From Peribolospora baueri (Eukaryota), in assembly GCA_029717555.1 (NCBI GenBank), contig JAMDHS010000111.1, positions 1 to 63,006 of the forward strand: a stretch of DNA of 63,006 bases, in the 5' to 3' direction. How positions within the stretch are numbered: position 1 is the stretch's first letter; each line of letters opens with the position of its first letter. This document shows positions 1 through 63,006 of this stretch, one piece after another. Below the pieces are notes generated by a model. The model ran no database searches. It was not told the origin of the DNA and saw only the letters and a list, made by a program, of their open reading frames with translations. The position numbers and the translations under genes are program-made.

Positions 1-1284
1 ACTTGGTCGAGGTCGTGGGCGAGCGACCGGGCATCTTCAAATCGGCAAGGCGCATACGTCGCGTCCTCGCCGTCGTTCCGGCAGCGAGCGTGGCGGCTGT
101 CGAAGCTCGGTCGACCCTCATGGCCGTCCCGTCGAACGGGTGGCCTGGGTCATGGAGGGTCTTGACGATGGAAAAGAAAATTCGCAAAGGCCTCTGGGGC
201 GACTATGCCACCGTCCAAGCAAATGTGTGTCCTCGCATCGTTTTTTTTTTTTTTTTTCTCCAGGTCCGGCCAGTATGGATGTTTGAACCTTGCTGACGTA
301 CCTTCCCTTCCTCGCCTATGAACGAACGTGCACATTGTCCCTCGCCTCGGCGCCCGGCACCCGCCCGCTCGCACTTCGATTCATTTAGCTATTGCTTCCA
401 GCACTGTCCAGCTACCCAGCCGGGACGCCCATACCATACCGACTCATCATCACAACGACGACGAAACTGATGAAGCGCGAGTCGGACACGCCAGTCGACG
501 ACAAAGGCAAACCGCTCTTTCCGGCCCCACCGACGCCGTCCGAGGTGGAACTTTGTCTGACCCGGGAGGTGCACATCAAGGCGCGGCACTTAAGACGGGA
601 TAAGTCGGACACCGTCGCCGTGCTAGGGGGTAAGGGCAGCTCGGCCGAAGGCATGGTCATGAATCCGGCCGACGATCAGTGGGTCCCCAGCGACCATGAC
701 AACGGCCGTGGCGTATGGAAGCGCGAGGTCGAGTTGAGGTCGAGTTTCGTACTCTCTTGCCCAGCCACGTTCAACACCGTCCTGCTCGGCGTTCAGGTCT
801 GTAGTAGATCGAGGCCTTGCTTCTCTCTCAAGTATCGGATGGTTCTTCCGTCCAGTGGCCGACAAGTCGGGTCGGGACAACTGCTGACCTTGGCCTTGCG
901 TTCCTTCTGGCGACGACTCAGTATTCCCTCGAACTTGTCGTGCCGTTCCCCGTGCCGATGAACAACCTTCACAAGCGCACGCCGATCGTCATCTTCGCCC
1001 CCTTCCACCTCTCCATTGAAAAGCCCTCGACGTCGGCCCATGTCGCTATGGACACGAATCCGCCGCCGCCTTCCACAGCCCCGCCTTCTCATCCGTTTGA
1101 CTTCCCTCCGTGAGTACATCATGTGGTCGCGCTCTCATCTGGACTGGTGTAGTCTACGGACGAGATAAACCGGAGCGGGTGATCCGATGGCGGACGAGCG
1201 CTGACGATACGACCCTCGTTGTATCATTATCGTGGCAGGTCGTACTGGGATGGAGACAGCTGGGACGTGGACGAGAAGGAGTGA
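1..1284 (+). CDS. 3' part of a spliced arrestin-like / PPxY adaptor protein (5' end outside the window)
   Basis: Exon LPALSSYPAGTPIPYRLIITTTTK...VELCLTREVHIKA resembles a basidiomycete arrestin C-domain. Splicing at 1109 (gtgagt) to the last exon gives FDFPP|SYWDGDSWDVDEKE*, i.e. a PPSY motif; stop TGA 1282-1284. Confidence 0.55.
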
Positions 1285-2430
1285 GAAACGGAAAGCGGGA
1301 TGGACGGGGGGGCCTTAAGAAGGGCGGGCACGAGGATGTCGCTTATGGTCGTGAACCGGGGACCGTCTTGCAGCTGCAACGGCGAGAGGAGGAGGTCGTT
1401 GTGTCCGTTTCCCGATCGTACCGACGGGCGGGAAAAAGTTGTGTGCGACATGCTCCGGGAAAGTTTGGTGAACGTTCGTAGGATCCTTAATAAGAAATCC
1501 AGAGTCACAGACCAAGTCATGACGTGCCGGCCGGCGACGGATGTGCTCCTTGCACCGGATCGCCCACCTCGACATCCATTCCTAGCTTTCCATCCCTCCC
1601 TCGGGTCTCCCTCGGATGGATCCCGCCCGACATCGGACAGTTAGCTCGATATATATCGGAATTACCACCCGTCGGCAAACGAGCTTAGCTTAGGGCGGAT
1701 AATCGGATAGGATGACATAACATGACATGGGTTGGGATGGGATGGGATGGACGCGTCGGACGAGCGGGGACGACGGAAGGAGAGAGCTTGCGGACACGCT
1801 TGCTTGACTTAATGGAGTCCAAGGAATAAAGGGTCCAAGCAGGCAACGACGTCGGCGTCGCCCCGTTCCCCCAAAAATACGATAACCTGGATCCGACCGT
1901 CTCCTGAGAGATGAGATGGACGGACGGATGGATGGAGGAGGATCGCCATACGATATTACTCTCTCCATACCTACCAACGCCGTACGGCTACCATGGCTTT
2001 GGCCGGAAACCGAATGCAAACTGAAAAGAGAAAGACCACCGGTCGGTAACGTACGCTACGTGAGGACGTGAGGGGAGCCGCTTACCGACCGGACAGAAGG
2101 CTCAGCCGATGACGACCGCCGACGGCCGGCGGCGATGCGGGATGGCGCAAGGACGGAAAGAGGGCGTCAGCGAGAAGCGAGGTTTCTTTATAGGAGGTGC
2201 CGAGTCGAGGTCTTCCACTGCCAATCCGTCTTCGACGTGAGTTCGGATGAAAGGCGCTTTTAGGGGGACGATGAGAGATTACCATCCATCCACCCGCCCC
2301 ATCCGTCGAGTAGACGCTACTTCTTTCCCAATAGCAGTGCTACTAACGACTGCCTTTTGGAAGAGATTGATTTGCAGAGGAAGTATGCGGTTCGAAAGAT
2401 GGAAGGAAGTACACGATGACCTAAGCCGAG

Positions 2431-3400
2431 CGGAACCCAAATGCGCTCATTCCCGATGTAGGGCATCGCCGCACCCCGAGGTCTCACTGGAGCTCAGCCC
2501 TCTTGCAGGTGGGAGGTGCGGAGGAGGTAGAGGCAAGGGGAGCGGGGGAGGCACGACGAACGTGAACGGCACTGGTCCTGCCGCTGCTACCAGCGGTGGA
2601 GGTGGTGGTGGCGAAGGTGGGGGAGGCGAAGTGAGGCGAGGAGAAGTCGCGTCGAGCTCCTCGTTTTATTCGAAGGAGTCTTCCCCACCCTGGCCACTCT
2701 CTCCCCTCCCCTGTGGGCTTTCCTCCTCTAATTGCCTTATCTTCCAGATAGGGAATGGGGGCGCCTCAGTGGTACCCGTTCCGATCCGTTGGGGGAAACA
2801 CTAGGTCGAACCTTGTCGCTTCGCGGTCGTTTTGTGTGCACGTTGTGGTTTGGGCCGCCGTTGCCGCTGAGTGGTTTGTATTGACCCAAGATGGGTTTGC
2901 AACTGAGGTCGCGCGGCAAATAGTAGAAGGTATTAGAAGGTATGAGAGCCCAAGCCGCAGGGTGGGAAAGACCTCTTGAACAAGTCGCTGATGAAGGTTT
3001 TCAGGACAGGTAAGGCGTGTCGTGGAAGCGATGGAGAGGAAGTGATGGAGACAGAGAAGAGAGTAACGAGACGAAGAGAACTGGATCGATTGGTTTGGTT
3101 GTAGTAAGGTGAAGGTCATCCTCCAGGGATACTCAGAGTCCCTGTTCTTATATACATAGAATAGGGCTCAGGGGACGAGTAACAATGGGGAGGAGTAATG
3201 GGAAACGAGTGCATCACGTACGCCTGCGCCCGCGTGCATTCGATCCGACCAATGAGGAGAGAGCAATAGGGAGACGCGGGTTTCCCGCGACAAGGCATCA
3301 GTAATGATGGTGCGGAGAGTGTCGGGAAGAGAGACGGCGATTCGACCAGAGTTTGCGCAATCTGTTGAATGTCAGTGCTCGAGGACGTCCCGGTAACGAG
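2431..3400 (-). pseudogene. Decayed relic of the RNase III-like gene module at 48.3-49.6 kb
   Basis: Minus strand gives TFISDLF/EVFPTLR (cf. TFLNDLFNEEVFPTLR) and PRDLSCKPIL...GGPNHNVHTKRPRSDK (cf. PHDLGRKTGL...GGANNKGANKRRRSEN). DNA ggttcgacctagtgtttcccccaacggatcggaacgggtacca matches ggttcgacctaatgtttctcccacaggtcgcaacgggtacca at ~49175. Frameshifted; catalytic motifs not seen. Confidence 0.75.
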
Positions 3401-3479
3401 AAAGAATTGCGTCCCCTGGCGGACAAGGAAGTTGTTGTGTTTGGCAGGAGCGTTGCCATGAATGGCGTCCTGTTTGAAA

Positions 3480-4300
3480 AAAGTGCGCATGATCCGACGT
3501 ATGCTTCGACAGTGGTCGTCATTCCAGGCCAGCAGAAGTGACGCGCAAGGTATGACTGGGTCTTGTCACATCCTGGATGACCAGCTAGTGGACTGTCGCG
3601 AGCTTGCGAAAGGAGGCGCATTCTGAGAGGGTCGCTGGCGGGGACATAAACACGATCCTTGTAGAAGAGGAGATCGCGCTGGTGAGAGTAGTCAGACGGG
3701 CTGTGGCCTAGCTGCTGCGAGATTTTGACGAAGTGCGGGTCTTGTGGCAAGAGTTGACGAATTTCTCGAAGTAGGTCAAGGTCTGCGAGAGATTGACCTG
3801 GATCCGTACTTACTCTTGTCGAAGCCGTTGACCTCGACTTGGATTGGTCGTAGAATCGTTTCCTCGGTTGTGTTCGCGGCCTTCCCCTCTTTCAAGAGGT
3901 CAGCGCGGCGCGTCAATGCATTGGCCCTGCCATTGAGGGCGCCAGGTCGGTACTCGAGCCAATAATGACGAGCGTTGAGCGTCTGAGACCAACGTGCCTG
4001 GTGTCGAGAGAGAACCTTGGAGGTCTCAAGATTCTTGCGATCCGTGATGATGGTGATCGGGTCGTGCAAAGATTCTAGGTAATGTCGCCATAGGCTGACA
4101 CTCGCGACGATTGCTAGAAGATCCTTTTTGCCGACTGTGTAGTTCGGCTCGGCGGGCGAGAGTTTCCTAGACATGAACGCAGTATGGTGGAGGCGATTAG
4201 TCTAAGGATCACGCTGGCTAAGAATGCCCGAGATAGTGCAATCAGAGGCATCGGTTTCCAGAATTGTGCGCCGGTATTGGTGGTGTGTTCTAAGGCCGGG
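3480..4300 (-). mobile_element. Truncated, frameshifted Ty3/Gypsy pol fragment (RNase H + integrase Zn-binding region)
   Basis: [40 protein letters not shown]...[14 protein letters not shown]...[14 protein letters not shown] and DSPLAGHPGCDKT...FCWPGM in different frames. No LTRs seen. Confidence 0.9.
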
Positions 4301-4710
4301 CTTCTGTGGCCCACTTACCCGCTCAGGTCTATAAGTGTGCGAGCATGCCACTCCGCCCGCCGCCGCCACCGCATGAACTGAAGAGACTGTTCCGGGAAGG
4401 AGCGCTATTTTGAAAGAGATCTTCATTTATGAACCCACACAGCGATTCACCGCGCATGCTGATCCGTTTAACTCCGCGCGACGCGGCTCGCGCCGATCTC
4501 GGTATCGTTTTACGCGGCGTGCTTAGGAGGTGGCCAATTGACCCGTGTCGATCAAGGACCGCCGTACCCTCATCCCGTTGCATACCCCTCTGCTTTCGCC
4601 CTCTCACCTAGTCTACCTCACGCTGTTCCGCCTCGTCTCTTGTTGTCAAGTCCTTCTGTAGCTGGGGTTGCTGAGAGCGGCTTGTCTTCCTCCACAAGCC
4701 CCAGTCGAGC

Positions 4711-7700
4711 ATGGGCAGGCGCGGCCACCAGTCGACGAAGATTCCCAACGTCAAGCTTCGCCCTGCTCCGGCTCGCCCTCCTGCCGCTTCTTCTTCCTTC
4801 GCCTCCGATCGATTGGATGTTGCCTGGGACAGGTCGTCCAAGCGGCCACGGATCTCTCTCCCTGCAGACGACAACCCCGGCCGGGATAGAGATGGCGGAG
4901 AGGCAGAGGACGGCCTGGGGTGGATGGAACGCGAGGCGGAGGAGGAGTACAGGAGGGACAATAAGGACTATGATGTTGGAGAAGTGGACCTTGCTCTCAG
5001 CGCAAGGCCGTTGAAGCATGCTGTCGTGTGCTTAACTGGCATCAAGGACGGCAAGGTGAGTTAGTGGGACGACGGCGGCGAAACGATTCACCAGGCGCGA
5101 TCGCTCATCTTTGCGATTGTTTCTTTCAATGCTCTCTCTTTTCCTCATCCTCTATCTTTAACAGTCATCACTGCTTCAGAAAGCCCGCGAAATGGGCGCC
5201 AGGACGGAGAACAACCTCACGGAGGATGTGACGCATCTCATCGCTGAAAAGCCTGGCAGCGAGAAATACAGGGTGTGTGTCGCGGTTATCCTTTAGGGCC
5301 ACCTGGCCTCTGGTGGTCAATCTGCGCGCCAGATCTTCCCTTGCGGTTCACCGCACATAGGCACAGCCGGAGCTCTGACTCGCCTGTTCTATTGGTCTGA
5401 AAACAGTGTGCCGTCATGCTGGGACTCGCCATCGTTACGCCGTCTTGGATCACGGACACCCATGCACTGTGGGTCGAAGGAGAAGATATCGACTTTAAAC
5501 AGGTAAGATTTTCTCCTTGTTTCTTGTCGCCTCTTGTCAGCGCTCACGTGCAGCAGTTCTCTAACTTCACTCCACTTTCCTTGTCCGTATGTTGCACTCC
5601 AAATCTTCCTTCCCGTGTTATCTGCAGTCCATCGAGACCCATCGACTGCCCGCCTTCGCCAATCTTCGCATCTGCTGCACGGGAATCGAGACGTCCTCGA
5701 CGCGGGCCACCCTTTCCTCCGCGATCGCCTCTGCAGGCGGTGTCTACTCTCCTAACCTCGATTTCACAGTGACTCATCTCGTCGTCGCATCTTCACTTCG
5801 ACCTGACGCTGGACAATCCCAAAAGGTCAAGTGGGTGAGGGAGCAGGTGGGAAAGAGGGCGCTTATGGCTAGGACGGCGGCTGCGGGGAGAACCGTCCAT
5901 GACATGTGGAGTGTCAGGATGGTATGGGAGGAGTGGGCGTGGGACTCGATACGTTCCGGTGGTGAGTTTGACGTTCGATTTCACGCGAGCGGGGCACAAT
6001 CCTTTGGACGCACAGACAATTCGTCGACGTGGTTCGGCCGGCACGTGCAGGCTTGCCATCTAAGGATTCTCATATGCATACGTTCGTCCTCGTTCCCCCT
6101 TTCCCCCTTCCTTTCCTTCGATCGTTCAAACAGGCTGCCTTGACGAGGACAAATACGACATCAGCCTGCCCGAGCCGGACAGGAAGGTGTTCCGTAGGCT
6201 CCAAGGTGGGCGGACATTACGCTTCTTTTACTCATTGGCCGAGAGTAAATGGGCCTGTGCTATTGTAGGGACACCATTGTGCTCATTGTCCTGCCGTTAT
6301 GCTTTTTTCCGTGTCAGCGTCTCGGTCATCAGCCCTGTCTCAGAGCGCCCATGTTGGAACGTCGAAGGAAGACTGCTCAGATAAGCATTCCCTCGATCAG
6401 AAGGAACGACGGTCCCCTATATACTCGCCAAACCCTGAGGTCGACGACGACGGGTACGAGGAAGAGCGAGCTCGAGTTCGGAAACGAGCTGATGGAAGCT
6501 CTCATCGGGCGTCCGAACTGATTGGTACGGGTCCAGCGAGCAAGGGCAAAGGACGAGCCAGCGGCGGTGGCGTGGCCGAACTCGTAGACCGGATCATCCA
6601 ATCCAGTCAACGCGGCGTCAACCAACGGGAGACTCTTAGACGCGGCTCACCAGTGCCACCCTCGTCTAGGTTGGCCTCTCAAGGCCATGCGGCGAGATCG
6701 GAAGTGGTGGCAGATTCTGAAACCGATGAAGAGGCTATCAGGTTACTCTCTCCCGTACAGCACGAAGGGGTCCCCGACGAGAGATCGGCGCCATCGTCCG
6801 TGACACCCGCGCCATATACACGAACGGCTCCGGAAATTGCAAACGGCACCAGAAGTTTGTTGGCCAATATGAGCCGTACCCACGCATTCTCCCAAGCTCC
6901 TTCATCGTCGACCGGACCAAGCACAGCGAGAAGGCCCTCTGTCCCTTTGAAGAAGGCCGCTACGACTGCGTTTGACGACGACGATGATGGGGCGTCGGAG
7001 TCAGGACGGCAAGGTGTACGTCCCGACGGTCGCAAGCGGGCCTTTGCAGGCCTCCGCATCGCCCACGCTGGCTTCGAGACGAGGCAGGCGAAGCAGCTCG
7101 AGAACGCGTTACGCGACAATGGCGCAAAGGTTGTTTCGTATTCGCATATCAGCGGGAAAACAACGTCACAATGCGACCCAGACAACATGGGGAAGGGAAC
7201 GGAAGAGCATGGGGAACACGTTGACTACGTTGTCCTCCCGCTTGCTCGGTCAGTAGACGCTCTTGGAGGGTAGTGGCAGCCCTGATCACTTTTTTTTCGT
7301 GTCTAACGGGTTTTGTCTTACTCGAACAGCTCTTCTTCCTCGCCGACTGTGCCACTAGGAGTGCAAGCTGTGACAGAGTATTGGGTAGAGCGGTCATTGT
7401 GGGAAGAGAGGCCTTGCTGCCTTGACGAGTCGTTCGCCTTTACACCATCCCCGCTCACCTTCCCGCTTTCGGGCGCGGAACAGCTCACATTCTCCGTCAC
7501 CTCTCTTGACGAGGTGGACAAACTGCAAGTGCCACGAGCCCTCAAGCTGCTGGGCTGTCGCGTCTCTGATGTGTTTAAGCGCAGAGGCATCTCCGCGCTC
7601 TTGTCGGGTGCGAAGAAGGAGGAGGATAGGAAGGGACTCAAGGTGGAGAAAGCGATGAGTTGGGGCGTGCCCGTCGTCGGGACAGATTGGCTGCGGTGTG

Positions 7701-9088
7701 CGCTTGAGCGAGGAGAGCTCGGTCTGCCTTCCGCGGAGGGGAGCGTGCCAAGCAGTTTACCTTCGTCTCCCGCTCCACTAGAAGTGAGTCGATATTTGTC
7801 TTCCTAGCTCCAATTGTTCGTTTTTTTAACCTGGGCTAATTCTTTTTCCTCAATGCAGCGGGTGGAGCCGCCTGCATCATGGGACGAGCAGGTGTTCCCT
7901 CCGACCCAATCTCAAAGCTTAACTTGGACGTCACAATCTTTGTCGAAAGGGTCGAAGAAACCTTTGGTGCTCGGTCGGCAAAATCCATCGCTATCGCAGA
8001 GCGTGTCTCGCCGACGTTCGTCGGCTATCACTGATTTCACTGAGGCTAGCGAGATCACACCTTCAGCCGGCCGACGAGTGGCCGGAGCACGGGCGAGCGG
8101 GCGTTTTCCAGCGGAGATTCCAGCTGATGAACCACCGCCATTATCGCTGCCATCCTCCTCTCCTACGAACAATCCGACGCATGGAGGAGCCCCAGCAGTA
8201 CACACTTCGTCTGCGCCGGCCACTCCTGCTCGCCAAGACAACGATGCCTCCCCTAACAAGCCTGCTGACGCCGAAGTGGATCATCCCACCCGCGCGGCGG
8301 CCTTGGCCCCTCCAGCACTCCGCAAGTCGTCGGAATTTCTCGCGATTCTGCGAAATAACCGGCTGCAAGCCGAGGACAACAACGGCGGCGGAAATGGAAG
8401 CGTCTTCCACTTTTACGCCGGAGGAGTGGCGGCGCCTTCTTCAGGTCATCGAAGAGCGCCGCGGGCGCCCAGACGCAGTCGTCCGTCCTCCGGCTCAACC
8501 GGCTCGTCACCGCCTCAGAACCGGTCGCCTTCAGATGCTCGCGCCTCGTCTGCATTTGTGAGGAAGCGGCTCCTTGCCCATCCAGTCAGATCAGAAGCAG
8601 GCACAGGGGACGGTGCGTTCTGCGGTTTGGCCGCGTTTGCACGACCAATGGACGCGGCCTTGGACGTAGCGCCCTCCGCTGTACAGAACGGGGAGAACGG
8701 GCAGTATGAGACGACAGGTCTCCGGTCGGAAGATGCTGCGACGGTGGCAGAGGCAGAAGCTAGCCTTCGGATTACGTATGACGACCCTGACGGGACGAGA
8801 GAAAAGGAGAGGCTACTGGCTTTGATTGGGCGGGGTAGGGACCGTGCGAAGAGGGAGAGGGAAGTGGAGGAGATGGGCCCAGGAGGGCTGGGAGCGGAGG
8901 ATGTAGCCATGGCAGGGGAGATCTGCTTCCCCGCCAAGGGGCTTATACCCGTTGGCCAAGAGGAGGAAGACGACGACGACAAGACATGGCCATCGGATGG
9001 CGCCCCGTCGCCAAAGAAACAGACCAGTAGCCGAATCACGGTCCAGTTGGATCGGCGAGACGCACACGGAAGTCCTACGCAGACGTAG
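4711..9088 (+). CDS. Multi-BRCT replication/checkpoint scaffold, TopBP1/Rad4(Cut5)/Dpb11-like (multi-exon)
   Basis: BRCT-type segments VVCLTG...GA..ENNLTEDVTHLIA...IVTPSWI, RICCTG...GGVYSPNLDFTVTHLVV...WEEWAWDS, VTEYWVERSL and FSVTSL...AMSWGVPVVGTDWL, separated by GT-AG introns; disordered C-terminal exon. Confidence 0.8.
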
Positions 9089-9626
9089 ATGCGCGCGTCT
9101 TTTGTTATGGTGATCTCGTGTACTTTAGCATTTCTCGTCGAGTGGGACCGGGATATCGTTGAGGATGGGGTCGGAATAGTTGCTTGCGCACGGGCTAATG
9201 GGAAGAGGCAGGCAGATAACTATAGGCACGTGACGTCACATCACGAATCCAGTCGAACCGCTTGAGGTCTCATCCTTGTCCCTCGAATACGACCCTACGA
9301 CCCTTCAGTCATTTTTCAGCTCGTTAGGTAGTGCGTGGTGCTCTCTATCGTGGTATTAGGCGACCCAAGATGTACAGAGGTACCATCCAGGTGAAGTTTC
9401 ATTTCCTTATCCTGACTCAGCTGGCTGTGCCCAACAACCGGGATGCTGAGGTGCTGGGAATCGACAATGGCTGCACGAACGATCTTTATTGATGGCACCA
9501 TGTCCTGGCCAGAGCGCTCTAGTTTGGTTTGCTCAGCTCCTCCATACGGTTTTTACTATTAAACTAAATTCAGCTTTGCTCTGCTTTCACCCTCCATCTT
9601 CCCACCCCTTCCGGCAGCCCGGGATC

Positions 9627-10923
9627 ATGTCCCTTTTCTCTACTACCTGCTCTCATCCTCTCGCGCTCTTTTCCTCTCAAATCGACCCTTCCCTGCCCGA
9701 GGATTCAGCCATCTGTCTGGTACGAGACGACACAGACGAGATCTTGCCCATTAGAAGGGTCGATGACACTGTCGAGGCGCCAGAGGAGAAGAGGAAGCGA
9801 TCAAGATGGGACGTGCGAGCTGCGGGAGCCGGAAATGAATCTGGGCAACCTCAATTCCAGCTCCGAGGAAGGTCGACTATCTCAACGCCAGATGGATCAG
9901 AGACCTCACGGGGTGCTTTGGTTCATCCCGTCCTCCACATACAATCGCCTAGTCCCCGCACCACCTTCATTCGCTCTCCGCCGCTCTGCGCTGATCCAAC
10001 TTCCTCAGCAGCACAGCCAAAGGACCTCCAGATTGAGCTGCCGTTCGTTCATCTCCAGTTCCGACCTATCGGAGGGAGCAGCGCGCGCCCTTTTAGCTTT
10101 GAGGTTGGCATTGTCGACGTGAGGGGAGAGCGGGGCATTATAAGGGTCTCTACATTTCAGGTAAGTCACTGTCGTGTATGTTGCCATGATCCAATATATG
10201 CAGCCCGTGTTGCAGTGGGACTTTGCTCTCGCACGACTTGAAGCGAGATTGGGAGAGCTCTGTTGGAAGAAAGAGAGGAGCCATATGGGGTTGGGGAGTG
10301 CTGTTCGAAGTCATCCTGGGAAGCAACGCGCGCTTCCCTCTTGTTTCAGAAAGCCCGAGGGCGTCGTAAGCCTCCGATCTCCTTACCTCCACTCGCTCAC
10401 AGCGTTCCTGACGTCTGGCCTTTACTTCCCACCACCTGCTTCTTAGAACGAACCAACTTTGTACCCTCCGACGGCCACCGCACCAGCATTGCTACACATC
10501 CCACTCGCCTTGCCGCCCCTACCATCCTCCGATCCTTCCGTGTTGAGTCTATGGAGCACGGTCTCCCTCGATCTCGGCTTTTTGATCCAGTCATTTTCCG
10601 ACCGATCCTTGCTATCCGACCGATGGGCTGAGGCGGAAATCGAACGGCAAGGCGTTTCCGCTGCCTCTCGCTGGAACGACGATATGGCAGAAAAGCCCGA
10701 CCCTCGGCGGACGGTGCGCCTGTCAGGTCTGACACGCTTCTCGCACGTGTCCTTTGTGAAGGTCTACGCCAACTGTCGTCTCCGAAGGCTCTGGTTTACC
10801 AGTGGTCCCGAGATGAGTGGCTCCAGCGCTAATCCCCGTGATGGACCATGGGGCGGATCCGTCACTGGCACGCATGAGAGAAGGGAGTTACCTGTCGAAT
10901 TTGAGCTGTACGGGAAAACATGA
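9627..10923 (+). CDS. CFAP20/Bug22 (DUF667)-domain protein; 2 exons, intron 10161-10446
   Basis: LQIELPFVHLQFRP...FSFEVGIVD..G.R..IRVSTFQ and WSTVSLDL...VKVYANCRLRRLWF match the CFAP20 family pattern. Confidence 0.8.
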
Positions 10924-11251
10924 TTGGAACGCAGTCTACACCGTCCGTCGCTCTTGGGGGTGAAGTGGACGAACGCTTTAAGAAAGAATTACTTCGTACA
11001 TTTCCCTTGTCGGTGCTCATGTCCTGATTTCAATGATATGCAAGGTCGATGGGATGCAAACAGTTGAAGTCGGCGCAAGGAACACTGAAATACGTGCGTC
11101 CCCCCTTGGATAAGGCGGTGAGCGCACGTGATGATTGGCGCGATCACTTCCACGCTCAGGCCACCTGCTGGTCACTTCCACCAACGCCTCTCGTACTCGG
11201 TTCCCTTCGCACAAGACGAATCCCATCCACGCTGAACAGCTCTTGCCGTCT

Positions 11252-12816
11252 ATGAATCGACTATTCGGAAGCAAGAACCCAAAGCCAAAGACGTCCCTTG
11301 CGGACGCGATCGCCTCGGTGCGTGTCGTCTGATAACCTGCCACGCCATCAGCTCGTGGCAAGCGGTCATCGCCCTTCGTTGCACCAGTCAATGTTTTCAC
11401 TGAGCGAGTGGTTCTGCCACGTTTCCGTTACTGCGATCCAACTGAAGTGCCTTTTTGTTCCTATTCCGGTTACTTTCTCATGTCATGTCTTCCCGTTTGC
11501 AGACGGACGCCCGAGCGGACTCTATTGAGGTGAAGATGCGCAAGTTGGATGCCGAACTGACGAGATATAGGGATCAGATGAAGAAGATGAGGGACGGACC
11601 GGGCAAGGTGAGTTTTCATATAACCCTTACCTTGTCGATCTTTATTGAGATCGGTATGCGTCGGGCTTGAGTGGACTCGGGGGCGGGACGTAGACGTCTG
11701 TCCCTGTGTACTTCTCTTCTGGATGTGCGAAAGTCCCCGTGTTTCATGTCCATCTCCGTTTGCCTTGTATTCTTACCTCGGGACTCACACAACATGCGCC
11801 CATCTGACGGCTCGCAGAACGCCATTCAACAACGCGCGATCCGGGTGCTTAAGCAAAAGCGTATGTACGAGGCTCAGCTCCAACAGCTCCAGCAGCAGAC
11901 GTTCAATATGGAGCAGGCGAGCATGACGACGGATAATTTGCGCAACACAATGGCAACCGTTGACGCCATGCGGTGAGTTTCCTGTTTCTTGAGGTGTAAT
12001 GAATGTGCGGTTTGAGAGGGAATGGTCATGGAGCTCATGGAGAGGCGGCCGAGAGGAGATTGGACGCCGTCCCGGAATCGGATGCGATGACTATTTGCAG
12101 ATTTGTGCGGCCGGCCGACTGATCCAGACCCTGAAGCATTCGGTGGATCTTGAGGGCGCACGCAGACGTTCTCACATTCCTGATGGCGTTTCCATTCCCC
12201 GTTGCCTCTTTCAGGACGGCGAACAAGGAGATGAAAAAGAGCTACGGCAAGATTGACATCGACAAGATCGAGGTGAGGCCGCTTTTCGCGATTTGCTCAG
12301 CATCCACGTAATCTTTGTCGCCTTTGGTCGCTTACTCACACGTTGGATTTGCAGAGCATTCACGACGAGATGGAGGATTTGATCGTGAGCGCGAATGAGA
12401 TCCAGGAAAGCCTTGGGCGAACATACGGCGTGCCAGACGAGGTCGATGAGGAGGACCTCCAGGCAGGTGAATACGCGCACGAGGATGCTTGTCCACGGTC
12501 TACGCTCTGTTGATCGACCGTCTCGGGGGCTTTATGGTGCTCACATGTCTCTGTTGGATGCCACCATGCGCAGAGCTGGACGCATTGGGAGACGATCTGC
12601 TGGAGGAGGAGGAGACGCCGTCATATCTGCAAGAAAGCGCCGCTGAGGTGCCAGATTACATCGACGAAGCCCCACAAGCTGTGACCGAGGAGGTGAGCAG
12701 CTTGTTGGATGACCGACTCCACTGCTTGACACGGAGTTGAAGCAAGCATGACCTTATTTACGTCTGTCTTGTTCACAAACCAGCCCACACCGCACGAGGC
12801 CGTCAAGGCCACCTAG
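11252..12816 (+). CDS. VPS60: ESCRT-III Snf7-family protein Vps60/CHMP5 (multi-exon)
   Basis: [73 protein letters not shown]. Confidence 0.92.
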
Positions 12817-13769
12817 GCCTGATTGTCACCGCTCCCCTTCAGCCATATCAGGCGAACGGCCCAAGGGCCAATCTCGTTGTAGTCGCAATACCTGTTACTC
12901 TTTGTAGTTTATATTATCTCGTTCATGGCGTGGAACTTGGTTCATTCGTGTGCCAGACGTCACCGGCTTCCCTGCAGACGTCTTTGTCATTCCCACCTCC
13001 ACAGTTTTACCACGTGCTCGACCTCCACCACCTTGCCTCTTTATGGGAAGCCACTCGCTCTTTTGCCATCCCGGTCGGCGACCGGTCTCTTCATGCTCGT
13101 CAACCCGTAGATCTGCCGGGATAAGAAATGGTCGAGCTCGCCGCACGCCACTCCTCTTTTCCATGGCGGCCAAGAGTATCTGGCACAGTATTATCAACCC
13201 GGACTTGTCACCCCACCCCGGCTGATGATTTGCAAGGAGTCGCACAGCTGAAATGTGTCTTCGCCTTTGGCGCTTTGCTGCAGTGAGAGGCAAGCCATTT
13301 CCTAAGTCAGTGGTACAGGGATGGTGGTAAGGGGTTGGAAGGATGGAATGCACCGCTTCCACGCTGTAAAAGGGATCCAAACATGATGGGCATGGGGTGC
13401 GAGCTGGAGGAAGGAGGAGAGAAGGAGACATGGCGACGACTGAGGGAGGACGAAAGGACAGGACGAGGAACCAAGAAACGCAACTTTACGGAGCTAGGCG
13501 GACATGCGCGGGAGAAGGCGATGAGCAAACTGGCTAGCTACGGGCGATGACACCGAGATCCGAGATGGAGCTGTGTTCCATCGTATGCCACGAGCTCGTA
13601 TGAGGAGGGACTTGAGGAATTGCGGACTTGACCCAGATATAGTCGCTATATGTACATAGTGGCACGATCGTCGCTAAATGCAAAGACGTATGTAAATAAA
13701 TAGCAAAATATAGAATTTTTTAATTAAATACTCTAGAACCGAGACGTCAGAGAAAACTCAGGAAAAATC

Positions 13770-14345
13770 ACCTGGCTCAGGCGGAGTCTACTGTCGCCGA
13801 AGAGTAGTGGCTGTGCCCGAACCTCCTATTGCTGAGAGACGTGAGTATAACGCTGGTGTGGATGCCCGGTCCGGCGCACACCCGTGTTATACAAGGCTAC
13901 TTCCATAGATCACGGAGCAAGCCTCGTGAGTGAATGTGGGGTCAGCTCAGCTTGCGGAGTCCGCAAGTGGTGAGCATTTCGAGCAACTGATGCCGCAAGC
14001 CGACAAATCGAACCTACTGTCATGGGAGAGCGCCTTGGAGCGGCTAAGTAACGCCGGATGGGCCGGACCATAAGGGGAGGAGGTCCACGGTCCGGCGGGT
14101 CGGGATGGCCAGGCTCAACGACACGGTCAGGCCATCACTGAGCAGCTAGCGGTGTCGTGAGGGCAGGCTCCTAGGCGGTATTCGACAGCTTCGGGTCGTC
14201 TTCACCCGGTGTCGATCGGCAGGTAGCTCTGGGAGTCTAGGCGACTCTGCTCGTACAGCTTCCCCTGACCGACGCGGGGTGGTATATTGTGGCTGACCGT
14301 CTTCTACGCAGCCAAGGCGAAATTAGCCGCCGATTTTGTTTGATT
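13770..14345. ncRNA. Candidate structured non-coding RNA, family unidentified
   Basis: No ORF in the track across 13551-14455. Serial hairpins at 13845-13892, 13951-13967, 14062-14096, 14118-14158 and 14182-14215. AT-rich tract at 13690-13735; GATTTTG near 14332. Confidence 0.4.
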
Positions 14346-15043
14346 ATCTAGTTTTGCATCCTGGTAGAGGAGCTCCGCTCCAGTTCGTCACATGCAGGTG
14401 ATGGCGGAGGAGAAGCAGATGATACCGGGGCTCGTCGCATTAGGGACGAACTGGGATGATCAAGAATGGCAGCGCGAAAGGGCGTGAGAGCCTACCTCGG
14501 CGGCGGCACGCAGATTGCCTTGGTCGAAGACGGCGTCAGGGACGTCAGGGGGTACGACACACTCGCCCAAGCCCGTTCTGCTTTCTTCCTGTATATCCTT
14601 CGCTCTCCGCAACCTCTGCCGTCTCGCCTCGTCTAGGGTGAACGGTTCTTCTACACGGCGCTTGGCCTGCTGAATTATGATTGCCCGACGCCAGAGTCGC
14701 CTCGTTTACGCGGCGTGATATTGCGGGGGCGCACCCCTGGAGCATTCCTCATATTCGTCGGGATGGCGGGCGACCGACGTTTGAGGACATGTCACGCCGC
14801 GTCGCCCTTGGCCGCAGCTATAGATCGGGATCTTCTGACGGCGGACTTGCATCGCCTGTTCGGTGCGACTCGCCCTGGATGGTCGGGTGGACGTGTTGGA
14901 CGAGCATAGCGATGGGGTTGCCAGCGCCGGCGGCATGCCTCGTCCCGGGTCCTCCAGCCATCTCGGACGTGGCTACCGAGGACCCTAGCAAGCGACCGAC
15001 GCCGGCGGCAGTCCGTCGTGGCGGCTGCGGCAAAACTGATCGT

Positions 15044-15110
15044 GACGCGTCGGCTGGAGCGCGTCGGACGCGAACGCGTGTAAAGCGCGTCGGGTTCTGC
15101 GGCGCGTCCT
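15044..15110 (+). promoter_or_regulatory. MCB-like (ACGCGT/CGCG) element cluster upstream of RNR2
   Basis: ACGCGT at 15045-15050 and 15074-15079, plus several GCGCGT/ACGCG within 70 bp, 150-210 bp before the RNR2 ATG. Confidence 0.6.
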
Positions 15111-15256
15111 TCCGCAAGATCATAAAGAGGCCGCGACGGGCTCTGCCCCTTCTTCCCTTCCTCCCTCCTCCACCAACACGTCTCCCTCTTCGCCCATCTC
15201 CTTCCCAACTCTTCATACCCTTTCTCCTTTCTCTTTTACGCACGCTCCACTTCATC

Positions 15257-16831
15257 ATGTCCGCCACCACTCCCAGTCTGCCGGAGACTCCTTCTAAGAA
15301 GGTCGCTGCTACGCTCGCCGAGCTCAACGTCAACACGCCCGTCAAGAAGCCCGTCCTCGTCGACGCGTCCGTCAAGAAGATGACCGAGGACGAGAAGATC
15401 AAGGCGTGTGAAGCTGGTGATGTGGAGGCGACCCGCGACATGTTTGTCGGCGACGTCGATCTGCCCGAGTCGGAGGAGCCGCTGCTAAAGGAAGACAACA
15501 AGCGCTTCGTGCTCTTCCCCATCAAGTACCACGAGGTGAGCGCGAATTCGATTCATGGCGCGCGCTTTGCTGTTCTTAGCTGGTCGTTTGCTTGCATCGC
15601 GCCTTCTTATCGCGTCCTGCCCCCCCCGCGGCCCCGCAGATCTGGCAGATGTACAAGAAGGCCGAGGCCTCTTTCTGGACGGCAGAGGAGATCGACCTTT
15701 CCAAGGACTTCTCCGACTGGGAGAAACGATTGAACGACAACGAGCGCTACTTCATTGAGCACGTCCTTGCTTTCTTTGCCGCCTCCGACGGCATCGTTAA
15801 CGAGAACCTCGTCGAGCGCTTCAGCGCCGAGGTCCAGGCCGCCGAAGCGAGGTGCTTCTATGGCTTCCAGATCATGATGTGCGTGTTCACCTAATGCCGA
15901 CGCGACGGGTCTTGTTCCTTTGCTGACTATGCATATGCTCCCGTTCGTCCTCCAGGGAGAACATCCACAGCGAGACCTACTCTCTTCTCATTGACACGTA
16001 TATCCGCGACCCCAGCCGTCGCCAGCACCTTTTCGACGCCATGGAGACCAGTGAGTGCCCGCGTTGCTTGCTTCCGAGACTGCATTGAAGCCGAGCAATC
16101 GGACTGACGAGCTTACCTCCCGTTTCAAACAGTCCCCTGCATCAAGAAGAAGGCCGACTGGGCCCTGCGATGGATCTCGGACACGGGCTCGACGTTCGCC
16201 GAGCGCCTCGTCGCTTTCGCCGCCGTCGAAGGTATCTTCTTCTCCGGCTCGTTCGCCTCCATCTTCTGGCTCAAGAAGCGCGGTCTCATGCCCGGCCTCA
16301 CCTTCTCCAACGAGCTCATCTCTCGCGACGAGGGATTGCACACCGACTTTGCCTGCCTCCTTTTCAGCCATCTCCGTCGGCGACCGCACCCCAAGACGGT
16401 GGAGCGGATCATCAAGGAGGCCGTCGAGATCGAGCAGGAGTTCCTCACAAAGGCCCTTCCCGTCGCTCTCATCGGCATGAACCAGAAGCTCATGTGCCAA
16501 TACATTGAGTTCGTCGCCGATCGCCTCCTCGTCGCCCTGGGTAATAAGAAGGTGTGGAACTCGACCAACCCCTTCGACTTCATGGAGATGTGAGTACCGA
16601 GACCACGGTTCGTGCGTCACCAGCCTCTCTGTTCCGCCGCTTATCTCTCTTTGCTCGACTTGCCCTGTACTTTCCCAACTGTCAACTTGCAGGATCTCCA
16701 TCGCCGGCAAGACCAACTTCTTCGAGAAGCGAGTTTCCGACTATGCGAAGGCGGGCATCATGCGCAAGGACGAGGGCGCGGGCACGGGCGGCGCGAACGA
16801 GCGCACATTCACCATCAACGAGGACTTCTAA
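15257..16831 (+). CDS. RNR2: Ribonucleotide-diphosphate reductase small subunit (multi-exon)
   Basis: [86 protein letters not shown]...EDF*. Confidence 0.98.
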
Positions 16832-17138
16832 AACGTAACGTTTCCCGCCTCTAATCACTTTCCTTCGCCATCATGCGGGCTCCTAGCCTGTCTATTTCTT
16901 GCACCCGGTACATAGCGCTGCTCCTGCGACTTCCTGGTCCCTGGTCTCGCCCATTCCCCATTCCTTTCGGTCCGTTTTTCCCTCCGTTTTGGCACTTGCT
17001 TGTATTTTGTACGAACATGATCAACGTCGCATCCTCAACGTAACTAGCTCGGATCTGCTCCAACGCGTGCGCGCCTCCACCGTGCAGGAGCGACGCGTTT
17101 GCAACTTGCAATTGAGCTTTTGAACCTCATTTACACGT

Positions 17139-19099
17139 TCACCTATCTCCTTCGCACACCACTGTACATGTACCGTATACAGCACATAATCGCGAGCTTG
17201 CACACCGTTGTCGGCATTTTACTGCCTGGAGCGCAAGAGCTGAGGGGGCCAAGCAGAAAGAGGAGGCGAAACAGTCAGACTTCACTTCCAACCCCGACAC
17301 GGCCGACCATTGGACAGTTGAACTCACCTTAGACCTAAGAAGAGTCTCCTTTAGCTCATCCTCCCTCTTCTTATCCTCGTCCGAAAGCTCCCTCGGTCTC
17401 TTCTTTTCCTTTCCCTTCTCTGCCTCTCCATCGTCATCGTCGCGCGCCCACTTGGATTTCGCGAGCTTATCTTCCAGCTGAAGACGTTCGTCCTTCGACC
17501 GTGGCTCACTCTCATCTACGAGTCGACCGCTCGCGTCTGCCTTGATCGCCCCGGACGTCTTGCCCTCCGGCGTGCGTTCCCGACTGGCGCTACGTTCGTG
17601 CCGTCGACGACGCCGGCCGCCGTCTTCAACATCGTCGTCATCATGGCCGGCGTTGTGGTGACTCCGACGTTCGTGGCGCCGTGTACGCCGCTCGCGGTCG
17701 TCCTCCTCGTCACGTAGTCTACTCCTCGGCTCTTCCTCACGGTCCCGAGCCCGATCCGAGTGTCGACGGGAACGGTCGTGGTGATGTTCGCGATGGCGGT
17801 AGCCGTGGCCGTCCTCTACGTCATCGCCCTCATTGTCGTACCGGCGGCGGTGATGGCGCCTCGACCTCTCCTCTCGCATCTCTCGATCGCTCTCCCTGTC
17901 CCTTTCTCTTTTCCGTTCCGTGCCTGGCTCATCCCGATACTCAGGGGTGCGGTCCTCTCTCTTCGTTCGCGCATCCGGAGAGTACGACCGGTCCCTCCGA
18001 TGACGGGGAGGTGGGGAGGGAGAATGCGAGTAGCCTCTACGGTGGCGAGGGGGAGGTGGAGGGGAACGACGGCGCTCGTGGGGCCGATACCTGTCGTCCT
18101 CGTAGATGCGTCGCGGCTCGTCTTTATGGGGAGGCGCGTCGCGACGGGGCTGCGATATAAGACTCGCAGCGGTCAGGAGACTTCTTTACCACAGAGAGCA
18201 GTTTATAAAGATATGCATGTACTCACCCATCCGCTGTCTCTCTCTCTCCTAGGAGGTCCTCGTCGATCACCCCTCCAGTCTTCGCCAGGCGGCCTCGGCT
18301 CGACTCTCGAGCCAGGAGCCGGACCCCACCTACTCTGCCTCCCTCCCGCCCTCGCTTCTCTACCTCCAGCACTGGGAGGGGGAATACCACGGTCCCTCCT
18401 GTCCTGTTCCTCCCTCCTTCTCACTTCCGCCAGCATTTTCGCGTCCTCTTCCTGCTTCCTACGCAGTTCCGCCTTCTTCTCTTCTAGGAACTGCGCGGGA
18501 ATACCGCCAATACTCTCCTGCGCGCTAAGGAGAAGTTTCCACAGCTCAAGCATAAATGCAGGCGTGTTGGATTCGAGGAAGCCCGTCAGGTTGATCTGCA
18601 TCAGCTTCGGGTCGGGCGTCTGCGCGAGAGAAGGGCGGGATCGGGAACTTTCATCAGCCTTACTGAACGTCCTTAGAAGGAACAGAGAGGTTCTGTCCAC
18701 ATACACACCGGGTTATCAGGGTCTTCGAGCAATCCTGTGGCATACTCCACGACGACGTCGTCCTCGATCGTCAAAAGTTCGGTCACTTTCCTGGCGATCC
18801 ACGGGCGCATGACGGCCAGGTTGACCTTTCGCATATCTACCTTGCAGTCAAACTCAGGCGGAAACTTTGTTCGTCGTAGGAGTGTCGCTTGCTTGTCTTT
18901 GAAGCGTCGGTCCTGTGGGCGTCGTTGCAATGGCGCACAGTTGTCAGGAAACGAAAAGAAAGAGGCAGAGGACATGGATGAGCCTAGGCACAGAGAAGAG
19001 GGCGAGGACATGGGTAAGCCTGCACGAGGGCCAAGTCAAAGTGCAGGAATCCTCTCAACTCACCTGCTCGGCCGACGTGCCCTTGTACGAGTCGCCCAT
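17139..19099 (-). CDS. PWI-domain Arg/Ser-rich splicing factor (SRRM1/SRm160-like); 3' end approximate
   Basis: KGTSAEQ|DRRF...KFPPEF..KVDMRKVNLAVMRPWI...IEDDVVVEY and PDPKLMQINLTGFL...FMLELWKLLLSAQ; R/D/E-rich tail. Confidence 0.88.
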
Positions 19100-19333
19100 G
19101 TTGACCAGCGCGCTCTCCTGGACGGCAGATAGATGATGGTCGCGTCAACAGTCGAGGTGGTCGGGTCGAGCGGAGGGAGACCGTAATAACCCTACTTTGA
19201 TCTGAACGGCTCGCTCTCACCCCATAAGAAGCTCGTGCTAATCTCTCCCCTTCCGTCGATCTTGACCAAGCTCACCTCCGTTGGCCTCCTCGTCTTTTCT
19301 TTACTTTCATTTTTTCGCCTGTATTGCCCAATA

Positions 19334-20172
19334 TGATGCAGCCTACGACGGCACCAACGCATCCTCCAAAAGACGACCCCATCACCAAGGAGGAGCTTAG
19401 CAAATACGACGGTAGCGATCCCAGCAAGCCCGTCTATGTGGCCATCAAAGGTGAGAGGGGGGAGAACGGCCCATCGATGCAAGCGTGTGGTCGATAAGAG
19501 AGTATCCAGAGTTACCTGACCGTATGTACCGTTATTATTGGATATTTCCCCTCCCCCCTCCGCTCTTCGTCTTTCGTGCGTCTCCCTACGTTAGGCAAGG
19601 TTTTCGACGTGTCACCAAAGAGAGACATGTACGGTGAGCAGTGTCTTTGATCCCTCCGATCTTCGAACTTCGTCTTGGTACTGTCAGTGCTTTTTTTCTT
19701 TAATTCTTGCTTCACCTAGGAGATGATGAAACCGCGCATGCTGGCGTACCCAGCCCGCGTCTTTGCACTTGCACTTTTCTCCGTCTTCTCTCGGTCATTC
19801 TCGCGTCAAACAGCCCATGCGGTGTTATCCGTCTTCGCTCTTTCATGCCATTCGTAAACTGACATGCTCTTCGCTTTACCATCGGTCTCTCTTATGTCCG
19901 GCCCCAGCGCCGGGCAAGGGCTACAGCATCTTCGCAGGGAAGGATGGCTCTCGGGGCTTGGGCATGTCCAGTCTGAAGCCCGAGGATGCCGTGGCGGACT
20001 ACAGCACGTTGGGCGAGAAGGAGAGGAAGACGCTCGATGACTGGGAGGCGTACTATACCAAAGTGAGTCTAGGTTTTAATCTCATTCCTTTTCTTCGTGC
20101 TTCCTTACCCTTCCTCATGATCTTTCTCGTCTTTAGCGCTACAACATCGTAGGCCGAGTGGTGGACCAGTAA
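19334..20172 (+). CDS. Cytochrome b5-like heme/steroid-binding protein (Dap1/MAPR family); start uncertain
   Basis: ITKEELSKYDGSDPSKPVYVAIK|GKVFDVS..RDMY|APGKGYSIFAGKDGSRGLG...LDDWEAYYTK|RYNIVGRV. Confidence 0.88.
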
Positions 20173-21114
20173 GGTTCCCTCGGGGTTAGCTATGATGTTT
20201 AAAGGAAAAGGGAAGACGGAACTGCATGAGCACTAGCTTCCCTTTTTTGCGTGTTTGGAACGCCCATTCTTGTAGGGCAGAAATGGAAGGCTTCTTGGCT
20301 GCCCTGTGCAGAAGGCTGTCTAGCAGCTTCACACTGACGACCCCGAACCGTCTGGTCCACGTCTGATCAAGGGAGGTGAAAGTGGTGGACCATGAAAGCC
20401 CACAGCATCACAGACATCTTGTGGATCTACGTGCTCTACGCAGAAACGTAAAGAGCATGGCGAGAAGGCGTGGCCGGTCACCTCGCCGGTTTAGCCCTCC
20501 GGACAACGGCGCGCGCCCGATCGACGGATCATTCTGCTCAGCACATCTCCGGGTCGGCTCGCTGCATCGCACACTAGAGAACCAGCGGCCACCCTCGTCC
20601 GGATCCCTTAATGAGCATCGTCGTCTATAGCCAGCGACAGCGTCTCCTAGCAAGAAAAAAAAAGGCACCCGGAGCGCAAAGCGGACAACCCTAGCTGCAT
20701 CATATTATCCTGTTTGCATGCCGTGAACGATCAATTCGAATTGCGACATACTGACACGATATGGTAGGGAAGAAGTAAAATGAAAAGAACGATAGAAAAC
20801 TTGTTTGGACTCAAACTAACCACAACGGCGGTGGACCAGCTTGGAAGCGAAGGCGCCGGTACGGAATGTGGAGCCCAATGAGAAATTGGATATAGCCCCC
20901 AGCCTCGTCCCAAGGACGAGGCTACACATCCCCTGGCGAGTTGGGATGTTCGCCAAGGGTGTTGGGAAGAGGCATTCTGGAAGAGGAAAACACATGACAG
21001 AAGACGAAAAAGTAACGAGCTCCTCCAGATAGGTTACTTGTGCGAAACGAATGGACACTTCCGTGTACGCGAGCAGTCTTGTCCGCACCGACAGCATGCG
21101 ACATACACATTCAA

Positions 21115-21924
21115 TTAGTTGAAGTATGCCCTCTTCGGCGTCTTGGCCAAGCGCTCCTTCAACTCGCTTCCGCCATCCCCCATCGCCTTCGACTCTGCCT
21201 CCCCGCCTTCGGCAGCAGTCCCCTCAGAGCTAGAGAGCCACTCCGCGATGGTTTCACCATCTGGCAAATTGCCCAGAGCATCATCCGCCAAACCCGCCTG
21301 CACGGCCTGCACGGAAGCGAGGGACTGTTTTGTCCGCCTGGGAGGTCCACGAATGTCTGCTGAGTTCGAGTCCGAGCCATGCTTGTTCGCTACCTGTCGA
21401 ATGCGATCCATCTCCTCGGCTTCCCTTCCCTCGCCGCCAATCCACTCGCTGGCGGTCCGCAATCTCCTCTCCTGCCCCGCCTTCTCAGCCCTCTCCTTCG
21501 CACGACGGTCCATCTTCGCCCGCCTCTTCGCATCCGGCACCCATTTGCTCGCCAAGATCCTCCGCACGGCCTCGACAGATATCTTGAACCGCTGTGCAAG
21601 GGCGGGGGTGGAGAACACAACGGGGTCATGCCGATGGAGAAGTCGAAGACCATCGATGGCCGTGCGGGAGAGCTTTTTGCGAGGATCCCATCCGCCTGGA
21701 TATTTGTTAGCGAGCGCCTGCTTCTCGATGTACCAATTCGGTGGTGTGTTGCGTGGGAAGAGCTTGGGCAGTGATGAGTCGTCGTCGCCGGTCGACGTGG
21801 AGAAGGCAGCAGACAAGCCCCGATGCCCCTGAACACCAAGTGTGGGACAAGGGCAGGAAGGGCCTGGGAGAGGAGTGAAGAAGCCGAGCCGAGGCAGAAT
21901 ACGAGGCAGGAGCTTGCTCGCCAT
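21115..21924 (-). CDS. RRG9: Mitochondrial Rrg9/neugrin-family protein
   Basis: KQALANKYPGGWDPRKKLSRTAIDGLRLLH...STPALAQRFKISVEAVRRILASKW; presequence-like N-terminus. Confidence 0.82.
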   Translation of the reverse strand: MASKLLPRILPRLGFFTPLPGPSCPCPTLGVQGHRGLSAAFSTSTGDDDSSLPKLFPRNTPPNWYIEKQALANKYPGGWDPRKKLSRTAIDGLRLLHRHDPVVFSTPALAQRFKISVEAVRRILASKWVPDAKRRAKMDRRAKERAEKAGQERRLRTASEWIGGEGREAEEMDRIRQVANKHGSDSNSADIRGPPRRTKQSLASVQAVQAGLADDALGNLPDGETIAEWLSSSEGTAAEGGEAESKAMGDGGSELKERLAKTPKRAYFN

Positions 21925-22277
21925 GCTGACGGTGGTCGTCTGATTCGAACGAGAAGCGCAAAGGCGGGCATAGAAGAAATGCTGCGGCAAATCCGTTCAT
22001 TCCCACGACCCGCGTCGCAAACCGTCCAGCGCACCGGCCAAGTCGGTGCTTCCTGGCTAATTCCAGCGAACCGTTCATCGAGCAGCTTCCAACGGTTGGT
22101 TTCCCCATTTTGACGCACCACCGACGACGACAGCAGACGACGAACGACATATCCCCGCCCTTCAATACCAGCGCAGTATTTCTCGCAGCTTCCCTCCATT
22201 CCAATATGGCTCGCCCGACACGTCTGCTCGGCACCAGCCGATCACGAGGCCGACCAGCACCGGCACCACCGAGCACG

Positions 22278-23218
22278 ATGGTCTCTCAGCGTCCGCGCCC
22301 TCTCTCTGTGTCCCTGCTCTCCCTCTTCGCTCTCTTTTCTCTCTTCTCCCTCCTCTTTTCCTCCCCGGCCTTGGCCATTAAATTTGAGCTCCAAGGGGCG
22401 CACAGCCCAACGCAGAAGTGTATATGGAACTACGCCCTTTCGGACACGCTCATCGTTATCACCGCCAACGCTGCCAAGTCGCACACAGCGCCGGAGAAGC
22501 AACGTTTGGATATTGAGATTGTTGACAGCAGCCAGCATAACAACGTCTATCTCCACAAGAAGAACATTGAGGGAGAAACGAGGATGGCCATCACCACGCA
22601 TGCCAACGCCGATTTGGGCGTGTGCTTCACCAACCATCTCGATCATTGTGAGCTATATCGTGCATCTTCTTGTCCTATCCGTGCGCTCGCTGATGACGCT
22701 TATGTCCACGCCCGGTACGCTCATAAACCCAGCCATTCCCATGCGCGTCGCCCATCAACATTTCACTACCATCGACCTCGACGTGGATATCGGTGCCGAT
22801 GCGGTGGACTATAACGCGATCGCCAACCAGGAGAGTCTAAGCGGCCTGGAGACGGAGATGAGGAAGTTGGAGGCGGTGGTCAAGGAAATTGTGGACGAAC
22901 TGGATTACCTCAAAAAGAGGGAGGTTCGGATGAGGGATACCAACGGTGAGTGAGGAGCCTTATCCTCTCTCAAAGATCCAAGAATTCATTTCAAGTCCTT
23001 TTCACTGACTTCTCTTTTTCTTTCTTCGCTCCGGATCGGTTCTATCGGACTCTTCATTTGTTTGTTTCCAATCGCCTTTCATCCATGTTCCCACAGAGTC
23101 GACCAACCGCCGCGTGCAGAGCTTTGCACTCCTCACGATCATCGCCCTTGTCTGCTTGGGCGTATGGCAGGTGCTCCATCTGCGTAGTTTCTTCAAGCGC
23201 AAGTACCTCATCGACTAA
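22278..23218 (+). CDS. ERV25: p24/GOLD cargo receptor, Erv25/TMED10-like (3 exons)
   Basis: Signal peptide, GOLD domain, LDVDIGADAVDY, LETEMRKLE...LKKREVRMRDTNESTNRRV, TM segment, FFKRKYLID* tail. Confidence 0.88.
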
Positions 23219-24220
23219 ATCTGGCGCACGAATGGGCGAGCAGGTGAACGAGCAGGCGGGAAAAGGGCAGCTTTTCCTTGGTCGACGTGGCGTAGGATGG
23301 CATGGAGGCTGGCTGGAGGAACGAACAGAGACACGTTTGGTTACTTTCTTGGTCTGGTATGCCTGCCATCCCAGTGTGTGCAGTTCCGATCTGAGAGTAA
23401 CAAGATCCGTGGACGGAGGGTTGTGTTGAAATGGAAACGGGTTTTTGCCGTCCGACCATCCCCTTCTGGGAGACCGCAGTCGAGTTTTGTCGGTCTGTAG
23501 GACCTTTGTCGAGGATGGATCGATAGTACCCGTGGCCTGCGAACGTCATAGATCTTGTCTACCTTTCGAATACAAACCCGTCCATGTTCTTGATCTGAGC
23601 GAGCGGGTCCGCCTTCCCATCACGGATGCATGCACGTGAGACGAGCTAAATACAAGTTTGCGAAACTCAGGTAGGCCACAGAGCTCTTCGATGCGCACCC
23701 ATCCGCCGGCCTCTTTATGCCTGACAAGAAGAGAATATCAACCATAAAAGGGCGAAAAGGACGGGCGGGGGGTCGAGGACGCTTTGCGCCCACGATCGTT
23801 CGGCCTCGTCTCCATTCGCATCCCAGACAGTCCGTCTCCAGGGCTTTGGGCTCGCCGCACACCGTAGCAATCAGGAAGCCAATGCGCGCAAGGATGCCAC
23901 CAAGAGTCGGTCCGACCTTCAAGTCAGGAATCGTGAAGTTCAATTCCCAGAGACGCTAGTCGGAGGCTGTCCAATGACCTCGAGCTCTGCTTACGGGGAC
24001 GACGGTGGGACGGGGGCAGACGGACGGACGCACTAGCCTCAAAAGCGCGGTTATGTCGAGCATTTTAAGCGGTGAAAGGAGACCTGTTAGGCGAAGGACC
24101 GACGTGCCTGGTTTGCTTCCTCGGGCCCATACCTTCGTCCGACATTCGATTAGGCCAGCGGGCGAACTGGTCCGGAAGACCGAGCCAGAGAAGCATATTC
24201 CGAGCATCTAGCTTGTTACG

Positions 24221-25651
24221 TCACCTATCCACCGTTCGCAGCTGTTGCTCCTTCCCCAGCTCGTCGCGGCCATCCTCCTTCTGCGCCTCCTCGTCCTCCG
24301 CCCACCAACCCTCCCACAGCCCCTTCTTGCAAGCCATAGCGAGCACAAGCACGGCGGGTAGGTGAACTAAACTGATGAAGAACAGCGTCCTCGCGCTTCC
24401 GCCGTCCTTTCGTCTGTAGAACCTCCACGCTCCCCATACCAGCGTTCCATTAGGGAGGAGGCTGAGTACGGCAAAGGGTAGGCCGTGCACGACGCCCGTG
24501 AGCGGGAATACCACGCTGCAAAGAGGCAACAGGGCGAGGGCGTACCGGAGCGAAACGCGCCGGTTCAAGGCCGGGTCCGTGACAGCCATCATGCGGTATC
24601 CGCCCTTGGCGTACTCGGAGCGGATGTTGTGAGAGAGCGAGTTGAAGTGTGGGAACTGCCACGCGAAGAGCAACCCCGCCAAGGCCCACGCGCCGGATTG
24701 TGTGAAGGGGTCGAGGGAGGAAGTTATGGCGGTCCAGCCCATGAGTGGAGGGATGGCGCCAACGAGCGAGCCGAGCCAAGTGTTGGAGATGCTCACGCGC
24801 TTGAGCGGGGTGTAGGCGAACGAATAAAGAGCAATGTTGCTCGCTCCCAGCAGCGCCGTCAAAGGGTTGACGAGCGCGTGCAGAAGAGTCACGCCGCTCA
24901 GACCCGTAACCGTTGCAAAGGAGGCCACATGAAGGGGGCTGATGAGCCGAGCAGGCAGGGGACGAGCGCGAGTACGAGCCATCTGCGCGTCGTACGGCGC
25001 TTCAACGAGCTCGTTGATGCTGTTGGCGCTGCTCGAGCACAGCGCCGTGCCGAGGGTTAGCGCCAAGAGAGTAGACACACTCGCACCTCCCGTGGCACCG
25101 AGCGTCGTCGGACAAAGCGCGTAGCCGGCCATGGAGGTGAGCACGACGAGTGTGGTCAGTCGGAACTTGGACAGCGATCGGTACGTTTTAACCAGCGCTC
25201 CCAGAGTCAGCGGCTGCGCTGGACGGTAGTGCAGAGCGACAGCTTCGGCGGGCGTAGTGGGTACCGGTAAAGAGGGATAAGCGGCAGAGGACGAGGTTAC
25301 TACGGAAGGGTCGTCGGAAGAAGGTGCGTAGGCTCGAGCGGGTACGAGGGCATCGTGGCGAGACAGCGAGGGCGAGAAAAACTGCCGTGGAGGTGGACGC
25401 TGACGGCCTTGCGGGAGGAGAAAATCTAGAGCGCTCTCTCCAGACGTATTTGCCAGCTCTCTTCGCCCTGTTGCTGAGGAGGAGCTAAGAAAGGTTGCTC
25501 TGCCTGGCGAGGACGCTTGATCTGAGGAGCAACGCGAGGTGGACGGCAGTGGCGGTGCGAGGAGGCAGAGTGGGCTGCCGAGCTGGGAGCACGGACGCCG
25601 TCGTTGTGCGCCGACTACCCGCACAAAGGCCTGACGGGCAAGAATGGGCAT
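24221..25651 (-). CDS. COX10: Protoheme IX farnesyltransferase (intronless)
   Basis: LSKFRLTTLVVLTSMAGY, SANSINELVE..YDAQMARTRARPL, YTPLKR...NTWLGSLVGAIPPLMGW, WQFPHFNSL...EYAKGGYRM. Confidence 0.96.
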   Translation of the reverse strand: MPILARQAFVRVVGAQRRRPCSQLGSPLCLLAPPLPSTSRCSSDQASSPGRATFLSSSSATGRRELANTSGESALDFLLPQGRQRPPPRQFFSPSLSRHDALVPARAYAPSSDDPSVVTSSSAAYPSLPVPTTPAEAVALHYRPAQPLTLGALVKTYRSLSKFRLTTLVVLTSMAGYALCPTTLGATGGASVSTLLALTLGTALCSSSANSINELVEAPYDAQMARTRARPLPARLISPLHVASFATVTGLSGVTLLHALVNPLTALLGASNIALYSFAYTPLKRVSISNTWLGSLVGAIPPLMGWTAITSSLDPFTQSGAWALAGLLFAWQFPHFNSLSHNIRSEYAKGGYRMMAVTDPALNRRVSLRYALALLPLCSVVFPLTGVVHGLPFAVLSLLPNGTLVWGAWRFYRRKDGGSARTLFFISLVHLPAVLVLAMACKKGLWEGWWAEDEEAQKEDGRDELGKEQQLRTVDR

Positions 25652-26013
25652 TGTGCGCTATATGGTGATGAGAACGAGGGAGATAAGAGCTTGTGGCATG
25701 TAGAGCGTCGTCGTCGAGAGTACCAGAAGCGCTTGCTTCTTTCTGCTGTCGCCGCCTACATCCGCTTCCCGCCGTCTGCGCGCCGTTCTCTGCGGTCGTC
25801 TTCTCACCATCGCCCGCTTGTCTGGCCCGTCAATTCTCTCCACCTTGCTTGCGTCTTGTCCCATCCAAGAGGCAACGTCCGTGTTGACGGGATACCCTCT
25901 TCGCCAGCGCGCACTGCACCAAGCGCGGCGACCTTCTTTCTCCTTCCTTCTCCTGCGAGAACCACGGCCACGACGACGAGTACGCGCCGAGCCGCTGCTC
26001 GATCACCAACACC

Positions 26014-27661
26014 ATGCCCGGCACCCACCTCCTCCCTCCCAATCTCCTCCGACTCTTTACACCTCGCCCTCCTCTCCCGTTCGCAAAACCGCTCTCCCGA
26101 GACACTGACATCCCACGCTCACAGAGCAAGCGCTTCCGACCTCTGGATGGCGTGTCTAGTCTGCTACAGCGACTGAGGGAGGAGAGGGAGGAGAGGGGCG
26201 AGACCACAGAGGAAGGGGAGGCTCCGGATGCCGACGGGGCGAACGGCGAAGCAGCAGAGAAAGTTACGGACACGGAGGAGACGAAGAGACAAAAGAGGCG
26301 GGAGGAAAAGAAGAAGAGGAAGGAGGAGATCTTCAAGAGAGGGTTGGCAGAATGTGAGCTGAACGGCCCTGCTGATGAACGGCGTATCCGACGCCCATGG
26401 TGGCTTTCTTTATTCGCCGACTTGTTCGCTCGTCTAACTTTCTTGTCTCTTTTGCTTTGCGTTTGATGCGTTTGACGATTCTTTAGACAATCCGAAAGGA
26501 GACCCACAAGCAGTAGGTGACCCGTTCAAGACACTCTTCATCTCTCGCCTGGTGAGCGTCGCCGTCTTCCTTTCGTCTCAACTAGCTTCTAATTTTGCAT
26601 TACTGATTCAACCTTTTCGTTCCCGCGTTCTCCACCTCCTTTTGTCCGCTTGCCGGCCAATTACGCACACATTCCGCAGTCCTATGACGCGACGGAAGAC
26701 GACCTGCACAAGGAGTTCGACATGTACGGCCGCATCGAGCGCGTGCGCGTCGTGAGGGACAAGGAAACAGGGAAGAGTCGGGGTTACGCTTTCATCGTCT
26801 ATGAGAGGGAGAGGGACATGAGGGGTGCGTCTAGCTGCCACGCTTTTCTTTTCATGTGTTGGGAGAGAAGGTTCGCGTCATTGTTCAGCGCCCTCAACGC
26901 TCTCACTTTCCTTACCTCTTCCTACTGGCGATCGTCGTCATCTTCCCGCCAAACAGCCGCATACAAAGATGCAGAGGGCATAAAAGTTTTAGGCCGCCGA
27001 ATCCTCGTAGACGTGGAACGAGGGCGCACGGTGAAAGATTGGAAGCCACGCAGGCTCGGAGGCGGGTTGGGCGGCCGGCCCAAGCCCGTTCAGCCTGGCG
27101 ATCAAGCCCCCATGTTTGCAGCGCCGGTGATGCGGGGCGGCTTCCGAGGGAGGGGCGGCTTCCGTGGAGGCGGTGGCTTTCTTCCTAGGGGCGGCTTTGG
27201 GAATAGGGGAGGCTTTGGTGGGCGCGGTGGCTTTGGCGGTGGGCCGAGAGGGGGCTACGGAGGCGGTCGAGGCGGATTCCAGGGTGGTAGGGGTGGCGGG
27301 TGAGTCATTCATCCTTCGAATCGTATTGTGTTTTCCGTTGCTCCTTTGCTGATGGTCCGTCGATTCATGTTCTCGTCTAGCTTTGGCGGCGGCGGCACCT
27401 TTGGCACTGGCTCGAACGCAGGGTAAGCCATTTTCGTCGTCGTTCTTTGAAGTCTTTCGTCCGGTCTCGCTTTACTCACCTTCGTCTCTCATTCCTGATT
27501 TTCTCGCTCGTAGATACGGTCCGCCACCGGCGGGAGGAGGGGGAGGCTACGGACCTCCCGGCGGTGGCTACGGTCCGCCTAACGGTGGTGGCGGATATGG
27601 TGACATGAAGCGAGGAGGCGACGATTACGGCGACCGTGATGCCAAGCGAATGAGGTATTAA
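26014..27661 (+). CDS. SNP1: U1 snRNP 70 kDa protein (multi-exon)
   Basis: [74 protein letters not shown] tail. Confidence 0.95.
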
Positions 27662-28692
27662 GCGAATGCATGGGAAAGGGGCGTTCGCGGTTGACGAGAT
27701 GGGAGGGCAAGCAGGAGTGGAGGCCACGAAGACGAATGAAGTGTAGGTATACTGAACGACCGGCTCTCTGGGGTTCTCTCATGTGGAATGTTCGCGTCGC
27801 AAGTCGCTTCGCTCTGGACGACCCCTCTCGCAATGAGCATTCATGCTCGGTAGGTCATCGATTCTGCTGTCTGCCAAGATGGTGGTAGGTGCCTGTCCTT
27901 TTTCTTTCCGAACGCCCTGAGTCCGGACGTAGAACTGCTGCGAGGTGGAGTCGTGGAGGGTAAGGACTACCGATGCCGGGTGGCGAGTTGGCGGGTGTGC
28001 GGGCCGACAAAGGTGGACGACCAACCAGCCAACCAACTGGCCGAGGCATCCTCGCCTGCGTCTACCCCAGCGGCGAACCAGATGGCCTTGAAAGGTATAA
28101 TCACTCGTACAGCGTTACTCTACTACAGCCTTCCTTCGTCCTTGTACCTATATACTCGAGGACCGTGCTCGTACTAATTGGAGAGGCGGGCAGCGTCTAC
28201 AAGATGCTCAGCTCCCACGAGCTGATAGGGTGCATTGCAAGAAGCAAGAAGAGAGGACTGGCTGGCGCACCTCGAGGTGGTCGGCATTGCAGCAGGAGAG
28301 AGATGGAGTTGTCTTTGCTCTCTTTCTGCGCAGAGGTGGAGCCGGTACAAAGGCCAAACCCAGGCTGGGAGTATTTGGTCAGCGGATGCACTGCCGATCC
28401 CGCCGATCCCGGATCACGGCCTTTCTTCCGCCGGCCGCCGCCGAACATTCGAGCGCCTCGACCTCGTCTTCGGGGAAACATTTGATAGCCTGAGTCGACT
28501 GACGGCGGAGCGGTGGCTGTCCTGACTGATAAGTATAGACAGGGAGGTTTCGCAGGGTTGGCCTTTTTTTCCTTCCTCCCTCCACCTGCCTTTGTCACAG
28601 CCTAGTGCTTGAGGGAAAAAGGCGTGCTCTTCTTGGTCATCCTCCCTCCTCTCCTGGACGGACGTCGCCTAGCTTACTTTCCCTTCTTGGCC

Positions 28693-29818
28693 ATGCCTTC
28701 CCTCGGACTCCCTCTCGCCACTGCCCTCCGGAGGCTCCTCCCTCTGGTCGTCCTCCTCCCATCCTCGCCGTTCGTCTCCTTCGTCGGTGCCAGCCCCTCG
28801 ACGCCGGTGGCATTTTCCACCCGTCTCCCTCGCTCCACCCATGACAGGGTCTTCTACGCCGGCCAGGACGTAGGACCGGAGCCAGGCTGGTTGCCTTTCG
28901 GAAAGGGGCACCACCAGTTCTGCGATCCGGGCGAGGGTCAATTGAGTTGTCGGAATACGACGGCAGAGGCGAGTGGACCAGGCGATCTGGATGCCTCAGG
29001 GATCTTATTCCTCCATCGCTCATTTCCCCCCCTTTCCCGACCGTATCCGCCACTGCCGTTGACCGATGTACACTGCTTGTGCTGTGTAGAACACTTGCTG
29101 GTGAGCGAAGCAGATGAAGTCCAAGAGGACAAGCCATCCACGATCATTTGATCACCAGGCCTTGCCCTCTTCTTCCGTATCTCCCAGCTTGAACTATCCG
29201 TCGGGCCAGCTCCTCCACACGCAAATTTGGGCCATGAACGGTCCGGCAGACTCGTTCACCGTACACGGCCTCTGGCCTGTGAGTTAGCATTGCAGTGCGG
29301 ACACCGACGATTTATCCGTCGCGGTTCGAGGAACGGTTGATGTGCAGGGACGCGACGCTCAAGGTATGGAGTTCTGGCCTTTCTGAACTTTTTTTTTTCG
29401 TCTTCGCCTCGATCTCGCTTTTCAGGACCACTGTGACGGCTCGTATGACGCCGTCTGCGGCCCTGACAGACAATGGACAAACATCAGCGACATCTTGACG
29501 AGCTATGGCGCTGTAGGTCGATCCTATCCTGCTTCCCATCGTCTCCCAGTCCTGCTTATGAGTTCCCACTCGTTCTTCTCTTTCTCCCGACATGTCATGC
29601 CGGCGACCGTGACGATGGCCAGGGAGACCTTTTGTCGTACATGAACGAGTACTGGCTTGACGAGAATGGCTGCAATTCGGCGCCGTGCGGCTCGAACGAA
29701 AAGTTCTGGGAGCACGAGTGGGGCAAACATGGGACCTGTATTTCGTGAGCGAGCAGGACCGTCGTCGTCCGGTTTTGTTCGGTTTGGTTTGGTTTGGCTC
29801 GGTTCGGCTCATCGTCCT

Positions 29819-29850
<32 letters not shown>

Positions 29851-30655
29851 CACCGGACTCTCGGTCTTATGGGGACACAGTACCATAGAGCCGTCGTGCT
29901 ACTCGGACTACGAGCCGCAGGAAGAAGTGGTCCAGTTCTTCCGCGTCACCATCAACCTGTTCAAGGTGGGGCCCCCTTTCCACCTTTGGGAGCGACGAAC
30001 GAACGGCTTGACTGATTTGAACCGGCCCCCCCGGTTCAGCAACTGCCGCTGTACCGGTTGTTGGAGAAGGCGGGGATATACCCGTCGGACAGCAAGACGT
30101 GGAAGCTGGGGGACATGAACGACGGTGAGCGAGAGGGAAGGAGAGACGACGGATCGGAGACCGGGTTCCGGGTGGACGCGCTCACGGTCGTTCGTTTCTC
30201 TCCTTCCTCCCATTCACTGGCAGCCATCATCCAGCACACCGGCCACACGCCGGCGATGCAGTGTGTGAACGGCACGCTGACCGAGGTTTGGATGGTGAGC
30301 GTTTAAGGAGGGGGACGGGCGTGTTGAGGGAGTCGAGGAAGGCCGAGTCGAGTTGGTAGAAGGGCCATCAAAGTCAGCGCTAATTCGTCTCGTCCCTTGG
30401 GCGCCTGTCCTTCTCCCCATGGTTGCAGTTCTTCAACACGCTTGGTCCTCTCCCCGGTGGGTTGGGTGGCGATGATCCGAGACGCCTTCCCTTCCTTCCC
30501 TTCTCATCCGCGCTCACTCGACCGTTTCTTTTTCGCTGCACGCCGCGCTGCCAGACGGCATCTTCGTCTCCACCGAGCCGGACGGGAGCACGAGCACCTG
30601 TCCGGACGACGTGCTTTGGCCCGTGAAGAGCAACGCGACGGCGGGGGGGCGTTGA
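28693..30655 (+). CDS. Secreted ribonuclease T2 family protein (many short exons)
   Basis: Hydrophobic N-terminus; [13 protein letters not shown] (~29250-29278); [17 protein letters not shown] (~29704-29740). Confidence 0.92.
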
Positions 30656-31948
30656 CGTGGAGAAAGAAAAGAGAAAGGGCGGTCGGAGCGTAGGCCTGCC
30701 TGCCTTGGTCGGGGAAGGCGTTGTAAACGAGCACTAGACTGACATGACATGACATGCCCAGCCCAGAGGTGGGGCTCTACCGACACGGACACGGACACGG
30801 ACACCGACACGGACGGAACACTGGGGGCGAGACGAGACTGAAGACTAGAATTCGAGTCGCCATGCACTCTGCATGGACGGACTGCGAGGCGAACGGACGT
30901 GCGGACACCGGGCACATTGGAGGGAGAGAAAGATGGGGGCACGTGACGTACTTACTTGGCTGTGTGGATCTTATGTCCATTGCACTCCATCCGTCCATCG
31001 TCCATCGACGGTGTATGGAGGACAGAAGGATGTGGTGGAGGGAGATGTAAGGGGCGTTGCGGAAGCGCGATAGAACGAACGAACGAAACGCGATCGAGGG
31101 ACGGCCTGGCTTGGCTTGACTTGTTCCGGCGGCGGGGCAATGCATGCTCTATGAGCGCATGTACATGTGTGGCGGGTAACTTGCATAGAACAGAACAAGA
31201 ACAGTAGGAGCCGCTCCGCTCCGGTGGAGATGAGACGGACGGACGGAGCGGCCGATAAAATTGTGCGACCCTCGCTCGTTCGCTCTTTCTTTTATTTTCT
31301 CTTTCTTTTTTCTCATCGCTTGCTCGCTCGCCATCCATATCGACATTCAGCCGGCCTCGTTTGGGCCGACGTGGGCATGGCTGGGCGTGCAATAAATAGA
31401 CAAAGGCGTGGTGGGCTGAATGGGTAGGCCCTGGGCTCCGTCTGGGACACGCCGCTAGGTGGAAGGACGGATGGAGGAGGGCGGGGGCTAGTGGACGTAG
31501 AGCGAGGCGGCCGTCGTCGCCGGACGGAGTCGCACCTGTTTTGGTGCCGAGGGAAGAGGAAGAGTGGCGGTGTCGCACCCTCACCGCCTTTCCATACGTC
31601 CCTCTTCATCCCGGAGCGGCTGTGAAGGGAAGCGGCGGTCAAGTCGGACGACGACCCTCATAACCACCGCCTCTTCACCTCGCCAACCCCTTTCTCTGCC
31701 CATCACCATTACCATCTCCCCCGCTACATACGAGCAGCCACCCAAGCGCACCTTGGCCTCCAACCCGTCCTCTCACCCCGACGCATCGCCGCCGAGACAC
31801 ATCCCTGCCAGCCGGGAGAAAAGAAAAGAGAAGTGAAGAGAAACGAACAAACGCGCTCTTCATCTCGCCCGCAACTCAGCAACCAACCGCCCGTCACCAT
31901 CCAGGAGCAGAAAGCGCTTGCCAGGCCAAGACCAAACACCAGACCAGC

Positions 31949-32260
31949 ATGCGCGCTTCCCTCCCCGTCTCCTCTCCTCAGCGCCGCTCGCGGACCGTCG
32001 CCATCCTCTTCACCGCCCTCGCCGTTACGGCCGCGATAGCCGAGGCTCGGCCCCTCTCCTCTGCGTCCCTTCAAGTCCGAGCGGTGCCCCAAGTGAGCGT
32101 CGCCAGCGTCGCCGTCGCATCGCCCATTTCCTCCTCGTCTCCACGGCGACGGGCACCACCTCCAAATCCACCCCAGCCCCCAAGCCCGACTCCGACTCCG
32201 AGTCCTCCAAGTCCGAGCCCGAACCCGAACCCGAACCCGCATCCGCGCCCGTCCGATAGC

Positions 32261-32293
<33 letters not shown>

Positions 32294-33307
32294 AGCCCGT
32301 CTCCAAGCCCGAGCCCGAGCCCGACGCCCAGCGCAACCCAGTCCTCCTCGCCCTCCTCTTCCTCTTCCTCCACATCCAGCTCCTCTCACTCTCCCGACTC
32401 CACCTCATCCACCACCACCACCGCCTCCTCCTCTTCTTCCACATCGCCCACCCCGTCCTCCACATCCGCCCAGTCCAAATCCTCTGGAGGGCCGTTCGGG
32501 CTCAAGCCGACGTATGGATGGCTCGCCGTCGCAGGCATCAGTGAGCATCGTCGATACTCGCCCCGTTGGTTGGCCAGCGGCTCATATCCCTTTTCCCTCT
32601 CCTTCTCACCCTACGCAGTCGTCGGAGGATGCCTCGCCCTCGTGCTCCTAATGCGCACCATCTACCGCCTCGGCCACCGCACCTTTGCTAACAAGGCCCA
32701 GCCGCTCGAGTGGCACTACGATCCCGTCGGCGGCGTCGTAGGGTCCAGCACCGGAGGGCACGGAGGTGCAGCGGCGTCAGTGGGCCATACGGCCGGCGAG
32801 GTCGACGAGGATGACGCCTTGTTGGACGAGATGGTCCGTCAGCCGAGCACTTTGGCCAGCTTCGGCACCGGAACGGCCCCGTCCGTCGCGGCTTCGATAC
32901 CCATGTCCCAGCAGCAGAGGTCGTACGCTGGATACGGGCAGGGCACGTACAGCAGCGTTCCAAGCACAACGTACGGGTACGGGTACGGGGCGTACGAGTT
33001 TGGATACGATTATCCCGGCCCCCCGGCGGCGGCGGGCGCGTACGACTACCCGTCCACGCTCCCCGGTGCTCATCACGGCGGACCGGGACCGGGACCGGGT
33101 TCGATGGAGGACCCGTACCAGCCTTCGTCTACCTTTGACCCCTTTGCAGCTTCGGCGCCCGTGCCCGTGCCCGCCGCGACCGTAGCATCCCCGCCCAGCA
33201 GGGTCACCTCCACCACCTCGTCCTCCGCTTCTGCGCACCGACATCATCCTTCTCTCGTCCCCGGCGGTCTGGGTCCGGGTCCGGGTCCGGATCCGGCCGC
33301 CGAGTGA
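31949..33307 (+). CDS. Ser/Pro/Thr-rich single-pass membrane protein (cell-surface sensor-like); intron ~32541-32618
   Basis: Signal-like segment, (SP)n and poly-Ser ectodomain, TM across the splice (WLAVAGI|IVGGCLALVLLM), Tyr/Gly/Pro-rich tail. Confidence 0.65.
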
Positions 33308-34165
33308 GGGAGGGGGATTTATCGTCCCATATGCCTTTCTCCATCCTTCATTTTCTTTTTGTTTCTTTCCCTCCCTCGTGCCGTAGCCATGTAGACTCTA
33401 GACTATACATATAGGCGCCAACCGTCCCGTCCCGTCCCGTCCCGTCTTGCCTTGACTTGCCTTGACGTTTTCCCGCCGTCTTCGCATCCAGTCCAAGCCC
33501 ACCCCACATCTTTCTCGCATCCATCCATCCATCCCACTCACTCCACAGACACTCAGACCCAGACCCAGAACCCCGGCGAAGAACCCCGCCGGTGGCTGTA
33601 CCTATCTCCTTCTCGCCACTCACCATCCCCCTTTCCCGCCTGCTTTCTTCTTCTTCGTCTTCTTCGTCTTCTTCGTTCCCGCTCCCGCATTCGTCGCCAG
33701 ACGGAGTTTCAGTGGACACTACCGCGCGCTTTCTCTTTATTCTTGAAGCATGAACGAATGCATGAAGAATGGTTTTTTTATTGGCGACAGGGACGGAGCG
33801 GTGGAAAGCGAGCCGTCCCAACCCAACCCGTCCTCGTCCTCGTCCTCGTCCTCGTCCTGTCTTGTTTTCGTTCTCTTTTCGTTCCCCTCCTTCCTCTTTC
33901 GTCTCGTCTCGTCTCGTCTCGTCTCGTCTCCGTTCGTTTCGTTTCCGTCTGTGGCCATCAATACCGGTCGACAGACGCGCTTCACTTCACTTCTTCGCTC
34001 TTTGTCTGCCATTCTTTCCTGATCCATCTTATTTACGTGTTGGAAGGGGAAGGGGCGGGGAGGGGGAGAACCGGAACCGGAAGGAAAAAGAGAAAAGCAA
34101 GGCAAGGCAAGAAGGCGTCTCGAGACGTCGTGTCGTCGCTCGCCTTGACCGTCCCCACCGATTGA

Positions 34166-35471
34166 TTACCAGCGCCTGTGTGTGGATGAATGGACGGAAG
34201 GAGGGAAGAAAAGGCAAGGAAAGGGAGGGCGAGGAGCGGAAAGAAAAGAAAGAAAGAGAAAAAAGAAAAAAGCAAAAGGGGATTTCAATCGGTCAGCTTT
34301 CGTCGCTCTTTTCGGAGCGCTCGCTATTTTGGACGGTCACGAGACGAAGACGAGGACTGACTTGTAAGGCAAGAACTTGCCGTTGAACGTAATCTTCACC
34401 CTGTCCTCCCCGTGCTCGCCCTTGACCTTTTCGACGTCTCCGTTGACTTTCGGGCGCGTGAGATGGCACAAGGAGAGACGGTCGTCAGCGAAGGAGGAAG
34501 GGGAAGCGAGGAGACTCGACGAAAGGGAGGGCGAGCGGGCGACGGACGCCCGACGCTGGGGCGAATGGGGGAACACTCACAATCGATCAAGGACATGATG
34601 CCGTCTCCGAACTGTCAAATCGAGAGTCGATGAACGCGAGAGGGGACGGTACATGTCAGCAGGGAGACACGCGATTCAAGGCGAACAGTGGATGGATTCG
34701 GGCCCGCGCCGCACCTTCTCATGAATGATGTGCTTGAGGGGGAAACCGTACACGACGATCGCCTCGTAGAGGCGGTAGATGGTCGGGTCTGAACCAAAGG
34801 CGGAAGGAGCGAGCTAGGTTAGACGCGCCGCCCAAACGACCCAAAGCGTGCTCGCGACAGACACGGGGAGAGAGGGGACAAGCACCGCTAGGAGGCATAG
34901 GCCCGAGACCACCCCTGGTGGGCCAAAAGTTCTCTCCCAAGCCCTCCGTGGTGACCGAGGCAGGGATGTCGAGCGCCTTGGCCAGCGCATCGAGGTCCTT
35001 GGGCTCCGGCTTGGCTTGGCCGTACTGGGTTCGTCGGGCGAAGGGGGAGAGAAGGGTGAATGGGACGTTTGGACGATTGGTTGCATCGTCGAGTGGGGGA
35101 GAGACTCACGAAGATTGCAGCGGTGTACCACTCGCTACGTCCGATCGACTTTGCAATCTGCTCAAAGCTCAGACCCTGCGGCGGAACACGACACGTAGGA
35201 GAGAGGGGGGCGGGCACAATGGTCGGCAGGGGAGAAGCATGCGCGCATGAACGCGCGGACGGCCAGTCGACCGTCGACGCACCTTCTTCTGCTTCGCCTC
35301 CATCAGCTGCATGAACACGCCAGGCAGGTGTTCCATGACCTTGGGAGTGGACATAGGAGCGGCACGGACCGGGGATCCAAGAGAGGAGAAGGCGCGAGAG
35401 GTGGCAGGTCGGACGAGGTAGGTGGTGGACCGGTGGAGGGAGGTCCTGAGAGCGGGGGCGAGGGAAAACAT
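34166..35471 (-). CDS. CYN1: Cyanate hydratase (cyanase), multi-exon
   Basis: LMEAKQKK|GLSFEQIAKSIGRSEWYTAAIF|YGQA, DPTIYRLYEAIVVYG..LKHIIHEK|FGDGIMSLID, DRVKITFNGKFLPY. Confidence 0.95.
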
Positions 35472-36212
35472 GGTGAGTGGGGCTCGGCTTTTGAGCGAAC
35501 TAGGGCAACTTGAGGCGGATAGGGGGTCAACGCTGGGCTCGGCGGAGATCCGGCAGGGTGGGACGAGGGTGGGGATGGTGGTGGGAAGAAGAGGGAACGT
35601 CAGCCGACGCGATGCGAGTCCCCGCCGTGATGCTCCGAGCCGGGAACGTATGAAACGTATGAATGCAAGCGTCGATCACTCGCGCTCGCCCATCGCGGCC
35701 TTTAGTCGCCGATGCCGCAGCCCGCCAAGAGATGCAATGTGGAGATGGATCAGCCGGGACCAAGTGACAAGTCGCCGGGTGCCTCGCACCGACGTGAAGT
35801 GAGCGTGACGACTTCGGTTCTCTGTGCGAGAGTGAAGCGAGCACCGACGTGGCGACGGCCCTACCGCACATGCGCCACGTCTCCTACTACAAAACACTTG
35901 GGTTTGCGACCGGCGCCTCAGGTCGAGCACAGATAAAGAGGAACGGGTGAGCGCGGACGAGACGAGACAAGGAAGATAGCATCAACGCAGGCGTTGATGA
36001 GATGGAAGCGTTTGAGGGGCAGGCGGGCGGAGAGGAAAGGCGCTGACTTCGGCCTCGGCTGGGGTTCCTGGCTTTGATTCTGCGTTGGTTCAGGTCAGGC
36101 ACCCACTAAGGCACAGCGATGCGGCAGCAGTAAGGCGGCACAGACGGACAAAAAAGCTTCGCAAACCCACTCAGAGTCATTTATACACAGGCGCCACGCG
36201 ACACGCTCGGTC

Positions 36213-36537
36213 TGTCACAAATCTCCGCTCAGAATCTCGTGCTCATAGGCTCGGACAAAGGAGCTGTGACGTTGCGAGGTTAGAACAAAGGAGCTGCGGC
36301 GTTGCAAGGTTAGAACAAAGGAGCTATGACGTTGCGAGGTTAGAACATAGGTGCTACGGTGCTGCACCGGTTCATGAAATATAAAGAGAGCCGGACAGGG
36401 CGTCCGCATCTTTCCTCCCCAAGCTAAGAATCCTTTTGTCACCGCCCAGGTTTCCTCCAGAGTTCCCCGTCCAGCATCAGCACCTCTGTCCCAGCCTCCG
36501 CCCCATCCTCGTTCCCGTCCTCGTCCCTGTCCTGACA
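36213..36537 (+). repeat. Left LTR (TGTCA...TGACA, 325 bp)
   Basis: Highly similar direct repeat of 44323-44672; TG...CA ends; ATATAAA box; three 30-bp internal repeats. Confidence 0.9.
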
Positions 36538-37012
36538 GCTTTGCCAAGTCCTGCTTCCCTGAAGTCGTTGTCATTGCTGTTTGTGTAAATATTACGCCGA
36601 CTTCCACTGTTACCTTACCTTTTATCTACAAGCTTTCAGGCTTTCACTTGGTTGAGGGCAAACCCTACTTCCATTGTTTTTCAACATCAGCAGACACCAC
36701 GCGCTCAGGTGACGCCAATATGAAAAACGCGGTTTGGCAGTCGAGCCGAAATATTAAATATTTAGTTTGACTCTGCACTAAGCGCCGTTCAGATTGAGTT
36801 TGTGGGGGGGCGTGACTCCATACGGCCATTTCTTCCTTTTTTCTTCTCCTTCTCCTTTCTCTTCACCACCAGCACCACCAGCACCACCCTGCCTGGCTCC
36901 ACCGTAAGTCTGCTACGTCCGCTTCATCACATCGCTCAATATATCCTCCTCGTACTATCTCGCCGCCCCTGTCCTCTTTTTGGTCTCCGTTCCATATATA
37001 GACTTGTTCAGC

Positions 37013-37914
37013 ATGCCTTCCTCTCCGGAATCACTGCCTCGAGAACTTCCAAGTCGGACCCCGACACCCGAGTCTAGTGGCACCTGGCCATCCGAACTGA
37101 GCCCCGGCGAGGAGGTTTACAAAAACTTCAAGACAAGGAGCGTTTCCCTTGTCGACGGTCAGATTTTACGAGTGCAGGATCTAGTCGCAGCGGAACCGCA
37201 GACTTTCACTTACAATCTCACGAAAACTACGCCGGAGCCGTACGATTCGTCAAAGCGAATACGACCATTCCCGTACCCGAGGTATACCGCCTTGGAACAG
37301 TCGGTCCCTATGAATTCATGTACCTGGAGAAGATGGAAGGAACTCCTCTGCCGGATGACGACGACGCAGTGATCGACGACAACCTGGTGGCCCAAATACT
37401 AGCTTTTCGGGAGCAGCTACGGTCAATCAAGAGCGACGTGATCCGAGGCTTTGGACCGGACCAGAAGCTTGTTAACCCGCGGCTCACCAGGATGGACATC
37501 CCTCTGTTACTGAAACCGTGTGGATCGGTTCTCGAGTACCTCATTCGCCGTCTTCGCGCCATCGAAAGACCGCACATCGAATCGCTGGATCGCCTGATTG
37601 CCCATTTGGAATCGGGCGCCATTCAGATCGAGCCGTGCGACATCGTTCTCTGTCACGGCGACTTTTCGGCGTGCAACATTCTCGCCAAGGACGGCAAAGT
37701 GACCGCATTGTTGGACTGGGAATATGCTGGCTTCTACCCAGAGTATGAGGAAGACTGTTACGACAACAAGAACGAGCCTCTGCATTACTTGGTATATAGC
37801 GACGCTTGGATGGACAAGTTTCCGACCATAGCCAAGATTGAAAGATGCATCGCGATGGCTAGGAAGGAAAAGGGACATTTGTCCGAGTTCATAGAGTCTA
37901 ATTTCGTCCTCTGA
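37013..37914 (+). pseudogene. APH/choline-kinase-like phosphotransferase with an apparent frameshift near 37.1-37.2 kb
   Basis: AVRFVKANTTIPVPEVY...FMYLEKMEG, LCHGDFSACNIL and ALLDWEYAGFYP. The ATG-bearing 5' part is in a different frame and no plausible intron was seen. Confidence 0.75.
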
Positions 37915-38332
37915 TCCGTCCTTCCGTCTTAGGGCCGAGACAGTCGGCATGTACTTCAGTATTAATAGCTGATGCCAACAACAGGAATCCTACCGGTCTG
38001 TCGCCCCTGCTCCCCGCAGTCTCGATACCCCTCCTTCCTGGCCCTCGTCCTGCGAGCTTTCTCCGAGTCGTTTCCCTTGACAACGACCCCCGCAGGGAAA
38101 CCCCTGATGATAGGGTGTGCGCGGTCGAAAGCCGTCTCATGCATGAAAAAAGAACATGGCAATGAGGTCAATGCCTAATGAACAGGAATGGTCCAGAAGA
38201 CGTGCGGCCATCTGAGGTTATCTCCTCTTTGGAGTGGATGAACGGATGGACACGTAGAGGACCGACGGCGAGTGAGTGAGTGGGGGTAGGTATTATCATT
38301 ATCACGCGCGCGACACGCAAAGGCAACGTGAC

Positions 38333-38740
38333 CACGGTCACCAGCACGCCGAAAAGCCGATGGAGAGCGCTTTTATCTTGCACGAGGGCCGACGGCTTCG
38401 CCTCTCAGACATCGCCTCTCAGCGGCTTCAGCACTCGGATTTCGCGTTCCTCTCTGCGTGCCATACCGCTGTCGGGGCGACCGGACTGTCGGACGAGTCG
38501 ATCCACCTAGCCGCCGCCCTTCAGTGCGCTGGATTTCGAAGCGTGATCGCAACAACGAAGGCTATTTACGACCAGGACGGTCCAAAGGTCGCCGAGCACG
38601 TCTATCGCCACATGTTTCGAGGCGAGGAAAGGAACGCCACCGACGCTGCTCGCGCCTTAAACGAGGCCGTGTTGGCTTTGCGTCGAGACAAGAGCGTCAA
38701 GGCGGATCGATGGATCCCGTTCGTCCATATTGGCATTTGA
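38333..38740 (+). pseudogene. 5'-truncated CHAT (caspase-like, TPR-associated) protease domain
   Basis: HG.Q...KPMESAFILHEG, FAFLSACHTA.G...LSDESIHLAAALQCAGFRSVIAT...IYDQDG and RWIPFVHIGI*; upstream sequence unrelated. Confidence 0.85.
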
Positions 38741-39059
38741 GGCATCGGTTTCAAGTGGGTGAAGTGGGACTGCTGCGCCGTTGTAGGCAAGAAAGAAGGC
38801 AGAGGATGCGTGCAACGACGGCGATAGAACAAGGACCAGGATTGCAAAGACAGAGCTAAAGGGTGTGTACAGGGAAGAACAAGCTAGAACGGATAAAGGG
38901 CCCTAGGAACGAGGAAGGGTGCTGCAAGTCTTTTATAGACAAGCCATGGTGCGGGGCCCGCACAAGAGAGGGCCGGCACGCCGACAGACCACGTGTTGGA
39001 ATTGGCAGCGACGAGCACCGTGGTTACTATTTGCACACGTGTGTTGGACCGCTCTTCGT

Positions 39060-39603
39060 GTCGATCATCACGCCACAGGATGGGCACTTGTATCGCCTGA
39101 AGAGCCGAGTTTCTATCTGTCAGGTCGATGTATGATTTAAATTGAATTGAAGTAAGTCAGTTTTGAAGGTTAGCTTAGCTGAAAAGAGACCAATTTCAAC
39201 CCCCATTTAATCGCCCGTCATTCTTCAGGACAACGGCTATGAAGGCCAGCTAAGCGCAATCTACACGGCCGTGGGTTGAAATTGGTCACGGCCATCGATA
39301 AAAAGCTTCACTTGTGAGATGAAACTATGGCAGAGGTTGCGATCCTTGCCATCGAACTCAGGGGCCGCGTTGTGGCCGTGACCAATTTCAACCCACGGCC
39401 GTGTAGATTGCGCTTAGCTGGCCTTCATAGCCGTTGTCCTGAAGAATGACGGGCGATTAAATGGGGGTTGAAATTGGTCTCTTTTCAGCTAGCCTTCAAA
39501 ACTGACTGACTTCAATTCAAATTAATTCATATATCGACCTCACAGATAGAGGCTCGGCTCTTCAAGTACTTCAGGTGCACAAACTGTGGCGAGATGCTCA
39601 ACA
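39060..39603. repeat. Long nested inverted repeat (foldback)
   Basis: 39176-39294 is the exact reverse complement of 39373-39491, with a 78-bp spacer; similarity continues outward with mismatches. Confidence 0.95.
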
Positions 39604-39697
39604 CACGCACCGCTGCGAGCCATGTCTGCAAAAAGAAATAGGTTTAGTGATATGCAAGCGACGAGGAAGCAGTGTCGCACGACGGGAGGGACCGGCG

Positions 39698-40773
39698 ATG
39701 ACCGACCGGGTGCCGGTCCGGGTTGAAGACATTATTCTTAGCTTCTTCCAACCCGAGTCGACTCTCCCGTCCCATGGAGGACCAAGGGGAGCTCATGCAA
39801 CGCTCCAGCGGGAAATCGAGCAGCTGAAAGCGGCTCAGCAAGACCCTCCCGCGGCCCAGATCCCCAGCACGCTCACATGGCGCCCCAGGTCTCGGCCGAC
39901 CTCATGGGCCCTCCCCCTGAGTTCGATGGCAAGGATCGCAACCTCTGCCATAGTTTCATCTCACAAGTGAAGCTTTTTATCGATACCAATGCCAACATCT
40001 TTCAGGACGACAAAGCAAAGGTGTCGTACAAAGTCTCGCGTCTCCGGGGTCGTGCCTATCAATGGGTCGAGCCCCATCTCCTCAAGGACAAAGATCCGAT
40101 ACGGACCGACTTCAAGAAGTTTCTCGAGGAGCTTGTCAAGAATCTCGGTGACCCCGACAGGGCTTACAGCGCCATCCGCCAGCTGCAGACGCTCCGGAAG
40201 ACGGGTTCAGTGGCTTCCTACGCCACTCAATTCCAACAGTTAAGCGCACACATCGACTGGAACGACAGTGCGTTGAGGTACCTGTTCTACAAGAACCTCA
40301 AGCCGGCGACGCAGGACTCCCTGGCTTTGTCGGCCGAGAAGCCGACGGACCTTAATGAACTGATCGACCTGGCCATCCGGCTCGACAACAGGAACTATGA
40401 GCGACTCGTCTACCAGAGGGCGAGCTATGGGCCCTATCCTCCGCACGGTTCTCCGCCTCCTCCTCCGCCGGCAGCCGCCTCCAGCTCCAGGCCGCCGATT
40501 GCGTCTGGCGTCGTTCCAATGGACGTGGACGCAACCCAGTCCCGGTTCCATCCTCTCACCCCGGAGGAGAAGACCCGTGGGATCCGGGGTGGGTTGTGCC
40601 TCTACTGTGGCGGGTCTGGGCACCTCGCTCGTAGCTGCCCGGCCAAGGGAAACAGGCCGGTACGGGCTCATGCCACCCTTCCCGCGACCCCGGCCCAGTC
40701 GTCCAGCTCGCCTTCGGCCACTTCCTCCTCAGTCCTCTCGTCATCCGACTCCAGGTACTACTCAAAAAACTAG
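39698..40773 (+). pseudogene. gag: Retrotransposon gag (frameshift near 39.87 kb)
   Basis: PPEFDG...FISQVKLF, LRGRAYQW, GSVASYATQF, VPMDVD and CCHC knuckle CLYCGGSGHLARSCP. Confidence 0.9.
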
Positions 40774-43700
40774 GTGGCTTGGACCCGCCCATTCCCCCGG
40801 TCCCAAGCCTACCCGTGCTTTGGGGAACCCCTCCAACTCCGTCCCAGTCGCCCAGCTCGCCTCCGGCCGTTTCCTTCGCCGCCCTTGCGCCTTCCGACTC
40901 ACACTTCGTGCTTCCCGTGCGGATCTCCCGCGATAATGCCCCTGCTGTCGACACCATTGCCCTTGCAGACAGTGGAGCGACCTCCAACTTTATTGATCGG
41001 GAATTCAGTGATCGGTACAACCTTTTGCTTTAGGCCAAGGCCCAGCCTCAGCCCTCCTAGTCACCGACGGGCGACCGATCAGCTCCGGGCCCGTCACCCA
41101 TTACGTCGAGACCGGGCTACGCATTAGTTCCCATCGGGAGACCCTCCCGTTTGATGTCACCCGCCTGGCCTGTTATCCCATCGTTTTGGGATCCTCTGGT
41201 TGCGTCGCTATAACCCTTTCATCGACTGGCGGCGCGACAGGCTCCAGTTCACCTCCAGTCATTGCGTCCAATCCTGCGTCGAGAATCCTCCAGTCGTTTC
41301 AGCCGTGCCTCTAGTTCCAGCAGCTCCCCAGTCTACAGAATGTCCCAGCACCGAGGTCGTCCAGGTCACCATCCAGCCCAGCCCCGTTCAGTCCAGTCCA
41401 GCCCGGCCCAGCCCTGTCCAGTCCAACCCAGTTCCGCCGAGTCCAGTTCCCAGCCTCCAGAATGTCCCAGCACCGAGGCCGTCTCCCATCCAGAATCGGA
41501 ACACCTAGCCCAGATCTCAAGCACGCTATCCCAGCAAGGGACCTTCGAGTCCAGCCTTCCCGATGCCCCCGAATACGTCACTGAGCTCAAGAAAAGGGTC
41601 CCAACCACGTATCACGATCTGTTAGCGGCGTTCTCCAAGACCAAAGCCGACACGCTGCCCCACCCAGCGCCCCTACGACCACTCCATCGATCTGGAACCT
41701 GGTACAAACCCTCCTTTCGGCCCACTGTACGCCTTGTCCGAACTGGAGCTCAAAGCCCTCTCCGAATGGATCAAAGAGAACCTCAAGGGCTTCATTCGTG
41801 CGAGCCAGTCCCCAGCCGGAGCCCCCATCCTGTTCGTGAAGAAGAAGGACGGCAGCCTTCGTCTTTGCGTCGACTACAGGGCTCTCAACAAGATCACCGT
41901 CAGGAATCGCTACCCTCTCCCTCTCATAGGCGAAGCGATTGACAGGCTCCGAGGTGCCAAAGTCTTCACCAGACTGGACCTACGCGGCGCTTACAACCTC
42001 CTCCGGATTAAGGAAGGTGACGAGTGGAAGACGGCTTTCAGAACACGCGGCCACTTCGAGTGCCTGGTGATGCCTTTCGGCCTCACCAACGCGCCGGCCT
42101 CGTTCCAGCATCTCATGAACGACCTCTTCCGGGACCTCTTGGACGTGACTGTCCTCATCTACCTTGACGACATCCTGGTCTTCTCCCCAGACGCGGACAG
42201 CCACAGGGAGTATGTCCGGGTTGTCCTGGAACGTCTTATCCGGCATGGTCTCTACGCTAAGGCCGAGAAATGCGAGTTCTCCGTATCGTCGACCGAATTT
42301 TTGGGCTTTATCGTCTCGGATGATGGCGTCTCCATGGCCCCTTCTAAGGTGGACGCTGTCCTTCAGTGGCCGGAACCGGCTTCTGTCAAGGAGCTCCAGT
42401 AGTTTCTCGGGTTCGCTAACTTTTACCGGCGTTTCATCAATGGCTACTCGAGGATCATCAACCCCCTCACCAGACTGCTCAAGAAGGGCGCCAAGTTCAC
42501 CATGGACGCCTCGGCCAAAGATGCCTTCGCCCGCCTTAAGACAGCCGTCACATCAGCTCCGAGCCTGACGCAACGATCCCAGCTTGGAAACCGAAATCGA
42601 GACCGATGCCTCTGATTTCGCTATTTCGGCAATCCTATCTCAGCGGCATGGCGGAATACTCCACCCCGTTGCCTTCATGTCACGAAAATGGTACCCGCGG
42701 AACTCAATTACGCAATCCACGACAAGGAGCTCTTGGCCCTAGTGTCCGCCGTCAAATGCTGGCGTCACTACCTCGAGGGAATTGACAAGACCTTCAAGAT
42801 TGTCACGGATCACGAGGCGCTCAAGGCCTTCCAAACATCGAAGATCCTTACCCGACGCCAGGCTCGCTGGTCCGAGGAGATCAACCATCACAGGTACACC
42901 CTCGAGTATCGCCCCGGTCTTCAGAATGGCAAAGCCGACAGTCTCTCACGCCGATCGGACCTCTCGGAAGGGGGAAAGGCTTCCCAAGCGCCCCCTCAGG
43001 CCGTTCTTCGCCCACTCCAAGCCTCCGCAACGTACGCAGCGACCTCCGACGTTGCGGAGATGATCAAGCGTCACCTGAAGCATGACCCGGCCGTCCAGGA
43101 CGTTCTGCAGCAGCTGCAAAGCACCGACACCCCCGGTCCGCCGTAGTCCCTCCAGGACGACCTCCTGCTGCATGACGGCCTCATCTACGTCCCAGACTTC
43201 GAGCCTTTAAAGACCAAGCTTCTCGAGCAGGCCCACGACTCCCGCATCTCTGGGCATTTCGGTCAAGCCAAGACGTTGGAGATCCTCTCGAGGAATTACT
43301 ACTGGCCATCGATGAGGGCCTTTGTCAAGGACTACGTCCGCTCCTGCGATGCTTGCCAGCGCCACAAGCCCGTCCACCACGCGAAGTATGGGCTTCTCCA
43401 GTCGCTCCCAGTCCCTGAACGTCCATAGCTCTCCCTCTCGATGGACTACATCACAGACCTGCCTCTCTCCGAGGGATTCGATGCCATCCTTGTCGTTGTG
43501 GACGTGGACCGCCTCACCAAGATGAGTCACTTCATTCCGGCTCGAACCACTGATAATTCCCCCCGATTGGCGACCCATTACGTCCACAACGTCTTCCGTC
43601 TTCATGGGCTTCCAAGCGACATTGTCTCGGACGGAGGGACGCAGTTCAACTCTCCTTAGTGGAAGGAAGTCCTTAGGCAGCTCAGGATCCAGCCAAACCT

Positions 43701-44313
43701 CTCTACGGCCTTTCATCCCCAGACGGACGGCCAGACGGAGAGGACCAACCAGACCATCGAACAATACCTACGGATGTACACTAAATATCTCCAAGATGAC
43801 TGGTCAGACCTCTTGCCGATCGCCGAATTCGCCCACAACAACGCTCATCATTCGACCATCGGCATGACTCCCTTCTTCGCGAATTATGGATATCACCCGA
43901 GACTAGAGGTGACCCTTAGCGACTCGACAGTGCCCCAAGCCAATGACTGGGCGAGACGGCTCCAGGAGACGCATCGGCAGGCAGCGGACAGTATCCGAAC
44001 GGCTCTCGTCAGGTCGCTTCTGGAGCCGTTCGTCCCAAATACTCTGTCCTCTCGCTCCTCTGCCTCACCCCCACCTCCCGTCATCACCGAGGCGGGGCAA
44101 GAAGAGTATGAGGTTGCCAAGATACTCGATTCGCGTTTCTTCCGCAAGCTGAAATACCTTGTCGACTGGGTCGGATACGGTCCTGAGGAGCGCTCCTGGG
44201 TGGATGCGCGTGACTTTGACGACGACGACAGCCTTGTGGTTGACTTTCACACGGCTTACCCCCAGAAGCCAGGCCAACGACGTCTCAACCGCGCTCGCGG
44301 AGCTCACGCTTAG
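40774..44313 (+). pseudogene. pol: Retrotransposon pol (PR, RT, RNase H, integrase, chromodomain) with stops and frameshifts
   Basis: [23 protein letters not shown]...YLDD; ETDASD...[16 protein letters not shown]...IVSDGGTQF...TDGQTER; EYEVAKILDSR...KYLVDWVGYG.EERSW. In-frame TAG at 42400 and others. Confidence 0.95.
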
Positions 44314-44322
44314 CCCCGGGGG

Positions 44323-44672
44323 CAAACCTCCGCTCAGAACCTCGTGCTCATAGGCTCGGACAAAGGAGCTGTGACGTTGCAAGGTTAGAACAAAGGAGCT
44401 GTGGCGTTGCGAGGTTAGAACATAGGAGCTGTGGCTTTGCGAGGTTAGAACAAGGGAGCTATGACGTTGCGAGGTTAGAACATAGGAGCTACGGTGCTGC
44501 ACCGGTTCATGAACGTGTATATAAAGAGAGCCGGACAGGGCGTCCGCATCTTTCCTCCCCAAGCTAAGAATACTTTTGTCACCGCTCAGGTTTCCTCTAG
44601 AGTTCCCCGTCCAGCATCAGCACCTCTGTCTCAGCCTCCGCCCCATCCTCGTTCCCGTCCTCGTCCCTGTCC
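44323..44672 (+). repeat. Right LTR (termini eroded)
   Basis: Direct repeat of 36218-36532 with four 30-bp units; lacks TGTCA/TGACA ends. Confidence 0.88.
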
Positions 44673-46860
44673 CCGACTTGCCTGCTCCTTGCTTTGCGTC
44701 GACTTCCGGTGGACCTCCATTCCGTCCTCCGTCCCTCGCTCGTGATCCGACCTGAGTAGGGAAGTCCTCACTGACACGGTCCTGCGCTTTCCTGCGCTTG
44801 CTAGATGGCAGCGCTCATGCATGCGGAAGGTTGCAGCGGAGTAAGCCAGGCCATGGCGGTGAGAAGAGGGGAGAAGGAAGAGCGTATATGCAAAAATGGA
44901 AAAGGAACGGATCGTCGGAAAGGCGTGAACGAAAAGAGGAGCGACCTCCACCTCGTCGTCGTCGTCGCCCGCGTGGCTAAGGTGGCCGCGCCTGTTGGCG
45001 AAGATTCAGAACGGGACAATACAGGACTGCCGGGATCAGATAGGCATTGTTGTCTGCGCCGCGTATCATAGGTTCGACTTGAGCTCGTTAGGTATTTTGT
45101 CGTCTTTCGCGAGAATGGAAGGGACGGACTCGAGCCATCCTAGTCGGCGGGCGCGCCCGTCTGCGCACCGGCAGAACAAGGTAGGCGTGGTTGGAGACAT
45201 CATTCAACTGCATGTCGTAGCCCTGCACGCGCGTCGAAACGAGGAAGTGAGCTAGGAAGACAACAGGCGAGGGAATATCACGTGCAGTGAGAAAGAGTAT
45301 GAGAACGGACTGACGTCTCGAAGGAACCAGCAACGAGTAGCAAGGAGCACACTTTGAGGACCACCTCGGGCACCTCGGCCTCCCGACTCCTGGCCGCCTT
45401 CTTTCTACACCTGGTACCAGCAAGCGGGCCAGTGGGGAGAGGGCGAAGGAGCGAAAGCGAAGCGCGGACAAGATCGTAGACGGACGGTCAACTCACGCCC
45501 CTGCCGCCTACGTCGACCTCCTTCTCCGTCCGCATCGAACGCGAAAGCTCGCCTTCTCCAACCGACCACGAGCACGACCGTCGCCAATCGCCCTCACGCC
45601 CTCCTTCTCTCCCTACGCCAGCTCAACCGAGCCCTCCGGAGACAAGGGCACGTTGCACAGCAGAGTCCGGTCTACGTAGCACCAAAGTTCTGGTGACCGA
45701 CCGAGGCAAATTTGACGACGACGTCAAAGGCGTGGGAGAGATGAGTTGGGCATGAACAACCAAACCAGATGATAACACGCCGTAGAGAGCAGCTCTTCCA
45801 ATCGACTCACGCAAATTGTCAGAGACGACTTTGATCACGAGCTTCTTGTTTTCTCCCTCTTCACTACCCTCATCGCCCGACGCTACTCTGTCTCCTTTCC
45901 CCCCTTCCGCAACGGTCTCAGCTGCACAGCTTCGCCCTCCTCCCCCTCCAACCGCCTCCCGGCCCCCGCCAGCTCCATTTCTCGTCCCCAGAACCATGCC
46001 TTCGTCCGACGCGCGGCCTCCTTCTTTTCCACCTTCCGCCGACGCCTTCGTCCCGTTTCTTCGAGGCTCTCCGAGCGTAGTCACAAGTCCAGGATCACGA
46101 TTGCGGCCGCGACGAGGACGATGGCGACAAAGACGCTCGAGAAGACGTTCACGATGGACGGCATCGGGTCGCTCGGATGGGTGCTTGGTTGTGATTGCCT
46201 GGTCGCTTAGTCGTTGAGTGGAGTCGGACAGACGGATGGCGCGGGTTCCACTGTCTTTTGAGGGAGAGAGATGTGTGCAGGCGAAGAGCGCGGTCGGTGA
46301 CGTGGAGGCGTCGGATGATCGAGAGAGATGGCTAATAACACGCGAGCGCACAGACAGAAAGACGTCGATTCACTCCGTCGCCGTCCCAGGTCTGACCATC
46401 TACCGCTATGGTCACTCCGACCATGTCCCCTCCCTCCGTCCGGTCCCCGAGCGGCACAAGCTCACTTCCACAACACTCGTGATTTGATATCGTCCTTCGC
46501 GATCGCTCGTGAAATCCTCAGAGAGCCACGTGCTGTCCACGCGGCGCCGCCGATGCCAAGAAGACCGCACTGAATGTCATCCCGTCACTCCTACCTCCGT
46601 GTGCCAGTCATCTGTCCGCTAGTTTCTTCCGATCTCCTGTTTGTTCTTCCCAATCTCCCAACCCTCCTCCCCCCGGTCGCCCCGCCCGTCTCTGAGTCTT
46701 GGTCGAGCATCGTCGGGAAACGCATCTCCTAGGCCGGCCGAGTACGGAACTACGCGGACATACGCGACCAAGTGGCGACGCTTGAACGCTTGCGCTGACT
46801 TGCAAGCTAAATCTGATTATCTCGGTGGCCGCTTCAGTCACGGATCGGCATCTCTCAACC

Positions 46861-47250
46861 ATGTCCACCTCCTTCCCCCAGCTCTCATCGCGGGTCGCCC
46901 GTTCCGTCGCGTCGTGCAGCCGCCACGCCCGCTTCATTTGCACGACGCCCCGCCTGCTGCAAACAAACTCGAACGACCCCTTCTCCCGCCCCTCGCCGCC
47001 CCGGCTGTCTCCAGAGGAACAGCAGGAGTTCGAGGCGCTCCTTCGGAAGAACAAGTCTCCCTTCTCTTCCGCCACCACCACCGAGTCTGAGCAACAGGAG
47101 CTGGACGGCGTCCACAAAGACATTCGCAAAGGCCCCGCCCCGGAATTCATCGGCGAGGTGAACCCGAAGACGGGGGAGGTGGGCGGACCGAAGAACGAAC
47201 CGCTCAAGCATGGAGAATGGAGCTTTGGAGGTCGGGTGACGGACTTTTAG
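46861..47250 (+). CDS. SDH8: Succinate dehydrogenase assembly factor 4 (DUF1674)
   Basis: Mitochondrial presequence, PPRLSPEEQQEFE, VNPKTGEVGGPKNEPLKHGEWSFGGRVTDF*. Confidence 0.92.
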   Translation: MSTSFPQLSSRVARSVASCSRHARFICTTPRLLQTNSNDPFSRPSPPRLSPEEQQEFEALLRKNKSPFSSATTTESEQQELDGVHKDIRKGPAPEFIGEVNPKTGEVGGPKNEPLKHGEWSFGGRVTDF

Positions 47251-47798
47251 CTTAGCAAGCACATGGATCAAAAAGTCGTGTGCGCTCTTCGCGGTGAGTG
47301 CTTTGGCTTTCTTGTTCATCACATACCGGCCGATGCGCGGCACTTCTTGCTTATCCTGCCCACGTGTCTTCTGCCGTGCTTCTTTTCTTTTCCCGCACAG
47401 GCTGAGCTACGCTCGCCGCCAGGACGTCTGAAACCGTTGTCCGTTTCAACATTGCAATGAGCGGATAAGGATTCACGCCCAGTCGAGGTCATCTTGTCGC
47501 TAAAGGCGCCCTCACGGTTTGGCCGGGCGCTGCATTCAGAAGGGTGATTGAACAGCGAAGGGTGAAGCAAACGGAAACGGAACGGCGTATGTACCCGCCA
47601 GTACATGATTTCCTTGCGCGTGGGCGGACGGACGTGCGATGACGGGCCGAGCGACGGGCGTACAGAGAGGAGAACGTTGGGAGACGGAAGCGGCGGGAGA
47701 CGGAGAGGACGGAATGAGGATGTTCAAGGAAGGCCGGGAGCTCACTGAGGTGAAAACGTTGTTTTATCATTGCGATGTTCCCCCTCGTCTCTCGGATC

Positions 47799-48095
47799 GA
47801 GAATTCTCAGACCTTGCTCGCGCTCACTAATGTGGAGACGTTGTCTTGCAGTCCTCATTTCGTAGTGCTGGTCTGGTCCCTTGGATTGAGAATTCTCCGA
47901 ATTCACTCACGCTCACTTGCGATATCCACCTCGGTTTAAGAACTGTCCGCATTTGCTCACGCTCACTTGCAATATCCACCTCGGATTGAGAACTGTCCGC
48001 GTTCGCTCACGCTCACTTGCAACCTTCACTTTCAATCGAACACTCTCCGGATTCGCTCACGCTCACTAGTGTTGAGTCTTGGCTTTGCAGTTCTC
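47799..48095 (+). repeat. 50-bp tandem minisatellite (4 units + 1 degenerate upstream unit)
   Basis: Units start at 47888, 47938, 47988 and 48038, each with core CTCACGCTCACT; related unit at 47799. Confidence 0.9.
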
Positions 48096-48316
48096 TCCCC
48101 GAGGTGGGGCATGATCTCATTCACACTCAACAAATTTTTGTCATGGCCGAAGAGTGGTCCAGTCCAGAGACAAAGGCATAAGAAGGGCTCCGTTGCCCGC
48201 CTGTTCTCTCTCCATCTTCACTCCAATCTAATCCTCTCCACAAGCCTTCTCCTCTCCCTTCTCTGCTACATCCACCGTGCTTTTCCGTAAAGCTCATTTT
48301 CCTCACAGATTATACC

Positions 48317-49186
48317 ATGTCGCCTGCGCCTATCCCGACCTCGACGCCTGAATCTTCGACCACTTCGGACTCGTGGGCGATGAAGCCCTATGGCTATCCG
48401 CTTCCTTTCTGCGAAGAGAGCGACATTCCAAAGCCCGCGATTGCCTTCCGGCATACTCACTGTCCGCCTCTGCCGGGCCTCCGTCTCAAGGAGAACCAAG
48501 TCAAAATGGGGCTCCACTATACCGCTGTTCTCCCTCTCCACCTACGGCAGGATCGGGCCGCACAACAGAGGGCGTACATCGCCTCTTACGAAACCGCTGA
48601 GTGGGTAGGCGACAAAGTGATAACCAGCTTCATCGCGACACGCCTGATGATTCTCTATCCTGGCTACTCAATTACCGCATATCAAGTGAGTGTTTTGGGG
48701 AGAGTCAGGGCTTTTGCTTGTGAGAAGAGAAGAAAGTGCTAACATATATTGTGGTCCATACTTTTCCAGAAAGTTGTCGAGCTTCTCACACAGAACTCGA
48801 CCTTTTCTGCCCTCGCGCACCACTACCGCTTCCATCGGTTCGCCGCCGTCGGTCCCGACATTGCCCCCGCACACGTGCCAAACATTCTCGCAGACATGTT
48901 CGAGGCCTTCGTCGCCTTGATGTTTGCTGAGGCAACCACTGATTACCACCAATGGGCTGCTGTCAACACATTCCTCAACGACCTATTTAACGAAGAGGTG
49001 TTTCCCACGCTTCGACAAATCTTGGACTCGTACGCTTTCAATCCGCCACACGACCTTGGTCGCAAGACCGGTCTTTGGGACAAAGCCGACAAAGCAAACC
49101 GCGGGGTGACGGCACCAGTGCCTGCGGGCGGCGCAAACAACAAAGGTGCGAACAAGAGACGGCGGAGTGAGAATGGTTCGACCTAA
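48317..49186 (+). CDS. Stand-alone RNase III-domain protein (~261 aa; intron 48686-48769)
   Basis: YETAEWVGDKVITSFIATRLMILYP (cf. RNase III signature ERLEFLGD), LTQNSTFSALA and ILADMFEAFVALMF. Intron has GTGAGT, GCTAAC and CAG and restores frame. No dsRBD; basic KRRRS tail. Confidence 0.85.
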
Positions 49187-49630
49187 TGTTTCTCCCACAG
49201 GTCGCAACGGGTACCATTTGGTGTCCCTGCGCTCTGGAGGTTCCGTTGGAGCTCAGCCATCTTACGGAGAATGGGCTCCTTCGGGTACCGTCTGGGAGGA
49301 CATTTAGGGATGACAACCATCTCTCCGCCCCTCCTCCCCTGGTGATCCACCGTGTGTTTCCCCCAACAGGTCGCAACGGGTACCTTTTTGGTGCCCCTGC
49401 GCTCTGGAGGTCCCTTTGGAGCTCAGCCCTCTTGTAGGGAATGGGCTCCTTTGGGTTCCGTCTGGGAGGACACTAAGGTATAAAGATCACCGGGGTCGAG
49501 GGAAGGAGGGAAGGAGGGGGGCGGAGATGTCCTTCCAGACTGACCCCACTAACGCGAAAGAGCTCGTCCCATAAGAGTCAAAAAACGGAAATTTTCAGAG
49601 CGCAGGGACGCACCGAAAGGTACCTGTTGT
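49187..49630. repeat. Direct + inverted repeat cluster 3' of the RNase III gene
   Basis: Unit A 49187-49350, second direct copy 49355-49472, inverted diverged copy ~49485-49630. Confidence 0.85.
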
Positions 49631-50199
49631 GCGGAAGATGGACCTCGGCGACGCGATGAACCGTCTGGCTGAATCTCTCTGGCGGCCTAGGACGACTGTG
49701 CCCTTGGTGCAGTCGGGTAGGCCTCGTAGGCGATCATAGTGTCGCTCATTGCCAATCATCGCGCACCATCTTCCACACCTTATTTTTCTTTTTCTCTTTT
49801 TTAAATGTTTCCTTGCAGTGTAAATTCCAATAAATAAAAAGGACTCGTTAATGGGTACAGCCAAATTCATATTTCACTCATGTCGGGAACTAAGGTTGAT
49901 CCACTTCTTCTCGGATTCCGATCTATGCAATGCGACGCAACGCCCTGAACCCAATGCGGAGAGTAGAGACAAAGAGATCGGTCGACCGAGGCAAACAGGA
50001 GCACCGTGGCGAGACGGGCATGAGGGTAATCCGAATTACAAGCGGGGAGCGGACATGAAAATGATGGAAGCGAGTATTGCTGATACGCCAGACTTCCATC
50101 ATTTTCCAGCTCCTTCTTGAGGTCCATTACCAGGTAAATAGAGATAATACGTAAACGGGTAGGTTGGCAAGAAATGCAGGGTCCGATGGACGAAGAGAA

Positions 50200-53100
50200 T
50201 CAAAGGATGCCTTGGGAATAGCTGTGTCATGCCAAGACGAGCAGGGCCTGTCAGGTACGCTTCCTCCCACATCCTAGCCCGGACCGGACCGAGACACTCA
50301 CTACTGGTAAGAGTCATACAGCCTCGTGAATGCCGAACCCGCTGCGCTGACGATCAGTCTCTCCATGAAGTCGTCCGCTTGCGCCGCGCTCAGCGACAGC
50401 TGGAACCGGTCGCGCAGCGCTTGTGAGGTCAGATCGCCCAGGGCGAAGCACGGTAGTTTCGAATCTAGAGTTGCGGAGGGACGAGACGAAGGGCACCGAT
50501 GGCACGACGACGACGTTAGCTCGCTCCGCGTCTCCCCAAGGTCATGGTCACTCCCAACCGCCCGCTCACCCTTCTGCATGAGCTCGACGAGCATTATGAT
50601 TCTCTCTGCGTTCTTTCTCACGTCTCTGAACCCTGACTTTACGAGCTCCTTGAACTGCCTGTACTTAACGCTCTCGAAGCCGCCGAGGATGTCGATGTAC
50701 TCCGACGACAACTTGAACGGCGCCATCTCGAAGCCCACCCCGCCCGGTGAGAGGCCGAGCATGAAGCCAAAGTCGATATCTGCGCCACGTCGGTGGCAAT
50801 CCGATTCGTTTCGCATAGCGGAGGCGGATGAGCGCGCCGCTACGTTCCCCAACGAGATACCACGTCCAACCGTACTCACGAATCAGATGGCCCTCGTTGT
50901 CCACGAGGATGTTCCCATTATGCCGATCCTTGATTTGCAAGAGGTAGCACACGATCGAGTACCCGGCCAAGGACCGGATAAGGTTGTTCCGAGCTCGGTT
51001 GAACTTGGCCGAAGACGGATCGCCGAACGTCTGGACGTGGGTTAGGGGAGTACGATGTCGTCAGAGATGGCCTGCTGTTAAGATAGGAGCCGTTCCTCGT
51101 CCTGCAGCATTCGCTCACATTGACGAAGTGATCGTACAGGCTGTACGTGTAAAAGTTACGATCGTCCACGTGTCTTGCGTAGCCTTCCTTCTTGATCGAG
51201 TGGATGGACACAGCGTCGGTGATGGTCTCCATCAGACCAGAGCTCTCCGACGTGACGAGGATTCGAAAGCTGGGCATCCACGCATGACGACCGAGGTCTT
51301 TCAGCATCGAAAAAGCAACGTCCTCGCCAAAAAAAAACGAGGAAATCAAAGTCCGACACGGCACTCACTATCGCACCCAGCACTGAGTTCCCGTCTCCTT
51401 CCATATCTTGGCAAACTCGTTGATCAGCTGCACGGCCAGCTGCTCCTGCCGCAAATCCGCACCCGTCTTGACGATCACCGAGATCACGTCCCAACTCGCC
51501 AGGTGACCAAATGGTGAGGCGGTCCGGATGCGCTCCCTTTTCGCCGCCCATGATTCTCGGAATACGGCCGCTTTGAGAGCGGAAGAATGCGGATCAAAGG
51601 GAAAGTATGAGCTTTTCGGCCGCCGGACTGCAGCACGGAATCGAGTCACAAAACTCACCGCTTGGATCGTCCTTCAAAACGGTCTCGTCTTCGAGACCCT
51701 GCTGGCCAGGGCGGGACTGAGTCACTCCGTTCGCCCGCATCTGGTGGCCGAGCGCGGAAGAAGCCAAATTGGACCGGCTCGGCGTGGGGTCGCGGATGTC
51801 TCCGACGGGGACGAAGAGCTCGGATGACGCGCTGGCTTGAGGGCCCACATTCACGATGTCCTCCTCCTCCAAACCCTCTGGCGTTTCCATCAAACCCGGC
51901 TCGGAAGAGAGACTGTCCTCGCCGCGCTGCAGCACCTCCTCAGTCGCCTTACTGGACTGCGTTCGCTCAGAAGCGCTCGCTTCAGCGGCCGCCTTCCTTC
52001 GCTGTTTCTCCGCCGGCACTTGCTTTCCAGACCGAGTCCCAGATCCGGAAATCGGCACAGAAAACCCGGCGGCCCTCCGCCTCCGCGCCTCTTCCTTCAC
52101 CACGAGCGTCTTCAAGATCTCCATGTTCTCCCTCCGCTCCGGATCGAAATCGAGCTCGTCCGTGAGCACCTCCACATGCATCAGGTACGGCGCCCGGTCA
52201 GCCGAGTTGAGGACGACAGCGTCCGCCGGGTTGATGCGCACCACCCGATGGTGTCGGAGCCGCGCGCCCGGTCGTCGTTGTTTTCGGAAGGGAAGCGCGC
52301 TGGAATCGGTATCTCGCGGGTCATCGGAGACGGTGTCGATGGGGGTATCGGCGGTGCACCAGAGAGGCACGCAGACCTCTGCGGGCAGCTTGTTGTTCAG
52401 CAGTGTCAGCTCCGCCCTCAGCGCGCTCAGTCTGGCCGGTTTGGGAAGCGCGATGAGGCGGGTGGAGATGTCTTGGAGGTCGAGCAGGAACTGCGTCTGC
52501 TGCTTGCAGTAGTTAGTTCGGAGCAGCCGAGTCCGCCCTTCGACGTCGTAGCGGGAGAGGAGGACGTCGGGTGGCAGCATAGCTCGACTTGGTAAAGCGT
52601 GGGATGAGGCGAAGGGAGAAGGAAAGGAAGTGCTGGAGCGGGAGACGACGAGGTTGGGGACGCTGCGCGATTGAGCGGCGGTAGTCGGTGTCGACACGTT
52701 TCGAGCGCGCGTTCGAACGACGTGCGAATTGGTCTTGGACATGCTTCGAGGCCGCGTCGTCCGTGCCGTCCGCGTCGTCGGGATGGTGGGAGAGTTCTGC
52801 TTGGACGCCCTTCGGGACCACCCCGCGTCGCCTTCCTCCTCGCTCTCATACGCGTCCCCTTCACTAGAGCTCGCCTCCGCTGCGCGATCGTCTAAGCTCT
52901 CCGTTCGACTATGGTACTGGCGCCTTTGCATGGCGGCCAAATTCCCACCCCTTTCCACTTCACCAGCACCCCGTTCAACTCCGTCACTCACTGCTCCCTT
53001 CGCTACCGCATCTCGATCTACGATGCTGCCGAGTGGCTTCCTTTTGCCTTGCGCAACCGCCACTCCTCCCGCCTCGTTGCCAAGACAAGGCATGGCGGGA

Positions 53101-53896
53101 GTAGCGGCAAGCATGGTGCCCAGACCGACAAACAGAGAGCTGACATTGGCAGGGTTGATCTTACCGGTAGGGAGGCGAGGCACAAGCTCGGGGGACTGTT
53201 GAGAGCCCGTAGCGGAAATGGACGGACGCAAGGCGATGGTGTCATCGAAGAGGATGGTTTGGACTTTGTTGAAGACTCGTGAGCAAACCAAGAAAGACGC
53301 CGTGTGCGGGTTGATGGACAGGTCTGATAGGGTAGCTTGAAGGTACCAAAGTGTCTGCCCCGGACAACGTCGTCGAGCGATGAGCGCCGTTTCGTGAAAG
53401 CGTGAAAGGTATGCGAGCCAAAAAGAGCCGAATCGAGGTTTCGCTCACCAGAAGGGCCACATGTACACTCTCTTCACATCGCTCCAGAATAAAATTCTCC
53501 AACGCCTTCGATTCCGACGGTTGAGCGACGAGAAGGTGACTGTTCAAGGCGAGAGATATAGGTCAGCGCTCCGATGCTCTTGCCAATCCCGGGGGGGGGG
53601 GGGGGGGAAATCCGAGCCGTACCATAACTGAGGCCAGTAGAATTCCACTTCTTCTCGCGGGAACGCCGTGCGAAGCTGCTGTGTGAGGTAGTGAGTGATG
53701 CCGATGCTGTCCGAGTGTCTCTTGAGGCTGAACAAAGGCGACGGAGGAGGCAAAGAGCGCACAAATGTTGGCCTCTCCCTCTCCCTTCCGAGTCGCCCGA
53801 GTCGCAGCTCGAAGCGCAGCGAAAGACTCACTAGGTCAGGGCCAGCTCGGGCGAGAAGAACTCGCTCTTGAAAAGCCGAAGGAGAAGGCTAGCCAT
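50200..53896 (-). CDS. PIK1: Phosphatidylinositol 4-kinase III-beta (multi-exon)
   Basis: [73 protein letters not shown]...[24 protein letters not shown]. Confidence 0.96.
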
Positions 53897-54519
53897 GGCA
53901 GAGGTGAGGACAAGAGAGTCACATTCATCCGCAGACTCAATTCCGTCCTCCCAAGCCTCTTTTCCACTTGAACGTCGTCGATGGGTCGAAGAGAAAGAAG
54001 GGCGGAGCGGCGTGCCTCCTCTTCGAACGTGCAAGGTGCGCTAGGGAGTGTGAAGGAAGGTGGGTCCCTCTGCGGCGACACGAGGGGCGTGCGCGTTCCG
54101 AGACAGTTACTATCGGAGGCGGAGCGAGGAAGCGGCGAGACAAGCGGGAGGATATGAGAAGACGAAAGCGAGAGCGACCAAGGAAAGAAACAGGACCAGT
54201 AGCTTGCATCGCTCTCGGATCTTCGAACCGTTTTGGCGTTGGCCGTGACATAGGCGGGTGTGCGCACGTGATCCCACGTCGACTGGCGACCAACTGGCTC
54301 GATTCGATCAGGACGACGTTCATGTATCCGACGAAGGTATAGAAGAAGAGACTAGGGACAAGGGAAATCTAGAAAGTGTCCAGGCACGTCGATGACGGGA
54401 TGCTCATTGATAGGCAGAATATATGTAGAAAGGTTGGGAATGCGTTCGCTCCAATGCCAGTCGAGAGGGGCATCTAGCTGCCGCCGTCGGTTCAAGCCGG
54501 TCGAAGGCCGCACGCCGGC

Positions 54520-57500
54520 TCAATTCACCTTCTCACAGTAATTGCTGGGGAAGATACCTCGCCTGCCGGCCTTGGTGCCCTCGTACCATCCTTCGCCGTA
54601 CGTCTCTCCTCCGACGGTGAGTTCGATCAGCTCCCCTTCCACGAGGCTCAGCTCGTCCTCAGGGTCCTGCGCCTGATAATCGTACAGCGCCCTTACGAAC
54701 ACACCCGAACCTGTGCTTTGGTCCTCTGCTGCGGCCGTGGGCGCTGGTTCGGGGGCGCCGTCGATGGCAACATACGTCGCCGGGACGAGCCCGGTCGAGC
54801 GGCGCAGCTTCACCTTCACCCAGCCTGAACCGTCATCGGCTTCGATGAGCGTCACGACATCCCCCTCTATTTCAAACGACGGTCGAGTTCAGTTCAGAAT
54901 GTGTCAACGCTGGCATCTCACCACCGCATCGGACCGCAAGGGAGCGGGCGTCCATTTCTGATCACTCACCGGAAATGCTGAGCTCGAAGGGGCTGGTAGC
55001 GTCGTAAGAGTAGAGGACCCTCCCTTTGACGACCTCCTCCTCCACCTTCGCCGACCGCGGACTGCTATAGCTCGTCCTGCCGGTCGTGGTGCTGGTGTAG
55101 CTAGGTGTGGAGGGCATTGAAGACGCCGACGGATCGCTCGACGCATTCGATGACGACGGCGAGGGCGGGCTTCGTAAAGACCCTGAAGGCGCGAGGCGCT
55201 TGGATCCGTGGCGGGAATGGCCACGCTTGACAGGCGTGCCTGGACAATCCGCAGGAACCTTACGAGTGGCACATCAACAAGATTCGATCAACGGCCTTTA
55301 CTCGCTTTTGGAGAGAGGAAACAAAAAGGTCACCTTCATCTCGCACTTGGCGTGACAAGTGTACCCGCAAGGTTTGCAAGTGAGGCCTTGCTTGGCGATG
55401 CCCCAGATGGAAGCGCCACAGTAGTTGCAGCTGGTTGGAATCGTGAAAGAGGCGGGCTTGAAGCGGTGCGGGCGGGCGTCGCCTTCGTCGTCTACGATTC
55501 GAGGGGAGCACGGGTCAAATGGCCCGCCCAAGCTCAAGACCAAGACCCGGCAATCAGGGGATCGCGCCAAGCTTACCTCCAACGGCCTTCTTCACCGCCT
55601 CCAGTTCGGTCTCCAACGAAGCCTTGACAGACTCGAGTAAGATCGTCTGCCTCAGGCTCTCCAATAAGTTATCCACCACCTCGTCCGCGTCTCCCAGGCT
55701 TACGTCCTGCGAGTAGGCATCTCTGAGGTTTTCGAGACCCGCAATCTCCCTGCGCTTCGATTCGATCACCGGTCGCACTTCCACGATACGCTTGCGGGAG
55801 CCTGAGGAGGAAATGCACAACGTGTCAGCGCCCCCATCGCACGCTGGTCCAATGCACAGAGATACGCACGAAGAGCGATATTTTGGAGGTAGGTCCGGGA
55901 GGCTTCCGTAGTGGACCACTCGGCCTGGAAAGGGAGTTGAGACGAAGAGGCGATGCCCATCGGATGGATGAGCCCACATCGACGACGGCAAAACAGAGAG
56001 CTAAAAAACAAATTCCATCAAACGCCCCGACTTGGTGCGTACGTCTCCATCGCCTCGAGGAAGACTCACCGTGTCAAAGAACCCGCTGCAGGGTTCGAAT
56101 TCGAACGCGGCCGGCTCGCTCCAAGGCCTCTTGTTCCACTCTACGTACAGCTGCTGATCCTTCTCCGGGTCGACCGCTTGGACGACCGTCTCGGCGCGGG
56201 AGACCTGCGCTTTAAGAGTGTCGAGATGCGCGGTGAGGATGAGGTTGGAGCGCGACAGAAGGGCGGCAAAGCGAGACGTTGTGAGCGTCCAAAGCGATTG
56301 GAGGTTCTGCGGTCGAGTTGGGGAGAAGATATGTAGTGTCAGAGGGCAACCTGTCTCTGTTGGTTTGAAGAAAAGAAAACGATCGGACTCACATCATGGA
56401 GGGTGGGTAGGTCTTCCCGGTAGAACTTCTCCTTTGCACGGTTGGCGACGGCGACGGATATCAAGTACGAGTTCTTGGGAAGCGCATGAACGGCAAGGGA
56501 TGATGAGGAGACGGTGCGACCGACGTGATGTGTTCGATGGAGAGACTCACCTTGCTGTTCAGCATGTCCACTTGCGCCTGCTCGTACTGCCTCGCAGCAC
56601 GTTCCGCATGCTTGTCGGAAGCGCCAGCTTTGTCTTGCTTCTGGCGGTGTGAGTCGACCTCTCCGCAATCGTCGTCGTACTTCTGCTTGGCCTGTCACAT
56701 TCATACGGTGGTTCAGATGAGCGAGACACACTAGATATGGGACATGCGCTTTAGAACGAGAGAGGTTTGAACAACGCACCTTGGCTCGGTCAGCGTAAAC
56801 TTTGTCGCGTTCTGACAGAAGGCGGACAGCGAACGCCGTGTGCTGCGCGCCAGCGCGGAAAGGACCACCGTACGTGAGCTTGCAATAGGCACCCACCAGA
56901 GCGTTCCCCGACCGAAGGTGCTCACCTTCTTCCGGATCTCTTCCTTCTTTCTGACCGCCGTATTGATCTCTTCTGCGACTTCGACGTTGAGCCGCTCGCC
57001 AAGGTTGTAATGCGCCTGCGCGGCCTCATCGGTGGCGGACAGGATCGTGGCAAAGGCAGCGTCGAGGGTACTGGCCGATGGACACGGAAGGATGCAGGGG
57101 CGTCCAATCAGTACAGCTGGCGGCGAGGCGGCGCCCCGGGGGGGGGGGGGGGGGGGCTTTTTTTTTTTTCGACTGCTCACTTTTCAGCGGCCGCCGCTTC
57201 GGTCCATGTCTTCGTCGGTTCGTCGCCCACACATAGTCCCTGCAACCGCTTGGAGCGCTTCTCAGTCGCTCTGCGCACCAGCGCCTGGAGCTTTCCGGAA
57301 AACTCCTTCTCGAGGGCGGATCGCGCGGCGAAGAAGTCGCGAGCATCGGAAAGGTAGGAGAGCTGAGTCGAGACGGCGGCGGTGAGGCTCGCGAACCGGT
57401 CCTGCGCGGCGGGAGGGACGAGGGGAACGGGAACGAAGACCCGGGTCAGTGTCCATGTTTGTGATGCTCGCGAAACCGCCAAGGCGTGCTGTGCCTGTGC

Positions 57501-57620
57501 TCTCTCCCCTGTCTGCTTGCTGAGCTGCCAAGCTAGCTGACCTTGGCCCACCGATCACAGCCTCCAAGTTGACCGGCGCGGACTCACCGGGAGCTCAGCG
57601 CCGAACGAGACGCCAGGCAT
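54520..57620 (-). CDS. BZZ1: F-BAR + C1 + dual SH3 endocytic adaptor (multi-exon)
   Basis: SFGAELP, RSALEKEFSGKL (F-BAR), HRFKPASFTIPTSCNYCG..IWG...GLTCKPCGYTCHAKC (C1), two SH3 domains ending GIFPSNYC. Confidence 0.9.
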
Positions 57621-58173
57621 TTCACTTTGCGCTGTCTGGGGTGGCCGGGGCGGTCGATGGATGGGAGGAGGATGAAGGAGAGAGGGCGGAGGGGTTGTAC
57701 GACACTGATGGGCTATCGGTCCTGGCACGGCGTGTCACACATACACACACACGGCAGTGGCTCGCACCGAGTATTGAAGACATGAGTGTCGCCCACGTGA
57801 GGAGCCGAGTGGATCCGCGTTTGCCGTGCCGTATGTGCTGTAGCCAGCGACTAACACTTCACGAAAGCATTCGTACGTACGTCCGTACGGACATGACGCG
57901 GCTTCCAAGTCTTATCTACTCCAGCGACCTGATGCCAGCCCAAAGAGCCAGAACCGCCAGTTCGCACCGTCCGTGTCTCTGTGACTTTGTCATTATGATC
58001 ACCGAATCATACTGTTGAGGACCTCGACCTACTCTTTCTCGCTTCTACAGAGCGATGTGACCACGTCCCTTCCCCTTTGAGCAATGACAATGAACTGTTC
58101 GCCGGTTCTCATGCTCAGTAAATCGTGCGATCCCATCGGATCATTCGCTAAAAAAACGTACAGTCCCCGCCCT

Positions 58174-61030
58174 TCAACTCGGCGGTATTGGAGGCCGTCG
58201 ATTCTGAGCGGTCATCGCAGCCCTCCTCGACGCCGCAGAATCTCTTGCCGACGGTCCCGCCTTGGCCGTCGACGCCGATGCCGCCGAGGTCGGAGAACCA
58301 GGCCCTGGCGGTGGTGCGCCGGAAGAAAGGGGACCGATTCCCAGGCCGGGCAGGCTGGCCACGAGCTGCTCGGCGAGCGCCGCGTCGAGCGGGACGCCTG
58401 CTGCGCTGAGAAGCCTGGCCAGGGAGCTGATGTCTGGCACGGCGGGCAAATTCGCAAGGGAATGCGGCGCCGGAGGAGGCGCCGCTGTGGAGCTTGGAAC
58501 CCTGGGCGCCGGAGCGGCCGTAGCGGCTCGAGCTGAAGCAACTGAGGAGGGAACAGAGGCCGGAGGACGAGGCGGTGGAACGACCGCCAATGGCGGAGCT
58601 TTAGTGGCCGGAGCGGCTCGAGCTGGCCCTGGCGAAGGTGGGGAGGTAGAAGATGGAGGCCGGGCGGCTTGGGCAGGAGCTAAAGAGGGAGCAGAGATCG
58701 AAGGTCGAGGCGGTGGAGGCGGTGCACTCGGAGCTGCAGTGGTGGTCGGAGCGACTTGGCCTGATGGACCTGATGCTGGGGTAGACGGGGCGGACGGAGG
58801 CTGAGGCGGCGGTGGAGCTTGTGCTGTGGGAGCTGGCGTGGTCAAAGCGGGCCGAGAGGGCGATGGAGAGGAAGAGGAGGAAGGATGCGGAGGCGGTGGT
58901 CGACTTGTATGCGGTTTGAGAGAACGGTTGGAGGTGAGATCGGCCAGGCTCTGGTGGTACGCTCTTGCGCCCTCGTATTCCGCCTTGGTCTTGTATGGGC
59001 TGGCGGCCATGAGAGCGACGCCGAGATTTCCTCCCACAATCATTGGGTGGTCCCGACCAACCTGCGGTCTCCTCGTCGGTTTTCGGCTCGCAGAACCTCC
59101 TGCCCAGTCCGGGTTGATCTTGTACAGCGCCCCGTTCTTGAGCAGCCGACCACGCTTGTACGCTTTTTGCAGAGCTTGGCTGGCAGACGGTCGAAAGTTC
59201 TTCATGAGCGGGTAGGTGTCGTGCATCCACTCGAACAGAATCCTCGGCGGCGTTCCGTTGGGGTCGTTGATGCGCATGAGACCTTCGATGATCATGTCCT
59301 CATAAGACGGCAGCGTGCTCTCGTCGTCGTGGCGCCCGCCGGGCGGAGTGGTGCGTGTAGGCGCGTTGTGAGGCAAATTGGGCAAGCCAAAGGCGCCGCC
59401 GGGGATCGCGGACAGAAGACTGGCGAAGGGGTTGGTTGTGGCAGGACTGCCGGAAAGCGTGGAAAAGTCCATAGAGGCGAGGGCAGCGAGCGCTTCGGTG
59501 AGTGCTGAGGACGGGTTGCTTCCGCGTGACAGAGTTGAAAGGCTCGGCGCGGCGTTTGACAGGGAAGACGGGAAAGGCGCCGTAGGGGGAGGAGCGGAGA
59601 CGGTCGAAGAAAAGGAAGGGGTTGCGGCGGACAGCGGGGCTGGGCGCGGAATGGCGCTTGGGTTGGACGCGCCGACTGACGGCTTGCCAGCAGCGAGAGG
59701 AGATCGCGAGTCGGCAGCGGCGTTCGGTACGGCACCCATGCTCTTGGCCAGAGACGCAGCAACCTCTTTGGCGGCGTTCTGGATGATCGCAGACAAGTCC
59801 GGAAGGCTGGGCGTCGCGCCCCTGTGCGGCAACTGGGAATGCTGAGACGGAAAACCGGGTAAACGGGGCGACATAACCTGCTTTCCGGCAGCAGCCTTGG
59901 CCGCCACTTCGTCGGCTTGTCTGTTCGCTTCCTCCAACGCCTTCTTAGCCGCTTCCATCTTTCCCTCCGCGGGGTAGATCTCCAAACCCTTTTGGCCGTC
60001 GACAACCACCTTCTCGGTGTACTTCTCCTCCAGCATCTCCACAAGAGCAATGAGATGCTCTTTGCGCAGAGACTCGAGGTACGCGCGCCGAGCGCGGGCC
60101 TCCATCCCTATTCTCGAGCGGTGCGCCCAATTTGCAACGTCGAACACCTTGGGTTTTCTTGGTGGTTGCGGCAGTGGAGGCGGCGGTAGAGGAAAAGGAG
60201 GGTGAAGTCGTGCCACGGCCTGAGGCGGAGGAGTAGAAGCGATAGGGGCGACGAGCTTTACGCTGGACGCGTTCGTCGTACTCGACCGTCGTCCATCCTC
60301 GTGCAGATCAATCAGGGCCGCACCTGGAACGGGAACAGATGGCTGGGACAACAGGTGCCCTCCCGCTCCCTCGCCCTCATCCTCAGCTTCTTCGTACGGC
60401 TCCTCACATCCAGTGCAGAACCACACAAAGCCAGCGTCGCCCTCGGGCTCGATGGCCTCGTCCGAAATGGGTCGGGTGTGACATTTCTGATGATAGACAG
60501 TGTCACAGCCGTCGCACTGGACCAAGCGATTGCCGGGCTCGGAAGTGTGGGACGAGCAAACGGAGCAGGGCGAGGTCGGCGTAGGATACGAATCGGCGGG
60601 CGTCGGTGGGGGCGGAGGGAAGGAGGCCGACTCGTCGTCGTCGTCCAACTTTGTCTTCTTGCGCGGTGCTTCCTCGCCCTCGCCCTCCTCGTCGGCCCCT
60701 CGTCGCTTCTCGCCAGCCGAAGGCGCGGCGCGATCATCAAGCGGCGGCGGGGTCACGCTGGGGGAGAACAGGAGGCCTTGTGCGTCGGACGCGGCCTGGA
60801 GGGCGGACACGGCATTGGCGAGAGCGACGGCGTCGGCGTCAGCTTGGCCGTCTCCATCGCGAGGGTCGAGTGAAAGGGGATCGCCTGGGGGGGGAGAGAT
60901 GCCGAGGTGGAAGTCGAGGAGCTGGGCGGCATCCGGCTGCGGACGCGGAGGCGTGGAGTGCGAAGAGGGGCCCGAGTCGCTAGGCGGGGGAGCTTGACCG
61001 TCCGGGGTAGCGCGATCGTCAGCGGCCATT
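58174..61030 (-). CDS. PHD-finger protein with linker-histone H15-like winged helix (intronless; start approximate)
   Basis: CSVC...LVQCDGCDTVYHQKCH...WFCTGC; LPSYEDMIIEGL..INDPNGTPPRILFEWM..TYPL..NFRPSASQALQKAYKRGRL. Confidence 0.8.
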
Positions 61031-61362
61031 TCATCCATCCACCCAAAGGTACGCCGGTGTAGTGGTTTGGTGCAACTGTACAGATGGGGGCGAACTGTAC
61101 AGGTCGCGACGGATTGGCGGCGCACGAGCGAAAACGGGCCCGGAGAACGGAGGATAACCCTACTATGGAGGGGACGCGGGAAGGGACGCGCTGCGGCCGA
61201 CGATAGAGGCTGGCTGACTAAGAAGCTATCATTATCAGATCGATCGATGAGCGACTATGAATGAAGTCACCGATCGCCTATGAACGAATCAAAAGCGAGT
61301 TACCGCCCGGCAAGGGGACGAGCGAGGGCCCTACTCGGCCATCCTTCGTCGTTCGGATTGCC

Positions 61363-62693
61363 ATGCCCTCGTCGGTAGCATTTGATGACCGTAAACCGTT
61401 TTTGGCCACCTCGTCTTTTCACGTATGGGACAAAGATGGTGGAGGCGCCAGACACGGGTTGGGAGGGACGGGTGCCGAGCAAAGAGGGCGGGGAAGGGTG
61501 AGTGGTTGGGAAAGGAACGGGGTTGGTTGGTTGGTTGGCGAAAGGAGTCTCAGGCTTGGATATTCGCGTCTTTCGCGCCCGCAGGGAGGTGGACTATCTG
61601 CACAAGCCGCCGTATTACTGGAGGAGCGACCGGTTCAGAGCCAAGTACTCGCAGAGCTGCCATTGCAGGCAAGGTGAGCGTGGTCGTCGTCGTCGTCGTC
61701 GAGGACGGCCAGTTCTAGCGGAGGAAGGGCGACGAGTGATGGCTGTGCGTTCTTTATTATTCCCGTGTTTGCTCAGTGAGATTTGAATATCACGGTGATC
61801 CAGTCGACGCAAGTGAGCAGCCATGTGTCCATTACCGTTCTCTGAGCGCCGGCGTGCCATCTGCTTACACGTCGCCATTCTCTCCCCACTCCATAGAGTA
61901 CTGCCACTGCAAGACGTGCCAAAAAGTTCACGGAGCGGTGAGTCTGTCTGCGCGCGGGGCCGTCGGTCGGTGCGAAAAGCAGCTGACCTGACGTCGCGCA
62001 CGTTCGATGCGTTTGTCTGCCTATCCGTCGTCAAGCCGTTCCAATGGGCCGTTCTGTACCATAAGACGTCGGTCCGACTTGCTGACGAGTCCAAGCTCAA
62101 GCTCCTCGACTTTTTTTCGTGAGCCGAGTTGGTCCTTGCGTTGCCGACGGACGACGCTCCCTTCACCGGTTATCTCTGTTGGTCCGGTCCAGGACGACGA
62201 AGAACGAGTCGAGGCACAACGTGCCATGCAAAGTGGCGTGCAAAAAGTGCCGGTCGCTGTTGTTGGACGAGGGCAAGTCGATGGTCATGGCCTATCCTCC
62301 GAGCTTTGAGTGAGTCGACGCGAGACCGTCGTGACGACGCGGACGTGGCTGACCCTCTTTGGGCGCTCGCTGGGGCAAGCTTGGAGGACAAGCGGGTGCC
62401 GCGGTCGTTCAAGCCGACGGCGCATATCTTCTACGGGGAGCGCGTGATGGACGTGAGTCGCCCGTTCGTCCACTCGGTTGGCTGGCGCTGACAGGGTCGA
62501 TCGCGGTCGCCCGCGTTTGCCAACTTTTTCCCTTTTGCCGCTCCTCCCTCTCGCCAACAGGTGAGAGACGGCGTGCCCAAGTGGTCGGGACACAAGGGCG
62601 CGTCGGAGCTTTTGGCGGAGGAGTCGGAGGAGGGGGAGAGGGAGGATGAAGGAGGAGGCTGAAAGGCAACAGACAAAGGAGGCGAAGATGTAG
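61363..62693 (+). CDS. GFA/Mss4-like Zn-binding (CENP-V family) protein, multi-exon
   Basis: SCHCRQ|VRFE, YCHCKTCQKVHGA|PFQWA, VACKKCRS, FKPTAHIFYGERVMD, DGVPKWSGH. Confidence 0.85.
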
Positions 62694-62966
62694 ATGTGGT
62701 CTGAGCGGAGGCGGGGGCGGAATGGGGAGCGGTATGGGAACGGGAAAGGATAGAGGGGAGGATGTGGATGATATCGGCTGTCCATGCGTACGGGTCTTGT
62801 ATCTCGAATGGCTTCTACAGTACACATACACGGCGGTCGTCGAGCGATCGAAGCCGACGACTTGACTGAATCGGGATCCAGTCCCCGTTCTCGTCCAATT
62901 CGTTTGGTTTTTCTTTATTCGTACGGCGAGCGGTAATGAAGGAAAGAGGGAAGAGAATGAGGCGTC

Positions 62967-63006
<40 letters not shown>

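Follow-up and report, generated by a model that had tools for sequence, protein, structure and literature searches.

A probable domain-only RNase III gene of a small duplicated family in repeat-rich DNA of Peribolospora baueri

Introduction

Bacterial RNase III enzymes that consist of a single domain and carry no dsRBD (Mini-III) have been studied thoroughly, and a few eukaryotic ones are known. Neither the Entamoeba enzyme EhRNaseIII (5f3o) nor the plant protein RTL4 (9h4a) is known to have a canonical dsRBD, and the RNase III-like proteins of the mitoribosome, with fungal examples in yeast and N. crassa, have lost the catalytic residues. The metal site of E. coli RNase III is formed by E38/E41/D45 and D114/E117. 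RNase III enzymes lacking a dsRBD are described as active and site-specific without it, and E. coli RNase III (rnc) as autoregulated through a hairpin in its own mRNA (PMC3867540). A non-exhaustive literature search, made mostly at the level of abstracts, returned no description of a comparable fungal family.

Here, a stretch of 63,006 nucleotides of Peribolospora baueri (the window) was analysed, in which an RNase III-like ORF stands between a tandem array and a cluster of repeats that can fold back. The reading that we prefer, with a probability of about 0.55, is that the ORF is an intact and real two-exon gene with a divergent RNase III domain, that it belongs to a small duplicated family, and that the hairpin behind it is a by-product of repeat-rich DNA.

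Gene structure

The gene model consists of the following features.

48317-48685, plus strand: exon 1, 123 aa; no recognised domain over about the first 85 residues, followed by the beginning of the RNase III domain, which holds ETAEWVGD (E92, E95, D99)
48686-48769, plus strand: intron of 84 nt with donor GTGAGT, branch site CTAAC and acceptor CAG; keeps the frame and contains one TAA
48770-49186, plus strand: exon 2, 138 aa and the TAA stop; remainder of the RNase III domain with ILADMFEA (D165, E168), helical C-terminal region, basic tail (KRRRS)

In the ORF reading of the window, the spliced protein has 261 aa over the two exons, so the two-exon ORF of about this length described in an earlier note on this DNA is confirmed, and the motifs named there are all present in the spliced product: ETAEWVGD at residues 92-99, D165 and E168 within ADMFEA, and KRRRS in the C-terminal sequence ...NKRRRSENGST. 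The N-terminus is acidic and rich in Ser, Thr and Pro rather than presequence-like, a character that is relevant to any comparison with mitoribosomal RNase III-like proteins. GC content is 0.43 in the intron versus 0.56 in the CDS, and the codon positions follow a coding-like pattern (GC3 0.64 > GC1 0.59 > GC2 0.46). The same exon end, followed by GTAAGT, was seen on a paralogous contig (a loose end behind 48667). The canonical splice signals, the donor site kept in the paralogue, the GC pattern and a colinear ORF in the close relative organism B together indicate that the gene is real.

Assignment to RNase III

Most of the profile and alignment searches used the read-through, which carries 28 intron-coded residues, as the query instead of the spliced protein. 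The read-through matched PF00636 over profile positions 3-99 of 102 with 20.6 bits and an E-value of 7.9e-4, and exon 2 alone matched it at 13.6 bits; the HMMER check suggested in the earlier note thus gave a match, though one below the gathering cut-off of 27 bits. TIGR02191 was matched by the read-through in two stretches (E 1.6e-4, 21.3 bits; equivalog cut-off 166 bits, not reached). Alignment by hhalign against 60 bacterial catalytic-domain pieces gave a probability of 91.7 and an E-value of 7.7e-7 over 109 columns. In a 61-sequence alignment, both the ExxExxGD signature and the second acidic pair DxxE are present in the 261-aa protein: the columns of E92, E95, G98 and D99 do not vary, and that of E168 hardly does. 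YETAEWVGD was paired by phmmer with YETLEFLGD of Aquifex and ILADMFEA with IIGDVFEA, and phmmer and hhalign pairings also aligned ILADMFEA with ILADAxEA. In the ESM Atlas, the nearest neighbours of exon 1 alone were fungal clusters without a name (0.93) and clusters of RNase III (0.90), and exon 2 alone was likewise near RNase III clusters.

Structure prediction by AF2 reached a pLDDT of 37 from the single sequence and of 64.5, with 72 residues at or above 90, when an RNase III alignment was supplied. The top 30 VIA matches of the latter model were all RNase III folds, led by 7r97_B (Z 12.7, rmsd 2.9 Å, 139 residues), and the next unrelated entries stood near Z 5; the best Foldseek E-value was only 4.6e-3. 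The structural match is partly circular, because the input alignment of the model consisted of bacterial RNase III sequences.

PF00636 was the sole Pfam family found at E<=10, in a single stretch, and no dsRBD (dsrm), PAZ, helicase or second RNase III domain was detected at that threshold, in agreement with what the earlier note had read from the letters. On this basis, the assignment of the protein as a stand-alone RNase III-type domain that keeps the four acidic positions and lacks a dsRBD is supported, with a weak sequence signal.

Comparison with known systems

Class 1 RNase III (E. coli and Aquifex rnc) shares ExxExxGD and DxxE with the fungal protein column for column and provides the best structural matches (7r97_B and, at Z 11.5, 1jfz_A). 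Assignment to this class calls for a dsRBD behind the catalytic domain and a TIGR02191 score of at least 166 bits; the fungal protein scored 21.3 bits and gave no dsrm match at E<=10. The extra domains of the Rnt1, Dicer and Drosha classes were likewise not found at E<=10 in this 261-aa protein, in which PF00636 stood alone.

Mini-III resembles the fungal protein in having one RNase III catalytic domain without a dsRBD. The AF2 model matched B. subtilis Mini-III (4oun_A) at Z 9.4 (rmsd 3.7 Å, 104 residues), no better than it matched other classes, and no Mini-III-specific family was found in NCBIfam at E<=10. Unlike Mini-III, which is bacterial or plastid, the gene here is eukaryotic and nuclear, with an intron; the protein is about twice as long (261 versus about 125-145 aa), with unique N- and C-terminal extensions, and nothing here obviously corresponds to pre-23S rRNA, which Mini-III cleaves. 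EhRNaseIII and RTL4 are, like the fungal protein, eukaryotic and built on one RNase III domain, and were matched in fold at Z 9.4 (5f3o_A) and Z 10.8 (9h4a_B); no sequence relation to either was found by phmmer against the PDB at E<=10.

The mitoribosomal RNase III-like proteins are of similar size and have an RNase III-like fold (3j6b_5, Z 12.5, and 9hlz_99, Z 9.9, of yeast; 6ywe_9, Z 8.0, of N. crassa; 3j7y_c, Z 10.8, of human). These fold matches are common to every RNase III fold, and no mitoribosomal chain (mL44 / mL57) was found by phmmer against the PDB at E<=10. In contrast to these proteins, the catalytic acids are retained in the fungal protein.

Word-indexed searches with exon 2 against longer proteins, with exon 2 against proteins of similar length, and with the read-through returned no homologue. 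When exon 2 alone was compared exhaustively by HMMER with 1.84 billion representatives, no relative was found; the one match, P0003, was a 534-aa repeat protein and was rejected. A scan of JGI metagenome proteins gave 137 pattern matches, none of which was confirmed as a relative.

Repeats around the gene and their copies elsewhere

Both flanks of the gene are repetitive, and a second, degenerate piece of the same kind lies near the start of the window.

47796-48095 (core 47879-48067), plus strand: 50-bp tandem array with degenerate end units; TRF; repeat families D1 and D3
48046-48263, plus strand: 5' flank, covering the promoter / 5' UTR region; found again at about 3-4 further loci in this genome
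49178-49347, plus strand: first direct copy (copy 1) of the 3' repeat; 84.6% identity with copy 2 across 136 nt
49346-49495, plus strand: 3' repeat copy 2, direct; the copy nearest to the dispersed family
49485-49651, minus strand: inverted, degenerate copy (copy 3) of the 3' repeat; provides the 3' arm in the predicted hairpin
2758-3010, minus strand: relic of the C-terminal coding region and repeat start; degenerate; EVFPTLR kept; first 45-50 nt or so of the 3' repeat
3301-4201, minus strand: dead Ty3/gypsy fragment adjoining the relic; Pfam Integrase_H2C2 and RT_RNaseH

The upstream array named in the earlier note was recovered by TRF at 47879-48067 (period 50, 2.9-3.4 copies, 82-86% matches), with degenerate end units at 47796-47856 and 48035-48095. 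It is shorter in organism B, where a contig joint from 47931 to 48043 skips 111 nt and holds 11 other letters, and it is a variable minisatellite. In the 5' flank, X1 contig records 2, 3 and 4 match 48046-48263, 48053-48134 and 48101-48263, and contig depth sums to 507.7 in the bin 48070-48196, where the baseline (X1) is 107.5, corresponding to about 3.6 extra copies.

The unit of the 3' repeat measures about 130-170 bp. The alignment of the two direct copies pairs 49178-49311 with 49346-49481, and the inverted copy scored 133 against a shuffle maximum of 78. The ends are self-complementary in copy 1 (49182-49197 and 49293-49308, 16 nt, 75%) and complementary in copy 2 (49337-49347 and 49485-49495, 11 nt, 91%). 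Summed contig depth, which is not a strict copy number, is 1605 in the bin 49340-49466 in X1 (baseline 107.5), 1478 in X3 and 1870 in X4, so that the repeat stands at about 15 times the baseline in the contigs of the same organism and would have about 14 extra copies by depth. Five X1 contigs with loose ends behind 49465 share one continuation (0.94 agreement). The exact DNA pattern of the repeat gave 0 matches in metagenomes, Rfam gave no match in 47000-50500 at E<=1 and none in the whole window at gathering score, and since the window holds no tRNAs the repeat is not a recognisable tRNA-derived SINE. A coding role of the unit was considered and dropped, as copies 1 and 2 differ by a 1-nt indel that puts them in different frames. 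Nor was RIP-like mutation kept as an explanation of the inverted copy: the transitions go both ways, GC does not differ (0.57-0.58), and transitions are favoured by the scoring of the alignment itself.

MITEs are similar in that they are short, non-coding, multi-copy and gene-adjacent elements with short self-complementary ends, whose hairpins form where neighbouring copies are inverted; the unit here was found on at least five other X1 contigs. Its self-complementary ends are short and imperfect, and neither target-site duplications nor a parent transposase element could be identified for it. A further difference is that both copies in the window adjoin RNase III-like coding sequence, which is unexpected for independent insertions. 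At the relic, 48965-49185 matched 3001-2802 by blastn (61.7% over 230 nt, E 1.1e-6) and 49346-49397 matched 2809-2758 (79% over 52 nt). The repeat is thus attached to RNase III-like C-terminal sequence in 2/2 occurrences in the 63-kb window, and at two or more further loci, pieces of the CDS also seem to be retained ahead of the repeat; taken together, these cases point to a linkage tighter than incidental.

On other contigs, the 5' flank, CDS patches and the 3' repeat recur in the same order as at the locus. The joints (48134 to 48602 to 49354 in X3; 48165 to 49360 in X3 and X4) rest on pieces of 18-43 nt at 80% likeness, often repeats, with the sequence between the pieces not read, and copy numbers, termini and paralogue structure all come from one comparison with contigs. 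One of these paralogous contigs, by its equal depth of 73.7, seems also to hold 49652-49762, and one paralogous piece seems to diverge just 5' of 48631, the site of the signature motif.

This recurrence would also be expected if the whole block of 5' flank, ORF and 3' repeats were a present or former mobile or self-propagating element, with the dispersed repeats as its non-coding derivatives and the ORF as a passenger or as the element's own protein. The extra copies of flank and repeat, the relic amid transposon debris, the short self-complementary repeat ends and the occurrence of CTAGTGTT both at the 3' repeat start and in the end unit of the 50-bp array are in its favour. We nevertheless regard it as unlikely. 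The block is bounded neither by terminal inverted repeats nor by target-site duplications, its left and right flanks are unrelated repeat families with no repeat linking them, and no transposase-like domain was found; to our knowledge, RNase III is not encoded by any transposon described so far. Organism B has a colinear locus, the joints that speak for the idea are short, and segmental duplication accounts for the same data. The possibly mobile cassette of the earlier note is partly supported: the sequence matches show that gene and flanks were duplicated as a unit, but they do not show mobility, and a search for termini and target-site duplications found none.

Neighbours, divergence and integrity of the gene

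Two further matches lie on either side of the locus.

46825-47250: DUF1674 match, E 8.9e-19
50301-50879, minus strand: C-terminal part of PI3_PI4_kinase, E 9.9e-06, 26.1 bits, just below the cut-off of 27.1

The neighbours had been named as SDH8 and PIK1. DUF1674, which is the SDHAF4/Sdh8 family, fits the first name. The kinase match is below its cut-off, and PIK1 is a putative name; the kinase-like gene is convergent with the RNase III ORF and ends at 50301 on the other strand. A 616-aa ORF at 51597-53444 (minus strand) had no Pfam match.

Could the gene, its frame still open, be a decaying or non-catalytic family member, a pseudoenzyme or young pseudogene in which RNase III likeness has outlived nuclease function? 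The sub-threshold HMM scores and the lack of homologues in the searches above would fit, as would a C-terminal end and stop supplied by a repeat, the dead relic in the same window, a GC3 below that of the neighbour genes, and a CDS divergence between organisms A and B (about 1.5-1.8%) about equal to that of the flanks. Against this, 261 codons are open across a canonical intron in a genome of 58% GC, all four acidic residues are retained, and the GC pattern is coding-like. Among the differences listed between A and B, there are more synonymous than non-synonymous changes per site (5 on 187 S sites versus 5 on 596 N sites), which corresponds to a pN/pS of roughly 0.3-0.4 on 10 codons only. Decay is judged improbable beside the preferred reading of an intact gene.

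The predicted hairpin

The earlier note had stated that the 3' repeats fold back, and as a prediction this stands: the fold of 49187-49640 has an MFE of -236.2 kcal/mol (z -8.84), and 0/100 shuffles were as stable. The hairpin pairs copy 1 with copy 3 through 93 long-range pairs and is imperfect overall, its longest uninterrupted helices being 18, 16 and 13 bp; the plus-strand fold (-236) is more stable than the minus-strand fold (-214). It owes its existence to the cluster behind the gene, in which a short dispersed repeat is present twice in direct and once in inverted orientation. The last codons and the stop (49178-49186) fall inside copy 1, and the AATAAA-like sequence reported near 49829 was found beyond the repeats.

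49829-49834, plus strand: AATAAA hexamer; no earlier AATAAA after the stop codon

On the reading of the earlier note, the fold-back would form the 3' UTR of the RNase III mRNA and would be a target of the encoded enzyme, with autoregulation, the production of small RNAs or an effect against RNAi as the outcome. Such a pairing is suggested by a long and stable plus-strand hairpin that begins at the stop codon and precedes the first AATAAA, by the retained catalytic residues, and by the precedent of E. coli RNase III autoregulation (PMC3867540). That rnc operator, however, is a short 5' UTR structure, whereas a 3' cluster of dispersed repeats is found here. The arms are copies of a repeat present at about 15 times baseline depth, the inverted arm is badly degenerate (113/186 alignment columns identical to copy 1), and the sole foldable paralogous relic (2758-3010) has no significant structure (z -1.1). 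A transcript over 49187-49651 is hypothetical, and conservation of the hairpin in organism B carries no information at about 2% divergence. We consider the idea quite improbable, and the view of the hairpin as the gene's own substrate was not upheld. Since the hairpin is made of dispersed repeats, the appearance of an enzyme with its substrate, and of a regulatory pairing between the two, is on this sequence evidence most likely a by-product of repeat-rich DNA.

A further idea is that ORF and repeats form a self-propagating cassette, in which the domain-only nuclease would travel with hairpin-forming repeats that have non-coding copies scattered over the genome. The nuclease would then process hairpin RNAs transcribed from this same family, and might in this way blunt or redirect RNA silencing of the element or make small RNAs from it. 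This is very unlikely; we know of no transposon-like unit encoding RNase III described in fungi, and the literature search returned none.

Proposed explanation

The intact-gene reading can be put as follows. The gene is probably a lineage-restricted, probably active, domain-only RNase III that belongs to a small duplicated family in repeat-rich DNA. The catalytic domain would extend over about residues 87-200 and contribute the four metal-binding acidic residues; about 85 residues, predicted to be unstructured, would precede it, and behind it would come a C-terminal part that is helical and ends in a basic tail. As in other single-domain RNase III enzymes, two subunits may associate into a homodimer with a single cleavage centre, which would cut double-stranded RNA in a Mg2+-dependent manner. 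Lacking a dsRBD, the enzyme might choose its substrates through its own extensions or through a partner, and the KRRR tail suggests a nuclear location. The family would be small and duplicated within the genome along with its flanks, and the stop codon of the present member is supplied by the first repeat copy.

Significance

A fungal nuclear version of the single-domain RNase III that retains the catalytic residues, has no retrievable homologue and is multiplied in its genome would extend the family by a new branch; it would also be a candidate extra player in fungal dsRNA metabolism. The joint recurrence of the gene and a hairpin-forming repeat bears on the question of whether a nuclease and a source of structured RNA can spread as one unit; otherwise, the locus would be an ordinary lineage-specific gene within repeat-rich DNA.

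Gene model and neighbours

The RNase III-like ORF is a single gene on the plus strand, located between a DUF1674 ORF, whose family we take to be Sdh8/SDHAF4, and a convergent kinase gene.

Features of the gene and its neighbours
46825-47250: DUF1674 ORF (DUF1674 match, E 8.9e-19)
48317-48685, plus strand: exon 1
48686-48769, plus strand: intron of 84 nt (GTGAGT, CTAAC branch site, CAG)
48770-49186, plus strand: exon 2
3' end at 50301, minus strand: kinase gene (C-terminal part of PI3_PI4_kinase, E 9.9e-06)

The kinase match scored 26.1 bits, just below the cut-off of 27.1, and, upstream of the kinase-domain exon, an ORF of 616 aa (51597-53444, minus strand) gave no Pfam match at E<=0.001; the PIK1 label of this neighbour therefore derives solely from the C-terminal PI3/PI4-kinase match. 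The spliced gene encodes 261 aa, and the ETAEWVGD, ADMFEA and KRRRS motifs described in the earlier note are all present. The intron is in frame and contains only one TAA. Codon-position GC is coding-like (GC3 0.64, GC1 0.59, GC2 0.46; intron GC 0.43), and colinearity of the ORF extends to organism B, a close relative diverged by ~2% in which a single contig spans 47993-50600; both features fit a real coding gene. Among the differences listed between the two organisms, 5 codon changes are synonymous and 5 non-synonymous (187 synonymous and 596 non-synonymous sites), which may be a weak hint of constraint.

Probable RNase III identity

The protein very probably carries an RNase III domain; every line of evidence is modest, and all are in agreement. 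The exons singly gave almost no signal (exon 2 against PF00636, E 0.12; single-exon phmmer search of the PDB, Drosha at E 0.099). The 289-residue read-through, in which the intron was kept and X put in place of the stop, matched TIGR02191 at E 1.6e-4. With PF00636, the comparison proposed in the earlier note, it gave a near full-profile match (E 7.9e-4, positions 3-99 of 102), but its 20.6 bits did not reach the 27-bit cut-off; no other Pfam family was found at E<=10. In phmmer alignments, YETAEWVGD and ILADMFEA were paired with YETLEFLGD and IIGDVFEA of Aquifex RNase III. Bacterial rnc loci were gathered by a degenerate signature pattern and 60 non-redundant catalytic-domain pieces were cut out; compared by hhalign with the alignment of these pieces, the read-through reached a probability of 91.7 (E 7.7e-7, 109 columns). 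In the joint alignment, E92, E95, G98 and D99 occupy invariant columns, and E168 (spliced numbering) a nearly invariant one. As an independent lead, ESM Atlas features placed each exon separately near RNase III and unnamed fungal clusters (0.88 and 0.90-0.93). No dsRBD, PAZ or helicase was found in the protein (Pfam, E<=10), and no recognised domain in its first ~85 and last ~50 residues. The domain composition claimed earlier, RNase III without these additions, is supported by the below-cut-off profile match, hhalign and the aligned acidic residues.

AF2 gave a pLDDT of 37 without an alignment and 64.5 with the bacterial alignment (72 residues >=90). In a structural search against representatives, the top 30 rows for the latter model were all RNase III folds, the best being E. 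coli 7r97_B (Z 12.7, rmsd 2.9 A over 139 residues), followed by unrelated rows at Z~5; the best Foldseek E-value was 4.6e-3. This match is partly circular, since RNase III sequences made up the input alignment.

No relative was detected by word-indexed protein searches, in metagenome scans, or by exhaustive HMMER of exon 2 against 1.84 billion representatives, where the one match was a spurious repeat protein. A mitoribosomal protein was also considered; fungal mitoribosomal RNase III-like chains were absent from the phmmer matches in the PDB at E<=10, which, with the acidic residues kept, argues against it.

Flanking repeats and gene copies

The 5' tandem array reported earlier was confirmed, with a period of 50, ~3 copies and degenerate units at its ends, and its length differs between the two organisms. 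It precedes the ATG by about 250-520 nt, and two or three of its units (47929-48017) carry CGG-N12-CCG, spaced like sites that fungal zinc-cluster factors bind. The 3' region is built from one ~130-170-bp unit present in three copies.

Copies of the 3' repeat unit
49178-49347: copy 1, direct (84.6% to copy 2 over 136 nt)
49346-49495: copy 2, direct
49485-49651: copy 3, inverted, degenerate (113/186 columns identical; score 133, shuffle maximum 78)

Copy 1 includes the gene's stop codon and its final two codons or more. Because direct and inverted copies adjoin, an RNA hairpin is predicted (MFE -236 kcal/mol, z -8.8; 93 arm-to-arm pairs, helices up to 18 bp). For 49187-49640 the plus strand is predicted to fold at -236.2 and the minus strand at -214.1, the plus being 22 kcal/mol more stable. 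The unit is dispersed: depth summed over X1, the contigs of what is probably the same organism, which is not strict copy number, is 1605 in bin 49340-49466 against a baseline of 107.5, and five contigs have a common continuation past 49465. The enzyme packaged with its own substrate for autoregulation, as the earlier note proposed from the hairpin, is not supported and is improbable as a reading. The unit may be MITE-like, with self-complementary ends that are short and imperfect only and target-site duplications not definable.

Elsewhere in the window the unit has left a single trace (2758-2809, minus strand). Immediately before it stands a degenerate C-terminal copy of the CDS (48965-49185 against 3001-2802, 61.7% over 230 nt, E 1.1e-6), which keeps EVFPTLR, shows no significant fold (z -1.1) and adjoins a dead Ty3/gypsy fragment. 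This fragment (3301-4201, minus strand) encodes RT_RNaseH (E 8.5e-16) and an integrase zinc-binding domain (E 1.1e-13), and ends prematurely past the latter. The 5' flank 48046-48263 recurs on three further contigs of X1, its depth corresponding to about 3.6 additional copies; one of the three goes on with CDS pieces (48323-48356, then 48676 onward). In a paralogous contig piece the exon-1 end is kept, then GTAAGT. In organism B contigs the 5' piece is followed by the signature-motif region (48602-48644) and then by the repeat, and one such contig, by equal depth, seems to hold 49652-49762 too. These joints, which depend on pieces 18-43 nt long matched at 80% likeness and call for caution, indicate a putative small family of about 3-4 loci duplicated along with flanks.

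Other elements in the window

A Ty3/gypsy chromovirus-type retrotransposon (39742-44310, plus strand) encodes Ty3 capsid/gag, RVT_1 (E 1.6e-35), RT_RNaseH and a chromodomain. Direct repeats at 36188-36532 and 44293-44672 (154 nt at 97% identity, 8.1 kb apart, with 30-bp-period sub-repeats) may be its LTRs. The left repeat and gag are separated by an APH/choline-kinase-like ORF (37078-37911), which makes a nested or rearranged structure possible. Large inverted repeats, partly perfect, occur just upstream of the gag ORF.

Inverted repeats within 39024-39984
39176-39294 / 39373-39491: 119 nt, 100% complementarity
39294-39364 / 39914-39984: 71 nt, 100%
within 39024-39984: 152 nt, 78%

Interpretation

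Judged from sequence, the gene is best read, at a probability of roughly 0.55, as restricted to its lineage and probably active, encoding a domain-only RNase III; it would belong to a small duplicated family set in repeat-rich DNA, and the hairpin would arise incidentally from direct and inverted repeats lying side by side. The readings weighed here, four in all, partly overlap. The recurrence of gene and repeat may reflect either segmental duplication or mobility; a self-propagating cassette is unlikely. That the gene is decaying or non-catalytic is improbable. By analogy with its family, the protein would form a homodimer with one Mg2+-dependent dsRNA-cleaving centre, and its substrates would be chosen via its extensions or a partner; Mini-III is described as functioning without a dsRBD (PMC3867540). 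The basic tail suggests nuclear localisation.

Single-domain RNase III architecture is already known from Mini-III, plant RTLs and Entamoeba RNaseIII, and no description of such a fungal RNase III was found in literature listings and abstracts. The recurrent gene-repeat linkage is unexpected and cheap to test. What is new here is a fungal nuclear version without detectable sequence relatives, with unique extensions and a repeat-linked duplication.
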